From positions 1-37,140 of the IMG/VR virus record IMGVR_UViG_3300035670_000672: a stretch of 37,140 nt of DNA. The stretch is one strand, 5' to 3'. Source of the DNA: a virus. Lineage: Duplodnaviria; Caudoviricetes. The notes under the pieces are model-generated. The model was not told the origin of the DNA. It did not search any database and saw only the letters and a list, made by a program, of their open reading frames with translations. Shown here piece by piece: positions 1 through 37,140 of the stretch (position 1 is its first letter; every line of letters starts with the position of its first letter). Made by a program: the position numbers and the translations under genes.

Positions 1-1518
1 TGGGACAAGGTATCTCATGCTAAAGCCTTGGAGATGGAGAAGGCTGGCATTGACCCGCGCAAGGTATGGAGTGAGACAGGTAACTGGAAAGCGCCAGATG
101 GTATGTGGCGCCAGGAGATACCGGATAACGCAGCTGCTTTGCATCCAATACTAGAAAGCGGCGACATAACGCGATGGGATAGCACGGATGGCATATCTGC
201 ACTTGGAAAAGACGGACTGATGCAGCATGGTTTTCTTGAAGGCGCATATCCTGAACTGTCAAACATCAACACTGTTGGACGCGTTCAAACTGAATTGGGC
301 GGTTTTCTTGATGCCATAAGTGGAAACTCTATTCCTTCGTCTACATATGGCGGATATGACGAAGTAAATAATTTACTTGCCCTTACTTCTCCGCTTAATA
401 AGGCCAAATCCACCACGCTCCACGAACTGCAACACGCTATCCAGCAAAGAGAGGGATTCGCTAGAGGTGGAAGTGCTGAACAGATGCAAAAAGAATTTGA
501 GAGCGCAAAGTCTCTAAACGATCATTTTTCAATGGCTAATGCAATAGCTACGTCAGCAGAAAAAGATTTCGGTGGAAATCTTGATAAAGCCTTGGAATGG
601 TTTATTGAAATGGGGTTTGGCGCTGATAAATCTCACATTGACACCATAATGACAAACGGGCAAAAGCGTGTAGCAAATTTGGCTGATAAATATGCGCAGA
701 AAGCAAAAGATTTAGGTGTAAACAACCAATACGCAAGCGGTTATGACCTATACAAGCGCCTAGCCGGAGAAGCCGAAGCACGCGCTACGCAAGCCCGTAT
801 GAACATGGATATGCCGCAACGCCTACAGACCTATCCAGCAGACTCATACGATGTACCGCTAGACCAGTTAATAGTCAGGTATGACAACGGGCCAGCAATG
901 AGCGCAGGAAGGCCCGTCAACCATCTAGGCCAAGAAATCCCCCCCACACAGTACGAACTAGCCCACGCAGAGGCGCAGCGGGTTGCAGCGTTGCCGATAG
1001 AAGAAGGCGGGTTAGGTTTGCCGGTGAACAATACGGCGATGGATAGGGCGCGTGCTATGGGGTTTGACGGTGAAGATGTGTATCACGCGACAACAAAAAC
1101 ATTTGACGAGTTCAGGCCAAGTACATCGGGCATGTTCGGGCATGGTGTGTATTTTGCAGATAACCCAAGATATGCAGAAGAATATTTACGCGGCGGCCCA
1201 CCATCGATAATCCCAGCAAAAATAAGAGGAAATCTTGTTGAGCCGAAGAAATACCACGAGGCTATAAACGTATTTCATGAAGCAAAAAAACAAGGAGACG
1301 TATTTGAAAGCATCAAAAACAGCGGGATTGACGGCGTTGATTACAAAAACAATGAATTGGTAGTTTATGACCCAAAAAACATCCGCTCCCGCTTCGCCGC
1401 CTTCAATCCCGCTAACCGCGACAGTGCCGACCTACTAGCAGGCCACCTTCTACCGTTACTTGGTACTGGCGCACTAGGCTACGGATTGCTTGGTAGCGAA
1501 GAAAGTTATGCACGTTGA
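1..1518 (+). CDS. Polyvalent-type protein, 5'-truncated by the window: LPD23-like zincin metallopeptidase fused to a C-terminal ADP-ribosyltransferase (ART-PolyVal-like); probable virion/ejected protein
   Basis: Frame is open from base 1 (WDKVSHAKALEMEKAG). LPD23-like motifs: VWSETGNWKAPDGMWRQEIPD, TLHELQHAIQQREGF (HExxH) and YKRLAGEAEARATQAR. ART motifs: VYHAT, GHGVYFAD and GIDGV..NELVVYDPKNIRS. Confidence 0.8.
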   Translation, partial: WDKVSHAKALEMEKAGIDPRKVWSETGNWKAPDGMWRQEIPDNAAALHPILESGDITRWDSTDGISALGKDGLMQHGFLEGAYPELSNINTVGRVQTELGGFLDAISGNSIPSSTYGGYDEVNNLLALTSPLNKAKSTTLHELQHAIQQREGFARGGSAEQMQKEFESAKSLNDHFSMANAIATSAEKDFGGNLDKALEWFIEMGFGADKSHIDTIMTNGQKRVANLADKYAQKAKDLGVNNQYASGYDLYKRLAGEAEARATQARMNMDMPQRLQTYPADSYDVPLDQLIVRYDNGPAMSAGRPVNHLGQEIPPTQYELAHAEAQRVAALPIEEGGLGLPVNNTAMDRARAMGFDGEDVYHATTKTFDEFRPSTSGMFGHGVYFADNPRYAEEYLRGGPPSIIPAKIRGNLVEPKKYHEAINVFHEAKKQGDVFESIKNSGIDGVDYKNNELVVYDPKNIRSRFAAFNPANRDSADLLAGHLLPLLGTGALGYGLLGSEESYAR

Positions 1519-1600
1519 TTTACAATAACAACACCAGTCACGCCTAGAATGTGGTGGCACACCGTATGCTGGCTCGAAAGGGCGAAGCGCACCAGACTGG

Positions 1601-1801
1601 TTACTTACAATGTTGGACTTTTTGTTGGACTACCCTGCCAAGCCTAGTGTTTACTGAGTAGTCCGATTCCTTCCATTGGTCATGGATGCGTTGTGCCTCG
1701 GCTTTGTCGGAAGTCCCAGTGCTTCGCATAATGCGCCGCTGGCCTTTGACCGAGATACTGGCTTGCCAGTAGGGGGATTTCTTGTCTTTGTAGAGTGACA
1801 T
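1601..1801 (-). pseudogene. int: N-terminal arm-binding fragment of a phage tyrosine integrase (66 aa, no catalytic domain)
   Basis: MSLYKDKKSPYWQASISVKGQRRIMRSTGTSDKAEAQRIHDQWK is a typical integrase N-terminus and overlaps the 3' end of xis in the usual arrangement. It stops about 20 codons later, and no R-H-R-Y catalytic domain is visible in the window. Confidence 0.75.
1611..1666. repeat. Putative integrase arm-type sites (attP remnant)
   Basis: Direct repeat TGTTGGACT at 1611-1619 and 1623-1631, plus an inverted near-copy GTAGTCCGA at 1658-1666. They sit where attP is expected, between the late-operon end and int. Confidence 0.45.
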
Positions 1802-1962
1802 GCGTACTGACTTCTTAACCAATCCATGATGTCAGTATCTATAAAAACCCAAGCCTTGCCTACCTTGGCGGCTGGAATTTCTCCACCAGAGGCTAGTTTG
1901 TAGATGGTGTCAACGCTGCAACGTAGCAGCGCAGCAACCTGTTCAACGCCCAGAAACGTCAT
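1651..1962 (-). CDS. xis: Excisionase-like HTH protein (HTH_17 type)
   Basis: MTFLGVEQVAALLRCSVDTIYKLASGGEIPAAKVGKAWVF..DIMDWL; directly upstream of and overlapping the int fragment. Confidence 0.85.
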   Translation of the reverse strand: MTFLGVEQVAALLRCSVDTIYKLASGGEIPAAKVGKAWVFIDTDIMDWLRSQYACHSTKTRNPPTGKPVSRSKASGALCEALGLPTKPRHNASMTNGRNRTTQ

Positions 1963-2104
1963 TGTGTGCAAGGCATACCGTATGGCCGCGATCAGTTTGG
2001 CAATCAATCTGGAACACGTTTACCGGCTTTTCCCAGTGATGGACAATACCGGCGATGATGGCCGCGCCTACGAAAATCTCGAAGGCTATGAGAAGTTTGG
2101 TCAC
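1943..2104 (-). CDS. Small membrane-anchored hypothetical protein
   Basis: GTG start overlaps the upstream stop (GTGA); N-terminal hydrophobic stretch LLIAFEIFVGAAIIAGIV. Confidence 0.55.
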   Translation of the reverse strand: MTKLLIAFEIFVGAAIIAGIVHHWEKPVNVFQIDCQTDRGHTVCLAHNDVSGR

Positions 2105-2292
2105 TTCGAGTCCTCCGGTTGGAACATCATGTCCAGACCCTTTTGGATAGCTGCACTGATCTTGGGCCAACTATCTCTAGCAACTACTGCGGTGATGGTT
2201 AGTTCTGCCACATCTTCATCAAACATCTTTAACTTGAACACACCATCCTCACCTTCGTCGTAAGCCTCAATCTCTGTCGGGTATAGTTTCAT
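2101..2292 (-). CDS. Small acidic hypothetical protein
   Basis: 63-aa ORF with SD AAGGA and an ATGA overlap with the upstream gene; fits the operon tiling. Confidence 0.7.
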   Translation of the reverse strand: MKLYPTEIEAYDEGEDGVFKLKMFDEDVAELTITAVVARDSWPKISAAIQKGLDMMFQPEDSK

Positions 2293-2444
2293 TTCCTTTT
2301 CCCCAGAATCTCTCGGCGAATTTCGCCGATCATATTGTCCAGCCGGTCTAACAGGTATTCCGGCATTCGATTACCGGTGGCATAACTCCATGATTCAAGC
2401 GCCGAGAGCAACATCATGATTTCGATTAGTTCTTCTTTAGTCAC
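2289..2444 (-). CDS. Small hypothetical phage protein (51 aa, below ORF-track cutoff)
   Basis: GTG start after AAGGA; MTKEELIEIMMLLSALESWSYATGNRMPEYLLDRLDNMIGEIRREILGKRK; fills the gap exactly. Confidence 0.7.
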   Translation of the reverse strand: MTKEELIEIMMLLSALESWSYATGNRMPEYLLDRLDNMIGEIRREILGKRK

Positions 2445-2447
2445 CGT

Positions 2448-2858
2448 TTAATCCTTTCCAAATCCAGAAACATAAGGTTCGCCCATAGCTTCGCGCCACT
2501 TGTGGTCGGCTTCGTGGTAATCCGATAGCAGTGTTACCGCTTCAGCCCAATAAGGGTCTTGCTTGTTTGACAACACCATACACTCCATCAGCACGGCAAA
2601 GCGATGACAGAATTCAAGGGCTGGGTCGGATTCGATTTCTTTAATTCGTTCGGCCCGGATACGTGCAAGCGCGTTCGCTTCGCCGAGTAAGTCATACAAC
2701 CATCCAAGCTCGGAGTTCAACGCTTCGCGTTCTTCATATAGTTGATACTCGGTAAACAGTTTGGTTCTATTTGGTAATACTTTATAAAAGAGTGTTCCGT
2801 CAGCGTAATAGATTCCTACTGGTTTCACATCACGCAGGTATTCAGTGATGTCAGTCAC
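2448..2858 (-). CDS. Hypothetical phage protein
   Basis: 136-aa ORF with GTG start in a tightly packed leftward operon. Confidence 0.7.
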   Translation of the reverse strand: MTDITEYLRDVKPVGIYYADGTLFYKVLPNRTKLFTEYQLYEEREALNSELGWLYDLLGEANALARIRAERIKEIESDPALEFCHRFAVLMECMVLSNKQDPYWAEAVTLLSDYHEADHKWREAMGEPYVSGFGKD

Positions 2859-2859
2859 C

Positions 2860-2946
2860 TCACATTCCTTTCAATAAAACAATATTGAGAATGATCGACG
2901 CAATGCTGATTATGATTGCCGCCACACTCATAATGATCTCTAGCAT
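2860..2946 (-). CDS. 28-aa single-pass membrane peptide
   Basis: MLEIIMSVAAIIISIASIILNIVLLKGM; fills the gap between neighbours with 1-bp spacings. Confidence 0.55.
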   Translation of the reverse strand: MLEIIMSVAAIIISIASIILNIVLLKGM

Positions 2947-2947
2947 T

Positions 2948-3181
2948 TCAAATCCCCATATCCAATAACTTACGTTTACCTTGATCCAGTACCATGTATG
3001 TTTGACCAGCACTTAGGTTTCCACCAAAACAAAATACTTCTACGTGGCCACCAGCGTAGTATTCAACGCATGCGACCATTAATGGCTTCTCTCCGCCTTC
3101 AATTTCATCAGCACGCTCGCGCAGCATCCTTGGGATGTTCACACAGGGCGGTTCAAAGTTCACTTCAGTTACGTTGGTCAT
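2948..3181 (-). CDS. Hypothetical phage protein
   Basis: 77 aa; SD GAGGAG; ATGA overlap with the upstream gene. Confidence 0.7.
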   Translation of the reverse strand: MTNVTEVNFEPPCVNIPRMLRERADEIEGGEKPLMVACVEYYAGGHVEVFCFGGNLSAGQTYMVLDQGKRKLLDMGI

Positions 3182-3402
3182 TTCAACTCCTCTTCAAGGC
3201 GTTTGTACGCCATCTCGCTGTGGTGTCTCCCCTTCACAGCGATAAGATTCTTGGCAGCAGCCTCAATCCTGCACAGACGTTCGACTTCATCTGCTAATTT
3301 CCATTGGAAAGTCTCTTCTTTCGTGCTCTCGTCATACTCATCAGCAAACGCCTCTGCGTCTGCCCGTAGAGTTTCGATTAATCCTTGCATGTCAGTCGTC
3401 AT
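3178..3402 (-). CDS. Hypothetical phage protein
   Basis: Start moved to MTTDMQGLIE (SD GGAG upstream); 74 aa, helical. Confidence 0.7.
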   Translation of the reverse strand: MTTDMQGLIETLRADAEAFADEYDESTKEETFQWKLADEVERLCRIEAAAKNLIAVKGRHHSEMAYKRLEEELK

Positions 3403-3556
3403 ATTCGACACTTGTTTCTCCAATGTACTGTGCGGTAAGCCAGCACGATACGAAAAATGCAATCTCAGCAAACCAACGTAAACTGAAAAGTTCTCCTGTT
3501 TGTATTAATGCTCCGTACACAAAACTGAATCCAAAAGGTAATAGCATTTTAGTCAT
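3392..3556 (-). CDS. Small two-helix membrane protein (54 aa)
   Basis: MTKMLLPFGFSFVYGALIQTGELFSLRWFAEIAFFVSCWLTAQYIG; fills the operon gap. Confidence 0.55.
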   Translation of the reverse strand: MTKMLLPFGFSFVYGALIQTGELFSLRWFAEIAFFVSCWLTAQYIGETSVEYDD

Positions 3557-3557
3557 T

Positions 3558-3812
3558 TCATTCACCTGTTATTCCAGCCGCATAAATAGTGGCCATCGTT
3601 CTAGCTACTGCAAGTTGACTCTTAGCGTAGTTGACATCTCTGGTACTCAGGGCGTGGTTGGGAACCTCGATTTCAACTGTCGTCCGCTTGTGTCCGTTTT
3701 TGCACTTGCAGTAACGCTTTGTGCCGTACTCACCACGCTCTGTTGTGGTAACGAGTTCAACAGCACCGCAAGTTGGGCACAGCCTCTTGCTTGTACTACC
3801 TTTTGTTCTCAT
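3558..3812 (-). CDS. Zinc-ribbon protein (NrdR-N-terminus/Ogr-like), possible regulator
   Basis: CPTCGA...TKRYCKCKNGHKRTTVEI resembles the CxxC...RRRxCxxxHRFTTxE pattern. Confidence 0.65.
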   Translation of the reverse strand: MRTKGSTSKRLCPTCGAVELVTTTERGEYGTKRYCKCKNGHKRTTVEIEVPNHALSTRDVNYAKSQLAVARTMATIYAAGITGE

Positions 3813-3828
3813 AGGTGTCTTTCTGCCT

Positions 3829-4188
3829 TCATTTGGTGTTATGCACCTTGGCCGGTGTATAACTTGCGTTGGGCGTCTTTCGTGCCGTCCTGCCAGCGCC
3901 GACTTTTTGCGTCAGCTTCTGGTTTTCTGCTAGCGTCACCCAGTCCGGGTCTTCGCGCCAGTTCTCAGGCATCACCGAGAGCACATCAAGCCGCAGTTTG
4001 TGCAGTTTCATCCGCCACTTCCGTGCATCGCGTTCAAGCTGTCGCGCCAACGGAGCAAGCTCCATGTGCACCGCTTCGTAATATTCCGCTTGTTCGGTGC
4101 GTCCGGTTCCGGGGTGCTCTGCCATCGTCAAGGCAATCAGGCAATCAACCTGCGGCGTCGCGTCGTCTGGAAGCATGTCAAACCTCAA
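3829..4188 (-). CDS. Hypothetical protein, cargo of cassette A; C-terminus reads into the neighbouring attC arm
   Basis: 119 aa ending KTPNASYTPAKVHNTK; the Asn codon is the complement of the GTT at 3868-3870. Confidence 0.7.
   Translation of the reverse strand: MRFDMLPDDATPQVDCLIALTMAEHPGTGRTEQAEYYEAVHMELAPLARQLERDARKWRMKLHKLRLDVLSVMPENWREDPDWVTLAENQKLTQKVGAGRTARKTPNASYTPAKVHNTK
3838..3875 (+). mobile_element. Degenerate attC-like half site (R' present, R'' absent); left boundary of the cassette array
   Basis: Hairpin GTTATGCACC-TTGGCC-GGTGTATAAC, then TTGC-GTTGGGCG. GTTGGGCG (3868-3875) is the exact complement of CGCCCAAC (4422-4429). Confidence 0.6.
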
Positions 4189-4402
4189 CGCCGTGGTTCT
4201 TCGCGCTGCCTTCGTCGCGTTCTTCGGCCTGCTGCCGAATCCTGTTGTACTCTGGCAGCAGGTGCATGGCGTCCGCTTCGTGGTGCATCACCCACACGAT
4301 CATTTGGTTCAGTTCCAGCGGCAGTTCTTCGGTCGTCATTTCCAACCTGCTTCCGGTGGTGCATTTAGCGCTGTATTTGGCCTTCACGGTTTCCATCGTC
4401 AT
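4178..4402 (-). CDS. Hypothetical protein, cargo of cassette A
   Basis: 74 aa; SD AAGGA between the attC R'' and the ATG. Confidence 0.65.
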   Translation of the reverse strand: MTMETVKAKYSAKCTTGSRLEMTTEELPLELNQMIVWVMHHEADAMHLLPEYNRIRQQAEERDEGSAKNHGVEV

Positions 4403-4422
4403 CTTCCTTTCCGGGCGCAGCC

Positions 4423-4488
4423 GCCCAACAAATCATTCAACGCGGACTGGCCGAAAAGCCGGCCAGCCGGTTAATTCAAGCGTTAGCG
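4423..4488 (+). mobile_element. Complete attC recombination site (66 bp)
   Basis: GCCCAAC-AAATC-ATT[C]AAC-[G]CGG-[A]CTGGCCG-aaaagc-CGGCCAG-CCG-GTTAAT-TCAAGC-GTTAGCG. It has R''/L''/L'/R' boxes, a 5/6-nt unpaired spacer and three extrahelical bases. The ATTCAA...TTAATTCAAGCGTTAG arms resemble aadA-type attC. Confidence 0.9.
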
Positions 4489-4489
4489 G

Positions 4490-4780
4490 TCATCTACGCC
4501 CACCACTGCCAGCAGCCATGCCCATGCCCATCGCTGTACCAGCCGCAACACCTAGCGCAATATCTCCGCTGTCGGTGTTGGGTCGTGTCTGTCCGGGGAG
4601 CATGTATTCTTCGCGCAGAGCCTGCCATTCTGCTGGCGTAATCTCATGCCCTGGGTGCGTCTTCATCCACGCGCCATACAGCATTGCCGTTTTCTCGGGC
4701 TTCTCGCCGCACCCCGCTAACACGGTGGTCAACAAGGACGCGCCGATAAGCGCCATTCGTTTGGTCTTGCTGGTATTCAT
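4490..4780 (-). CDS. Small lipoprotein, cargo of cassette B
   Basis: MNTSKTKR (basic) + MALIGASLLTTV + lipobox LAG-C; SD GGAG at 4788-4791; Gly/Ala/Met-rich C-terminus. Confidence 0.8.
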   Translation of the reverse strand: MNTSKTKRMALIGASLLTTVLAGCGEKPEKTAMLYGAWMKTHPGHEITPAEWQALREEYMLPGQTRPNTDSGDIALGVAAGTAMGMGMAAGSGGRR

Positions 4781-4837
4781 TCGTTTTCTCCAGTTGTGGC
4801 GTCCGTTGTCGGCGCGCCTGTTACCGTAGCGTTAGCA
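4715..4837 (+). mobile_element. Complete long attC site (123 bp, VCR-like architecture) overlapping the 5' end of the lipoprotein gene
   Basis: CGCTAAC-ACGGT-GGT[C]AAC-[A]AGG-[A]CGCGCCGATAA-GCGCCA...loop...TGGCGT-ccg-TTGTCGGCGCG-CCT-GTTACC-GTAGC-GTTAGCA. CCGCTAAC (4714-4721) is the exact complement of GTTAGCGG (4482-4489). Confidence 0.88.
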
Positions 4838-4838
4838 G

Positions 4839-5582
4839 TCATGTCCCGCACCCGAACAACCCGGAGCAGGATTCCTCTTCTTCCTCAAAATCGCCACGGT
4901 CGCGGCCATCCTTGGCCCACGTCATTACGCCGTGAATCCCAAGCGCGCCAAACCGTTTTGCCCGGAACATCGGGCGCGCAATCTCAACTTCCAAGTCATT
5001 CACCCGTTCAACCTCTCCTGGCGTCAGCCGCAGGAAGTCTCCACGGTTCGCATTAACGCAAGGGCTACATTCCTTGCTTCGGTGCGGCAGCTTCTCAATC
5101 CCGGCCCGTTGCAGCAGTGCATCGCGCTCGGCTTCGGTGTGCAGGTAAAGCGGGTGCCAGAGCGTGCGCCCACCGTGGCATTCCGAGTCCTTCACAAATT
5201 CCGGCGTGTCCTTCCGCGCTTTGCTTTCCTCTCGGCGCTTTCCCACCATCACCACGGCTTTGCATTCCGGGTCTGCCTCGTCCAGCCATTGCAGGAACGG
5301 AACACCCTTCAAGTGCATGGTGCAAAACTGCTGCTTGCCGTTGCCGGGAAATCCGCGCTTCATCCGCACCAGTTCGGCCATGCCCATGCTTTTTATCTGC
5401 ACCACTTCAAACCCCATCGCCTTTGCCGCCGTCTCGCCAGCGCCGACTTTTTGCCACCATCCCGGCGAGGCCCATCCGGTGTCGCAGTAGGCCACCACAA
5501 CATTCTTTAGCCCGCGCTCGTAGGCCCATCGAATCATCGCCATCGAGTCGTTGCCGTAGCTTGCCGAAATCACGTAGTCCAT
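4839..5582 (-). CDS. PAPS reductase family (PP-loop, CysH/DndC-like) protein, cargo of cassette C
   Basis: SASYGNDS PP-loop, YCDTGW, FP...FCTMHLKGVP, GKRREESKAR, WHPL, ECSPCV and a C-terminal Cys pair. Confidence 0.85.
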   Translation of the reverse strand: MDYVISASYGNDSMAMIRWAYERGLKNVVVAYCDTGWASPGWWQKVGAGETAAKAMGFEVVQIKSMGMAELVRMKRGFPGNGKQQFCTMHLKGVPFLQWLDEADPECKAVVMVGKRREESKARKDTPEFVKDSECHGGRTLWHPLYLHTEAERDALLQRAGIEKLPHRSKECSPCVNANRGDFLRLTPGEVERVNDLEVEIARPMFRAKRFGALGIHGVMTWAKDGRDRGDFEEEEESCSGLFGCGT

Positions 5583-5782
5583 TTCTCTATCTCCAAAAAT
5601 ATCCCGCCCGGCGCGTAAAGCGCCTCAAACTCTCCGTCCCACGCCACGAAAGAGCGCGTCCCGTCGTGCATCGCCCAATGTTTGCCGCACCGAGTGCAAC
5701 CAACCTTTCGCGCTCCGTGGTTCAGCACACGCTCAACAATGTAACGGTGGCCGAATACAGCACAAATCATCCGTTCGAGCAT
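5570..5782 (-). CDS. Small zinc-binding prophage protein (DUF1660-like), cargo of cassette C
   Basis: ICAVFGHRY...CTRCGK motif; SD GAGGAGG. Confidence 0.65.
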   Translation of the reverse strand: MLERMICAVFGHRYIVERVLNHGARKVGCTRCGKHWAMHDGTRSFVAWDGEFEALYAPGGIFLEIEKWTT

Positions 5783-5797
5783 CTATCAACCCTCCTC

Positions 5798-5826
5798 GCC
5801 TAACACGGCATTCGAGCGGGACGGCT
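5798..5826 (+). mobile_element. attC left half-site (R''-L'' only); right boundary of the array
   Basis: GCCTAAC-ACGGC-ATT[C]GAG-[C]GGG-[A]CGGC has the same spacing as the two complete sites; I found no matching L'-R' arm downstream. Confidence 0.7.
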
Positions 5827-5836
5827 AGCTTCTCTG

Positions 5837-6007
5837 TCATTCCAGCTCCTGTTGTTTCTCTTCGTTACCAGCCTTCTGAGCCTCAATCCCTGCGGCGTAT
5901 CCAGCTAGGAAGCTGGTCCAGACCGCCTTAGTAAATGCGGCGTCGAGGCTGCCGGTCTTGGCCAGCTTCTCTTGGAAGGCTTGTCGGACTATCTCGACGC
6001 CGATCAT
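5837..6007 (-). CDS. Small hypothetical protein (56 aa)
   Basis: MIGVEIVRQAFQEKLAKTGSLDAAFTKAVWTSFLAGYAAG; SD AGGAG; ATGA overlaps at both ends. Confidence 0.65.
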   Translation of the reverse strand: MIGVEIVRQAFQEKLAKTGSLDAAFTKAVWTSFLAGYAAGIEAQKAGNEEKQQELE

Positions 6008-6312
6008 TTGGCACTCCTGTAAACACCGTAACGGCTACCACTCGGCATCTGAACCATTCGCACAAGATCAATCCAGCCGCGCTTTCGCATGGTCTGTATG
6101 CAATGCCCATCCCCCCATGTATCTGCTTCCTGCAAATCCCACTTGGTGAATTCTTCTGGAAGTCGATCAAGGATCAGTCGCCAGCGGCGGAATGCTCTGT
6201 CCTGGATGACTCTGCTACCGGCACGCGACATGAGCGCACGGCCTAACTTCCGCGCTTCTTTCGGATTAGCCCTCAGAAGTTCAAGGTACTGATCTTTTTG
6301 AAGACGTTTCAC
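6004..6312 (-). CDS. Hypothetical protein, possibly winged-helix
   Basis: 102-aa basic ORF; GTGA overlap with the upstream gene. Confidence 0.6.
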   Translation of the reverse strand: MKRLQKDQYLELLRANPKEARKLGRALMSRAGSRVIQDRAFRRWRLILDRLPEEFTKWDLQEADTWGDGHCIQTMRKRGWIDLVRMVQMPSGSRYGVYRSAK

Positions 6313-6857
6313 TTTTCATCAACCTTTGTATATAGTCCGTGCGCGTCACGCTCAATCCATCCATATTGGAGTGCAAGTTTCAATTCACCGGCAACAGACT
6401 TCTTGCCGCAAAACTGCTTTACATCTTCAGCCCTGAAATCTGTATCGAGATGGCCTAGCAGTTCCTTGATTCGCCTGCGTGATTCAATGCTTGCCCTTGT
6501 TTCTGGACGCTTGCCGCTTGCGTGGTATTCACGCAGCTTGACAGACCGCTCCATTGATTCGGATTCAGCCTTGTAGGAGTAAGCAACAATCGCATCTCTA
6601 GCTCGCTCGGCATTAATGTCGAAAATGTCGCAGTACCACTCAAAACTGCGTGGCAACTTGTCGCCAGAAAACACCCATGTCATATCAAATGTCGCGCTGG
6701 GCACTTCAAGTCGCTGACCTGCACGGTATTCATTGATCGCTCTACGGTGCATATACAAGTCTTTTACGCACTGGTTAATGCCATCCATAAAGGCGGCTTT
6801 AGCCAGCCGTACATAACCATCGACTTGTTCTTCGGAGATTAGTACGGCGGTGTCCAT
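6309..6857 (-). CDS. Hypothetical phage protein
   Basis: 182 aa; TGATG-coupled; SFEWYCDIFDINAERARD motif; C-terminus resembles a winged helix. Confidence 0.7.
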   Translation of the reverse strand: MDTAVLISEEQVDGYVRLAKAAFMDGINQCVKDLYMHRRAINEYRAGQRLEVPSATFDMTWVFSGDKLPRSFEWYCDIFDINAERARDAIVAYSYKAESESMERSVKLREYHASGKRPETRASIESRRRIKELLGHLDTDFRAEDVKQFCGKKSVAGELKLALQYGWIERDAHGLYTKVDEK

Positions 6858-7102
6858 CAGAAAGGCACTTCGTCGTTGAATTCTGTTTTAACCTGTTTTG
6901 CAGTAGGTTTTTGTGCTGCTTTTGCCTCTTTAGGCTTGACAGACAGGCTCATAAACTTGCCGCTTTTGCCTTCCTTGATCCATGCAGACAACCAATAATC
7001 AGTACCTCCAACATTGATTGAACCGTTGTAATCAGGGTGGTTATCAGTTTCCTTGCGGTCATTCTTGAATAATGCACCACGATCAGTATTATCGTATTCC
7101 AA
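6857..7102 (-). CDS. Small ssDNA-binding-like protein (DUF736-like) with acidic SSB tail
   Basis: TTG start after AAGGA; GALFKNDRKETDNHPDYNGSI...YWLSAWIKEGKSGKFMSLSV; ends FNDEVPF; adjacent to the recombination genes. Confidence 0.75.
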   Translation of the reverse strand: MEYDNTDRGALFKNDRKETDNHPDYNGSINVGGTDYWLSAWIKEGKSGKFMSLSVKPKEAKAAQKPTAKQVKTEFNDEVPF

Positions 7103-7118
7103 TTTATTTCCTTTCAGA

Positions 7119-7328
7119 TTAAGAGTTAGATGCCTTATAGGCTTCCCATGCGACAATAGAATTCTCCATTACTTTCACTTGCGGCCCTTTATTGTAAGGA
7201 CAATGTTCCGTGGCCCAGAACTTGGCTATTTCCTCCATCCACTTCAAATTACTTTCGTACTTCTTGCACTCCAATTCAGATACAAACAACTTGCCATCTT
7301 TTGCCAGGAAGGCACTTACCATTTCCAT
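7119..7328 (-). CDS. Hypothetical phage protein
   Basis: AFLAKDGKLFVSELECKKYE motif; SD AAGGAG. Confidence 0.7.
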   Translation of the reverse strand: MEMVSAFLAKDGKLFVSELECKKYESNLKWMEEIAKFWATEHCPYNKGPQVKVMENSIVAWEAYKASNS

Positions 7329-7901
7329 TTACTTCTCCTTAGATTTGCGCTTCATGCGCGGTGGTTCTTGCTTGGTAATAACGTAATGCCAAAACTCTCT
7401 TGCACCGGCCATTATTTCCTCAAACGCATCATGGTCATACTCGACACGCTTGAGGAATGGCTCTCTAGTCTCGCTCCAACTCCAAAAATCAACCCACTTC
7501 CGACCAGTGCAGGCCAATTGAACCTGTATTTGGATCATGTATTCATCTGGCACTTCTTCATGCGGTATTCCGTTGAACCGGCATTTAACTTCCAGAAGCC
7601 CGTCAGAGCCGATATAACCGTCTGGAGAAGCTGCAAGCCATGTCACAATGGGATGCACCACTAAAGGCGCGGGATCAACGAATACGCCGGTCTTGCACTC
7701 ATATTCAGCGATTGCAATAGGTTCATTCTCAACGCCATACAACATTGCTTCGCTACGCTCGACTTCTGGCTCAAGTCCCATATATTGACGCCAGAGTTTT
7801 TGGCGGCTGGTGTACTTGGATTTGCCAATGGCTGCTGCAACCCGGCTACCCGTTAGTAGCTTCTTGCGTTGCTCAAACCATTCTTCGGTGCGTTGTTGCA
7901 T
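7329..7901 (-). CDS. YqaJ/lambda-exonuclease family 5'-3' exonuclease
   Basis: Start MQQRTEEWFEQRKKLLTGS (TAATG-coupled); YGVENEP, ASPDG, LLEVKC and YMIQIQVQL motifs. Confidence 0.9.
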   Translation of the reverse strand: MQQRTEEWFEQRKKLLTGSRVAAAIGKSKYTSRQKLWRQYMGLEPEVERSEAMLYGVENEPIAIAEYECKTGVFVDPAPLVVHPIVTWLAASPDGYIGSDGLLEVKCRFNGIPHEEVPDEYMIQIQVQLACTGRKWVDFWSWSETREPFLKRVEYDHDAFEEIMAGAREFWHYVITKQEPPRMKRKSKEK

Positions 7902-8416
7902 TACGCTGCTTCCAATTCTTTCCGCCGAGCAGAGAAGGCTTCCTGATTTGCAGAGCGTTCTTCTTCGCTCAACTTCTTCCACATTGCTTTTAACTGTTCC
8001 AAGTCTGAAGTTTTAATTTCCTTGGCGATCTTCTCGCTGGCTTCTTTCTTGGCTTCTTCCGGTAGGTCCTCGCCAGCGTAAACGTATAAGCCTAGTCCGT
8101 GGCAGGCGATAGCCTTCACCAGACAGCGCATCATGTTCTTGTTAATGTCGAATGCATTAGGCTGTGGAATGGCGCGGTTACGGTGATCCATAACTGGCAA
8201 CCACATATACACAGGCTTGCCGAAAGCCGTTACCACGCAGCTAACCATCATCGTGCCGTCTGGGTACACGGTTGGCTCATTCATGTGCCAGTTCGCATCA
8301 GGATCGTGCCGCATAAGCTGGTCAACTGCCCATGCCCAGGACAGGTATGAAAGCCCGTTCTTTTTCTCGATGTGTTCGCCTACGTTGATTGCGGATAATT
8401 TTTCAAAGTTGTTCAT
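7901..8416 (-). CDS. Single-strand annealing protein (DUF1071/Sak3-like)
   Basis: EKKNGLSYLSWAWA, WLPVMDHRN and RCLVKAIACHGLGLYVYAGEDLP; paired with the exonuclease. Confidence 0.88.
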   Translation of the reverse strand: MNNFEKLSAINVGEHIEKKNGLSYLSWAWAVDQLMRHDPDANWHMNEPTVYPDGTMMVSCVVTAFGKPVYMWLPVMDHRNRAIPQPNAFDINKNMMRCLVKAIACHGLGLYVYAGEDLPEEAKKEASEKIAKEIKTSDLEQLKAMWKKLSEEERSANQEAFSARRKELEAA

Positions 8417-8664
8417 GCTGCCTCCTTAAATGCCTTAATCAAATAATCACGTTCTGCACGCACATCATATTGTGCGGCCTCATACGCCGCCTTAAACGCC
8501 AGATCATCCAGCGTGTCGCTAACTCCTAGCAGGTCAATGGATTTGCCGTCCATGAACAACCAGATACCTGACAGCAATACTTCGCCATCGTCGCTTTCGT
8601 ACTCGACTTCCAACTCGACATTGCCGAGTGCGCCGAATGACGTTTCAAGTTCAACCGATTTCAT
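8413..8664 (-). CDS. Small acidic early protein
   Basis: 83 aa with 19 D/E vs 7 K/R; ATGA-coupled. Confidence 0.7.
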   Translation of the reverse strand: MKSVELETSFGALGNVELEVEYESDDGEVLLSGIWLFMDGKSIDLLGVSDTLDDLAFKAAYEAAQYDVRAERDYLIKAFKEAA

Positions 8665-8915
8665 GGCTCATCCTTTTCGTTGAATTGCTTGTCAGCCGCA
8701 TTGAGAGCAGCCACAAAGATGCCATCCTCCAAGTCGCTATCCAACAGGAATGAAGCGTCTTTGCCATCGCATTCAAGAGTCTCAAATTCCAGATCGGAAT
8801 CTTCTCCAGGGAATGCGTTATCTGGATGCCCGTATGAAGGACTGCCCGAATATCCAGGCGTGTAATTCACTTCTGCAATGAAGTACATGCCACTGTGTTT
8901 GAAGTCGATAATCAT
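8661..8915 (-). CDS. Small acidic early protein
   Basis: 84 aa with 19 D/E vs 4 K; TGATG-coupled. Confidence 0.7.
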   Translation of the reverse strand: MIIDFKHSGMYFIAEVNYTPGYSGSPSYGHPDNAFPGEDSDLEFETLECDGKDASFLLDSDLEDGIFVAALNAADKQFNEKDEP

Positions 8916-9088
8916 CAGAAGGCCTCAACTGGAATATGTTTTGCAAATGTCTTGCGAATGTCCGTGTGTTTGGAATCACGGTAATGGAAGTGCTTTCCCT
9001 CAAAACCGAACAATCCGCCCATCTTGATCCTGGCTGAAATCAGTTTCATTGCCAGCACAAACTCTGCGTGTGATTTGTAAGTTTTCAT
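8915..9088 (-). CDS. Small early protein (57 aa)
   Basis: MKTYKSHAEFV...FHYRDSKHTDIRKTFAKH; SD GAGG; coupled on both sides. Confidence 0.65.
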   Translation of the reverse strand: MKTYKSHAEFVLAMKLISARIKMGGLFGFEGKHFHYRDSKHTDIRKTFAKHIPVEAF

Positions 9089-9210
9089 GACCGCACCTCA
9101 AAAACACCATTGCCCTTGTGGTAAACCTTGCCGTTCAACTCTTTGGCAATCGCCGCAGCAGTACGCAAGGCAATCAATACAGTTGTAAAGCGAGAGTCAA
9201 TAACGATCAT
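9085..9210 (-). CDS. First pL gene, 41-aa hypothetical protein
   Basis: SD AGGAG 6 nt before ATG; MIVIDSRFTTVLIALRTAAAIAKELNGKVYHKGNGVFEVRS. Confidence 0.65.
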   Translation of the reverse strand: MIVIDSRFTTVLIALRTAAAIAKELNGKVYHKGNGVFEVRS

Positions 9211-9221
9211 GGCTATCTCCT

Positions 9222-9437
9222 AGTAATGGCCGCATCGGACTTATCACAATGACTGCTGGCCTGCCGTTCTCTGTTTCGGGCCTCGACAGATCGAGGAAGG
9301 AGCCGCTTATGGCGCTCACCCATATCTCTTTGCCGTTCCGGTGCGGTCTTTCCGTAGATTCACCGCTTCACTGTGGCCCGACTTCCTCTTGAGGCTGGCC
9401 TGCCCGGTTTGCTGCTGCACTAATTCCTTAGTGCATG
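9222..9437 (-). ncRNA. Structured 5' leader of the pL transcript (candidate cis-regulatory RNA)
   Basis: About 220 nt between pL and the first gene with no assigned CDS. Contains an 8-bp GGAA-loop hairpin, several 6-7-bp helices and an 11-nt direct repeat. Confidence 0.45.
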
Positions 9438-9442
9438 GACTG

Positions 9443-9487
9443 AATACTAGACCCTTAGTATTTTAAAGTCAACAAAACTTTAGTATT
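9443..9487 (-). promoter_or_regulatory. pL promoter with operator OL
   Basis: TTGACT (9472-9467), 17 bp, TAGTAT (9449-9444). Palindrome AATACTA-N6-TAGTATT at 9443-9462 and an extra half-site at 9481-9487. Confidence 0.85.
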
Positions 9488-9509
9488 TTCTTGGAAATTT
9501 TTTTAGGTG

Positions 9510-9830
9510 TTACTTGAACAAGGTTTTTGCAACGTCAAGCAGGACTTGCTTCTGTTCCTTGCTCAAGCCGCCAGTGTAGGTGGCGAACTCGGATTCAGTG
9601 ACTTCCGTTGCGGAACTTGATACCGGGCCTTTTCCTGTCTGTAGCCAAGCTGGCGAACACTCTAAAGCATGCGCGAGCCTTAGTAAATTCGGGCCTAGCG
9701 GGGCTGATGTTACATCTCTTTCGATAGCCGATACCGTACCCTGGATGATGCCAGCACGTTGGGCAACCTGCTCCTGCGTCATTCCTAACTCCCTTCGTCG
9801 TTGTCGTACTCTTTTGCCTATTGTATCCAT
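9510..9830 (-). CDS. cI: CI-like repressor (XRE HTH, 106 aa, no S24 peptidase domain)
   Basis: MDTIGKRVRQRRRELGMTQEQVAQRAGIIQGTVSAIE...LAHALECSPAWLQTGKG; SD GGAGGAG; lies between OL and OR, divergent from cro. Confidence 0.88.
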   Translation of the reverse strand: MDTIGKRVRQRRRELGMTQEQVAQRAGIIQGTVSAIERDVTSAPLGPNLLRLAHALECSPAWLQTGKGPVSSSATEVTESEFATYTGGLSKEQKQVLLDVAKTLFK

Positions 9831-9872
9831 GATCTCCTCCAGGTTCTCTCTCCATGAAGGATAGTCTAAAAA

Positions 9873-9917
9873 AATACTAACGGATTGTTGACAAGTGAAT
9901 ACTAAGCGTCTAGTATT
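9873..9917 (+). promoter_or_regulatory. pR promoter with operator OR
   Basis: TTGACA (9888-9893), 17 bp, TAGTAT (9911-9916). Palindrome AATACTA-N6-TAGTATT at 9898-9917 and a half-site at 9873-9879. Confidence 0.85.
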
Positions 9918-9924
9918 TTTCGTC

Positions 9925-10179
9925 ATGAACTTCCAAAACATCATCCTCGACCTGCAAAGGGCAGGGTTCTCCCAGGACTACATCGCCAAGTTGTGCGGTT
10001 GCGTGCAAGGGACTATCTCTGCGATTGCGTTAGGCAAAACGACAAACCCGACATTCTCTGTTGGTTTTGAATTGCAAAAGCTGCACAGAAGGCATTGCCG
10101 CAATGGCAAGTGCCGAGACACTGAAAAGGGAATCAATGCTTATAAAGACGCTGATAGATGCCGGGAAGGTGATCTATGA
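9925..10179 (+). CDS. cro: Cro-like HTH regulator, probably leaderless
   Basis: GFSQDYIAKLCGCVQGTISAIALGKTTNP; ATG is 8 nt after the -10 box with no SD. Confidence 0.82.
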   Translation: MNFQNIILDLQRAGFSQDYIAKLCGCVQGTISAIALGKTTNPTFSVGFELQKLHRRHCRNGKCRDTEKGINAYKDADRCREGDL

Positions 10180-10411
10180 CTACGACGAAGATGATCTATC
10201 TCGCTTTCGACAAGCGTATCGCAATGATCCGGATGGCCTTGAATCTTCGCTTGCTGCCGACCCGCTAATACAGTTTTACCTCAAATACGGATACATCAAT
10301 GAAGTCGCAAAAGTTGCAAGTTCTGGAAATGCTGAGAAAAGGCGTAGTGACGAGATTCAACGCATACGAGCGCGGGATTTTAAACGTAACCGCACGAATT
10401 ACCGACCTTAG
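10103..10411 (+). CDS. Hypothetical protein
   Basis: Fills the gap after cro but overlaps both neighbours substantially; start uncertain. Confidence 0.5.
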   Translation: MASAETLKRESMLIKTLIDAGKVIYDYDEDDLSRFRQAYRNDPDGLESSLAADPLIQFYLKYGYINEVAKVASSGNAEKRRSDEIQRIRARDFKRNRTNYRP

Positions 10412-10514
10412 AAATGACGGTCATGTAATCAGTTGCGAAATGGCTACGTCACCTCTGCACAACAACGGCCAGACAGAGTTTGGCCGCTGGCACCTTGTTA
10501 AAGAGGCAAATTGA
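10299..10514 (+). CDS. Small winged-HTH protein (HTH_39-like)
   Basis: SQKLQVLEMLRKG.VTRFNAY..GILNVTARITDLRNDGHVI pattern. Confidence 0.75.
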   Translation: MKSQKLQVLEMLRKGVVTRFNAYERGILNVTARITDLRNDGHVISCEMATSPLHNNGQTEFGRWHLVKEAN

Positions 10515-10621
10515 TGCGGTATTCGTTAAAGAGAATTCTTATTGACGGGTACAGCATTGGAGTTTTTTCGGCTGGATTCGTTACTTTTGTCTTTCGAATA
10601 TTCAGGTTGAGGGATGTATGA
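10514..10621 (+). CDS. 35-aa hypothetical protein
   Basis: MRYSLKRILIDGYSIGVFSAGFVTFVFRIFRLRDV; TGATG and ATGA coupling to its neighbours. Confidence 0.55.
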   Translation: MRYSLKRILIDGYSIGVFSAGFVTFVFRIFRLRDV

Positions 10622-11298
10622 GCCTAGACGCAATGAGATGGGCATTGATGCAGCAGGTAGGAAGATCATCGGCAAAGCTAGTTTTGATTTCACTGGCAGA
10701 CCGTGCAGACGAAGATAATTTCTGTTTCCCATCGGTTAGTCGGATTGAATTTGACACTGAACTTGACCGTAAAACAGTCATCGAGTGCATAACTTACCTT
10801 GAAGAAAAGAATCTGATTTCGGTAAATAGAGCTTCCGGTATGGGTAACAAGTACAGCCTTATTGGGGTTCCAAACAGGCATGAAACCAGTCCCAAAAACG
10901 GTACCAGTCCCAAAAACGGTACCAGTCCCAAAAACGGTACCAGTCCCAAAAACGGTACTGCTTTATCCACAACCAGTCCCAAAAACGGTACTGCTTTATC
11001 CACAACCAGTCCCAAAAACGGGACACTAACCATAGATATAAATACTAAAGACAAAAAACCAATGCCGGATTGGTTGCCTGTAGATGAATGGGATGGGTAT
11101 GTCGAGATGCGGAAGAAGATTAAAAAGCCGATGACGGACAGAGCGGTGTCAATCGCAATATCAAAACTTACAAAGTTCCGCGATCAAGGAATTGATGTGG
11201 CAGTTGTCCTTGACCAATCCGTAATGAACGGCTGGCAGGATTTGTACGAACCAAAGAACAACCGACAAACCAGATCATCTGGAGGTCTAGCACTATGA
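10618..11298 (+). CDS. Replication initiator (lambda O-like, N-terminal HTH_36-like) containing the origin
   Basis: AKLVLISLADRADEDNFCFPSVSRI..TELDRKTV; internal iteron block; C-terminal WDGYVEMRKKIKKPMT...SVMNGWQDL domain. Confidence 0.88.
   Translation: MSLDAMRWALMQQVGRSSAKLVLISLADRADEDNFCFPSVSRIEFDTELDRKTVIECITYLEEKNLISVNRASGMGNKYSLIGVPNRHETSPKNGTSPKNGTSPKNGTSPKNGTALSTTSPKNGTALSTTSPKNGTLTIDINTKDKKPMPDWLPVDEWDGYVEMRKKIKKPMTDRAVSIAISKLTKFRDQGIDVAVVLDQSVMNGWQDLYEPKNNRQTRSSGGLAL
10885..11022 (+). repeat. Replication origin: six 18-bp iterons with two DnaA boxes
   Basis: ACCAGTCCCAAAAACGGT starts at 10885, 10903, 10921, 10939, 10972 and 11005 (last base G in the final copy). TTATCCACA at 10963-10971 and 10996-11004. 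An A/T-rich tract follows. Confidence 0.9.
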
Positions 11299-12986
11299 AA
11301 ACATTTGCAGATTTTGGTATCAGCATCCCGCACAACAAATCTGGAGAAGTTTCAACGACCTGTCCGCAATGCTCAAACACACGCCGCAACAAGAGGGCGG
11401 CATGTCTTAGCGTGAACACAGAAAAAGGTGTGTGGAACTGCCACCATTGCGGCTGGACTGGAACCTTGAATGAAGGTGGCCGCAAACCTGTATACCTGCA
11501 CTGGCAGAAACCGGAGTATAAAAAACCGAAAGCGGCACCTGTACGCATGGTGAATAGCGCAAGGGAATGGCTCAATAATCGCGGCATTACAGACGAGGTT
11601 ATCGAGCGAAACAAGATCGGCGTAGGAACCGTATACATGCCTCAACTTGAGGAAGAAGTCTCCGCAATATCGTTTCCTTACTATCGCGGCGGCGAACTCA
11701 TCAACATCAAATGGCGGGACAGGGAAAAGCATTTCCGACTTGAGGCTGGCGCAGAACGCATCCTGTACGGAATTGATGACATAGCCGAGACAACAATCAT
11801 TGTTGAAGGCGAGATAGACAAACTTAGTGTTGAAGTAGCCGGGCTTAAAAACTGCGTATCAGTGCCAGATGGAGCACCAAGTGAAAAATCATCCGACTAC
11901 AGCCGAAAGTTCGATTTTCTGAATGATGGCAGGCTTGATTCAGTCAATACTTGGGTGATAGCCGTTGACAACGATGCGGCTGGAATTCGCCTAGAGGAAG
12001 AGCTATCCAGGCGTTTTGGCCGCGAGAACTGTATGAAGGTTGTCTGGCCTGAAGGATGTAAGGATGCAAACGAAGTGCTTCTGAAGCATGGAACTGAGGT
12101 TCTCAATGGTTGCATCGTCAATGCAAAGCATTATCCGGTTGATGGCATATACACAGTCGAAGATATGTCAGAGAGCCTTGATAACCTTTATTTCAACGGC
12201 TGGCCTGAAGGAACAAAAACAGGGTGGGGAGAGGTTGACCAGTTCTATACCGTGCAAGAAGGACAGTTCACGGTTGTTACTGGTGTTCCTAGCCACGGAA
12301 AGTCAGAATGGCTTGATGCAATGACAATCAACCTTGCAGAACAGGGTTGGGTGTTCGGAATGTTCTCTCCAGAAAATCAGCCTACACATTTCCACATGGC
12401 GAAACTGTTGGAAAAAGCATCCGGCGCGCGTTTCGGTTCAATGATGTCAAAAGACCAATACAAAAAATCAAAAGAATGGATTAACGCGCATTACCACTTC
12501 ATCGTTCCAGAAAAGCCATCGCTTGATGAAATACTGACAAGAGCAAGGATTCTTGTGCGAAGGCACGGAATGAATGGAATGGTTATTGATCCGTGGAATG
12601 AAATAGAGCATTTGCGCCCAGGTGCAATGAGCGAAACTGAATACATATCAGAGGCATTGACAAAAGTTCGTGTATTCGCAAGAAGTAACAACATCCATAT
12701 TTGGCTGGTAGCACATCCGACAAAACTACAAAAGCAATTGGATGGCACATATCCATGTCCAACTCCTTACGACATTAGTGGCTCTGCACACTGGAGAAAC
12801 AAAGCCGACAACTGTATTGCAGTTTGGAGGGATGTAATGGATGCAAGCAAACCAACGCAAGTACACGTCCAGAAAGTGCGCTTCAGATGGATCGGCAAAC
12901 CCGGCATGGCAGAACTGTTTTGGCAGCAAGAAAGTGGCCGATACACAGAACAGGCATCGAACTACTACTCATACGGCAAGCGTTAG
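11295..12986 (+). CDS. Bifunctional primase-helicase (T7 gp4/Twinkle-like)
   Basis: Zn finger CPQC...CHHC; TOPRIM IIVEGEIDKLS, AVDNDAAG and KDANE; SF4 helicase VVTGVPSHGKS, VIDPWN, LVAHP and ISGSAHW. Confidence 0.92.
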   Translation: MKTFADFGISIPHNKSGEVSTTCPQCSNTRRNKRAACLSVNTEKGVWNCHHCGWTGTLNEGGRKPVYLHWQKPEYKKPKAAPVRMVNSAREWLNNRGITDEVIERNKIGVGTVYMPQLEEEVSAISFPYYRGGELINIKWRDREKHFRLEAGAERILYGIDDIAETTIIVEGEIDKLSVEVAGLKNCVSVPDGAPSEKSSDYSRKFDFLNDGRLDSVNTWVIAVDNDAAGIRLEEELSRRFGRENCMKVVWPEGCKDANEVLLKHGTEVLNGCIVNAKHYPVDGIYTVEDMSESLDNLYFNGWPEGTKTGWGEVDQFYTVQEGQFTVVTGVPSHGKSEWLDAMTINLAEQGWVFGMFSPENQPTHFHMAKLLEKASGARFGSMMSKDQYKKSKEWINAHYHFIVPEKPSLDEILTRARILVRRHGMNGMVIDPWNEIEHLRPGAMSETEYISEALTKVRVFARSNNIHIWLVAHPTKLQKQLDGTYPCPTPYDISGSAHWRNKADNCIAVWRDVMDASKPTQVHVQKVRFRWIGKPGMAELFWQQESGRYTEQASNYYSYGKR

Positions 12987-13007
12987 TATCGTTTAGGAGG
13001 GTTTTAA

Positions 13008-13358
13008 ATGGCCTACAACGCGTTATCTCATTCAAAGGTAGGCAAGGGTATATGTCCGTGCTGTGGAGCGCGTCAAAAACGCTCTAATCAGCAGAACCGC
13101 AGATTGCACGAAATCTTCCGTCAGATTGTCGAGTGGCCAGCAGTCAGCAAGAAAGGGTTCACGGTTGAGCAAGTGAAAAGTTACCTTAAGGATCGCTACT
13201 TGGGGTATGACGAAATACGATTGCCGAATGGAAAGCTAATTCAGCAATTGAGAAGTACGGCTGAATTGAATACAGAAGAATTGAATCAATTCATGCTGCA
13301 TTGCGAAATGTGGTGTGCAGAAGTTGGTATTCCACTTAACTTTGAGAGTGATATATGA
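13008..13358 (+). CDS. NinB/Orf-like recombination protein
   Basis: KRSNQQNRRLH...RSTAELNTEELNQFMLHCEMWCAEVGI; SD AGGAGG. Confidence 0.8.
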   Translation: MAYNALSHSKVGKGICPCCGARQKRSNQQNRRLHEIFRQIVEWPAVSKKGFTVEQVKSYLKDRYLGYDEIRLPNGKLIQQLRSTAELNTEELNQFMLHCEMWCAEVGIPLNFESDI

Positions 13359-13561
13359 CCGATCCAATAGTTGAATCAGTACGCGACAAACTGCATTACA
13401 GAAGCAAATTAGGTATTCGCAAATACGGCACAGACATGACACGCACAGACCTGACAACACTGGATTGGCTGCACCACTTCCAGCAAGAACTGATGGACGG
13501 TTGTTTGTATGTTGAACGCATCATTCAGGATATGGAGAAGATGATTGAACAAGGCCGATAA
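13355..13561 (+). CDS. Small helical phage protein (possibly MazG-like fold)
   Basis: RSKLGIRKYGTDM.R.DL...DWLHHFQQELMDGCLY motif. Confidence 0.75.
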   Translation: MTDPIVESVRDKLHYRSKLGIRKYGTDMTRTDLTTLDWLHHFQQELMDGCLYVERIIQDMEKMIEQGR

Positions 13562-13808
13562 AGTCCACATTGGCAAGGTAAAGCAGATGCCGTGTGCAAT
13601 CTGTGGCGGTAGTCCAGTAGAGGTACACCACATCAGGGAAGGGCAGGGTATGGCGCAACGTGCTGGCAACTTCCTGACCATACCACTTTGCCAGCAATGC
13701 CATCGCGGCGAACAGGGCGTGCATGGCGACAAGACCATGCTGCGCGTCTACAAGACAAACGAACTCGATCTACTAAACGAAACACTCTCAACCTTATACG
13801 GGGCATAA
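13545..13808 (+). CDS. Zn-binding HNH-type nuclease (Ref/DUF968-like)
   Basis: PCAICG..VEVHHIREGQGM.QRA...TIPLCQQCHRG. Confidence 0.8.
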   Translation: MNKADKVHIGKVKQMPCAICGGSPVEVHHIREGQGMAQRAGNFLTIPLCQQCHRGEQGVHGDKTMLRVYKTNELDLLNETLSTLYGA

Positions 13809-13809
13809 C

Positions 13810-14205
13810 GTGTCAATCTTTCACAAGCAACATCTATTCACGACCACGGCACAGCAAAAGCCAGATGCAGACCTTTACCTGAATCTGGTTATCGAGGAAT
13901 GCGTCAATGAACTGGTCGATATTGGCTATCCGAAATACGCCACATCGCCAAGCACAGAGAACCTTGTAGAAGTCATGGATGCCGTATGCGACTCAATCGT
14001 TGTTCTGGCAGGGCTGGCTAATGCACTGGTAGGCCCGGACAAGGCCGCGCAATGCTTTGAAGAAGTCATGAACAGCAACTTCAGCAAGTTTGAGGTAGAA
14101 GATGGCAAGTACGTTGCCAAATTCAGAGATGACGGCAAGATACAGAAAGGCCGCCACTACTTCCCGCCAGACCTGTTTTCAATCATTACGGATATTCCAA
14201 AATGA
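13810..14205 (+). CDS. All-alpha NTP pyrophosphohydrolase (MazG/PRA-PH-like)
   Basis: LVIEE...EL, VEVMDAVCDSIVV, FEEVMNSNFSK and RDDGKIQKG..YFPPDL. Confidence 0.85.
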   Translation: MSIFHKQHLFTTTAQQKPDADLYLNLVIEECVNELVDIGYPKYATSPSTENLVEVMDAVCDSIVVLAGLANALVGPDKAAQCFEEVMNSNFSKFEVEDGKYVAKFRDDGKIQKGRHYFPPDLFSIITDIPK

Positions 14206-14657
14206 GCGGAGCAGCAAGCAGAGCCAAAGGGCAAAGAGGGGAGCGCGATGCCGCAAACATCATCGCAGGCCTAACCGGATTCGATGTTAAGCGCCGAGTC
14301 AGGCAAAGACATGGCGACTCAGACCTTGAAGGTGTGCCTGGATGGTCGATTGAAATTAAAAACCAAGCACGGCCAAACATACCGGCATGGTGGCGGCAAA
14401 CAATCGAACAGGCCGCGCAATCAGAGTCATTGCCAGTACTGATCTACAAGGAACCACGCAAGGGGTGGAAGGCCATGTGGCCCATGTCCATCGTGCTGAA
14501 CGGCGTAGAGGAAGGCACATGGCTCGATGACCGCTACATAGTCACCAGCACGATTGACGCATGGTGCGCCGTAGTTACGGACATTCACCAAGATGCTATC
14601 GACTACTCAACAGCACAACGCAAAGCCATGAAGCGTTATGGCTTGCATGAGCGTTGA
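14202..14657 (+). CDS. PD-(D/E)XK nuclease, Holliday-junction resolvase-like
   Basis: SRAKGQRGERD...DSDL....WSIEIK...WWRQTIEQA.....PVLIYK. Confidence 0.8.
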   Translation: MSGAASRAKGQRGERDAANIIAGLTGFDVKRRVRQRHGDSDLEGVPGWSIEIKNQARPNIPAWWRQTIEQAAQSESLPVLIYKEPRKGWKAMWPMSIVLNGVEEGTWLDDRYIVTSTIDAWCAVVTDIHQDAIDYSTAQRKAMKRYGLHER

Positions 14658-14707
14658 TAGTGGTAATCTATTGACAACACAAAATCCATAGTAGAGGACT
14701 ATCGAAA

Positions 14708-14983
14708 ATGGCAGGACGACCAAAAGGGCAACCAAAGACAGGTGGAAGGGTTGCCGGAACACCTAACAAGATGACCAAGGCACTGAAGGACATGATCCTT
14801 GGCGCACTGGATGATGCTGGCGGCCAAGAGTACCTAAAGCGGCAGGCAGAAGAAAACCCGTCAGCGTTCATGACGTTGGTCGGCAAGGTTCTTCCGATGC
14901 AACTCACTGGCGAAGATGGCGGCGATATTAGAACCTCACTGAGGATTGAACTTGTCAACACAGACAATCAAGCATCCAGCTAA
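14708..14983 (+). CDS. terS: Terminase small subunit
   Basis: KTGGRVAGTPNKMTKALKDMILGALDDAGGQEYLKRQAEENPSAFMTLVGKVLP; directly upstream of terL. Confidence 0.8.
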   Translation: MAGRPKGQPKTGGRVAGTPNKMTKALKDMILGALDDAGGQEYLKRQAEENPSAFMTLVGKVLPMQLTGEDGGDIRTSLRIELVNTDNQASS

Positions 14984-16205
14984 GTTAGGTTTCCTTTTCA
15001 AGCCTGCACGCTATAAGGTTGCGTATGGTGGGCGTGGCAGTGGTAAATCGTGGGCATACGCCAGGGCATTGCTTATCCAAGCCACCGCCAATCCAATGCG
15101 TGTGCTGTGTGCGCGTGAAGTGCAGAAATCAATCAAGCAATCGGTGCATCAACTCCTTACTGACCAAATTCAGGAACTTGGCCTCGGCGCTGAGTTTGAA
15201 GTGCTCGAGACAGAGATACGCGGCAAGAATGGTTCGCTATTCGTCTTTGCAGGCCTCGCCACGCACACGGTTGAATCAGTCAAGTCATTTGAGGGCGTTG
15301 ACAGGGTGTGGGTGGAAGAAGCGCAGACGGTTAGCAAGAAGTCATGGGATATACTGATCCCGACCATTCGCAAGCTAGGAAGCGAAATCTGGGTGACGTT
15401 CAACCCGGCGCTAGACACCGATGACACCTATCTGCGCTTTGTGGTCAATCCGCCGCCTGACTGCGTTACGGTAAAGATCAACTGGCAGGATAATCCGTGG
15501 TTCCCTGATGTGCTGGACAAAGAGCGTAGCCACTGCCAAGCCACTCGACCAGAGGACTACAACAATATCTGGGAAGGCCAGTGTAAGGCCGCTGTAGATG
15601 GCGCAATCTATGCTGATGAGGTAACACAAGCCCAAGAGTCTGGGCGCGTCTGTAACGTGCCGTATGACCCCGTGCTGAAGGTGCATGTAGTTATGGACTT
15701 GGGCTGGAACGATGCAATGGCCATTGCATTGGTGCAACGTAATGCAAGTGAATTACGCATTATTGCCTACTTTGAAGATTCACATAAGACACTCGATTAC
15801 TATTCCTCAATGCTGAAAGACCGGCGATTGAATTGGGGCACGATGTACTTGCCGCACGATGGCGCGAATAAGGACTTCAAGACAGGCCGTTCTACTCAAG
15901 AGATAATGAACGCACTCGGGTGGAATACTGCTATTATTCCCCGCGCCGATATTGAAGAAGGCATCAGAATAGCAAGGATGGCATTCCCGCGAATCTACTT
16001 CGACAAATCGACCAAACGGCTAATGGAGTGCCTGAAGCATTATCGGCGACAGATCAATACACAAACAAATGAAGCAATGGCCCCATTGCATGATGAGTAT
16101 TCGCACGGTGCAGACTGTTTTAGATACGTCTGTGTTAGCGCAGAATCCATGTCAAATGATGAATGGGGTGGTAAACTTAATTACCCAAGGCTAATGGTTG
16201 CATGA
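14946..16205 (+). CDS. terL: Terminase large subunit (PBSX/Terminase_3-like)
   Basis: YGGRGSGKS Walker A, CAREVQKSI, VWVEEA Walker B, TFNP, MDLGWND and HGADCFRY. The true start may be the TTG at 14952. Confidence 0.95.
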   Translation: MNLSTQTIKHPAKLGFLFKPARYKVAYGGRGSGKSWAYARALLIQATANPMRVLCAREVQKSIKQSVHQLLTDQIQELGLGAEFEVLETEIRGKNGSLFVFAGLATHTVESVKSFEGVDRVWVEEAQTVSKKSWDILIPTIRKLGSEIWVTFNPALDTDDTYLRFVVNPPPDCVTVKINWQDNPWFPDVLDKERSHCQATRPEDYNNIWEGQCKAAVDGAIYADEVTQAQESGRVCNVPYDPVLKVHVVMDLGWNDAMAIALVQRNASELRIIAYFEDSHKTLDYYSSMLKDRRLNWGTMYLPHDGANKDFKTGRSTQEIMNALGWNTAIIPRADIEEGIRIARMAFPRIYFDKSTKRLMECLKHYRRQINTQTNEAMAPLHDEYSHGADCFRYVCVSAESMSNDEWGGKLNYPRLMVA

Positions 16206-16219
16206 AATAGGGAAGCAAT

Positions 16220-18658
16220 ATGGCGAAGATGACAGAAGATGAATTGCTTGCAATAACCGGCAATGAAATACGCAATAGCGTTGGTTATCGCACTGGCAGA
16301 CTGTCAGAGATGCGCCGCCGCAACCTTCAATTCTACTTGGGTAAAGCCACTGGCGAACTTGCACCGCCTGAAATAGAAGGCCGTAGCAGTGTTGTAGACA
16401 CCTCGGTAATGGAAACGGTTGAGTGGATGCTCCCGAGCCTGCTACGCACGTTTACAAGCGGCGACGATGTGGTTGAGTTTGTGCCTGAGGGTGAAGAAGA
16501 TACAGAAGGCGCAGAGCAGACCACCGCTGTTGCTAATTACGTCTTTTACCGTCAGAACAATGGCTTCAAGGTACTGCAAACGTGGTTCAAGGATGCGCTA
16601 ATCAGCAAGGTTGGCATCATCAAAGTCTGGTACGACGACAGAAAGAACGAATCCAGAGAAGAATACGTTGGCCTGAACGACATTGAACTGGCCAAACTGG
16701 CTGACGAAGAAGGCGTCAAGATCGTTCAGCACAGTTCATATCCTGACCTGCAGGCAGAGAAGCAGAAGAAGCAGGCCTACGAACAGATGGAGCAGCAATT
16801 CGGCCTTGCAGAACCTAAGACTGCCGAATCCATCGTTGAAGAATCCAAGAAGGGCGTTGACGAAGATGCCAAAGCCGCCGCGCTGAACTTCAAGCTGGCC
16901 ATGATGCCGCCAGAAGCGCAGCAGCAGTACATGATGGCACGGCAACAACTGGATTCCATGCCAGTGCCTGAACTGCATGATGTGGCCATCATTCGCACCA
17001 CAGAGCAGGGCAAGGTGCGTATCGAGAACGTGCCGCCGGAAGAATTCATCATCAGCCGTGACGCCAAGAGCATCGCAGACGCACGATTTGTCGGGCATCA
17101 GGTACTCCGCACTGTCTCTGACCTCCGCGCCGCTGGCTACAAGGACGTTGACGATCTAACGTCTGATGACAACATGAGCGCACTCAACGCCGAGCGCATC
17201 GAGCGCACCTCATGGAACGATGAGACAGGATTCACACAAGGCCTGAACGATGTTCCTGGCGATCCAAGCCTGCGCCAAGTCTGGGTGACTGAGTGCTACA
17301 TCAAGGTTGATTACGATGGTGACGGCATTGCCGAGTGGCGCAAGGTAGTACGCGCAGGCAACAAGGTGTTGGATAACGATGCTATCGACATGCCGCCGCT
17401 TATCAGCATCACGCCTATCGAACTGCCGCACCAGTTCTTTGGCCTGTGTCCTGCCGATTTGGCTGTAGAAACACAGAAGCAAAAGACGGCAGTAATGCGC
17501 GCCTTGCTGGACAACCTGTATCTCACGGTCAATGGCCGATACTACGCTGTTGACGGTCAGGTAAACCTCGATGACCTGCTCACAAGCCGTCCAGGTTCTG
17601 TGGTGCGTATGAAGCAGCCCGGCATGGCAGGCAGGCTCGACCAAGGCCAAGGCGATATGGCCAGCGCACAGTTCGCCCTGGAATACTTGGAGCAGGCCAA
17701 AGAAAACCGCACAGGCTGGAGTCGTATGAGTCAGGGCTTGAACCCTGACGCACTGAGGCTAAACCAGACTGCTACCGGCATGAACATTGTCACCAACCGA
17801 GGCGACATGCGGTTGGAACTAATTGCCCGTAACTTCGCAGAAACAGGCGTCAAAACACTGTTTCAGCACATCATCAAGCTACTTGCACAACACCAGAGCA
17901 AGTCCATGACTATCCGCCTGAACAACAGGTGGGTGGATATTGATCCGAGTGCATGGCGCAACCAGTACGACATGACAATCAATGTTGGCTTGGGTACTGG
18001 CAACAAAGACCAGCAAGTGCAGCATCTCATGATGGTGCTAGGCATGCAGAAAGAAGCATTGCAGGTTGGCATGGTTGGCCCAGAGCATATCCACCACACG
18101 GCAAGCAAGCTGGTCAATGCACTTGGGTTCAAGAATGAAGAATCCTTCTTCCCTGACCCGCGCAATATGCCGCCACAACAACCCAAACCCGACCCTGAAC
18201 AGATGAAGATTCAGGCTGAACAGGCCAAGGTACAGGCGCAATTGCAGGCAGAACAGCAGAAGATGCAGATGGAAATGCAGCAACGCCAAGCCGAACTGCA
18301 ACAGGAAGGCCAATTGCGACTGCATGAGATTGAGAAAGAAGCCGAGAAGCAGACCATCCAGGCCGAGAACGATATGCGCGAGCGCCAGCACAAGGCCGAA
18401 CTCGATGCACAACTACAAATGCAGCAAATGCAGTTCGACCAGTGGAAGGCACAACTGGACGCAGAAACCAAGGTGCTGGTAGCGCAGATTGCCGCACAGA
18501 ACGCCGTACAACCCGCACAGGACGCGCCGCAAGAGCAAGGTATGAACGATGCCTTGGCGATGGCCTTTGAACGATTTACGCAAGCTATGACGGCGCCAAA
18601 GATGATAGTTCATGACGAACTCGGCAACCCGGTTGGCGTGCAGAGCGTGATGCAATGA
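16220..18658 (+). CDS. Portal protein (P22/SU10-like) with long Gln-rich C-terminal coiled coil
   Basis: Follows terL; GRSSVVDTSVMETVEWMLPSL, WFKDALISKVGIIKVW, ENVPPEEF and IARNFAETG motifs. Confidence 0.92.
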   Translation: MAKMTEDELLAITGNEIRNSVGYRTGRLSEMRRRNLQFYLGKATGELAPPEIEGRSSVVDTSVMETVEWMLPSLLRTFTSGDDVVEFVPEGEEDTEGAEQTTAVANYVFYRQNNGFKVLQTWFKDALISKVGIIKVWYDDRKNESREEYVGLNDIELAKLADEEGVKIVQHSSYPDLQAEKQKKQAYEQMEQQFGLAEPKTAESIVEESKKGVDEDAKAAALNFKLAMMPPEAQQQYMMARQQLDSMPVPELHDVAIIRTTEQGKVRIENVPPEEFIISRDAKSIADARFVGHQVLRTVSDLRAAGYKDVDDLTSDDNMSALNAERIERTSWNDETGFTQGLNDVPGDPSLRQVWVTECYIKVDYDGDGIAEWRKVVRAGNKVLDNDAIDMPPLISITPIELPHQFFGLCPADLAVETQKQKTAVMRALLDNLYLTVNGRYYAVDGQVNLDDLLTSRPGSVVRMKQPGMAGRLDQGQGDMASAQFALEYLEQAKENRTGWSRMSQGLNPDALRLNQTATGMNIVTNRGDMRLELIARNFAETGVKTLFQHIIKLLAQHQSKSMTIRLNNRWVDIDPSAWRNQYDMTINVGLGTGNKDQQVQHLMMVLGMQKEALQVGMVGPEHIHHTASKLVNALGFKNEESFFPDPRNMPPQQPKPDPEQMKIQAEQAKVQAQLQAEQQKMQMEMQQRQAELQQEGQLRLHEIEKEAEKQTIQAENDMRERQHKAELDAQLQMQQMQFDQWKAQLDAETKVLVAQIAAQNAVQPAQDAPQEQGMNDALAMAFERFTQAMTAPKMIVHDELGNPVGVQSVMQ

Positions 18659-18688
18659 TTAGAAACATAACATCGTCTGATTGTAAAC

Positions 18689-18913
18689 ATGAAACTCGCT
18701 GACCTGATCACCGACCACGCAGGCAAGCACATGAGCCATACGAAAGTATGGAACAACCTCGCATCTGCTGTTGTGAGCGGCGTAGTGGTTTGGCAAGCCT
18801 ACAAAGGCACGCTGTCCGACGATCTGGTGCTTTGGTATCTGGCCATCCTTGGTGGCTCTGCCGCACTCAGCAAGGGCATCGGGTTCAGTTACGGCAAAGG
18901 GAAATCGGAGTGA
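18689..18913 (+). CDS. Putative holin (two TM helices)
   Basis: DLITD..GKHMSHTKVWNNLA followed by two hydrophobic helices and a basic tail; upstream of the spanins. Confidence 0.6.
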   Translation: MKLADLITDHAGKHMSHTKVWNNLASAVVSGVVVWQAYKGTLSDDLVLWYLAILGGSAALSKGIGFSYGKGKSE

Positions 18914-18993
18914 ACGATTGGCTAATTTTCTCAATCATGGGCGTTCTGCTGGTCACTGCGATTACGGCCATGCTGATCGAAGACGAGGACTGA
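18910..18993 (+). CDS. 27-aa membrane peptide
   Basis: GTGA-coupled; MNDWLIFSIMGVLLVTAITAMLIEDED. Confidence 0.45.
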   Translation: MNDWLIFSIMGVLLVTAITAMLIEDED

Positions 18994-18994
18994 G

Positions 18995-19474
18995 ATGGTT
19001 GGATTATTCGCCGGTTCGGCAGCTATTAGGCTTGTTGGTATTGCCCTTCTTCTTGCTGGCCTTTTTGGTGGCGGCTACTGGCGCGGCCATGATGCTGCTA
19101 CCACCGCTTGTGAAGCGGCTCGTGCAAAAGAACTTGAGGAACACCTGAATGAACTCGCTCTCGAAACCCAACGCGCTGACCAGATTGCTCGGGAATTTGC
19201 TGACTGGCAAAGAGAGCACGCCCCTAAACGCAGCGGATATTTTCGCGCTGCTGGCGACCTTGATGCTTGCAACCATGTCCCTTCTGGCCTTGTCAGGCTG
19301 TACAACGAATCCGCCTCAGGCCTGCCCGGAACGCAAGCCACCGCCGAACTTAACTGTACGGCCTCTGCCGCTGCAACAGATACCGTTGCCACCGTCATTG
19401 CAGAAAACAACGCCGCCTGTGTCGATTACGCCAGGCAACTCGATGCGCTGATTGATTGGGCAGAGGGCAAATGA
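18995..19474 (+). CDS. Rz: Inner-membrane spanin (Rz-like)
   Basis: N-terminal TM helix, Ala-rich coiled coil and CNHVPSGLVRLYN motif; contains an embedded lipoprotein gene in another frame. Confidence 0.75.
   Translation: MVGLFAGSAAIRLVGIALLLAGLFGGGYWRGHDAATTACEAARAKELEEHLNELALETQRADQIAREFADWQREHAPKRSGYFRAAGDLDACNHVPSGLVRLYNESASGLPGTQATAELNCTASAAATDTVATVIAENNAACVDYARQLDALIDWAEGK
19263..19451 (+). CDS. Rz1: Embedded outer-membrane spanin lipoprotein (Rz1-like); start uncertain
   Basis: MLATMSLLALSG-C lipobox then Pro-rich TTNPPQACPERKPPPNL, in the +1 frame inside Rz. Confidence 0.7.
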   Translation: MLATMSLLALSGCTTNPPQACPERKPPPNLTVRPLPLQQIPLPPSLQKTTPPVSITPGNSMR

Positions 19475-20004
19475 TGGAGCATGAATTCAACCGCCGCCAA
19501 TCTGATCGAATGCAAGCCGAAAGCCGGGTGCGTAAAGAGATTATCGAGCAGATGAGCGAGATTGAAGATACCCAATACCGCGTCATGCTTGGCATCCTTA
19601 TCCGCATGCAAGACGAAATGGTTGGCGAAATCGGCGCGTTGCAACTTGTGGTACAAGGCTACATGGGCCGCATTACCAGCCAGCTCGAAAAGATTAGCAA
19701 GACGGACGAACAACTTCGCAAAGAAATCCTAAACGGCCATTCAGCCGTTCATGATACGCATCATCACTGGATCGACAACCAAATGAAGATTGACGCGCAT
19801 TGTTCAACGGTCCTCGACAAACATGAAGAAGATGGCCTGTGCCATGTCGCACGCAAGGCTATCGAGGACGCCAAGATCGCAGAACGCCGCCGCTGGAAGA
19901 TCGTCGATGAACTTGCCAGTAAGGCTGTGTGGCTCGTTATCGGCATGGTGGCCTACGCCGCGCTGTCAGGCTTCCCGATACTCTCTGCATTGGGTGCGAA
20001 ATGA
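19471..20004 (+). CDS. Coiled-coil protein with C-terminal TM anchor
   Basis: ATGA-coupled; AVWLVIGMVAYAALSGF at the C-terminus. Confidence 0.7.
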   Translation: MMEHEFNRRQSDRMQAESRVRKEIIEQMSEIEDTQYRVMLGILIRMQDEMVGEIGALQLVVQGYMGRITSQLEKISKTDEQLRKEILNGHSAVHDTHHHWIDNQMKIDAHCSTVLDKHEEDGLCHVARKAIEDAKIAERRRWKIVDELASKAVWLVIGMVAYAALSGFPILSALGAK

Positions 20005-20198
20005 AACGCTATATCTGGAACCTACTGATCAGCATTGACCAGTTCGTGAATACGCTACTCGCTGGAAGTCCAGACGAAACTCTTAGCAGTCGAATGGGTA
20101 AGCGGGTAAATACCTGCGCCATCTGTAAAACCCTGTGCGCGTGGCTGGATCGAATAGAATACCGCCATTGCCAGAAATCAATCGAGTGGGACGAATGA
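20001..20198 (+). CDS. Hypothetical phage protein
   Basis: YIWNLLISIDQFVNTLLAGSPDETLSSRMG...LD.IE..HC motif. Confidence 0.75.
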   Translation: MKRYIWNLLISIDQFVNTLLAGSPDETLSSRMGKRVNTCAICKTLCAWLDRIEYRHCQKSIEWDE

Positions 20199-20278
20199 TG
20201 TTGAGTGAAGTGATTGTATTCATTGCTGGTGTCATCATTGGCGGCGGCTTGGTGGTCTTGATTCTTCGGGGGATGTAA
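20195..20278 (+). CDS. 27-aa membrane peptide
   Basis: MMLSEVIVFIAGVIIGGGLVVLILRGM; ATGA and TAATG coupling. Confidence 0.5.
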   Translation: MMLSEVIVFIAGVIIGGGLVVLILRGM

Positions 20279-20655
20279 TGCCGGTATTCAGAGTTATCGA
20301 CAAATCAACCGGCAAGACGGCATATGCCTATGGGGCAGAGTCGGCCTATTCGTTCCCCGAGTTTCCGTTCGCATCCTACGACCATATCGAAGTTGTGCCG
20401 CTGGCCGATGGTTCGGTGGAGACAACGCAGGGCTACTTGCTCACCAAGCTGCAATACATGAGCCGGTTTACAGATGCCGAGCTTGCAGCTATCTACACTG
20501 CCGCCAAGGCCAGTGTGCAGGTCGAGGTCTGGCTGGACAAGTTCAAGCTGGCGCAAGAAATTGATCTTACCGATCCGCAGACCATCGCGGGTGTGCAGGC
20601 GCTTGAAGCGGCGGGCTTGTTGGCAGCGGGTCGGGCTGCGGAGATTTTGGCGTAA
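20278..20655 (+). CDS. Fibre-associated/chaperone-like protein
   Basis: LTKLQYMSRFTDAELAAI...IDLTDPQTIAGVQALEAAGLLAAGRAAEIL; precedes the fibre gene. Confidence 0.65.
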   Translation: MPVFRVIDKSTGKTAYAYGAESAYSFPEFPFASYDHIEVVPLADGSVETTQGYLLTKLQYMSRFTDAELAAIYTAAKASVQVEVWLDKFKLAQEIDLTDPQTIAGVQALEAAGLLAAGRAAEILA

Positions 20656-22178
20656 TGGCGACGATTTACTCGCTCATTTGCTGGGGTGGCAGTTCTGGGA
20701 AGTCTGTTGCCGTCAGCAGTTCAACCGATTACGTTACGCTAACAAATCATGGGTTACATGATGCAACAGGTGTTGCTTTTACTTCTGGGACGATTCCAAC
20801 AGTGTCTGGAACCGCTCTTTCACTGAACACAACCTATTACAGCAAATCCATAAGTAGCAGCACGTTTGAACTGTATTATGACTCTGGTTTAACCAGCAAG
20901 ATTGACTTCACAAGTACAGGCTATAGTCTGATTATGAAATCAGCTTATTACTTAGGGTTGCCTGATGTAAGCAGATGGGGTGGTGGCATATACGAAGGGT
21001 TGCTCGCATGGAGTACAGGTCGTAGTAGTGCATCTTCCTTCGATATGGAGGTCGCTGAGATTGGTATGGGATTTGTCGAAACAGGGGGTGTCACCATTAA
21101 CATCCCGAGTGCGGGAATTAATATAACAACATTAGTTAATGGGGCAAGGTCATCGGGGTTTCATAATGGGGTACCTGGAACTGGTTATATACTGAGCAAT
21201 GCATCTGCATCAGGTAGCACAATTACAACAGTGAAAGCAAACTCTGTAGTTGATGGAATTACATGCAGAATAACAGGCGCAGGATACGGGCCTAGTGGTG
21301 TTATTTTCAATGGTGCGACAGGGTCTATTGTAAAAAACTGCTTTTTATACCGCACAACGTATAATAACGCTGGATATGGTGTTTCCGCAAACGCCCAATT
21401 GGTTAGTGTAATTAATTGTGTTATATACGGTTTTGGTGCTGGGGTGTATAAAGGTTCGGCGTGTTATTTTGGCACATACGCAAACAATATAATAACTGGC
21501 TGCAATAATGGATTTTCTGCGTATGTTGCAAACGGTCAATATGGCAACTACTATAACAACATCGTAATTAAAAATTACACTACAAACTACTCATCAAATA
21601 CCGGGTACACTGCTGCAAACAATGCAGGTGAATCTGATGGTGTAGGTGGGTACATCGGGGGGGCACCATGGGGCTTAAATTCTGTTGCACTGCTCACATC
21701 TGATTTTGCCTCATATGATGTGACATATCCATATTTAAGTGATTTCTACCCCGCCAGTGATTCAGCCCCACAAGTTGATTCTGGGACGGATTACTACGCT
21801 AGATATGATTACGACATAACGGATGCTGAAGTACCAAACTACAAAAACGGCGATCCGGAATATGTCGATTTGGGCTGTTACGAATACGACCACGGCTACG
21901 GCCCGCATCCTATGTCTACCACGCTCACCTTCCAAGGTGTTGTAGCAGGTAGCGAGATTCGCATCTATCGCAACTCGGATAATGTGGAGATTGCCGGGGT
22001 TGAGTCGTGTGATGCAAACCATGCGTTTACGCTCACCACAGGGCACGGATCGGCCTGCACCATCAAGATCGTCAATTTGGCGTATCGAATCCAGTATTTT
22101 CAATACACGATCCCTAGCGAGTCCGTGAGCCTGCCAATTGAGCAAGAGCCAGACCGCTGGTACAGCAACCCCGTTTAA
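20655..22178 (+). CDS. Virion fibre/spike with right-handed beta-helix (pectin-lyase-like) domain
   Basis: N-terminal TLTNHGL...NTTYY...STFELY domain; repeats VKNCFLY, VINCVIYG, YANNIITG and YYNNIVIK; VDLGCYEY. Confidence 0.72.
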   Translation: MATIYSLICWGGSSGKSVAVSSSTDYVTLTNHGLHDATGVAFTSGTIPTVSGTALSLNTTYYSKSISSSTFELYYDSGLTSKIDFTSTGYSLIMKSAYYLGLPDVSRWGGGIYEGLLAWSTGRSSASSFDMEVAEIGMGFVETGGVTINIPSAGINITTLVNGARSSGFHNGVPGTGYILSNASASGSTITTVKANSVVDGITCRITGAGYGPSGVIFNGATGSIVKNCFLYRTTYNNAGYGVSANAQLVSVINCVIYGFGAGVYKGSACYFGTYANNIITGCNNGFSAYVANGQYGNYYNNIVIKNYTTNYSSNTGYTAANNAGESDGVGGYIGGAPWGLNSVALLTSDFASYDVTYPYLSDFYPASDSAPQVDSGTDYYARYDYDITDAEVPNYKNGDPEYVDLGCYEYDHGYGPHPMSTTLTFQGVVAGSEIRIYRNSDNVEIAGVESCDANHAFTLTTGHGSACTIKIVNLAYRIQYFQYTIPSESVSLPIEQEPDRWYSNPV

Positions 22179-22190
22179 GGAGTAAACCCC

Positions 22191-23537
22191 ATGGCAAAGA
22201 TACTTGACCCCGACCTGTTGACCTACTCGGTCAATTCTGTCACAAATAACCTGCGATTCGATACGACGGACAAGACCATCGAGCTTGTGGCCGGTGGCAG
22301 TCTCATTGCCAAAGATGGCGTAACAGGCCAGTGCTTGTTCTCGAAGATCAAGGAAGCCATCAAGGCCAGTGCTGACCTGATCTCGGTTGCCCTACCCGTG
22401 CGTGAGATGATCCACGACGAGTCGATGGAACTGATTAACGGCTGGAGGTTCAAGGACACCTCCTCGCTCAAGATGATCCGGGACTGTGGTGTGGCTTACG
22501 TCAACACTTCCGGCGTGATTACACATGAGTTCGCCTGCTTTGTGACATTGGGCGAGGTTGCAACCGGCACCAGCGAATCCACCGACCTGTACTTTGTGCA
22601 GGATTCCGCTACCGATGCAGCACTGAGCTACTTCACGCACCTCAATACCGCCACTACCTTCGGCGTCAACGAGCTTGTGCCGATCTACGAATCTGGTGTG
22701 TTTGATCGTCGATCTTATTGCAAGGTATTCCTTCGCCGTGCGGGTTACACCTACGACGAGTCGAGCAACGCGGACATTGGCTACCCGACACTGACTTACA
22801 AGAAGTACAACTTCCCGGTTACCCATGCTGTCGATGCGGGCGTGACGGTGGATGACACCACGCTTGACGGTGTAGGTTATTCAGCACTGGCGATCCAATG
22901 GTATGCCACAGCACAGTCTGCTGGTGCGGATATGTCGGGCGGTCCGTACAACTTCCATGTGCTGATTACCGGAGATAGTAAATCCTACGACCAGATTTAT
23001 TCATGGGTGCAACGTCAACTGCGCAAGTCCACGGACATTGATGCCGGTGCCGGAAACCGTACAGGACGAGTCGCCCCTGCCTTGGTAACGATGGATGGCA
23101 CCACACTCAAGACGTTGTATCAGTCTGGACTTGGTGGTGTGCATATTGTCAGCCCAGCCGCATCAAGCTGGAACAACATCCAAGAGCGTGATGACACCAA
23201 CAGCCTGCGCAGCTATCCGTTGTCTGTCTCGGTGCAGGTTGAGTTCGACTCGTACCTCAAGGGCGATGCGGATTCGCAGTTCTGGATTTTCCCAACCTCG
23301 GCGTATGGCTCACCCGGTGCGGCGGTACTCACAGATGCCAGCAGCAACAATATGAGTGGCGCGGCCACGGCGGATACCAGCTTTGCGTATATCCACTCGA
23401 CCAATGTACCGGTCACGGGGATTGCCATGGGGCTTACGGAAGCCAAGATTGCGGTGGCAACCGGGACAATTACGGAGGATGGCGTCAAGTTGGTATTCGT
23501 TGCCGGAACTGAACGCTGGTACAGCGACCCGGCCTGA
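22191..23537 (+). CDS. Virion structural protein (decoration/fibre-like)
   Basis: 448 aa, Thr/Ser/Gly-rich; SD AAGGAG; ends ERWYSDPA. Confidence 0.7.
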   Translation: MAKILDPDLLTYSVNSVTNNLRFDTTDKTIELVAGGSLIAKDGVTGQCLFSKIKEAIKASADLISVALPVREMIHDESMELINGWRFKDTSSLKMIRDCGVAYVNTSGVITHEFACFVTLGEVATGTSESTDLYFVQDSATDAALSYFTHLNTATTFGVNELVPIYESGVFDRRSYCKVFLRRAGYTYDESSNADIGYPTLTYKKYNFPVTHAVDAGVTVDDTTLDGVGYSALAIQWYATAQSAGADMSGGPYNFHVLITGDSKSYDQIYSWVQRQLRKSTDIDAGAGNRTGRVAPALVTMDGTTLKTLYQSGLGGVHIVSPAASSWNNIQERDDTNSLRSYPLSVSVQVEFDSYLKGDADSQFWIFPTSAYGSPGAAVLTDASSNNMSGAATADTSFAYIHSTNVPVTGIAMGLTEAKIAVATGTITEDGVKLVFVAGTERWYSDPA

Positions 23538-23546
23538 GCGTAACGA

Positions 23547-24050
23547 ATGGCCTACACTTTCGACGGATCAACCAAACGGATTACGCTCTCAGCCGGGACC
23601 GTGACGCTTGAGTTGGTTGACCTACATTCCCGCTGGAAAGACTGGGTGATCGCCAGCAACGCCAGCGACTTAATCGCCTTCGGCACGGTGGGTGGTGACA
23701 TCCCGTCAATTCCGCTTTACCTGTTCCTGCAAAACGGCTGGAAGATCGTACCGCAAGCGGCGGACCATACGCTCACCGTAACGGGTGGGATTCTGGAAAC
23801 TAGCGATGGTTCTGATCCGTTCGTTGATCCTGTTGGCGCTTATAAAATACGCATCAACCGACAGACGCCGGGGATAGCAATTGGGTATAGCACTTCTGGC
23901 GTAGCGGCACCGACGGCAATGGAGAATGCCGCCGCCATCCTCGCCGCTGCACAGGTGACGCCGATTCACAGTAACGTGAAGCAGATGAACAGCGCCACGG
24001 TACAAGGTACAGGCACAGCAGGCGACCAGTGGCGGGGTTCTGGTGTTTAG
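23547..24050 (+). CDS. Virion structural protein, N-terminus similar to the preceding gene
   Basis: TFDGSTKRITL...DLHSRWKDW...LFLQNGWKI compared with RFDTTDKTIEL...CLFSKIKEA...MELINGWRF. Confidence 0.65.
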   Translation: MAYTFDGSTKRITLSAGTVTLELVDLHSRWKDWVIASNASDLIAFGTVGGDIPSIPLYLFLQNGWKIVPQAADHTLTVTGGILETSDGSDPFVDPVGAYKIRINRQTPGIAIGYSTSGVAAPTAMENAAAILAAAQVTPIHSNVKQMNSATVQGTGTAGDQWRGSGV

Positions 24051-24450
24051 TGCCGCATCATTCTCGCATGCATCGTTTAGTGCTGTTTCATGGCTATTCG
24101 ATCTTGCGGCAACTGTTGCAGGTGGCAAGCGCAAGAAACGTGTTTTTGTAGAGACAAAGCACGGTCAAATACTCGCGTTTGAGAGCGAGCAAGACCTTCA
24201 GCAATGGCATAGCACACGCAAGCATAATAAGCGGCATCCAGAAGCGCCTATCAAGCCGCCAGAGCCTATTGCAAACTATTCCGTATCTGAAATAAAGCAG
24301 CAGGCCATCCAGTTTGGTGAATTGCCGCAATTCAAAGCGTATTATGACGATGGCAAGATAAGGCAACTGATAAACGCATTTGAGAAGCGTCAAAGTGCTA
24401 TTATTAAGCGGCGCAGAGATGCGTATCGTCTAATTCTAATGGTGGCGTAA
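24043..24450 (+). CDS. Hypothetical protein
   Basis: GTG start; FSAASFSHASFS repeat, basic GGKRKKR and hydrophobic C-terminal LILMVA. Confidence 0.65.
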   Translation: MFSAASFSHASFSAVSWLFDLAATVAGGKRKKRVFVETKHGQILAFESEQDLQQWHSTRKHNKRHPEAPIKPPEPIANYSVSEIKQQAIQFGELPQFKAYYDDGKIRQLINAFEKRQSAIIKRRRDAYRLILMVA

Positions 24451-24761
24451 TGAACCTGAACGATGAAGCAACGCTTCGCATGGAAATGAACCGCGCAGAA
24501 ATCGCACGCGCAGTGGCTGAGAACGTGATCTATATGGAAGCGTTTGAGACACTTAAAGCGCGATACACAGACGAATGGCAACGCTCTCCAGTGAGAGATA
24601 CAGAAGGAAGGGAAAAGATATGGCTGATGATGAAAAGCCTAAACGCCGTGGCCGACCACCTAAGGGAAGTGATGGAAACGGGCAAACTGGCATCAATACA
24701 GATGGAGCAGAAGCGCAATCTATTCCAGAAGGCCAAGGATCAATTCGATGGGTGGATGTAG
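24450..24761 (+). CDS. Small head-module protein preceding the scaffold gene
   Basis: EAFETLKARYTDEWQRSP.RDTEGREKIWLMMKSL...L.EVMETGKLA pattern; TAATG-coupled. Confidence 0.8.
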   Translation: MNLNDEATLRMEMNRAEIARAVAENVIYMEAFETLKARYTDEWQRSPVRDTEGREKIWLMMKSLNAVADHLREVMETGKLASIQMEQKRNLFQKAKDQFDGWM

Positions 24762-24928
24762 AGAAGATTGTTAGCCAAAAAGAATTGGATAACCCAAATA
24801 AGCGCATTACTCGCGTCTATTGCAATAACACAACTCAATTGCTATACAATGGCAAGTATTCAGGCGCGCCAGTAGAACAAGGCCAATTGGCAATTCGCTG
24901 GAACACTGGAGAATTAGAAGTTCTGTAA
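24620..24928 (+). CDS. Overlapping hypothetical protein with AT-hook-like motif
   Basis: MADDEKPKRRGRPPKG; purine-rich SD-like GGAAGGGA upstream; the 3' half fills the otherwise empty 24762-24928. Confidence 0.55.
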   Translation: MADDEKPKRRGRPPKGSDGNGQTGINTDGAEAQSIPEGQGSIRWVDVEKIVSQKELDNPNKRITRVYCNNTTQLLYNGKYSGAPVEQGQLAIRWNTGELEVL

Positions 24929-24950
24929 CACTGACGGGCAGTAACCCGAG

Positions 24951-24965
24951 AACGCTGAGAAGCGC
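24951..24965 (+). promoter_or_regulatory. GNRA hairpin motif, copy 1 (upstream of scaffold gene)
   Basis: AACGCTGAGAAGCGC, identical to 26900-26914; flanked by hairpins CGGG-cagtaa-CCCG and GCCC-GTAA-GGGC. Confidence 0.55.
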
Positions 24966-24997
24966 CGCGCCCGTAAGGGCATTGATAGGAGTATGAA

Positions 24998-25897
24998 ATG
25001 GATGAACTGAACGCCAATCCAGAAATGGAAGCCGCAGGCGAAACCACGGCCAAAGATGCCGCTGACCTTTTTGCCGATATGCTTGGTGGTAATGAAGGTG
25101 GGGAAACGATCAACGAACAGGAAGCCGAAGGCCAATCCGAGGAAGTTGAGAACGAAGAACCCGCTGGACGTACTTACAAGGTAAAGGTGGATGGACAGGA
25201 AATCGAGGTTTCCGAATCCGAACTACTGAACGGTTATTCCCGCGAAGCCGACTACCGGAACAAGACCAAGGCACTAGCTGAAGAACGCAAATCCATTCAG
25301 GCTTACGCACAGCAGGCTCAAGCTGAACGTCAGCAGATGGCCCAGGCGATTCAGCACTACCTCAGTCAAGTCCCGCAGCCGACTCCCCCTGACCCGTCAT
25401 TGATCGAGAATGATCCGGTCGAATACCTGAAACAGCAACGTGCATTTGAAACCGCCGTCACCGAGCGCAGGCAGGCCATGCAGCAGCAACAGTATCTGCA
25501 AGCCATGCAGGCTCAAGAACAAGACCGGGTTATGCAAGCGACTCTCGCCGAGCAGAGCAGCCGCATGATTGACCTCATCCCGGAGTGGAAAGACGAATCG
25601 GCACGATCAACCGAAAAGGCAGCTCTACGCAAGTACCTGACCGAAACGGGGTTTAACGCTGATGAAGTGGGTTCCATCTTCGACGCAAGACAAGTGCAGA
25701 TCGCCCGTAAAGCGATGCTGTACGACAAAGCCATTGCCGCCGCAACCCAGACCAACAAGAAGGTGCAGAACCTTCCCAAATTTGAGCGCCCAGGAGCGCG
25801 TCCTGTAGCCACGGATGGCCGGACGCAGCAAATGCAGGCATTGAAGAAGTCTGGAACCATTCAAAGCGCGGCATCCGTTTTCGAGAATATGTTCTAA
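24998..25897 (+). CDS. Scaffolding protein
   Basis: Acidic N-terminus; YKVKVDGQEIEVSESELLNGYSREADYRNKTKALAEERK; coiled coil; directly before the capsid gene. Confidence 0.88.
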   Translation: MDELNANPEMEAAGETTAKDAADLFADMLGGNEGGETINEQEAEGQSEEVENEEPAGRTYKVKVDGQEIEVSESELLNGYSREADYRNKTKALAEERKSIQAYAQQAQAERQQMAQAIQHYLSQVPQPTPPDPSLIENDPVEYLKQQRAFETAVTERRQAMQQQQYLQAMQAQEQDRVMQATLAEQSSRMIDLIPEWKDESARSTEKAALRKYLTETGFNADEVGSIFDARQVQIARKAMLYDKAIAAATQTNKKVQNLPKFERPGARPVATDGRTQQMQALKKSGTIQSAASVFENMF

Positions 25898-25909
25898 AGG
25901 ATATTTATC

Positions 25910-26857
25910 ATGACTATGTTTAGCAACGCACAGAATACGTTTACCTACAACTCGCTGGTGAACGCCCAGGACGTGAGCGATGTAATCGCCAACATCGCCC
26001 CTACCGATACGCCTTTCCTTTCTGGCTTGAAGAAGTCCAAGGCATCGAATACCCTGCATGAGTTCATCACTGATGACCTGACGGCTGCTGCCAACAACGC
26101 ATCGCTTGAAGGTGATGTGTTCGCCGCTGGTTCGCGTCCGACCCCGGTTCGCCTGACCAACCGCACGCAAATCAGTACCAAGGTTGTTGCTGTTTCCCGT
26201 ACTCAGCAGGCATCCAACCCGTATGGTATGAAGAACATGCTGGCCTACCAAATGGCTAACGTGTCTGCCGAGATTAAGCGTGACGCTGAATACGCACTGA
26301 CGCAGAACACGACTGCTGTTGCTGGCGGCACAACCACCGCACGCCAACTGCGCGGCCTGGAAGGCTGGATTGCAACCAATGATGTGTTGGGTTCTGCTGG
26401 TTCGCCTGTATCGCCGGATTACGTCAACAACACGGCCCCGACTGATGGCACGGCTGAAGCGTTTACCGAGACTCGCCTGAAAACCTGTCTGCAAAACATC
26501 TTCACGCAAGGCGGCAACCCCACCATGATTATGTGTGGCCCGTCCCAGAAGCAGACCTTCTCTACCTTTACGGGCAACTCGACCCGCTACAAGGAAGCAG
26601 AAGATAGCAAACTGGTTGCATCCGTGTCTGTGTACGTTAGCGACTTCGGCACGCTGAAAGTGGTTCCTAACCGCTTCCAACGCGCCCGCACCGTGTTCGT
26701 ACTGGACATGAACTACTGGAGCCTGGCTGAACTGTCTGCACCTTCCATGACCGACCTGCCCTCAACCTTTGACGGTGTTGGCAAGGCATTGGTGTGGGAA
26801 TACACGCTGGAAGCCAAGCAAGAGAAAGCAAGTGGCGCGATTCGTGACAATTTGTGA
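25910..26857 (+). CDS. Major capsid protein (DUF5309/SU10-type)
   Basis: DVSDVIANIAPTDTPF, HEFITDDL, NRTQI, EIKRDAE, YVSDFGTLKVVPNRF and EYTLE; 315 aa. Confidence 0.92.
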   Translation: MTMFSNAQNTFTYNSLVNAQDVSDVIANIAPTDTPFLSGLKKSKASNTLHEFITDDLTAAANNASLEGDVFAAGSRPTPVRLTNRTQISTKVVAVSRTQQASNPYGMKNMLAYQMANVSAEIKRDAEYALTQNTTAVAGGTTTARQLRGLEGWIATNDVLGSAGSPVSPDYVNNTAPTDGTAEAFTETRLKTCLQNIFTQGGNPTMIMCGPSQKQTFSTFTGNSTRYKEAEDSKLVASVSVYVSDFGTLKVVPNRFQRARTVFVLDMNYWSLAELSAPSMTDLPSTFDGVGKALVWEYTLEAKQEKASGAIRDNL

Positions 26858-26873
26858 TCTAGCTAAGTAGCAC

Positions 26874-26896
26874 AGGGGGCCAATGGCCCCCTTTCC
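26874..26896 (+). terminator. Intrinsic terminator-like hairpin after the capsid gene (weak U tract)
   Basis: AGGGGGCC-AAT-GGCCCCCT-TTCC. Confidence 0.65.
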
Positions 26897-26899
26897 ATT

Positions 26900-26914
26900 A
26901 ACGCTGAGAAGCGC
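26900..26914 (+). promoter_or_regulatory. GNRA hairpin motif, copy 2, abutting SD AGGAG
   Basis: AACGCTGAGAAGCGC, identical to 24951-24965. Confidence 0.55.
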
Positions 26915-26925
26915 AGGAGCATTAA

Positions 26926-27222
26926 ATGGACTTTGATCCAATCACAGTAACAAAATCCGGTTCAACGATCACTACCGCCGCCGCATCGGCCAGCGTAGCC
27001 ATCCCAACCGCATCTAACGGCGAAATCCCCTTCTATTCACGCATTGCAGCCACCACAGCCTGCTATGTCAAAGTTGGCCTGACCGGGCTGACTGCCGCCA
27101 CTGGCGACTTGCTGGTACAACCCGGCGATTCCGTGATTGTCCGCACCAAGGACATGACCCACGTTGCAGCAAAGTACGTCACCGCCGCTGGCATCATGCA
27201 AATCAGCCCGATTGAGGCCTAA
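26926..27222 (+). CDS. Small beta-rich virion protein (capsid decoration-like)
   Basis: 98 aa, Thr/Ala/Val-rich; directly after the capsid gene; strong SD. Confidence 0.65.
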   Translation: MDFDPITVTKSGSTITTAAASASVAIPTASNGEIPFYSRIAATTACYVKVGLTGLTAATGDLLVQPGDSVIVRTKDMTHVAAKYVTAAGIMQISPIEA

Positions 27223-27501
27223 ATGCAGACTCGGATTATCGACAACGGCGAGGGCATCGTTGTTGCCCGTCAGCAAGAAGTCTCTGCCCTGATCGAACAC
27301 AACGCCGCACGCCGCAACAATGGCGATGTAGGCAGTAGCGACATGAAGCTGGCCGCCGAAATCCCCATGATTGCTGTTGAAGCCTACTGCTCAAGTGCAG
27401 GCATCACATTCCAGCAATTCCTTGACGATTCTACCCACGTCAAACGCATGTTGTCAGACCCTAACCTCTCCAAGTTCAGGGTTTGGCAAGGGAGAGCATA
27501 A
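27223..27501 (+). CDS. Small head-module protein
   Basis: QQEVSALIEHNAARRN...MKLAAEIPMIAVE...LSDPNLSKFRVWQG pattern. Confidence 0.75.
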   Translation: MQTRIIDNGEGIVVARQQEVSALIEHNAARRNNGDVGSSDMKLAAEIPMIAVEAYCSSAGITFQQFLDDSTHVKRMLSDPNLSKFRVWQGRA

Positions 27502-28551
27502 ATGGACGCGCCACTTGCAGGTGTTTACAAGTACCTGACCGAAGCCGCGAACAACAGCAAGCGCCGGTTAAAGGGATTGCTCGCTGACCCTGAGTTTGCA
27601 CTGGAACAGACTGTCAACGACAACCTGCAAGCCTATACGTTGCCTGTGTTGCAACAGATGGCAGGCGTAAAGCCGAAGGACAACCCGTTAACGTGGGGAA
27701 AGCCCAAGGTAGGGCCGGAGGATTATCTCGGTGCTGGCGTCATTCCTGGTGGCATGGTGGCAATGACTGCATGGCATGGCTCACCCCACAAGTTCGACAA
27801 GTTCAGCATGGACAAGATTGGAACAGGTGAAGGCGCACAGGCTTATGGTCATGGGTTGTATTTGGCTGAAGCACCGGAAGTGGCTAATACATACAAGCGC
27901 ACTCAGATAAATAATGCTCCCGAACTTGAACAAATGGCTCTTAGAGCAGGGGCATCACCAGAAGCAGCGAATACTATTGCACAGTGGTATCACAGCACAA
28001 AAGGGCGAGGCGGGATTGAAGCAGCGCTTGATATTTTGCGCGAACCGCATCCAGTTCCTCATATGCAAAAGTATCGGACTAAGTTGCTTGCAGAAGAACC
28101 TGCTATGCGTAAAGCATGGGAACAATTTACCGATCCAGGCCAACTCTACAAAACCGACATACCAGACGAAGCAGTAGCCCGTTTCCTTGATTGGGATAAG
28201 CCGCTGAGTCAGCAAGCACCGGAAGTGCAGGCGGCGGTCAATAAGCTTGGGCTATCTGAAACGCAGCTTCGAGACTTAACTTGGGGAGGGCCGGCAAGTA
28301 GGCCATCGCAAGGAATGGAGATTTACAGCGAGGGGCGGCAAAAGTTTGGCGAGGCCGGATTTTCAGACGCGCTAAAACGCGAGGGCATCCCAGGTATCCG
28401 CTACCTAGACGGTGGATCACGCTCTGCCGGTCAAGGTTCGTCAAACTTCGTTATCTTCGATCCTGAAATGATCCGTATCCTAGAGCGTAACGGACAAGCA
28501 ACCGGCCAGCAACCTTGGCAACCCGGTGAATACGGTGGATTACTCAAATGA
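27502..28551 (+). CDS. Stand-alone ADP-ribosyltransferase-fold protein (ART-PolyVal-like) in the head module
   Basis: AWHGSPHKFDKFSMDKIGTGEGAQAYGHGLYLAE, GQLYKTDIPD...LDWDKPL and GIPGIRYLDGGSR...SNFVIFDP. Confidence 0.8.
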   Translation: MDAPLAGVYKYLTEAANNSKRRLKGLLADPEFALEQTVNDNLQAYTLPVLQQMAGVKPKDNPLTWGKPKVGPEDYLGAGVIPGGMVAMTAWHGSPHKFDKFSMDKIGTGEGAQAYGHGLYLAEAPEVANTYKRTQINNAPELEQMALRAGASPEAANTIAQWYHSTKGRGGIEAALDILREPHPVPHMQKYRTKLLAEEPAMRKAWEQFTDPGQLYKTDIPDEAVARFLDWDKPLSQQAPEVQAAVNKLGLSETQLRDLTWGGPASRPSQGMEIYSEGRQKFGEAGFSDALKREGIPGIRYLDGGSRSAGQGSSNFVIFDPEMIRILERNGQATGQQPWQPGEYGGLLK

Positions 28552-29153
28552 GCATTACAAACTACTCTGAACTGCAAACCGCCGTAGCCACTTGGCTGCA
28601 CCGCACAGACCTAACATCCGTCATTCCAGACCTGATTAGCCTTGCAGAACAGCGTATGGACGCACTGGTAAGGTCAAGGCAGATGGATGTAACCACTACC
28701 CTTAGCGCGACAGGTGGAACGGCCACAGTAGCCTTGCCGACAGACATGCTAGAGATGCGTAGGGCAATGATAGCCACTGACCCGGTGCAAATTCTGCAAT
28801 ACCTCACACCAGACCAGATCACCACTGAATACCCGTCAGCCACTACTAGCAAGCCAGTAGCCTTCACCATCATCGGTGAAAACATGGAACTGGCCCCAAC
28901 ACCAGATTCAGACTACAGCATCTCGCTGACCTACTCAGCACGCATCCCGCGTTTGTCAGGCACAAACACAAGCAACTGGCTCTTGGAAAATAACGCCAAC
29001 GCGTACCTGTTTGGCGCACTGTGCGAAGCGGCCCCGTTCCTGGTGAACGATGAGCGCATTCAGGTGTGGGAAGGCAAGTTCCAGGACGCGATTAACGGAG
29101 TTAACCAAGTGGATTGGTACTCTGGTTCAACCATGCGCGTAAGGACGGTCTAA
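28548..29153 (+). CDS. Head-tail adaptor protein
   Basis: ITNYSELQTAVATWLHRTDLT..IPDLISLAE, LPTDMLEMR, LAPTPD and NWLL....AYLFGAL.EA.PFL.NDERI. Confidence 0.85.
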   Translation: MSITNYSELQTAVATWLHRTDLTSVIPDLISLAEQRMDALVRSRQMDVTTTLSATGGTATVALPTDMLEMRRAMIATDPVQILQYLTPDQITTEYPSATTSKPVAFTIIGENMELAPTPDSDYSISLTYSARIPRLSGTNTSNWLLENNANAYLFGALCEAAPFLVNDERIQVWEGKFQDAINGVNQVDWYSGSTMRVRTV

Positions 29154-30601
29154 TGCCTACTGTTGCGCTTACTGGATGGCTTCCTGATGCCGACCCAACC
29201 ACGCCGGGCGTTCTGGTTGATGTAACCAATATGACGCCATCAGTGCGTGGCTATCGTGGCGCAACAACACCAGAAGCAACAACGGCAGGCACGCTCGCGG
29301 CAAAGTGTCATGGTGCGGCGGCGTTTCAATCTCTTGATGGCTCAACGGTTCGCACCTTCGCAGGTACGCAAACCAAGTTGTACGAACTGCTTGCAGATGT
29401 ATGGACGGATCAATCCAGAGTCGCGGCAATGGATATTGGCGCAGCAGGCGCATGGCGTTTTGCACAGTTTGGCGATACCACGCTGGCCGCCAACAAGACC
29501 GTGCCGTTGCAGGCCATTGATACCGGCGACTTTGCCGACCTGACCGCACCGCAGGCTAGTTGTATCGACGTATCGCAGGGTTTTGTGATGCTGGCAGATA
29601 CCAGTGACGGCACATACGGCGATTCACCGGATAGGTGGTGGTGTTCTGCCTATCTGGACCACACCGATTGGACGCCAAGCATCTCAACCCAATGCACAAC
29701 AGGCCGGTTGGTTGATTCACCAGGCAAGATTACAGCCATCAAGGCAATGGGTAGCGGTTTCGTTGCCTACAAAGACAAGGCCATGTTTTTGGGCCAATAC
29801 GCTGGCCCTCCTGCCGTGTGGCAGTGGACGCAGATACCCGGCGAAGTGGGTTGCGCCAATCAGGAAGCCATCGCGTCAATCTCACCGTCAGTGCATATCT
29901 TTGTTGGCCGTGAGGATTTTTATATCTTTGACGGCACAAGACCGCAGAGCATTGGCGAAGGTGTGCGCGAGTGGTTCTTTAACACCGCGCTCGACAAGCA
30001 ATACCGCAGCAGTATCCGTGTGGTGCATGACCGCGACAGAACGCTTGTAAAGTGGTTCTACCCGTCCGCTACATCGGCTGGCGTGCTGGATTCGATGATT
30101 GCCTACAACTACAAAACGAATAAGTGGGGCAAAGCAACTATCAGCATTGAGGCGGCTATCGAGTACCAAACACCAAACGCCACGATTGACGGCGCATCAG
30201 GCACGTTTGATTCACGCACCGAATACTACGATTCTCCGTTGTTTGCTGGTGGCGCGCCATTCCCCGCCATCATCAACACCTCACACAACCTGATGTTGCT
30301 GACTGGCGCATCGGCATCTTCCGGCCTCACAACATGGTCAGGCGGCGACGATGTAGCTATTTCAACACTGAGAATGGTTCGCCCACGCCTAACCAATTCC
30401 CCTACCTCTGCAACACTAACCAGCTACCACAACAGCAACCCGGACGGCAGTTTTGCGACAGGCGAAACAGTCAGCATGAACGCACAACACAACTTCGATG
30501 TGTTGCAGTCGGCACGCTGGCACAAGGTCAGTATGGCGTTTGTGGGTGATGTAGAGATTACCGGCATCAACTTTGACTTTGCGGCAGGCGGCAAATGGTA
30601 G
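29153..30601 (+). CDS. Tail nozzle/DNA stabilization protein (P22 gp10-like)
   Basis: TAATG-coupled start MPTVALTGWLPD; WRFAQFGD; beta-rich 482 aa following the adaptor. Confidence 0.8.
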   Translation: MPTVALTGWLPDADPTTPGVLVDVTNMTPSVRGYRGATTPEATTAGTLAAKCHGAAAFQSLDGSTVRTFAGTQTKLYELLADVWTDQSRVAAMDIGAAGAWRFAQFGDTTLAANKTVPLQAIDTGDFADLTAPQASCIDVSQGFVMLADTSDGTYGDSPDRWWCSAYLDHTDWTPSISTQCTTGRLVDSPGKITAIKAMGSGFVAYKDKAMFLGQYAGPPAVWQWTQIPGEVGCANQEAIASISPSVHIFVGREDFYIFDGTRPQSIGEGVREWFFNTALDKQYRSSIRVVHDRDRTLVKWFYPSATSAGVLDSMIAYNYKTNKWGKATISIEAAIEYQTPNATIDGASGTFDSRTEYYDSPLFAGGAPFPAIINTSHNLMLLTGASASSGLTTWSGGDDVAISTLRMVRPRLTNSPTSATLTSYHNSNPDGSFATGETVSMNAQHNFDVLQSARWHKVSMAFVGDVEITGINFDFAAGGKW

Positions 30602-30906
30602 AGCCACATCTTCCTATTCCGCCAAGTGATACCTACCAGCAAAGCCTATCGCTTCGCCTGACAACGCTACTGCGTCAGGTTGGCCTACAGATCGACCAGT
30701 TAAAAGGCGGCTACCTGTCTGCCCACTCCAACCAGCGCAGTGCCGCACCGACCACAGGGTTATGGGCGGTGGGCGATCAGGTTAGGAATGACACGCCAAG
30801 TGAACTAGGCACAGTCGGAAGCAAATACGTTATTACCGGATGGATTTGTGTAACCAGTGGAGAGCCAGGCACATGGAAACAAATGCGCGTACTCACTGGC
30901 AATTGA
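30595..30906 (+). CDS. Small tail-associated protein
   Basis: AAPTTGLWAVGDQVRN..P......GWICVTSGEPGTW module. Confidence 0.65.
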   Translation: MVEPHLPIPPSDTYQQSLSLRLTTLLRQVGLQIDQLKGGYLSAHSNQRSAAPTTGLWAVGDQVRNDTPSELGTVGSKYVITGWICVTSGEPGTWKQMRVLTGN

Positions 30907-30938
30907 ATTAGAATACTCCTATTGAATAGGTGTCGAAT

Positions 30939-31346
30939 ATGCTTGAATTAGTAATCGTACCGAGTACGCATATAGATTACGCATGGCGTGATGGAGCTAA
31001 TTCAATTGCAGAAGCTACGCAATCAATTGATGAGATAACAGGATCGCAACTCAAGATGATTCTGGCAAAAGGCGAGAGAACGCTAGTCCAGATCAAGCGA
31101 GATTCTGAAACGGTTGGTTGGGGTGTGTTCAGGATAGACCAATTGCCGAATATGCGTGTTCTATTCATTACAGACCTAGTTTCACACAACTCGCACTTTG
31201 AAGAATTCTTCGCGCAACTGAAAGACATTGCATTTAGATTAGGATGTATTGCAATCAGGTGTGCAGCATTACCTGCACAGGCAAGACTTTATAGGCAAAA
31301 ACTCGGATTCACGCCGGTTTACGAAACTCTGGAGTACAAACTATGA
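30939..31346 (+). CDS. GNAT-fold-like protein in the tail/ejection module
   Basis: VGWGVFRI...RVLFITDL...LKDIAFRLGCIAIRC.....ARLYRQKLGF pattern. Confidence 0.65.
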   Translation: MLELVIVPSTHIDYAWRDGANSIAEATQSIDEITGSQLKMILAKGERTLVQIKRDSETVGWGVFRIDQLPNMRVLFITDLVSHNSHFEEFFAQLKDIAFRLGCIAIRCAALPAQARLYRQKLGFTPVYETLEYKL

Positions 31347-32128
31347 AAAAGTACAACTCAATTCTTCATGGCTCTCCAAGCCGGTGGGATATTGACCGAA
31401 AACCTGCTAAAGGTGGTGGCGGAACTTCGACAACTACGCAGGAAATCCCGGAAGAACTAAAGCCACTGGCAACTGCTTACGCAAACAAGGCCATTGACTT
31501 ATCTGGCAAAGGTTACACACCTTATACCGGACAGCGTTACGCAGACCTGAACAACACACAGAACTATGGCCTGAACATGCTTCAGAGCCGCGCAGCAAAT
31601 GGTGACGCAACTATCAACAATGCCACAGGGCAACTGAATAACTTTATCTCTGGCAACAACAACAATCCCTACCTTGATCAGCTTGTAAGCAAGGCACAGT
31701 CAAGTGTGGTGGATTCATTCAACAACACCACAAAACCACAGACTGAAGCCGCGATGCGGAATGCCGGTGGTTTCGGCAACTCTGGTATGCAGCAAACAAT
31801 GGCCCTGCAACAGAAGGCGGCAGGACAGCAAATGTCCGACATTGCCACGCAGATGTACGGGAACGCCTACAACACCAATCAAGCCAACCAGATGCAGGCT
31901 ATCGGCATGGCCCCGACATTCGGCAATCAGGCCTACACAGACGCGCAGCAAATGCTTAACGCCGGTCAGATCAAGCAGGATCAGGAGCAGCAGAACCTTG
32001 ACTATGGCTATCAGCAATATCAGGACGCGCAAAACCTGCCTTACAAGCAACTGGCGGCAATGTCGGGTGTGTTCGGCTCAAACCTTGGCGCTAGTTCCAC
32101 AACGCAATCAACGGGCGGCGGCAAGTGA
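31343..32128 (+). CDS. Internal virion/DNA ejection protein
   Basis: KGGGGTSTTTQEIPEELKP, PYTGQRYA and NPYL; Q/N/G-rich. Confidence 0.75.
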   Translation: MKKYNSILHGSPSRWDIDRKPAKGGGGTSTTTQEIPEELKPLATAYANKAIDLSGKGYTPYTGQRYADLNNTQNYGLNMLQSRAANGDATINNATGQLNNFISGNNNNPYLDQLVSKAQSSVVDSFNNTTKPQTEAAMRNAGGFGNSGMQQTMALQQKAAGQQMSDIATQMYGNAYNTNQANQMQAIGMAPTFGNQAYTDAQQMLNAGQIKQDQEQQNLDYGYQQYQDAQNLPYKQLAAMSGVFGSNLGASSTTQSTGGGK

Positions 32129-32583
32129 CAGTTATTGTAGAGAGCAAGGCACGCGAAGATCGAGCCAGGATCATGCAGATACAGAAGGCGTGTCAAGCAT
32201 TGCCTGATGGCGAGCGTATGGAGTGTTCGCCGCCGGTAGAGCATATCTTCATGGAAGGCGTTTACTGCCGCCAGATCACGCTTCCCGCCGATTCACTGGT
32301 GGTTGGGCGCATCCATCGCTTTGAACACATCAGCATCCTATCCAAAGGCCGTGTAACCGTATTTACAGAACACGGCACGCAGGAGATTAGCGCACCAGCA
32401 TCTTGGGTGTCGCCAGCCGGTACAAAGCGCGTTGTGTTGGCGCATGAAGAAAGCATCTGGACAACCGTGCATCATAACCTCGAAAACGAGCGTGATCCTG
32501 ATGTGCTTGAGAACAAATACACAGCAGAAGAGTACGCAGAACTTGGGCTTGAGGTTGCCGACCTAGAAAGGATTGCAGCATGA
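32125..32583 (+). CDS. Cupin-fold protein
   Basis: HIFMEGVYCRQITLPADSLVVGRIHRFEHISILSKGRVTV...SPAGTKR..LAHEESIWTTVH. Confidence 0.75.
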   Translation: MTVIVESKAREDRARIMQIQKACQALPDGERMECSPPVEHIFMEGVYCRQITLPADSLVVGRIHRFEHISILSKGRVTVFTEHGTQEISAPASWVSPAGTKRVVLAHEESIWTTVHHNLENERDPDVLENKYTAEEYAELGLEVADLERIAA

Positions 32584-33221
32584 CATATTGGATCGCAGGC
32601 GCGGCAGCAGTAGGCGCAATTATGGACAAAGATAATCCGTTGCGTGGCGCGGCAATGGGCGCAGGTGTCGCATTCACAGGTGGCGCGGCGCTTGGCGCGA
32701 TGGGCGCTGGTGGCGCGGCAGCAGCAGGCGCAGGCGGTGCAGCAGCAGGTGCGGGTGGAGCAGCAGCAGGCACAGCCGCCGCAGGAACGGCAGCAGGCAC
32801 AGCAGCAGCCGGTGGAGCAGCCGCAGGAACGGCAGGTGGAATGACACAAGCTGGTTTGCTTGCAACGCAAGAAGCTGGGCTAGGCGCATCGTCACTTGGA
32901 TGGGGCGGCGCTACTACAGGCTTTCAGGGTGGCTTGAACGCCACGTTAGGCGCGGAGGCAGGCGCAACCACAGGCGGACTGCTGGCAGACACGCCTAGCG
33001 CGATTAAAGCGGCAAACAACGGCATGCAAGTGGCTGGACAGGTAAAGAGCATGTTCCCGAAAGAACAGCCAATCCAATCATCCCCAGTTATGCAACCTAA
33101 CTCAAATCCTACCCTGCAAAGCCTCTATGACGGCTTGCAGCAGAACCAACAAGCAGAGATGCAGGCCATCGCTGATAAACGCGCCAAACGCCGCGAATTG
33201 ATTGCACGCATGGGAGGCTAA
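32580..33221 (+). CDS. Gly/Ala-rich internal virion/ejection protein
   Basis: Long AGGAAAG low-complexity hydrophobic tract and Q-rich C-terminus. Confidence 0.7.
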   Translation: MTYWIAGAAAVGAIMDKDNPLRGAAMGAGVAFTGGAALGAMGAGGAAAAGAGGAAAGAGGAAAGTAAAGTAAGTAAAGGAAAGTAGGMTQAGLLATQEAGLGASSLGWGGATTGFQGGLNATLGAEAGATTGGLLADTPSAIKAANNGMQVAGQVKSMFPKEQPIQSSPVMQPNSNPTLQSLYDGLQQNQQAEMQAIADKRAKRRELIARMGG

Positions 33222-33222
33222 A

Positions 33223-34503
33223 ATGGGTTTGCTTGACGATTTCAGCAACTTCTTACAAACGCCCGGTGGTCAAGGTTTGGCTTCCGGCATCGCCAGCTAC
33301 ATGGCCAATGCTCGACGTGGCACACCAGTAAACAACATCGGCAAGGGGATGCTGGGTGGCGTCATGGGCTACGGCAACGCCAAAGAGCAGATGGCCATGG
33401 ATGCTCAACGCGAGCAAACCAACCTGTACAACCAGATGCAACAGAAGCTACTTCAGCAGAAGTACGATACTGATTTCATGAAGGCCACAACTGATCGAGA
33501 TAAAGCACTAGCTGACCGCACGGCAAAAGTTAATAGCGGAAAAGCAGAAGCCAAGATGATCGGAAGGTTGTTTAGCCTGCCAGTGCAATACAACGAACAA
33601 AACGACGATGTAGACCTGATGCCTGCTGTTTACTCAAGCGATGGTTATACGATCATCGACGCATCAGACAAGAAAACGCAACCAACTGACCCGCAAATTA
33701 AGCCAAATCTTGAACTTGGCAAGATGTACGGATTCAGCGAAAGCGACATGAATTACATCATGAATGTCTGGGCTGTTGACCCAAAAGAAGCGTTACGCGA
33801 AATGCGCGAGATTCGCAAGTCTGGACGCAAAGGTGCTGTAGAGGCGAGAGACTATCTAGCCAAAGAGCGCGCAACGGCAGAGGCCTTGAATATGCCTTTG
33901 GGCCAATACCTGATAGAAAAAGGCAGTAAATCAGGGCAAAGCATTAACATCACCAACGTAATGCCAGGAGAAGCCGCAGAAGCCGCCGGAAAGAAAGAGG
34001 GCTACGACATTGGCGAGCAAGCTGCAATGATTGAAAACAAGTATTCGGCCATTGACTCTTTGCGTGAAGCAAAATCAATGATGGCACAAGGCATCTATAC
34101 AGGTTATTGGGGTGATGTACAAAAAACACTTGCAAAAGCCTCGCTTGGCGCTGTTGGCGATAGGCAGAAAGCGGCAAGAACAGAACAATTCTTGTCTTAT
34201 ATCGGAAACGTGGTTGTGCCAAGGCTTAAGGAGTTTGGCGGAAACGACTCCAATGAAGAAATGCGTTACCTAAAGAGCATCATGGGTGGCGACACAAGCA
34301 TGGAACCAGAAGCTATATCAGCGATTCTTGATAGTGCAGAACGCAAGATAAGTAGAGGCATAGAACGCCTGCAACGGCAGCGTGGTGCGCTAGAGCGTGG
34401 GCAAATGCCTGACCTTGGCCCCGGTCCTAGTCGCCAGCAAAAACCGGCTAAACAGCCTGCACCAGCAAGCAATAGCGGTTGGTCTATCCAAAGGGTGAAA
34501 TGA
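33223..34503 (+). CDS. Internal virion/DNA ejection protein
   Basis: Start MGLLDDF with SD GGAGG; helical and Q-rich; in the ejection cluster. Confidence 0.72.
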   Translation: MGLLDDFSNFLQTPGGQGLASGIASYMANARRGTPVNNIGKGMLGGVMGYGNAKEQMAMDAQREQTNLYNQMQQKLLQQKYDTDFMKATTDRDKALADRTAKVNSGKAEAKMIGRLFSLPVQYNEQNDDVDLMPAVYSSDGYTIIDASDKKTQPTDPQIKPNLELGKMYGFSESDMNYIMNVWAVDPKEALREMREIRKSGRKGAVEARDYLAKERATAEALNMPLGQYLIEKGSKSGQSINITNVMPGEAAEAAGKKEGYDIGEQAAMIENKYSAIDSLREAKSMMAQGIYTGYWGDVQKTLAKASLGAVGDRQKAARTEQFLSYIGNVVVPRLKEFGGNDSNEEMRYLKSIMGGDTSMEPEAISAILDSAERKISRGIERLQRQRGALERGQMPDLGPGPSRQQKPAKQPAPASNSGWSIQRVK

Positions 34504-36143
34504 TGGCTAAATATCGCATTACTGGCCCAGACGGTGAAACATACGAAATCAACGCGCCAGACACAGCCACAGAAGAAGAAGTTTTAGCCTATGCACAGGC
34601 TAACTTTGGCAAAGAAAGCGCGATTGGCAATACAGAGTTTGGCGCAAGGTTAAGAGAGGCCGAGCAGGCTAAGGCGCGTGAACAGTTTACGCACAAGACG
34701 CCGCCTAAAAAACCAAAAGATATGTATGCCGACCAAGCAGGCCAGCAATCATTCGCTGAAAACCTTGGCGCGGGTTTTGGTGGTGCTTTGTATGGAATGG
34801 GATACCTTGGGCCTAAATCCATTCTTGGCCTGGATAAACCTGGAGAAGTTGAAGATTGGAAGGCCTCAATGAATGGCCTTGGAACAACCGCTGGCGGAAC
34901 TCTAGGTCAGATTGGCGGTTACGGCGCGCCTGCCGCTGTTCTAGCCCCGTTTGCTGGTGCGTCAGTGCCTGTTGCTGGCGCTATTGGTGCGGCTGAAGGT
35001 GCTTTGTTGCCTGCCACAAGTTTTGAAGAACGCGCAAAGAATACGGCATTTAGTACACTTGGCGCGGCTACTGGCCAGGCTGGCGGTAATGCGATTGCAA
35101 ACGGACTTAAGCGCCGGGCGCAAACAAAGACTGCCGAGATGGCAACAAAGAGGGCGCAGAACGCCACAAGGGACGCGTCACTTGCACTGTCTAAGGCAGA
35201 GGGTTATGTCGTACCGCCAAGCTACTCAGGTTCCGGGTTATTCCCTCGGTTCATGGAGGGTATTAGCGGAAAGTACAAGACTAACCAACTGGCTGGAATT
35301 AAGAACCAACAGGTAACTAACAAACTGGCCCGCAAGTATTTAGGGCTACCTGAAGATGCGCCGCTTAACGCTGACGCACTCGACGCGCATGTAAATATGT
35401 TGAGTCAGCCATATCGCGACATTGCCGCACTTCCGAAATCAGCAAGCTATGACCCCGCCTCGGCGTTGGAACAACTCAAGATAGCCAGATATTCAGAGAA
35501 ACAACTCTGGCGGCAGTACGAAGGCACGCCAATGATGCCGGGCAATCCAGAGGCTAGAACGCTCGCTATTGAGGCTGGCAATGCGGCTGACGCAATCGAA
35601 TCAGAGTTAGAGCGTTATGCCGTCAGTCAAGGCAAGCACGATCTTGTAGCCAACCTGAGAGAGTCAAGGAAGGCCATTGCAAAGGCAAAGACCGTCGAAT
35701 CCGCATTAAACGATGGTAACGGCGATGTTGACGCAACAAAGATTGCCAAGCTGATTAACCGTGGCAAGCCTGTTACCGGCGAACTAGAGAAGGTTGGCAA
35801 GTTCGCCAATGCCTTCAACGATGTGGCACGCCCACCAAAATCAGGCGATGCAAATCCAATGACCGCACTGGATTTTATGTTTAACGTACCTTCGGCGGGT
35901 ATTGGCGGAATGATTGGTGGTGGACCGGGAGCAATGCTGATGTCTCTTGCCCCGACAGCCGCAAGGGTTGGATCACGCTACTCGCTACTGTCTGAGCCTG
36001 TACAGGCCATGTTGACGCCTAACTATAGTATAGGGCTATCGAACAAGGTTTTGCCGAAACTTTTTGGAAATAGGCTTGCTACGGACGCGCTTTACCCAGG
36101 CGCGGGTATATACGGTTATGGGGTGGAGCCTCAGTTTGAGTAG
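34500..36143 (+). CDS. Large internal virion/DNA ejection protein
   Basis: AKYRITGPDGETYEINAPDTATEEEVLAYAQ N-terminus; Gly/Ala-rich hydrophobic segments. Confidence 0.75.
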   Translation: MMAKYRITGPDGETYEINAPDTATEEEVLAYAQANFGKESAIGNTEFGARLREAEQAKAREQFTHKTPPKKPKDMYADQAGQQSFAENLGAGFGGALYGMGYLGPKSILGLDKPGEVEDWKASMNGLGTTAGGTLGQIGGYGAPAAVLAPFAGASVPVAGAIGAAEGALLPATSFEERAKNTAFSTLGAATGQAGGNAIANGLKRRAQTKTAEMATKRAQNATRDASLALSKAEGYVVPPSYSGSGLFPRFMEGISGKYKTNQLAGIKNQQVTNKLARKYLGLPEDAPLNADALDAHVNMLSQPYRDIAALPKSASYDPASALEQLKIARYSEKQLWRQYEGTPMMPGNPEARTLAIEAGNAADAIESELERYAVSQGKHDLVANLRESRKAIAKAKTVESALNDGNGDVDATKIAKLINRGKPVTGELEKVGKFANAFNDVARPPKSGDANPMTALDFMFNVPSAGIGGMIGGGPGAMLMSLAPTAARVGSRYSLLSEPVQAMLTPNYSIGLSNKVLPKLFGNRLATDALYPGAGIYGYGVEPQFE

Positions 36144-36266
36144 TCGCTTAACCCTGTTGTCAGGCATGAATCGCAGAATCACAACAGCAACGAATGACGC
36201 GACACCCCATAACAGCAACCCGAAAAACGGCCCAAGTGCAGCCCCAAGAAATTGATTAGTCATCAT
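36036..36266 (-). CDS. Antisense small membrane protein (moron/superinfection-exclusion candidate)
   Basis: MMTNQFLGAALGPFFGLLLWGVASFVAVVILRFMPDNRVKRLL; occupies the gap between the last ejection gene and the tail fibre. Confidence 0.55.
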   Translation of the reverse strand: MMTNQFLGAALGPFFGLLLWGVASFVAVVILRFMPDNRVKRLLKLRLHPITVYTRAWVKRVRSKPISKKFRQNLVR

Positions 36267-36277
36267 AAGGAAATTAT

Positions 36278-37140
36278 ATGCCAATCCCATCATCCATGAA
36301 GGACTTGAGTGCAATAGCGGCCAGCAATAGCCCTGCTGGTACTGATGCACTATCAACCGTAGATGACCATATCCGCGCACTGGCCGCCATCGTCAGGCAG
36401 GAGCAGACACAGGCCTCAAGCATGGCCTCTGCAAGCACTGTGGACGTTGGCGCGGCAGCGGGTAGCTACCTGCATATAACCGGGACCACAACGATCAATT
36501 CTTTAGGCTCTACGGGTGTTGCAGGCATCGAGCGTACTCTAGTGTTTGATGGCACGCTGACATTGACTAACTCAGCGAGTCTTGTGCTGAACGGTGAAAA
36601 CATCACTACCACAGCAGGCGACTCGATGACATTCAGATGCGAGGGTTCTGGTGTGTGGCGTTTGGTCAATGCGAAGAATGCACTCAAAAAGATAACGGTA
36701 AACAGCACTTTACCGGCGCTGACAGTTACACAATCAGGTTATGGTGCAGGCCTGTCTATGACTGGTGGGAATCTAGTGTTTGGCACAAGTGGCACAGGCA
36801 TTGATTTCAGTTCATCTGCCACAGGTGGGTCAACGTCGAATATTTTGGATGCCTATGAAGAAGGTACGTTCGGTTCAACGGTACATCTATCTGACGCGGC
36901 ATCAGGTGGAAACAATGCCACTTATGGTGGTCGTACCGCCAATTACACAAAAATCGGTGATACGGTGTTCGCCAAGATTACGTTCACCAACATAACTACT
37001 ACTGGGATGACTGCAGGCAATAGTGTGTATGTGACAGGGTTGCCTTTTACCTCAGGCGCAGGAACAAATCATTTCACACCAAACAGTTGTTGGAAAAGTA
37101 ATATATCAACAAGTGCTGGTGGTATTATTGCGCTGATAGG
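36278..37140 (+). CDS. Tail fibre protein, 3'-truncated by the window (absent from the ORF track)
   Basis: SD AAGGA; MPIPSSMKDLSAIAASNSPAGTDALSTVDDHIRALAA; later ILDAYEEGTF, YTKIGDTV and GLPF motifs; frame stays open to the end of the window. Confidence 0.85.
   Translation, partial: MPIPSSMKDLSAIAASNSPAGTDALSTVDDHIRALAAIVRQEQTQASSMASASTVDVGAAAGSYLHITGTTTINSLGSTGVAGIERTLVFDGTLTLTNSASLVLNGENITTTAGDSMTFRCEGSGVWRLVNAKNALKKITVNSTLPALTVTQSGYGAGLSMTGGNLVFGTSGTGIDFSSSATGGSTSNILDAYEEGTFGSTVHLSDAASGGNNATYGGRTANYTKIGDTVFAKITFTNITTTGMTAGNSVYVTGLPFTSGAGTNHFTPNSCWKSNISTSAGGIIALI

Follow-up and report, generated by a model that had tools for sequence, protein, structure and literature searches.

Using the 37,140-nucleotide phage record IMGVR_UViG_3300035670_000672 (positions 1-37,140; CheckV completeness 99%), which is the whole stretch analysed here and which we refer to as the window, we identified what is very probably an array of attC-bounded gene cassettes, with genes running opposite to the bacterial polarity and without an integrase of its own, in which cassettes are likely gained and lost through an IntI that the host or a co-infecting phage provides in trans. 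The array and its surroundings comprise the following features.

3838..3874, + strand: left docking site, crossover 3868|3869; putatively attI-like, or a decayed attC right arm
3869..4482, + strand: cassette A, two inverted genes and attC1
3829..4176, - strand: 115-aa gene with no assigned family, its last 13 codons crossing the 3868 crossover
4178..4402, - strand: 74-aa ORF with a Shine-Dalgarno sequence, starting 20 nt left of the R'' of attC1
4423..4488, + as top strand: attC1, crossover 4482|4483
4483..4831, + strand: cassette B, one inverted gene and attC2
4490..4780, - strand: 96-aa predicted lipoprotein gene
4715..4837, + as top strand: attC2, crossover 4831|4832
4832..5823, + strand: cassette C, fused PAPS-reductase-like and DUF1660-like cassettes, junction 5598-5600
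4839..5582, - strand: 247-aa PAPS-reductase-family gene (PF01507, phrog_424)
5570..5782, - strand: 70-aa gene, DUF1660-like through the Pfam matches of its relatives
5797..5823, + strand: truncated attC3 (R'', spacer, L'' and start of stem), right arm deleted and predicted unable to fold
7329..8416, - strand: YqaJ exonuclease and Sak annealing protein (PF09588 and PF06378, over cut-off)

The hairpins are attC sites by sequence and structure. Sites of this type measure 55-141 bp and are laid out as R''-spacer-L'' ... L'-spacer-R' with AAC/GTT cores, and attC1 (66 bp) and attC2 (123 bp) share this arm layout, these cores and this size range. In both, R'' ends in AAC and is followed by a 5-nt spacer and an L'' with an extra C as its fourth base, and further unpaired bases are G4442 and A4446 in attC1 and two A in attC2, giving three extrahelical bases per site on the R''-L'' arm, which define the top and bottom strands. 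The initial annotation had described two attC-like hairpins of one layout with + as the top strand, and this is borne out by the anatomy and by a search of both strands with our own covariance model R1 (other than the IntegronFinder or HattCI model, and trained on 40 bacterial attC sites and no phage sites), which matched attC1 at 40.2 bits (E 5.6e-8) and attC2 at 24.6 bits (E 4.4e-4), on the + strand only, in a test that is partly circular because the training sites were chosen with a phage-derived pattern. R1 also picks up three attCs of class 1 integrons in L153 that the search pattern had missed, and its next-best match in the 37-kb genome (13.7 bits at 30656-30680) is taken as chance. The model was used in place of PWM pairing, which missed both full window sites, and of a heuristic scanner, which was noisy; scanning the genome with alignment A1, with only two patterns in use, gave no match, which is a weak negative.

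The left half-site reported at 5798-5826 is real, with a left-arm score (20.0) that is the highest in the window and above the maximum of 11.9 over 30 shuffled windows, but it is a truncated attC, with homology ending at 5823 and no hairpin predicted (z +0.8). The folding z-scores of attC1 (-2.1 for the bottom and -2.5 for the top strand) are modest, and those of attC2 are stronger (-3.5 and -3.9). In an alignment of 134 distinct phage attCs, itself fitted to the model, 92.5% of cells are paired and 475 are compensatory (0/500 shuffles). The starts of cassettes A and B (3868 and 4482) complement their own R'' (4422 and 4714) at 8/8 positions each, and the two ends of a single site match less well (5/8 for attC1 and 7/8 for attC2), both as first described; the third start (4831) matches the R'' at 5797 at only 6/8, because cassette C is a fusion. 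Across phages, the start complements its own R'' at 7/7 in 124 of 166 cassettes (control 12%). The definition of a CALIN, two or more attC sites within 4 kb on the same strand with intI absent nearby (PMC4889954), describes the arrangement found in the window.

All five cargo ORFs lie on the - strand, in agreement with the initial annotation; four have a Shine-Dalgarno sequence and the fifth is coupled to an upstream stop, and none of the five top-strand ORFs of at least 50 aa inside the cassettes has a Shine-Dalgarno sequence. The usual cassette feature, a top-strand gene ending before attC, was found for none of the five genes, and two of them stop at the eighth base from the crossover, as had also been seen. 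The 115-aa protein matches no Pfam or NCBIfam family and has 15 relatives at 69-92% identity; P0002 and P0009 align with it up to RKTPN and carry other tails after this point, diverging at the 3868 crossover. There is no family match for the 74-aa ORF. The 96-aa protein has a lipobox (LAG-C) coded over the R'' of attC2, its lipoprotein status being a prediction, and two relatives at 79-86%; its Atlas neighbours, at 0.8 only, are a lead. The ORF at 4490-4780 that encodes it starts inside attC2, with its Shine-Dalgarno sequence, start and signal peptide coming from the attC2 loop and left arm. The PAPS-reductase-family protein matches PF01507 at 29.8 bits (cut-off 22.5) and phrog_424 (E 1.7e-27), with no PDB relative found, and the 70-aa protein has no Pfam match itself and 112 homologues, many with PF07874.

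Two cargo genes have distant relatives without attC and close relatives with attC. Among viral contigs we found no relatives of ORF 3829-4188 or of the backbone ORF 6309-6857, and one 11-residue match to ORF 4490-4780; blastn of 3700-6000 gave no match in cultured phages and a single 48-bp chance match in plasmids. The block was said to be GC-richer than its left flank, and its GC content is 0.587 in 3869-5823, compared to 0.462 in the left flank and 0.487 in the right. A promoter scan was at chance level (9 found, 7.7 expected), so that pL is placed from the gene layout.

No match to IntI (TIGR02249) or to PF00589 tyrosine recombinases is present in this 99%-complete genome, which confirms the absence of an integron integrase and of the intI gene that a complete integron would have. 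The proposal that the phage borrows a host IntI remains likely as far as supply in trans goes, but the host need not be the source: 24 IntI proteins encoded by phages group in a phage-only clade (in a quick tree with L400 left out), many beside inverted arrays, and phage L006 encodes an IntI (463.6 bits, cut-off 265) to the left of an inverted array in which the PAPS cassette of the window is also present. The integrase may therefore come from other phages as well as from the host. Of 401 genomes in one betaproteobacterial order, 138 have an IntI-like match; no cultured relative of the portal protein found exceeds 42% identity, and five candidate genomes contain no portal match. In published work, IntI1 recombined five phage attCs out of six tested, at G|TT and with a preference for the bottom strand (PMC9892861), and IntI also inserts cassettes at short secondary sites (bioRxiv 10.1101/2022.09.11.507474).

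The left site (3838-3874) has an accessory GTTAT 30 nt before the crossover and an inner inverted repeat, in a spacing and layout like those of some phage attI sites, and it also scores as an attC right arm (13.0). It is common to L309 and the window up to 3857, and 12 of 13 matches to its 16-mer are chance matches in other genes. In place of an arrangement with a Pc promoter, the genes point towards this site and no promoter-like match is found there. The block could be the remnant of a complete phage integron, built in cis, with intI lost or replaced, and now mostly frozen, a history that is compatible with our best explanation and that we consider possible, if rather doubtful. The attI-like left site is consistent with it, as are a bottom-strand gene whose start is 56 nt to the left of the crossover, where L347 has the start of intI at 59 nt, and the decayed right end of the array; the attI1 of L153 has GTTA at -32, and six phage integron sites out of 26 have it at -31, but the other 20 are without the -31 motif and the 3868 site scores as an attC right arm as well, the genome has no intI remnant, and an attC2 swap in the same run, X1, suggests recent exchange.

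Supply in trans is the reading we prefer. The PAPS cassette is shown to recur in unrelated phages, beside different neighbours, with its left edge at G|TT: among 17 non-duplicate close relatives with a readable stop side, 12 have a G|TTAGC edge, preceded by another attC in nine and by non-attC DNA in three (L001, L321 and L325), and five have no G|TT edge. Both ends of PAPS cassettes are complementary at 8/8 in six of eight cases and at 7/8 in two. In run X1, which we treated as the same sequencing run and which may be the source sample, a variant contig shares 4805-4834 with the window and then has a different cassette start, switching right after the G|TTA of attC2. Related phages, as far as can be read from their contigs, swap these cassettes. 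The predicted homology breaks at G|TT are found at 4831 and 3868 by the breakpoints of relatives, and exchange at G|TT fits the PAPS edge but not L309, in which the whole array is swapped at 3857/5800, away from G|TT, and which has the same truncated attC3, nor swaps of attC bodies; apart from these exceptions, the units move from G|TT to G|TT with their own attC. The half-site is the truncated attC of the third cassette, and this unit is a deletion-fusion of two, with homology at 4829/4831-5599 (the PAPS part) and, to intact cassettes in L335-L337, at 5598/5600-5823, that is, a PAPS-like cassette minus its attC and a DUF1660-like cassette minus its first ~30 bp.

The attC bodies are reshuffled between genes, and one body is on the left of the gene in one phage but on its right in a second. 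Among pairs of PAPS cassettes, the left body is common to 0/21 and the right body to 6/28; in all three non-PAPS pairs (3/3) the right bodies are 0.77-0.79 alike and the left 0.35-0.49. Among PAPS cassettes, genes that are more alike do not have more similar right bodies (rho -0.08, 28 pairs). A top-strand model, in which the left attC travels with the gene, was dropped as the main route on the 0/21 pairs. Some exchanges cut inside attC arms, and a second route therefore exists (short-homology or top-strand recombination), for which we infer Sak/YqaJ to be a candidate at the attC arms. The excised-circle joint was absent from contigs of four runs, which is uninformative since contigs drop rare forms.

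Such exchanges could also mean that the attCs are relics of past IntI action and now serve mainly as short homology linkers for Sak/YqaJ gene swaps between co-infecting phages, which we find improbable. The reshuffled bodies favour this reading, a single double crossover within the arms (of about 8 bp on the left and about 22 bp on the right) explains how L309 differs from the window, the Sak and YqaJ genes lie 1.5 kb from the array, and Rad52-like phage recombinases are described as driving mosaicism on diverged DNA (PMC3945230). However, homology linkers do not explain clean G|TT edges beside non-attC DNA, and they fail on the complementarity of cassette starts to R'', on the kept compensatory pairing with one-sided bulges, and on the inheritance of right over left bodies.

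Inversion is the rule in phages. With the same search pattern, viral sites were 71 inverted, 5 normal and 26 ties (n = 102) and bacterial sites 10 inverted, 128 normal and 56 ties (n = 194), and a second method gave 97/14/78 (n = 189) and 14/209/49 (n = 272), respectively, these orientation calls being heuristic and leaving 25-41% of viral sites undecided, and the sites not being independent of one another. A Shine-Dalgarno sequence and start on the bottom strand accompany 73 of 102 viral sites compared to 3 of 194 bacterial sites, and in L004 the attC polarity flips where the operon direction flips. The initial annotation had singled out the systematic inversion as the unusual part, and this view is upheld by these counts and by our literature search, which found no report of systematic gene inversion relative to attC. 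Capture of a piece of a bacterial chromosomal integron in one event is largely refuted and is very improbable: there is a GC step at the array edges, Xanthomonadales and betaproteobacterial arrays have attCs like these, and phages capturing bacterial integron pieces have been published (PMC9892861), but bacterial cassettes are almost never inverted, the cargo genes have close relatives in viral and short metagenome contigs, the best PAPS match in 400 genomes has only 226 bits and no attC, and 192 phage cores gave no blastn match in 153 bacterial loci, a small sample. These findings suggest a pool of integron cassettes on the phage side that is largely separate. Hairpins that are chance structures, terminators or RNA elements apart from recombination, as their place between co-directional genes and the modest folding of attC1 might suggest, have a negligible likelihood given the covariance-model scores, the breakpoints at the sites and the lack of a terminator-like match at attC1.

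Under the preferred explanation, IntI would recombine the folded bottom strand, so that circular cassettes are opened at G|TT and inserted into the left site, another attC or a secondary site. The genes, being inverted, would be read from the leftward early promoter of the phage, with the ribosome often starting in or running through attC, and the array would then decay by ordinary deletions (the fusion at 5598-5600 and the truncation at 5823), locking older cassettes in. Conserved attC arms could double as short homologies for Sak/YqaJ or for top-strand crossovers at R'', reshuffling attC bodies. Two candidate reasons for the inversion are likely: with a fork from an origin at ~10.9 kb and co-directional genes, the recombinogenic strand would be on the lagging-strand template, and normally oriented host cassettes, many of them anti-phage, would be silenced on landing in the operon.

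Clusters of attC in phages are already known, 17 CALINs having been found among 10,705 phages (Qi et al. 2023, PMC9892861), and what differs here is the systematic inversion and a mobility shown by comparison. Like those CALINs, the window has at least two attC and no intI in a phage; unlike them, its genes start in or read through attC, and the main-text portion of that study describes a typical array structure and not inversion, which its figures and supplements may show. The attC anatomy, the G|TT crossover, the right-hand attC travelling with the gene and secondary-site insertion are shared with bacterial cassettes and CALIN/SALIN elements (PMC4889954; bioRxiv 10.1101/2022.09.11.507474), from which the window differs in its bottom-strand genes with their own Shine-Dalgarno sequence next to or inside attC, in a probable expression from the phage operon and not from Pc at attI, and in frequent exchange of attC bodies. 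As in Bouvier et al. 2009 (PMC2727003), an extrahelical base marks the recombining strand, the bottom strand crossing in R' and the top in R''; in that system strand choice guarantees expression from Pc, and in a host integron the window cassettes would be antisense to Pc. Early accessory genes are also swapped at short common sequences in lambdoid mosaicism, as covered in De Paepe et al. 2014 (PMC3945230), and the window likewise encodes Sak, but its common sequences are structured attC with a defined crossover.

We tentatively suggest, as a conceivable wider picture, a mirror-image integron economy in phages, in which a phage IntI clade would serve a pool of inverted cassettes common to many integrase-less phages, inversion would be a firewall against host defence cassettes, and early regions would make new cassettes from ordinary phage genes. 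Integrons store anti-phage genes among other uses, as outlined in bioRxiv 10.1101/2024.07.02.601719, and the mechanism by which cassettes originate has been called unknown (PMC4889954). Our data show that integron sites are in wide use among phages, where gene polarity is the opposite one and IntI forms a separate phage clade. This offers a site-specific mechanism for part of the mosaicism of phage early regions, provides many small mobile phage genes for counter-defence screens, and makes the origin of cassettes accessible to testing.

The 37,140-bp record is a nearly complete phage genome (99% by CheckV) with a lambdoid layout, and it carries an array in its leftward operon:

9.5-10.2 kb: repressor and cro-like genes
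10,890-11,020: O-like initiator with iterons
right of the O-like initiator: primase-helicase and head genes
minus strand: leftward gene run with Sak, YqaJ, SSB and excisionase
3838-3874: left site of the array, crossover 3868|3869
4423-4488 (+) and 4715-4837 (+): the two attC sites
4490-4780 (-): 96-aa predicted lipoprotein
4839-5582 (-): 247-aa PAPS-reductase-like protein
5570-5782 (-): 70-aa DUF1660-like protein

The initial annotation had described two attC-like hairpins and a left half-site, and this layout was confirmed as described. A single degenerate attC pattern was searched against viral and bacterial collections; many of the bacterial matches were arrays in Xanthomonas, Luteimonas, Arenimonas and relatives, and 12 bacterial loci contained an integrase motif. 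A covariance model trained on 40 bacterial sites (of 42 non-redundant ones, two lack a right arm and were left out) scored 4423-4488 at 40.2 bits and 4715-4837 at 24.6 bits, on the plus strand only and with a next-best match in the window of 13.7 bits, a test that is partly circular because the search pattern was drawn from the phage sites. The model also finds three class 1 integron attCs in one locus (L153), none of them picked by the pattern. The array is real, and its attC sites are confirmed. Over the viral loci the model identified 250 sites in 73 loci, and in the best 150 of these (134 distinct) 92.5% of pairing is kept, with 475 compensatory cells, in an alignment fitted to the model. 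For the 96-aa protein, the predicted signal peptide and lipobox are encoded by 4715-4780 (loop, L'' and R'' of the attC at 4715-4837), and two relatives of this protein differ in exactly that stretch.

The minus strand, opposite to the attC top strand, carries all five cargo genes, as had been claimed, and this arrangement is widespread. Among the matches listed for the same pattern, 102 of 121 distinct viral and 194 of 216 distinct bacterial sites had enough flank for a call, with 71 inverted, 5 normal and 26 tied in viruses, and 10, 128 and 56, respectively, in bacteria; a bottom-strand start led by a Shine-Dalgarno sequence was present at the attC in 73 of these 102 viral and 3 of these 194 bacterial sites. 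A second method, which used whole cassettes, called 97 of 189 viral cassettes inverted, 14 normal and 78 unclear, and 14, 209 and 49, respectively, of 272 bacterial ones. By these heuristic orientation calls, in which the counted sites are not mutually independent, cassette inversion is the rule in phages. The gene reads across G|TT in 40 of the 97 inverted phage cassettes. In locus L004, the attC strand switches where operon direction switches, and this array suggests insertions at several secondary sites; inverted attCs occur in both of its divergent operons (575-8208), with core ERF-like and SSB-like genes between attC sites. Three of three cassettes were called inverted in a Rhodanobacter caeni contig (L164), a bacterial assembly that is possibly a prophage.

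The cassettes also show signs of mobility. Relatives of the PAPS-reductase-like gene are present in 7 of 11 viral loci (89-97% identical) and 16 of 24 metagenome loci (77-97%). Homology had been expected to break at G|TT, and this held at 4831, where DNA homology starts at G|TTAGC in 12 of 17 close, non-duplicate relatives with a readable stop side, and at 3868, where relatives of the 115-aa gene (3829-4176) diverge directly after the residues encoded by the crossover, but not in the other 5 of 17, which lack this edge, or in the phage L309. The 12 edges are preceded by a different attC in nine cases and by non-attC DNA in three, the latter as expected for secondary-site insertion. In sequencing run X1, which is possibly the source sample, a contig of depth 4.2 matches the window over 4805-4834 and then enters a different cassette start. 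In 124 of 166 phage cassettes the seven starting bases are complementary to the R'' of that same cassette, against 12% in a mismatched-pair control; this match is symmetric, and is therefore silent on which attC travels with the gene. The attC bodies are more informative: none of 21 PAPS pairs has the left body in common, 6 of 28 have the right one in common, and three further cassette pairs are much more alike in their right bodies than in their left. This comparison points to the right-hand attC as the one that travels, which is the classical bottom-strand polarity described in PMC2727003.

A reading in which IntI accounts for every exchange is countered by two observations. L309, which has another backbone, is 96-97% identical to the window over 3551-3857 and 5800-6006, with one different inverted cassette between, in place of the whole array; relatives had been predicted to differ by precise cassette indels, but here the breakpoints lie within the left site and at the R'' start, not at G|TT. 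Both X1 and a further run, X2, contain loose ends that match this L309-type variant. In the PAPS cassettes, right-body identity does not track gene identity, and one attC body, found to the left of the gene in one phage, lies to its right in a second. A second exchange route is needed beside IntI, which could be short-homology exchange in the attC arms via Sak/YqaJ (in line with the available text of PMC3945230) or a top-strand crossover at R''. A 704-bp block of small genes (2861-3566), absent from L309 and one X1 contig, is a second variable spot, without attC.

We favor a combined scheme as the most likely one, in which IntI in trans would use its normal bottom-strand reaction to insert and excise cassettes, their inversion would allow the phage operon to express the genes, deletions would fix older cassettes in place, and arm homology would reshuffle the rest. 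Neither an integron integrase nor a tyrosine recombinase domain was found in the window, in agreement with the initial annotation. The excisionase gene (1601-2007, -) overlaps a 73-aa stub that by eye resembles an integrase N-terminus, the remainder of which would not fit; this is a phage with repressor genes, apparently without integrase. At 28-1518 (+), a polyvalent-type protein (LPD23 and ART-PolyVal match below cut-off) is probably cut by the contig start.

The proposed borrowing of a host IntI is possible, but the host is not the sole candidate, and a phage source is possible as well. Among bacteria, IntI-like genes are common, with matches in 138 of 401 genomes of one betaproteobacterial order, including two unpublished ones. 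Phage L006 has an inverted array that includes the same PAPS cassette, and at the left end of this array it encodes an IntI above the TIGR02249 cut-off. Scanning with this protein yielded 62 viral loci; of the 12 that were tested, 11 exceeded the cut-off and the other was a fragment. Of 49 distinct upstream regions, 28 contained attCs, every one on the integron-expected strand (11 inverted, 14 tied, 3 normal). When 33 phage and 41 bacterial proteins were placed in a quick tree, with the bacteria coming from one order and a handful of loci and the phage proteins picked by similarity to L006, 24 of the phage proteins formed a phage-only branch (SH-aLRT 97). L006 (4870-6111) and L347-L380 are complete phage integrons, with inverted cassettes read toward intI, a shared attI layout and this phage-only IntI branch. 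The 41-kb enrichment-culture virus KX853513.1 (H24) has an IntI-like gene annotated xerD, and is unnamed in the accessible tables of PMC9892861.

Two rationales for inversion can be inferred. With a fork moving left from the origin, the bottom strand would serve as lagging-strand template, a position that favors folding according to PMC8946536; and host cassettes in normal orientation, which include phage-defence systems (bioRxiv 10.1101/2024.07.02.601719, in part), would be silent in the phage array polarity.

The half-site proved to be a genuine attC, truncated at 5823. In L335-L337 the cassette of the 70-aa gene is intact: its start complements the R'' at 5797, it has a full attC, and it is homologous to the window from 5598/5600 to 5823. 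Relatives of the PAPS gene carry an attC of their own, only a few bases past 5599. Judged from these relatives, cassette C (4832-5823) is therefore two cassettes joined by deletion. In the left site, an inner inverted repeat is accompanied by GTTAT 30 nt before the crossover, and the latter motif is present at -31 in 6 of 26 phage integron sites and at -32 in attI1. The left site may be an attI, but an attC right-arm score was obtained for it as well. Of 20 loci whose PAPS homologues are mostly distant, 19 have no attC, and four of six tested loci with distant homologues (52-72%) of the 70-aa gene had no clear attC (none in L340, L343, L344 and L346; weak in L342), which would fit cassettes made from phage genes but also site loss.

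A 23-bp motif occurs at 3884-3906 and 5428-5450, both within cargo genes and with none in the backbone. Phage loci contain it 22 further times apart from the PAPS gene, in many cases close to attC. It is present in 9 of 201 bacterial genomes, in two of which it is dispersed at high copy number (G582, 168 copies, which also has a chromosomal integron; G435, 58), and it resembles a DNA-uptake-type host signature.

The array fits the CALIN definition (an attC cluster without intI) in the accessible text of PMC4889954, and is not a complete integron. Working attCs in phage CALINs have already been published (PMC9892861), and systematic inversion and a phage IntI clade were not found in the literature searched, including the available parts of PMC8618304 and PMC13323075, with subscription journals mostly outside coverage. 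The initial annotation had called phage attCs not unheard of, and had named the systematic inversion and the operon integration as the unusual part. Many phage hypothetical proteins (P0002-P0059) have variable tails after PN/AN/SN, which are attC bottom strands translated by read-through. Such tails could be a protein-level marker of inverted cassettes.
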